Virus record (IMG/VR): IMGVR_UViG_2534682003_000007
Coordinates: 1 to 7,485 of that record
Strand: one strand, 5' to 3'
DNA: 7,485 nucleotides
Source of the DNA: a virus
Lineage: Duplodnaviria; Heunggongvirae; Uroviricota; Caudoviricetes
How positions within the stretch are numbered: position 1 is the first letter of the stretch; each line of letters starts with the position of its first letter. The notes under the pieces were generated by a model. It did no database searches. It saw only the letters and a program-made list of their open reading frames with translations, and had not been told where the DNA came from. Both the position numbers and the translations under genes were made by a program. Below are positions 1 through 7,485 of the stretch, one piece after another.

Positions 1-318
1 ACGACCAATAGCGGCTTTACCGGGCCATTGCTTACTGTTCATGTATTCGTTGGCCTGGTTAATTAGTAACTGTCTTTCTGATTCAGTAATTTCAATAAGC
101 TCTTCATGCGTGGGTGGAGGAATATCTGCCCACGCAGGCAGCCCATCATCTCCGGCAATACGGATTTTTCCTTGTGGCGGTTCAGCCATAAACTCACTGA
201 TAATATTCTGATTTACTTCCTTAGCGTCTGATAAATCCCATCCCTCTGATTTATATTTATCAATCATATCCACAGGAAAAAAAGCATTATACCTTGCGCT
301 ATAAACATATTCGTTCAT
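1..318 (-). CDS. Tail fibre assembly protein (Tfa/U-like), 3'-partial: ATG at 318..316, reading frame open to the window edge
   Basis: My own translation of the reverse complement gives MNEYVYSARYNAFFPVDMIDKYKSEGWDLSDAKEVNQNIISEFMAEPPQGKIRIAGDDGLPAWADIPPPTHEELIEITESERQLLINQANEYMNSKQWPGKAAIGR... with no stop before position 1. It begins 20 nt downstream of the stop of the tail-fibre cassette (339-341) on the same strand, with a GGTGA Shine-Dalgarno about 6 nt upstream of the ATG. Size, position and composition fit the small Tfa chaperones that follow tail-fibre genes. The family assignment is from memory, not from a search. Confidence 0.55.
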   Translation of the reverse strand, partial: MNEYVYSARYNAFFPVDMIDKYKSEGWDLSDAKEVNQNIISEFMAEPPQGKIRIAGDDGLPAWADIPPPTHEELIEITESERQLLINQANEYMNSKQWPGKAAIGR

Positions 319-338
319 ATAAATCACCCTGAATAAAA

Positions 339-707
339 TTACTCACCAACAGCCCACCAACTGTAATTCATCGATACCGTGTCGCTGGTTGATGACGTTC
401 TGTAAGCAGAATTAAAACCGGTTAACGTTGGGCCTTCTGCCGTCATCACGAACCCTCGCCCAGCGCCTAAAGGCGCACCGCCATCACCAGAATGAGTAAG
501 CATGGCGCAGTCCGCTTTTTTGGGGAAAGGGATGCTGAATGTAATTCTCATTGTTTGCGTCGATAATGTCGGCGTAACCGCACCACGACCATATTGCAGG
601 ATTTTCCCGTTGGGTAATTTCATCCATCCATCACCACTGGCAAAAGAGGCCATGTCCGGTATCTGATTTTCCCCTGTCCCAACATTTCGTTTTGCCGCTT
701 CTCCCAA
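339..707 (-). CDS. Tail fibre C-terminal variable cassette (Sv/Hv-like); probably the silent alternate copy of an invertible segment in this orientation
   Basis: 122-aa ORF rich in Gly/Ser/Thr and ending ...NYSWWAVGE, followed immediately by a Tfa-like gene, which is the usual tail-fibre plus assembly-chaperone pairing. The only start is a TTG at 705-707 with no convincing RBS. On the minus strand an in-frame TAA (719-717) lies four codons upstream, inside the putative crossover site. So in this orientation the cassette is not fused to a tail-fibre N-terminal constant region. Confidence 0.5.
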   Translation of the reverse strand: MGEAAKRNVGTGENQIPDMASFASGDGWMKLPNGKILQYGRGAVTPTLSTQTMRITFSIPFPKKADCAMLTHSGDGGAPLGAGRGFVMTAEGPTLTGFNSAYRTSSTSDTVSMNYSWWAVGE

Positions 708-724
708 ACCAACCTTTTAGAAAA
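699..724. promoter_or_regulatory. Putative 26-bp hix/gix/cix-family crossover site for a serine DNA invertase
   Basis: The sequence TTCTCCCAAACC-AA-CCTTTTAGAAAA has a 12-bp left half-site matching hixL (recalled as TTCTTGAAAACC-AA-GGTTTTTGATAA) at 9 of 12 positions, an AA central dinucleotide, and a more degenerate right half-site (8 of 12). It lies 55 bp upstream of the invertase start and exactly at the 5' boundary of the tail-fibre cassette, as gix lies at the Sc/Sv junction in Mu. Confidence 0.5.
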
Positions 725-778
725 TGCAGATATTCCGTTCAGCTGGCATGATCCCGACTTTTTACCGGGTTATTTCTC

Positions 779-1021
779 ATGTTTATCGGTTATGTACGTG
801 TATCAACAAATGACCAGAACACCGCATTACAGCGAAATGAACTGGAGTGCGCAGGATGTGAGCTGATTTTCGAAGATAAAATCAGCGGCAAAACATCAGA
901 CTGGCCGGGGCTAAAGAGGTCACTCAGAACCTTGTCAGAGGGCGATACGCTTGTGGTCTGGAAACTGGATCGCCTCGGGTATCTCAACGCTATACAAAAA
1001 ATTTCCCGCATCCGTTGCTGA
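779..1021 (+). pseudogene. Truncated Hin/Gin/Cin/Pin-family serine DNA invertase: 80 codons, only about the first 67 residues conserved
   Basis: The translation MFIGYVRVSTNDQNTALQRNELECAGCELIFEDKISGKTSDWPGLKRSLRTLSEGDTLVVWKLDRLG matches the N-terminus of Gin/Hin-type invertases nearly residue for residue, including the catalytic-serine motif YVRVSTNDQ and the GDTLVVWKLDRLGR block. After KLDRLG it diverges (YLNAIQKISRIRC) and stops at 1019-1021. I translated the two other frames downstream and neither resumes invertase-like sequence, so the 3' two-thirds, including the rest of the catalytic domain and the HTH DNA-binding domain, is deleted rather than frameshifted. Confidence 0.8.
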
Positions 1022-1056
1022 TGTCTCAATGTGTCAGACATCGCCCAACACTGACA
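1021..1056. promoter_or_regulatory. Overlapping dyad symmetries upstream of FI; candidate late-promoter activator site (Ogr/Delta-type)
   Basis: ATGTCT (1021-1026) pairs with AGACAT (1036-1041), and TGTCAG (1032-1037) pairs with CTGACA (1051-1056). This gives TGT...ACA elements about 65-100 bp upstream of the FI ATG. P2-family late promoters are known to carry a TGT-N12-ACA-type dyad near -55; the spacing here is N13 rather than N12. No strong sigma70 -35 is present, as expected for an activator-dependent promoter. Confidence 0.3.
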
Positions 1057-1119
1057 AATAGCCCCTCAACAGACCAGCCAGGACAATAACACTTGCCCAC
1101 TAACCACGGAGTTAACCGG

Positions 1120-2298
1120 ATGAGTGATTTTCACCACGGCGTGCAGGTGCTTGAGATTAACGACGGCACCCGCGTCATTTCCACTGTTGCAACCGCAATC
1201 GTCGGCATGGTCTGTACAGCCAGCGATGCGGATGCGGCAACCTTTCCCCTCAACGAGCCGGTACTGATTACCAATGTGCAAAGCGCCATTGCGAAAGCCG
1301 GTAAAAAAGGCACGCTGGCCGCGTCCCTGCAGGCCATCGCCGACCAGTCAAAACCTGTCACAGTTGTCGTGCGCGTGGACGAAGGTACCGGCGACGACGC
1401 CGAAGCGCAGACAATTTCCAATATCATCGGCGGAACGGATGAGAACGGTAAATACACCGGCATTAAAGCGCTGTTGACTGCCGAAGCGGTCACCGGCGTC
1501 AAGCCGCGCATTCTCGGCGTGCCGGGGCTGGACACCAAAGAAGTGGCGGTTGCACTGGCGTCGGTCTGTATTAGCCTGCGCGCGTTTTGTTACATCAGCG
1601 CATGGGGATGCAAGACCATTTCCGAAGCAATGGCCTATCGCGAGAATTTCAGCCAGCGCGAGCTGATGGTCATCTGGCCTGATTTCCTTGCATGGGATAC
1701 CACCACAAACGCCACCGCACCGGCATACGCAACTGCGCGCGCACTCGGCCTGCGTGCCTATATCGACCAGACCGTCGGCTGGCATAAAACCCTGTCTAAC
1801 GTCGGCGTGCAGGGTGTCACCGGCATCAGTGCGTCAGTGTTTTGGGATTTGCAGGCATCTGGCACCGATGCTGACCTGCTCAACGAGGCCGGGGTCACGA
1901 CGCTGGTGCGCAAAGATGGTTTCCGCTTTTGGGGTAACCGCACCTGCTCTGATGACCCGCTTTTCCTGTTTGAGAACTACACCCGCACCGCGCAGGTGCT
2001 GGCCGACACGATGGCCGAGGCGCACATGTGGGCGGTCGATAAGCCCATTACCGCATCGCTCATCCGTGACATTGTCGACGGCATTAATGCCAAATTCCGC
2101 GAGCTGAAATCAAATGGCTACATCGTGGACGGTGAATGCTGGTTCGACGAGGAATCGAATGACAAGGAAACCCTCAAGGCCGGGAAACTGTATATCGACT
2201 ACGACTATACGCCGGTTCCACCACTGGAAAGCCTGACCCTGCGCCAGCGTATCACCGATAAATATCTGGTGAATCTGGCCGAATCGGTCAACAGCTAA
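1120..2298 (+). CDS. FI: Contractile tail sheath protein (P2 gpFI homologue), 392 aa
   Basis: ATG at 1120 preceded by GGAG (1108-1111). The translation MSDFHHGVQVLEINDGTRVISTVATAIVGMVCTASDADA...GFRFWGNRTCSDDPLFLFENYTRTAQV...KLYIDYDYTPVPPLESLTLRQRITDKYL is near-collinear with my recollection of P2 FI. The ORF-track start at 1093 is a TTG lacking an RBS; I prefer the ATG at 1120. Confidence 0.93.
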   Translation: MSDFHHGVQVLEINDGTRVISTVATAIVGMVCTASDADAATFPLNEPVLITNVQSAIAKAGKKGTLAASLQAIADQSKPVTVVVRVDEGTGDDAEAQTISNIIGGTDENGKYTGIKALLTAEAVTGVKPRILGVPGLDTKEVAVALASVCISLRAFCYISAWGCKTISEAMAYRENFSQRELMVIWPDFLAWDTTTNATAPAYATARALGLRAYIDQTVGWHKTLSNVGVQGVTGISASVFWDLQASGTDADLLNEAGVTTLVRKDGFRFWGNRTCSDDPLFLFENYTRTAQVLADTMAEAHMWAVDKPITASLIRDIVDGINAKFRELKSNGYIVDGECWFDEESNDKETLKAGKLYIDYDYTPVPPLESLTLRQRITDKYLVNLAESVNS

Positions 2299-2313
2299 GG
2301 AGCCTGAAACAAC

Positions 2314-2832
2314 ATGGCACTACCCCGCAAACTCAAATATCTGAACATGTTTAACGACGGCCTTAGCTACATGGGCGTTGTTGAATCCGTGACGCTGCCG
2401 AAGCTGACCCGCAAACTCGAAAACTATCGCGGCGGTGGCATGAATGGCGCGGCGGCGATTGACCTCGGTCTCGACGATGATGCGTTAACCGTCGAATGGT
2501 CTGTCGGTGGCCTGCCTGATGTGGCGCTGTGGGCGCAGTACGCCGCGCCGGGTGCTGACGCTGTGCCGTTGCGTTTTGCTGGCTCTTACCAACGTGACGA
2601 CACTGGCGAAATCGTGGCGGTCGAGGTGGTCATGCGTGGCCGTCATAAAGAAATCGACGGCGGCGAGAATAAGCAGGGTGAAAACACCTCGACCAAACTG
2701 TCGACCGTATGCACCTATTACCGCCTCACGATTGATGGTAGCGACGTCATCGAAATCGACACCGTCAACATGGTTGAGAAGGTGAACGGCGTCGACCGTC
2801 TGGAACAGCACCGCCGCGCAATCGGGCTGTAA
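2314..2832 (+). CDS. FII: Tail tube protein (P2 gpFII homologue), 172 aa
   Basis: AAGGAG RBS at 2297-2302 overlapping the FI stop. The translation MALPRKLKYLNMF...VTLPKLTRKLENYRGGGMNG...LRFAGSYQRDDTGEIVAVEVVMRGR...VNGVDRLEQHRRAIGL matches the P2 FII pattern, and the gene sits directly after the sheath gene as in all P2-like tails. Confidence 0.93.
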   Translation: MALPRKLKYLNMFNDGLSYMGVVESVTLPKLTRKLENYRGGGMNGAAAIDLGLDDDALTVEWSVGGLPDVALWAQYAAPGADAVPLRFAGSYQRDDTGEIVAVEVVMRGRHKEIDGGENKQGENTSTKLSTVCTYYRLTIDGSDVIEIDTVNMVEKVNGVDRLEQHRRAIGL

Positions 2833-2837
2833 TTCCC

Positions 2838-2870
2838 TGACCGGTCAGCACTGCTGGCCGGTTATTAATC
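2838..2870 (+). terminator. Stable hairpin followed by a T-rich run between FII and E; candidate partial terminator or attenuator
   Basis: CCGGTCAGC (2841-2849), loop ACT, then GCTGGCCGG (2853-2861) form a 9-bp stem with one G-U pair, extendable to about 12 bp using 2838-2840 and 2862-2864. It is followed by TTATTAAT and lies in the 63-bp gap between the FII stop and the E start. Confidence 0.35.
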
Positions 2871-2895
2871 CCCATTCAGAGCAGAGAAAAACATC

Positions 2896-3231
2896 ATGGC
2901 AAAAGCACCACGTAAAACCGCTGAATTTGTTGATATGGCTGGCAATGAAATTGACACCGTAAACCCGAACGTCGTGACCCTCGACAAGCCGATTAAGCGC
3001 GCCGGTCAGACGATTGATAAAGTCACACTGATTGAGCCGAACGCCGGTACCCTGCGCGGTGTCAGTCTGGCAGCGGTGGCGCAGTCCGAAGTCGATGCGC
3101 TGATTAAGGTATTGCCACGCATGACCTACCCCGCGCTTACGGCGCAGGAGCTTACCGCAATGAACCTGCCCGATATGCTGTCGTTGGCCGCTAAGGTGAT
3201 TGGTTTTTTGTCACCGGCTTCGGCGGAGTAG
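2896..3231 (+). CDS. E: Tail assembly chaperone E (P2 gpE homologue), 111 aa in-frame product
   Basis: A small ORF immediately upstream of the tape measure gene, which is the conserved position of the tail assembly chaperone. Its 3' end contains the slippery heptamer. An alternative internal ATG at 2935 exists but has a poorer RBS. Confidence 0.8.
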   Translation: MAKAPRKTAEFVDMAGNEIDTVNPNVVTLDKPIKRAGQTIDKVTLIEPNAGTLRGVSLAAVAQSEVDALIKVLPRMTYPALTAQELTAMNLPDMLSLAAKVIGFLSPASAE

Positions 3232-3383
3232 ATTTCCCGCCCGACCTGTCGACCGATGACCTGATGGCGGATATCGCGGTGATATTCCACTGGCCGCTAT
3301 CAGATCTCTATTCCCTGAGTCTGACCGAGCTCATCACATGGCGCGAAAAGGCGCTGCAGCGTAGCGGACACCACAATGAGTAA
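2896..3383 (+). CDS. E+E': E+E' tail assembly chaperone made by programmed -1 ribosomal frameshift at 3204-3210; about 162 aa
   Basis: After a -1 slip on T_TTT_TTG, the new frame stays open for 57 codons (VTGFGGVDFPPDLSTDDLMADIAVIFHWPLSDLYSLSLTELITWREKALQRSGHHNE) and stops at TAA 3381-3383, overlapping the T start codon (ATGAGTAA). This is the conserved G/GT-type and P2 E/E+E' arrangement of Caudovirales tail chaperones. Confidence 0.7.
3204..3210 (+). promoter_or_regulatory. Slippery heptamer T_TTT_TTG for the -1 programmed frameshift (E to E+E')
   Basis: In the E frame the codons are GGT TTT TTG (3202-3210), so the X_XXY_YYZ heptamer is T_TTT_TTG, 21 nt before the E stop. The -1 frame is open from here to 3383. 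Confidence 0.7.
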
Positions 3384-5820
3384 TAACCTGAGACTTGAGG
3401 TTTTGCTGAAAGCGGTCGACCAGGCGACCCGACCGCTTAAATCCATCCAGACCGCGAGTAAAACCCTGTCGGGCGATATTCGCGACACACAAAAAGGGCT
3501 GCGTGACCTGAACGGGCAGGCCGCGAAAATCGACGGCTTTCGCAAAACCAGCGCTCAACTGGCCGTAACCGGCCAGTCGCTGGAGAAGGCAAAGCGCGAG
3601 GCTGAAGCGCTTGCCACGCAATTCAAAAATACTGAGCGCCCGACGCGAGCGCAGGCACAGGTGCTCGAATCCGCAAAACGTGCCGCCGAGGGGCTGCAGG
3701 TTAAATACAACAGCCTCACCGAGTCGGTTAAACGCCAGCAACGCGAGCTGGGTGCCGCCGGTATCAATACCCGCAATCTGGCAAACGATGAGCGGGGGCT
3801 TAAAACACGTATCAGCGAGACGACGGCGCAGCTCAACCGGCAGCGTGAAGCATTGGCGAAGGTCAGCGCACAGCAGGCGCACCTAAACCGAGTGAAAGAG
3901 CGATATAAATCGGGTAAGGAGCTTGCCGGTAACATGGCCGCTGCAGGTGCTGCCGGGGTCGGTATTGCGACAGCGGGAACGATGGCCGGGGTTAAATTGC
4001 TGATGCCCGGTTATGACTTTGCGCAAAAAAACTCCGAGCTGCAGGCTGTGCTCGGGGTCGATAAGCAGTCGCCAGAAATGCAGGCGTTACGCAAACAGGC
4101 GCGCCAGCTCGGTGACAATACAGCCGCTTCTGCTGATGATGCAGCCAGTGCGCAGATTATCATTGCAAAAGGTGGTGGTGATGCGGCGGCTATAGCGGCC
4201 ATGACACCTGTGACTCTCAACCTGTCGCTTGCAAACAAAAAAACAATGGAGGAAAACGCGCAACTGTTGATGGGGACAAAAGCCGCCTTTCAACTTTCTA
4301 ATGACGCGGCTGCGCATATCGGTGATGTTCTTTCAACCACGATGAACAAAACCACCGCTGATTTTCAGGGACTAAGTGACTCATTAAGTTACCTTGCCCC
4401 TGTTGCGAAAAATGCTGGGGTGAGTCTTGAACAGGCGGCGGCGATTACCGGCACACTTCATGATAATAACATCAGGGGGTCAATGGCTGGGACTGGCGGC
4501 GCTGCTGTTATAACGAGACTACAGGCACCCACAGGCAAAGCATACGATGCTCTCAAAGAGCTGGGAGTTAAAACCTCAGACAGCAAAGGCAATACGCGCC
4601 CGCTATTTACCATCCTGAAAGAAATGCAGGCCAGTTTTAAGCGCAACAATCTTGGTACCTCACAAAAGGCCGAGTACGTGAAAACGATATTCGGCGAGGA
4701 GGCTATGAAGTCTGCAAGTGTCCTTATGGCGGCAGCGGCAAGCGGAAAACTCGATAAGCTAACTGCCACGATAAAGGATTCAGACGGTAAAACAGAGGAG
4801 CTGGTCAAGGTTATGCAGGATAACCTCGGCGGCGACTTCAAGGAGTTCCAGTCAGCATATGAGGCGGTCGGCACTGACCTCTATGACCAGCAAGATAGCT
4901 CATTGCGTCAGCTAACTCAGACAGCAACACGGTATGTGCTAAAGCTTGATGACTGGATCAAAGACAACAAGGAGTTAGCGGAAACTATCGGCATCATCGC
5001 CGGTGGTGCGCTGGCGCTGATTGGTATCATCGGCGGCATTGGTCTCGTTGCGTGGCCGGTTGTCATGGGGATTAATGCAATTATCGCCGCTGCTGGCGTG
5101 CTGGGTACGGTCTTTACTGTCGTCGGTAGTGCCATTGCGACAGCGCTCGGTGCGATTACCTGGCCGATAGTGGCCGTCGGTGCGGCGATTGTGGCGGGGG
5201 CGCTACTCATCCGTAAATATTGGGAGCCCATCAGCGCATTTTTCTCGGGAGTGATTGAAGGCATCATGAGTGCCTTTGCCCCAGTCGGGGAAATGTTAGC
5301 TCCACTGGCTCCCATTTTTGATGGTCTCGGCGAGAAACTGCGCGGCGTCTGGCAGTGGTTTAAAGACCTGATAGCACCGGTTAAGGCCACGCAGGAAACG
5401 CTTGATAGCTGCAAAAATGTCGGCGTCATATTTGGTCAGGCACTGGCCTCTGCCTTGATGGCTCCGCTCAATGTTTTTAACAAGCTGCGCAGCGGTGTCG
5501 ACTGGCTTCTCGAAAAGCTCGGCATCATCAACAAAGAGTCGGACAGCCTCGACCAGACCGCCGCCAAAACCAATGCCGCCACACAGGGTAATTCCTACAT
5601 CCCGGCAACCAGCACATATGGCGGCTATCAGGCTTATCAGCCAGTTACCGCACCGGCGGGGCGCTCTTACATTGACCAGAGCAAAAGCGAATACAACATC
5701 AATCTGCCGGGAGGTGTTGCGCCGGGGCATCAGCTTGACAGACAACTACGCGACACGCTCGAACAGATTGAGCGCGATAAACGCGCCCGCCAGCGTGCCA
5801 ACATGACCCACGACTATTGA
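3376..5820 (+). CDS. T: Tail tape measure protein (P2 gpT homologue), 814 aa
   Basis: Long ORF directly after the chaperone. The N-terminal third is coiled-coil-like and rich in Ala, Gln, Lys and Glu. A long Gly/Ala/Ile/Val-rich hydrophobic block is encoded around 4981-5223. The length is close to the roughly 815 aa of P2 T, and the start overlaps the E' stop. Confidence 0.9.
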   Translation: MSNNLRLEVLLKAVDQATRPLKSIQTASKTLSGDIRDTQKGLRDLNGQAAKIDGFRKTSAQLAVTGQSLEKAKREAEALATQFKNTERPTRAQAQVLESAKRAAEGLQVKYNSLTESVKRQQRELGAAGINTRNLANDERGLKTRISETTAQLNRQREALAKVSAQQAHLNRVKERYKSGKELAGNMAAAGAAGVGIATAGTMAGVKLLMPGYDFAQKNSELQAVLGVDKQSPEMQALRKQARQLGDNTAASADDAASAQIIIAKGGGDAAAIAAMTPVTLNLSLANKKTMEENAQLLMGTKAAFQLSNDAAAHIGDVLSTTMNKTTADFQGLSDSLSYLAPVAKNAGVSLEQAAAITGTLHDNNIRGSMAGTGGAAVITRLQAPTGKAYDALKELGVKTSDSKGNTRPLFTILKEMQASFKRNNLGTSQKAEYVKTIFGEEAMKSASVLMAAAASGKLDKLTATIKDSDGKTEELVKVMQDNLGGDFKEFQSAYEAVGTDLYDQQDSSLRQLTQTATRYVLKLDDWIKDNKELAETIGIIAGGALALIGIIGGIGLVAWPVVMGINAIIAAAGVLGTVFTVVGSAIATALGAITWPIVAVGAAIVAGALLIRKYWEPISAFFSGVIEGIMSAFAPVGEMLAPLAPIFDGLGEKLRGVWQWFKDLIAPVKATQETLDSCKNVGVIFGQALASALMAPLNVFNKLRSGVDWLLEKLGIINKESDSLDQTAAKTNAATQGNSYIPATSTYGGYQAYQPVTAPAGRSYIDQSKSEYNINLPGGVAPGHQLDRQLRDTLEQIERDKRARQRANMTHDY

Positions 5821-5833
5821 GGGGGATTAAACG

Positions 5834-6319
5834 ATGATGCTTGCTCTCGGAATGTTTGTGTTTGAACTTCGCACCCTGCCTTACCAGTCGATGCAGCATT
5901 CGAAAGATTATCGCTGGGTGTCCAATGACCGGGTGGGTAAACCACCTGCCTATCAGTTTCTTGGCGAGGGGGAAACCTCTATACAGCTTGCTGGTACGCT
6001 ATACCCCGCTATCACTGGCGGTTGGATCTCACTAAAGGCTGTAGAGGTGATGGCCAATGAAGGCAGAGCGTGGCCGTTGATAGAGGGAACCGGAAATATC
6101 CTCGGGATGTATATCGTCGATAAAGTATCGACTACACGCACCGAGTTTTTCAGTGATGGTGCGGCCAGAAAGATTGATTTCACGCTTTCGCTAAAACGGG
6201 TTGATGAATCGCTGACAGAGATGTTTGGTGACCTGAATAAACAGGCCAGTGAGCTTCTCGGCTCTGCCGGTAATTTGACAGATAAACTGCAGGGTATGCC
6301 CGGAGGTTTCACTGCATGA
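5834..6319 (+). CDS. U: Tail protein U (P2 gpU homologue), 161 aa
   Basis: GAGGGGG RBS at 5819-5825. The translation MMLALGMFVFELRTLPYQSMQHSKDYRW...GEGETSIQLAGTLYPAITGG...EGRAWPLIEGTGNILGMYIVDKVSTTRTEFFSDGAARKIDFTLSLKRV matches the P2 U pattern. Its stop overlaps the D start (ATGA at 6316-6319). Confidence 0.9.
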   Translation: MMLALGMFVFELRTLPYQSMQHSKDYRWVSNDRVGKPPAYQFLGEGETSIQLAGTLYPAITGGWISLKAVEVMANEGRAWPLIEGTGNILGMYIVDKVSTTRTEFFSDGAARKIDFTLSLKRVDESLTEMFGDLNKQASELLGSAGNLTDKLQGMPGGFTA

Positions 6320-7485
6320 TAACGGGGATGGCAATTGACGCCGGTGCCAGCCTTGCACCGGCATTTATGTTGACGCTGAACAGCCAGGACATTACCAGCA
6401 ATTTTAGTGACCGATTGATTTCTCTCACCATGACCGATAACCGGGGTTTTGAGGCTGACCAGCTCGATATTGAGCTTGATGATACCGACGGGAAAGTTGA
6501 GTTACCCCTGCGCGGGGCAGTGCTGACGCTGTGGCTTGGCTGGCAGGGCTCGGCGTTGCTGAATAAGGGGGATTTTACGGTCGATGAGATTGAGCACCGG
6601 GGAGCGCCTGACACCCTGACCATCCGGGCGCGCAGCGCGGACTTTCGCGGCACGCTAAATTCCAGGCGTGAAGAGTCATGGCATGACACCACCATCGGAG
6701 AACTGGTCAGCACCATCGCAAAACGCAATAAACTGACGGCCAGTGTCGCTGATTCACTGAAAAAAATCCCGGTACCGCATATCGACCAGTCGCAGGAGTC
6801 CGACGCGGTGTTTCTGACCCGGCTAGCTGACCGAAACGGAGCTGCGGTGTCAGTGAAAGCGGGGAAATTGCTGTTTCTGAAAGCCGGTAGTGCGATGACG
6901 GCCAGCGGCAGACCCATCCCGCAAATGACGCTGACCCGTAGCAATGGTGACCGTCATCAATTTGCTATTGCCGACCGTGGGGCTTATACCGGCGTAACGG
7001 CAAAATGGTTGCACACCAAAGACCCGAAGCCGCAAAAGCAAAAAGTGACGCTGAAACGCCAGCCAAAAGAGAAACACCTACGCGCACTGGAGCACCCGAA
7101 AGCAAAGCCTGTCAGCAAAAAGACAAAGGCCAAAAAAGAGCAGGAGGCTCGCGAGGGTGAGTATATGGCCGGTGAAGCCGATAACGTGCTGGCGCTGACA
7201 ACGGTCTACGCATCAAAGGCGCAGGCGATGCGTGCCGCTCAGGCTAAGTGGGATAAACTGCAGCGAGGCGTTGCGGAGTTTTCAATCACACTGGCGCTAG
7301 GGCGAGCGGATTTATTTCCTGAGACGCCTGTACGTGTGTCGGGCTTTAAGCGCGTAATAGACGAACAGGTATGGTTAATCAGTAAAGTAACTCACATTCT
7401 GAATAATAGTGGCTTCACGACGGGGTTAGAGCTTGAGGTTAAGCTATCTGATATAGAGTACAGCTCAGAGGAAAGCGAAATATAA
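6316..7485 (+). CDS. D: Tail protein D (P2 gpD homologue; tail hub / late-control protein), 389 aa
   Basis: Complete ORF with a TAA stop at 7483-7485, translationally coupled to U. Its size (389 aa against about 387 for P2 D) and its position as the last gene of the FI-FII-E-T-U-D operon fit the assignment. Confidence 0.88.
   Translation: MITGMAIDAGASLAPAFMLTLNSQDITSNFSDRLISLTMTDNRGFEADQLDIELDDTDGKVELPLRGAVLTLWLGWQGSALLNKGDFTVDEIEHRGAPDTLTIRARSADFRGTLNSRREESWHDTTIGELVSTIAKRNKLTASVADSLKKIPVPHIDQSQESDAVFLTRLADRNGAAVSVKAGKLLFLKAGSAMTASGRPIPQMTLTRSNGDRHQFAIADRGAYTGVTAKWLHTKDPKPQKQKVTLKRQPKEKHLRALEHPKAKPVSKKTKAKKEQEAREGEYMAGEADNVLALTTVYASKAQAMRAAQAKWDKLQRGVAEFSITLALGRADLFPETPVRVSGFKRVIDEQVWLISKVTHILNNSGFTTGLELEVKLSDIEYSSEESEI

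Follow-up and report, generated by a model that had tools for sequence, protein, structure and literature searches.

Positions 1-724 of the window, by which we mean the whole stretch of 7,485 nucleotides that was analysed, are very probably the OFF half of an invertible tail-fibre segment of the Pin/Gin/Cin type, carried by an E. coli prophage of the 186/P2 type (Peduoviridae). The switch is a non-autonomous member of the Din-type family, flipping without an enzyme of its own. Its significance as an invertible switch rests on identical DNA present in both orientations and not on chance statistics for short motifs. The window contains the tail module of a P2/186-type prophage, and its features are given below together with those to the left of the window, which are numbered on the E. 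coli contig L008 (L008 position minus 7,222 gives the window position).

1-318, minus strand: tfa', encoding the Tfa chaperone of the silent tip, N-terminal 106 of 147 codons (Caudo_TAP, PHROG 188)
339-707, minus strand: silent tail-fibre C-terminal (receptor-binding) cassette, 122-aa ORF with a TTG start (Gp53-like_C)
699-724, no strand: right-hand 26-bp crossover site (pix/gix-like; Pin/Gin-type), assigned by its partner in gpH and by divergence at the core
717-719, minus strand: TAA stop in frame with the silent tip, within the outer half of the crossover site
779-1021, plus strand: truncated Din-family serine invertase ORF, 80 aa (Pfam Resolvase, PHROG DNA invertase)
797-871, no strand: candidate recombinational enhancer with two putative Fis sites (synonymous-site conservation)
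978-1119, plus strand: 3' remnant of the invertase gene (STLYKKFPAS...), then the conserved region upstream of FI (alignment)
1120-2298: FI, sheath
2314-2832: FII, tube
2896-3231: gpE
3376-5820: T, tape measure
5834-6319: U
6316-7485: D
L008 5423-6532, plus strand: gpH, 369 aa
L008 6018-6043, inside gpH: left partner site, TTCTTAAAAACC TT CGTTTGGGAGCG, inverted relative to the window site
L008, plus strand: tfa, 197 aa
L008 7097-7540, minus strand: tfa', 147 aa
L008, minus strand: tip', 122 aa

The original prediction had read a tail-fibre tip at 339-707 and a Tfa-like gene at 1-318 from the minus strand, opposite to FI-D, and both are present there. The 122-aa tip matches the Pfam family Gp53-like_C (PF21882) over profile positions 1-83 of 84 (E 7.3e-13, 49.3 bits against a cut-off of 24.9), and tail-fibre PHROGs also match the product. 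The 1-318 frame runs without stops across 106 aa, and its product matches Caudo_TAP (PF02413) above the gathering threshold on what is a partial protein (E 1.2e-13, 51.8 bits, cut-off 22.1), as well as PHROG 188, tail fibre assembly protein (E 7.9e-38). The gene extends past the left edge of the window, with its C-terminal 41 codons outside. A PDB sequence search with the tip returned a single weak match, the short tail fiber gp92 of 9zd7 (E 0.054), to which no weight is given.

The coding sequence of the cassette continues beyond the 339-707 ORF up to the crossover core at 711-712. Read further upstream, the tip frame is ...F, stop, KVGLGEAAK..., the stop being the TAA at 717-719. The tip thus has, as had been proposed, only a TTG start and an in-frame stop four codons upstream that lies inside the crossover site, and this TAA, contributed by the outer half-site, closes the silent-tip frame in the OFF orientation. 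No minus-strand sigma-70-like promoter placed to drive the silent cassette was found. An AAGG motif was seen 5 nt upstream of the TTG on direct reading of the sequence.

Elsewhere the same cassette forms the 3' end of a complete fibre gene, namely in pro483, ECE313, L010 and L020. The collection of assemblies has the identical 122-aa protein in 26 blocks, and the eight contexts of it that we examined include P2-like, Mu-like and P1-like elements and another myovirus; in L010 the tip is ON, carried on the fibre of an unrelated myovirus. The tip cassette is a promiscuous module. Other hosts of the same tip (L013, L015 and L017) may hold extra cassettes. A comparison with known fibre tips, which the original prediction had proposed, bore the likeness to tail-fibre C-termini out, through the Pfam and PHROG matches and the 3' end of the pro483 fibre gene. 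Similarity to Mu S/S' or P1 S was absent among the matches listed (40 of 55 phage-collection matches at E <= 1e-5). The resemblance to the Mu G segment is therefore one of architecture and not of tip sequence.

The left flank of the window was recovered from L008 (GCA_036872275.1) and L016 (GCA_029942945.1), two E. coli contigs that match the window at every one of its 7,485 bases (100% identity) and that were found through exact-protein look-ups with the 80-aa and 122-aa ORFs. The gene order in L008 is gpI, gpH, tfa, tfa', tip', truncated invertase and FI, and rplS adjoins the prophage. As a sibling copy shows, the prophage is a complete element of the 186 type, with genes for integrase, cI/cII, replication, head, lysis and tail. 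The record vB_EcoM-613R3 was considered as an isolated virion, which would have made the deleted lineage a live phage, and was rejected because host genes flank it on both sides; the record is a prophage region extracted in silico. When the region upstream of FI was searched by eye for the P2/186 late-promoter dyad TGT-N12-ACA, the only dyad seen was TGTCAG-N13-CTGACA, which is not taken for a promoter.

The right-hand crossover site consists of the inner half TTCTCCCAAACC, the core AA (711-712) and the outer half CCTTTTAGAAAA. Its exact 14-mer TTCTCCCAAACCAA is found a single time in the window, and allowing up to 3 mismatches gave no further copy, so that the partner site had to lie outside, and it was found within gpH. 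Each site of about 26 bp is built from two imperfect 12-bp half-sites that flank a 2-bp core, AA on the right and TT on the left, and at both sites the core dinucleotide supplies codon positions 2 and 3 of the respective frame. In the prophage of the window the two sites are alike over only 18 nt, at 83%. They bound an invertible segment of 1,903 bp that carries, in L008, two oppositely oriented cassettes of tip and chaperone. A core scan of L008 5001-8300 gave one left and one right site, with none of the additional crossover sites that are present in Min of p15B and in shufflons. Across seven prophages the point of sequence divergence is exactly the core; outside it, AA CCTTTTAGAAAATGCAGATATTCC... 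is constant across the prophages of the deletion lineage, and inside it divergence is immediate.

The original prediction had proposed that a leftward extension, once inverted, might fuse the silent tip in frame to an upstream fibre region. Inversion of L008 6031-7933 in silico produced exactly this, an uninterrupted 326-aa gpH in which gpH 1-203 is in frame with the silent tip. The joint reads LKNL/GLGEAAKRNVG within the sequence ...DVLKNL/GLGEAAKRNVGTGENQIPDM...WAVGE, and it agrees with that of the expressed pro483 fibre (...LAYL/GLGEAAKRDVGTGENQ...). After inversion tfa' starts 20 bp downstream of the 326-aa gpH, and the displaced tip gains the identical F-stop-KV.

Public E. coli assemblies contain this predicted 326-aa protein without a single residue changed (P0001; EEU9365953.1 and EEU9565699.1). 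The contig L020 (GCA_012007385.1) lines up with the in silico inverted L008 in one collinear stretch of 15,159 bp that has 1 mismatch, and its truncated invertase ORF is identical to that of the window. With an inverted partner site in gpH and a flipped prophage in public sequence, the view that the cassette is the unexpressed half of a Mu G-like invertible region stands. Both recombinant sites of L020 are as predicted, the left being TTCTTAAAAACC TT GGTTTGGGAGAA (outer-left, TT, inner-right) and the right CGCTCCCAAACG AA CCTTTTAGAAAA (inner-left, AA, outer-right). The parental sites differ in the letters that directly adjoin the core on both sides (..ACC TT C.. versus ..AGG TT G..), which places the L020 exchange within the 2 bp of the core itself.

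Further isomers were found in the public assemblies, and GCA_012008525.1 is among those with a flipped one. In addition to L008 and L016 versus L020 and L021, which are isomers of the prophage of the window, L001 and L004 (strain FDAARGOS_1280) carry a 1,542-bp segment that is 100% identical and inverted, and L005 (EC12) and L009 (EC15) do so for a segment of 1,869 bp. In both of these latter pairs the flanking DNA is also 100% identical, for 4.5 kb to the left and 6.4 kb to the right. ECE313 has the same dead invertase, and there the window-type tip is ON within an intact gpH of 326 aa. A scan of viral contigs did not return the predicted flipped junction, and a composite exact pattern of tip sequence, gap and deletion junction was absent from both genome contigs and viral contigs. 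Opposite orientations in different assemblies mean that flips occurred at some time after the deletion, and they say nothing about rate.

A functional serine invertase, with catalytic domain and C-terminal HTH, was not found next to the segment; this defect of the adjacent gene was no part of the original prediction. Invertase homology in the 80-aa ORF is limited to residues 1-67 (nt 779-977), and the remainder is out-of-frame read-through past a deletion. The matches to Pfam Resolvase (residues 3-67 only) and to the PHROG DNA invertase family are likewise restricted, and the frame of the 3' remnant is not that of the 5' part. When the gene was aligned pairwise, with cheap gap extension, to the intact invertase gene of pro483, one internal, out-of-frame deletion of 311 bp emerged, positions 199-510 (approximately codons 67-170), and with it the remainder of the catalytic domain is lost; a MAFFT placement of the 3' remnant was wrong and was discarded in favor of this single deletion. 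Homologues of the truncated gene are pseudogenes in RefSeq. Because of the deletion the switch is unable to flip itself. The suggestion that inversion could switch the tip on is thus upheld in that flipped isomers exist, but it has to be qualified in that the resident invertase is inactive.

Among 5,426 complete E. coli genomes, 35 carry the same deletion junction, and 314 blocks of the assembly collection have the 80-aa ORF in exact form. Deletion-carrying prophages differ by up to ~5% in their tail genes and have different tip cassettes. A deletion common to prophages this divergent is older than the flips, and since the deletion is old and shared while the flips are recent, flipping is presumably catalysed by an enzyme encoded elsewhere, with another prophage as its probable source.

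The proposed mechanism builds on architecture, in-frame fusion, both orientations, exchange at the 2-bp core and the deletion, all of which are directly observed. Two inverted 26-bp sites bound the segment, one within gpH and the other at 699-724 beside the invertase gene, with two convergent cassettes between them, each a fibre tip with its own Tfa chaperone. In the orientation of the window, gpH codons 1-203 and the other tip make a 369-aa fibre. The tip and tfa' of the window face away from the late operon and lack an upstream coding partner, and their frame is closed by the TAA. A serine invertase would cut the central dinucleotide of both sites and the segment would flip, joining gpH 1-203 to the tip of the window in a 326-aa fibre with tfa' directly downstream. 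By analogy with the rest of the family, the receptor specificity of the particle would be expected to change on the flip. The invertase acting on this non-autonomous switch would be a related one encoded elsewhere in the cell.

There is precedent for such borrowed activity. The e14 P segment is inverted by PinE and also by PinQ and PinR, which are encoded in other prophages; the P2-like prophage Fels-2 has Fin, which inverts the H segment of Salmonella; and both the H segment and Mu G are inverted by PinE (PMC12529663). In these cross-acting cases, PinQ/PinR on e14 and Fin on H, a switch is flipped from a different prophage, and the target also has its own invertase (PinE and Hin, respectively), whereas here the resident one is deleted and action in trans would be obligatory. 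Deep sequencing has directly revealed inversion in P2-like EPEC prophages (PMC4272514). With pinE deleted, the e14 segment stays locked when expression is at native levels (PMC12529663), so borrowed flipping may be slow, inefficient or conditional. Combined induction of pinQ and pinR has been described on T2 infection, and the e14 inversion products StfE2 and StfP2 affect the adsorption of other phages, with receptor masking reported for StfE2 (PMC12529663).

The deletion retains the 5' 199 bp of the invertase gene. The invertase genes of the Hin, Gin and Cin systems carry the Fis-bound enhancer at their 5' end. An alignment of only seven related sequences gave two modest maxima of synonymous conservation, one at 797-826 and one at 845-871 (centres ~47 bp apart), and these are suggestive of a candidate Fis enhancer in the retained part. 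A broader proposal, that the lineage is widespread, that its fibre switch is obligatorily driven by the invertases of co-resident prophages and that the host may use the fibre products, for example in receptor masking, is speculative and we consider it rather unlikely as a whole. If true, whether and when the switch flips would depend on the set of prophages sharing the cell and on the timing of induction of their invertases.

Several other explanations were weighed. The switch might have been locked when its invertase was deleted, leaving the tip and tfa' as a decaying, never-expressed remnant. The invertase is clearly dead, a pseudogene in RefSeq, and the locking of the e14 segment by pinE deletion at native expression (PMC12529663) fits such a history; however, three independent and otherwise identical deletion-bearing pairs, the prophage of the window included, are distinguished solely by the orientation of the segment, neither crossover site is damaged, and the 122-aa tip ORF is intact as well, with its identical protein in 26 blocks. 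We judge a locked remnant to be very unlikely, and the L020 comparison has already largely refuted it. The orientation differences themselves might be attributed to RecA-dependent homologous recombination between the inverted repeats in place of a site-specific event, and in some siblings the imperfect inverted repeats are indeed longer (67 nt at 82% in L001/L004). In the prophage of the window, though, only 18 nt at 83% are available to such a pathway, and the exchange in L020 falls within a 2-bp core that has mismatches to its left and right, a stretch much too short for any homology-dependent process and precisely the place where serine invertases make their staggered cut. Of the explanations considered, we give this one the least credence, and regard it as extremely improbable.

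It could also be asked whether the 122-aa ORF is an independently expressed small protein, begun at its own TTG or at an internal ATG and acting, for instance, as a receptor-masking or exclusion factor. RefSeq and gene callers label it as a stand-alone 'gp53-like domain-containing protein', the AAGG motif precedes the TTG, and StfE2 and StfP2 of e14 set a precedent for effects on the adsorption of other phages (PMC12529663). Against this, the frame is seamless through the crossover site and forms the C-terminus of full-length fibres in pro483, ECE313, L010 and L020, the upstream minus strand has no promoter-like site, and the product would be without the N-terminal region by which fibres are anchored to the baseplate. 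An independent role is, in our estimation, quite improbable, and a silent half of an invertible fibre gene remains the preferred reading.

The architecture and mechanism are already known, being of the Mu G, P1 C and e14 P type in an arrangement described for P2-like prophages, and all of the testable features that define the family are found here except a functional resident invertase. In Mu G/Gin (S/U versus S'/U') and P1 C/Cin, as in this prophage, the constant fibre N-terminus lies outside the segment and alternative C-termini with their chaperones lie inside, the sites are 26 bp with a 2-bp core, and a serine invertase gene stands beside one site; the invertase is functional in those systems and non-functional here. 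The closest likeness at the sites is to e14. Its P segment, which is bounded by the repeats TTGGTTTGGGAGAAGG and CCTTCTCCCAAACCAA (PMC12529663), measures 1,797 bp compared with 1,903 bp here and, like this locus, holds two convergent cassettes of fibre tip and tfa with the invertase gene immediately adjacent. The repeat CCTTCTCCCAAACCAA is nearly identical to GCTTCTCCCAAACCAA of the window, and the site of the window is essentially the e14 pix site. Many E. coli genomes match window positions 1-979 at ~92% identity in a region annotated 'gp53-like / tail fiber assembly protein / pinE'. The e14 element is a lambdoid remnant, a defective prophage of E. coli K-12 with an intact pinE, whereas here a complete 186/P2-type prophage has a 311-bp invertase deletion.

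Among P2-like loci, those of pro483, P2 of O157:H43 T22 and the EPEC E2348/69 prophages have the same order, I-H-tfa-tfa'-tip'-invertase-FI. The same cassette, at 97.6% nucleotide identity, is ON in pro483 as the 3' end of the full tail-fibre gene, and the cassette of the window is OFF in P2 of O157:H43 T22. These P2-like elements have full-length invertase genes (594 bp in pro483), unlike the lineage of the window.

What this locus adds to an otherwise textbook mechanism, without raising a new question, is the dead invertase together with evidence of continued flipping at base-pair level. It provides a natural, base-pair-resolved example of a phage host-range switch still flipping after the loss of its own recombinase, and it illustrates how Din-type switches and their enzymes form a pool shared by the prophages of one cell. 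Annotation and host-range prediction for temperate phages should consider both orientations of such segments. At present the functional switch is hidden by the 'gp53-like domain-containing protein' labels of RefSeq and by the annotation of ECE313, in which PGAP splits the intact gpH into a pseudogene and a 'gp53-like' ORF.

The fibre tip at the left end of the window, a 122-aa C-terminal cassette of the Gp53-like_C family that is silent (OFF) there for want of an upstream coding partner, recurs in prophages of several types.

L011, L012 and L014, each at ~7990-8370: silent tip cassette in Mu-like prophages, 98-100% nucleotide identity
L017, ~7990-8370: silent tip cassette in a P1-like prophage, 98-100% nucleotide identity
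L013 and L015, each at ~7990-8370: silent tip cassette in P2-like prophages, 98-100% nucleotide identity

In all six, divergence starts exactly at the crossover core, and this pattern across Mu-, P1- and P2-like elements points to the swapping of tip cassettes between unrelated phages via a common crossover site. The part of the tip nearest that site (window 570-717) also has a counterpart in the lambdoid phages phi80 (23737-23884) and mEp237 (22441-22588), a 148-bp fragment that is 93.9% identical. The phi80 copy, which is annotated as an internal pseudogene fragment, seems to be what is left of an earlier cassette.

The identical 122-aa tip occupies the ON position, joined in frame to a fibre N-terminus, in an unrelated myovirus (L010 7600-8369). 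Here the frame is open for >130 codons upstream, the joint reads ...NGLANL|GLGEAAKRNVG, and a 183-aa invertase is present and intact. The gene caller recorded the 122-aa ORF alone despite the open upstream frame. For the tail-fibre gene gpH of E. coli ECE313 (L018 3693-4673), RefSeq gives a C-terminally truncated pseudogene and a separate ‘gp53-like’ gene. Since the 326-aa ORF, the length of the fibre with this tip ON, is uninterrupted, the split is spurious, an annotation artefact that stems from the alternative fibre tip.

Additional ORFs separate the invertase from the tip at three of these loci (L013 7540-7857, L015 7535-7957 and L017 7524), and in L017 the sequence TTCCCCCAAACCAA forms one more crossover-like site. 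All three may therefore be multi-cassette inversion systems with at least three sites, like the one reported for an EPEC P2-like prophage.

The invertase gene adjoining the switch in the window is disrupted.

Window 779-1119: invertase gene with a 311-bp internal out-of-frame deletion, about codons 67-170

Among complete E. coli genomes, 35 share the deletion junction, and the index of the assembly collection lists the exact 80-aa truncated ORF in 314 blocks, so the prophage lineage carrying this dead invertase is widespread. In the contig with the flipped segment (L020 18737-18981), collinearity with L008, the E. coli contig identical to the window, ends downstream of ogr, and an integrase is encoded where L008 has rplS. 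One reading is that this prophage, which differs by 1 mismatch in 15 kb, has a different genomic setting here; the other is that its attachment site also holds another inserted element.

Two further features concern the tail genes.

L004 2059-2895 / L001 461-1297, opposite strand: pentapeptide-repeat (YjcF-like) gene between S and V
Window 3203-3211: GGTTTTTTG, close to the 3' end of gpE (2896-3231)
Window ~3264-3383: GpE-family ORF in a different frame, after gpE

The YjcF-like gene, present in one sibling prophage and missing from L008, looks like a moron. The GGTTTTTTG element is a candidate frameshift site, which we take to resemble the conserved -1 site that makes E+E' in P2-type tail operons.

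Follow-up and report, generated by a model that had tools for sequence, protein, structure and literature searches.

An invertible tail-fibre module of a P2-like Escherichia coli prophage that lost its own invertase and is probably operated in trans

Results

Gene Layout of the Prophage Tail Region

The window, i.e., the whole stretch of 7,485 nt that was analysed, covers the block of tail genes in a P2-like E. coli prophage (Peduoviridae; Table 1). The late gene order of P2-like phages, H-G-(accessory slot)-FI-FII-E/E'-T-U-D-ogr, was found as judged from the Pfam families to which the called genes of L006-L009 belong, the P2 annotation and the alignment of pF, with FII, E/E', T, U and D located 3' of FI on the plus strand, and vB_EcoM-613R3, a Peduoviridae record, shares 98.6% identity with the tail genes. 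As annotated in phage P2, the interval between G and FI is occupied by fun(Z), and the first-pass annotation of the window correctly assigned the module described here to this slot. A look-up of the exact 80-aa product of the invertase remnant located a 4.7-Mb E. coli contig (GCA_036872275.1; L008), of which positions 9223-16707 are 100% identical to the window and which supplies the left flank beyond it. On this contig the silent assembly gene tfa', of which the window holds only a part, is complete and encodes 147 aa (L008 9097-9540, minus strand; Pfam Caudo_TAP, 1.1e-30). The silent cassette Sv' lacks a start codon of its own, and its expression depends on inversion. An Rfam scan of the whole window yielded no family above its threshold.

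Table 1. Features of the window around the tail-fibre module, with positions counted from the first nucleotide of the window.
Feature	Position	Strand	Remarks
tfa', silent tail-fibre assembly gene, first 106 codons	1-318	-	continues left of the window
Sv', silent alternative C-terminal cassette of H, 122 codons	339-707	-	Pfam Gp53-like_C, 7.3e-13
Right crossover site	699-724	+	inner half 699-710, central AA 711-712, outer half 713-724
Invertase remnant, codons 1-67 plus 2 nt	779-981	+	ORF as called ends at 1021 (80 aa)
Putative Fis-dependent recombinational enhancer	798-866		positional homology with gin, pinE and hin plus crude Fis consensus score
Deletion junction	981/982		311 nt absent as compared to the intact O157:H7 prophage gene
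Invertase 3' piece, last 25 codons and stop	984-1061	+	out of frame with the 5' remnant
P2-type late promoter pF of the FI operon	1030-1095	+	alignment with the annotated P2 pF region
FI, tail sheath gene	1120-2298	+	first late-operon gene downstream of the switch; Pfam Phage_sheath_1

Crossover Sites and the Invertible Module

The right crossover site reads TTCTCCCAAACC AA CCTTTTAGAAAA, and its 15-nt core CTTCTCCCAAACCAA (698-712) occurs once in the window as compared to 0.03 occurrences expected by chance. The initial recognition of a 26-bp crossover site at this position is supported by the pinE-proximal site of the e14 element of E. coli K-12, TTCTCCCAAACC AA CGTTTATGAAAA, which matches it at 23 of the 26 positions, shares the identical core and has the same spacing of 67.5 nt between site centre and invertase start codon. 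A partner site and the constant region of a tail fibre had been anticipated to the left, and both are present in L008. The left site lies inside the tail-fibre gene H (L008 8018-8043), 1.9 kb left of the right site and 1.2 kb beyond the left edge of the window, and reads CGCTCCCAAACG AA GGTTTTTAAGAA from inside the segment; the arms are separated by 1,881 nt. The two sites are in inverted orientation, each with an AA core when read from its inner half, and the repeats are 18-21 nt long and imperfect (83-90%). The inner half of the left site of L008 (CGCTCCCAAACG) has three mismatches and is weaker.

Left of the window, L008 encodes H with 369 aa (Phage_tail_fib and Collar), followed by Tfa with 197 aa. 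The module thus consists of the constant 5' part of H, which lies outside the segment, and two 3' cassettes inside the segment, which face each other and each have their own assembly gene. Both cassettes and both assembly genes are still intact ORFs, and the constant part of H is fused in frame with either cassette in the respective orientation. After inversion in silico at the central AA, the silent cassette continues the reading frame of the constant part of H (...DVLKNL/GLGEAAKRNVG...), which gives a flipped H of 326 aa followed by the second assembly gene.

The Invertase Gene Carries an Internal Deletion

Of a Pin/Gin-type invertase, the remnant keeps residues 1-67 with the catalytic-serine motif YVRVSTNDQ, as had been noticed at first reading, and these residues align with PinE. 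Pfam Resolvase is matched by residues 3-67 and only in part, at model positions 2-76 of 145, and the HTH_7 domain was absent from the 80-aa ORF in a Pfam search. In the alignment to the intact prophage gene of E. coli O157:H7 TW14359 a single internal gap of 311 nt was seen, in accordance with the earlier reading of the lesion as a deletion and not a simple frameshift. Roughly codons 68-171 are taken out, which costs the enzyme the second Arg of DRLGR, helix E and the larger part of its DNA-binding domain. The accompanying view that everything downstream had been lost was not upheld: the deletion is internal, and the last 25 codons survive in another reading frame (STLYKKFPASVADVSMCQTSPNTDK-stop; STLYKKFPAS...NTDK-stop) and align with the C-terminus of the intact O157 invertase (STLYKKFPSS...RDK-stop). 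A GG microhomology of 2-3 nt is possible at the junction. No resident serine recombinase with complete catalytic domain, helix E and HTH is encoded here; the gene descends from a member of the Din family but is no longer functional, and PGAP annotates the remnant as an incomplete recombinase pseudogene. The anatomy proposed at the outset, namely a P2-like prophage with an invertible tail-fibre module, a Gin/Pin-type site and an inactivated invertase, stands.

An error of sequencing or assembly in the invertase gene, considered as an alternative in the first-pass annotation, is ruled out, since at least 35 complete E. coli genomes (about 35-44, out of approximately 70 that carry the FI lineage of the window at 90% identity or more) align across the same junction in one piece, and the junction is identical to the base in all eight aligned alleles from different strains. 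In the assembly collection, 314 index blocks list exactly the 80-aa product of the remnant ORF, the cluster of which (P0001) was found on 133 contigs. The protein search did not yield an intact version of the allele of the window, 93% identity being the highest value reached; among the closest relatives that lack the deletion, protein identity is 91-93%, and these relatives belong to phages of other types. The nearest of them share the lineage-specific residues of the remnant, yet keep MLIGY, NAL and SDRPGL, and the changes specific to the remnant are F2, E21 and W42 (SDRPGL to SDWPGL). Other internally deleted invertases are on record in Salmonella (P0039) and Citrobacter (P0024).

The Same Prophage Occurs in Both Orientations

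When the predicted flipped H was used as a query, an exact match (P0121, 100% identity over all 326 aa) was obtained on a contig of a different assembly (GCA_012007385.1; L013), which carries the same prophage with the same deletion allele as L008. L013 is a 99.97% identical copy of L008 with the segment inverted: one flank differs at 2 positions out of 6,619 and the other at 1 out of 4,481, and the inverted stretch of 1,901 nt from site core to site core has 0 mismatches. The sites of L013 are reciprocal hybrids, CGCTCCCAAACG AA CCTTTTAGAAAA and TTCTCCCAAACC AA GGTTTTTAAGAA, as predicted beforehand. Since the positions directly flanking AA differ between the two sites of L008, the exchange between L008 and L013 was confined to the 2-bp core, as is characteristic of a serine invertase. 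Two sets of clonal strains behave likewise. EC12 and EC15/EC18, which stem from one study, match each other at 100% in the flanks (7.1 and 9.4 kb) and differ by inversion of a segment of 1,883 nt; CH423 (4,740,904 bp) and CH425 (4,740,899 bp), the genomes of which are 5 bp apart, likewise match at 100% in the flanks and encode the same pair of Tfa proteins with the strands swapped. A precise conservative inversion with exchange at the central 2 bp was found for L008/L013 and likewise for EC12/EC15 and CH423/CH425, and the dead invertase is common to all strains compared for orientation (L008, L013, EC12/EC15/EC18 and CH423/CH425). Exact-protein look-ups placed the arrangement of the window and its flipped form in draft assemblies, both being absent among complete E. 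coli genomes.

These observations bear on the initial conclusion that the switch is disabled and frozen in one orientation, in which case the silent cassette and the crossover site would be relics awaiting loss. The certainly non-functional invertase, the three inner-half mismatches in the left site of L008 and the existence of relatives in the same phage lineage without any switch, which makes the module dispensable, are in line with a frozen state (two relatives lacking the junction, both complete genomes of the FI lineage, were inspected, and neither has a switch); the opposite orientations of one prophage with one deletion allele and exchange at the core, the two clonal sets that differ only by the inversion, and the cassettes and assembly genes that remain intact ORFs with both fusions in frame are not. 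At the level of the lineage, a frozen switch is already contradicted by the assembled sequences, and we consider it improbable; the only part of the initial conclusion that fits the data is its reservation that another invertase might act in trans. In the host of the window itself the switch could currently be frozen. As far as assemblies are concerned, the comparison shows that inversion has occurred since the deletion, its rate and the coexistence of both orientations in one culture being beyond such a comparison.

The orientation differences might also have arisen without a serine invertase, by RecA-dependent recombination between the short inverted repeats, as an assembly artefact, or by independent acquisition of prophages in different orientations followed by transfer of the deletion allele. 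The evidence for inversion is comparative, and assemblers can be confused by short inverted repeats. However, the repeats are only 18-21 nt long and imperfect, which makes general recombination or misassembly unlikely: for recombination by RecA this is on the short side, modern assemblies are not led astray by repeats of about 20 nt, and the same clean event recurs in three independent pairs. Moreover, the exchange between L008 and L013 falls within the 2-bp core with differing positions on both sides, and the flanks in the clonal pairs are 100% identical. We therefore regard an origin without a serine invertase as very improbable.

The Remnant Is Decaying Further

Besides the deletion, further lesions were found within the remnant downstream of the putative enhancer, namely a 4-nt insertion in vB_EcoM-613R3 and a 1-nt deletion in CH423 and L021, and the CH423 lineage flips despite this frameshift. 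W42 places Trp at the position of the conserved Arg of the DRPGL motif, a residue with an active-site role in serine recombinases. The remnant is decaying further as a gene, and the changes F2, E21 and W42 together with the additional frameshift indels in 613R3 and CH423/L021 argue against a function of the 80-aa peptide. That this N-terminal fragment is kept as a regulator or as a dominant-negative partner of other invertases is scarcely credible: it retains the start codon and the catalytic-serine motif and its exact product is widespread, but helix E (the dimer and tetramer interface) and the DNA-binding domain are missing, the conserved active-site Arg is replaced, frameshifting indels are present in two lineages of which one still flips, and the wide distribution is explained by prophage spread.

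Cis Elements Spared by the Deletion

Two Fis-like 15-mers are located at 801-815 and 849-863; their centres are spaced by 48 bp, and the distance to the centre of the crossover site is about 97 bp. When the first 203 nt were aligned, Fis-like 15-mers were present at gene nt 23-37 and 71-85 in the remnant, gin, pinE and the O157 gene. The geometry published for Hin agrees with this, its enhancer of 65 bp having two Fis sites spaced by 47 bp and hixL lying about 100 bp away (PMC3798978); in the window, a distance of 100 bp from the site centre leads into the invertase gene. The assignment as putative enhancer is based on positional homology and a crude consensus score, with a hin sequence as guide, and the centre of the second Fis-like site (GCGCAGGATGTGAGC) is rich in G+C. 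Both 15-mers lie more than 110 nt upstream of the deletion; as the latter begins at gene nt 204, the region of the putative enhancer is intact in the retained 5' third, and may still work. The identity of the remnant to the O157 gene, 86% for nt 1-100 and 71% for nt 101-203, is suggestive of differential conservation but confounded by lineage-specific divergence and by the naturally conserved N-terminus.

At the other end, the retained 3' piece of the invertase gene overlaps pF, the promoter of the tail operon. A homologue of the pF activator site (TGTG...CCAAC) is present at 1030-1049, followed by the conserved GACAAATAGCC at 1053-1063. This site was placed by alignment to the pF of P2, the activator-site pattern TGT-N12-ACA having no match in the pF region. 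A scan of 650-1150 for sigma-70 promoters and terminators returned nothing; at pF, the lack of a sigma-70 consensus is expected for an activator-dependent promoter.

Discussion

Here, the tail region of a P2-like prophage was analysed by comparison with assembled genomes and known inversion systems. We regard it as probable that the locus is the right end of a Gin/Pin-type invertible tail-fibre switch of a P2-like E. coli prophage, the own invertase of which is dead and which is operated in trans. Functionally, it is a tail-fibre switch of the Din family (Gin/Cin/Pin/Hin/Fin), closest in sequence and layout to P/PinE of e14 and to the intact modules of other P2-like prophages. With e14 it shares the order of stf constant part, cassette and tfa, tfa' and cassette', site and invertase, and the e14 segment is likewise acted on by invertases of other prophages (PMC12529663). 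By contrast, pinE is intact in e14, whereas the resident gene of the window carries an internal deletion, and e14 is a defective lambdoid remnant, whereas the element of the window is P2-like with complete late genes in 20 kb of L008. The e14 segment has recently been linked to defence against phage T2.

Intact modules are found in the same G-FI slot in the P2-like prophages of E. coli O157:H7 TW14359 and EPEC E2348/69. The O157 prophage has the same silent cassette with 98.5% identity; on the right-hand side of the crossover core, its sequence shares just 73-80% identity with the window. Unlike the window, the O157:H7 and EPEC modules encode a full-length invertase (197 aa, Resolvase and HTH_7), and an intact relative of the invertase of the window matches the Gin structure 3UJ3 (E = 1e-93). 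Measurements on P2-like prophages of EPEC showed that the two orientations coexist (PMC4272514).

The G segment with Gin of phage Mu and the C segment with Cin of phage P1 are host-range switches as well, in which alternative fibre C-termini are inverted together with assembly genes, and like the module described here they use 26-bp sites built around a 2-bp core. Their Fis-dependent enhancer is located in the first part of the invertase gene, which is also the position of the putative enhancer in the window. The sites of Mu differ in sequence and have a GA core (TTCCTGTAAACC GA GGTTTTGGATAA), and unlike the window both phages carry functional invertases. In the Hin/Fin systems of Salmonella, the own invertase may similarly be missing or inactive and a family member acts in trans on sites and enhancer provided in cis; hin-inactivated reporters were flipped by plasmid-borne Hin (PMC4513852). 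Fin is housed in a P2-like prophage, as was the ancestor of the gene in the window, and is described in papers citing this work (PMC4272514; PMC12529663) as acting in trans, from prophage Fels-2, on the Salmonella H segment. However, those cases concern laboratory constructs or two redundant intact enzymes, whereas the loss in the lineage of the window is natural and widespread, and their payload is a flagellin promoter and not a tail fibre.

We propose that a serine invertase acting on the two 26-bp sites would cut at the central AA, one pair of subunits would rotate by 180 degrees, and the DNA would be rejoined, so that inversion of the 1.9-kb segment swaps which C-terminus is joined to the constant part of H. 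The deletion spared both sites, the first 203 nt of the gene with the enhancer position of the family, and its last 80 nt, which overlap the essential pF. The module would thus not be autonomous, and the Pin-family invertase that flips it would be encoded by a different prophage of the host cell. The identity of the flipping enzyme, its frequency of action and the function of the enhancer are the parts of this explanation that we infer.

With regard to a possible helper, PinQ, PinR and PinE each invert the P segment of e14, which has the repeats CCTTCTCCCAAACCAA (PMC12529663; bioRxiv 10.1101/2025.03.28.646004), and this repeat has the same core as the site in the window. A walk along the CH423 chromosome revealed neither e14 at icd nor Qin; a Rac-like prophage with an intact pinR (Resolvase and HTH_7) is present, its product being 100% identical to PinR of K-12. 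PinR is hence a candidate helper in CH423, albeit not a demonstrated one. Counting megablast places per record as a screen for helpers was uninformative, since the query includes the conserved pF region and PinR/PinQ are too divergent, PinR being only about 38% identical to PinE (PMC12529663). One enzyme is apparently named PinR in the preprint (10.1101/2025.03.28.646004) and PinQ in the journal version (PMC12529663).

In K-12, the e14 segment was locked by a complete deletion of pinE although PinQ was present (PMC12529663). This would fit the idea that an enhancer within the invertase gene has to be retained, but has other explanations. It is possible, if on balance doubtful, that the endpoints of the deletion described here are not accidental: the module would then be stable without a recombinase of its own, selection would keep the sites, the enhancer and pF, and host-range switching would rely on the invertases of competing prophages. 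In view of the internally deleted invertases of Salmonella (P0039) and Citrobacter (P0024), loss of the enzyme while a flippable segment is kept may be a recurrent route.

Cross-complementation among the Gin, Cin, Pin, Hin and Fin enzymes has been known since the 1980s and is textbook knowledge, and the advance is incremental for this reason. Mildly new is the finding that a P2-like lineage, natural and widespread, is still flipping after the loss of its invertase, with deletion endpoints that leave both the enhancer position and pF intact. A truncated invertase beside an invertible segment should not be taken for a locked switch; the state of a phase-variable tail fibre can hinge on recombinases whose genes lie in other parts of the genome. 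This bears on the prediction of prophage host range and tailocin specificity from genome sequences, on the reading of pseudogene calls beside invertible regions and on how co-resident prophages influence each other. Furthermore, the locus is a natural test of the need, in cis, for the enhancer within the invertase genes of the Din family.

Possible exchange of tail-fibre cassettes among P2-like prophages

The homology between the window and the O157:H7 TW14359 prophage (L001, with an intact invertase) breaks exactly at the crossover core: identity is 98.5% over window positions 1-712, whereas right of the core it falls to 73% over 713-753 and to about 79% beyond. Because this mosaic boundary coincides with the core, the alignment suggests that cassettes are exchanged between phages at the crossover site or adjoining it. 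The invertible module is absent from two relatives, L025 and L026, which carry the same lineage of the tail sheath gene FI as the window (96 and 92% identity, respectively) and in which the tail-fibre gene H is followed by a single assembly gene, a 131-nt gap and then FI. Their similarity to the window starts only at about position 1056, within the late promoter pF. Judged by this gene order and sequence similarity, the switch is an accessory module within the window's FI lineage. Left of the window, an inverted repeat in the compared locus L004 is located where the two convergent assembly genes meet; it may be a bidirectional terminator lying centrally in the invertible segment.

With regard to the e14 P segment, the invertible segment next to pinE in K-12, its inversion was credited to PinR of Rac in a preprint (bioRxiv 10.1101/2025.03.28.646004) and to PinQ of Qin in the NAR version (PMC12529663), which in places also writes 'PinQ from cryptic prophage rac'. 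The numbers are apparently the same in both versions, and the identity of the enzyme actually used is ambiguous.

Decay of the invertase

Within the invertase remnant, the allele alignment revealed further frameshifting indels restricted to some lineages, namely a 4-nt duplication in vB_EcoM-613R3 and a G-run shortened by a single G in CH423 and L021. The crossover site and the same dead invertase are retained in E. coli TW10598 (L005) despite a large internal deletion of the prophage, by which a truncated tail-fibre gene directly adjoins the portal and terminase genes and the capsid-to-baseplate genes are absent. In the deposited phage 'P2' of E. coli O157:H43 T22 (L002), both copies of the crossover site have the same sequence (TTCTCCCAAACCAAGGTATGCGAGAA), and a frameshift close to the C-terminus leaves an invertase of 164 aa without the HTH part. 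This enzyme is probably defective, which would make L002 a further P2-like phage of this type besides the window prophage.

Features of the compared loci and proteins
Feature	Source	Position	Details
Mosaic boundary	Window/L001	1-753/6001-6753	
Secondary indels	Window remnant	~895, ~911	
Deleted prophage copy	L005	4222-8983	
Frameshifted invertase	L002	5796-6290	
Region lacking module	L025, L026	4369-4501 in each	Related to window 1056-1119
Inverted repeat	L004	7818-7867	18 nt, 94% complementary, 14-nt spacer
Partly deleted invertase	P0039, Salmonella	DRLGR|IGGR junction	117 aa, 33 contigs; in-frame deletion
Partly deleted invertase	P0024, Citrobacter		137-aa form
Partly deleted invertase	P0005		Resolvase-Caudo_TAP fusion

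Partial deletion was also recorded in three further invertases (see table), and that of the Salmonella protein begins at DRLGR, the same motif as the deletion in the window. The invertase core may have been lost repeatedly in evolution.
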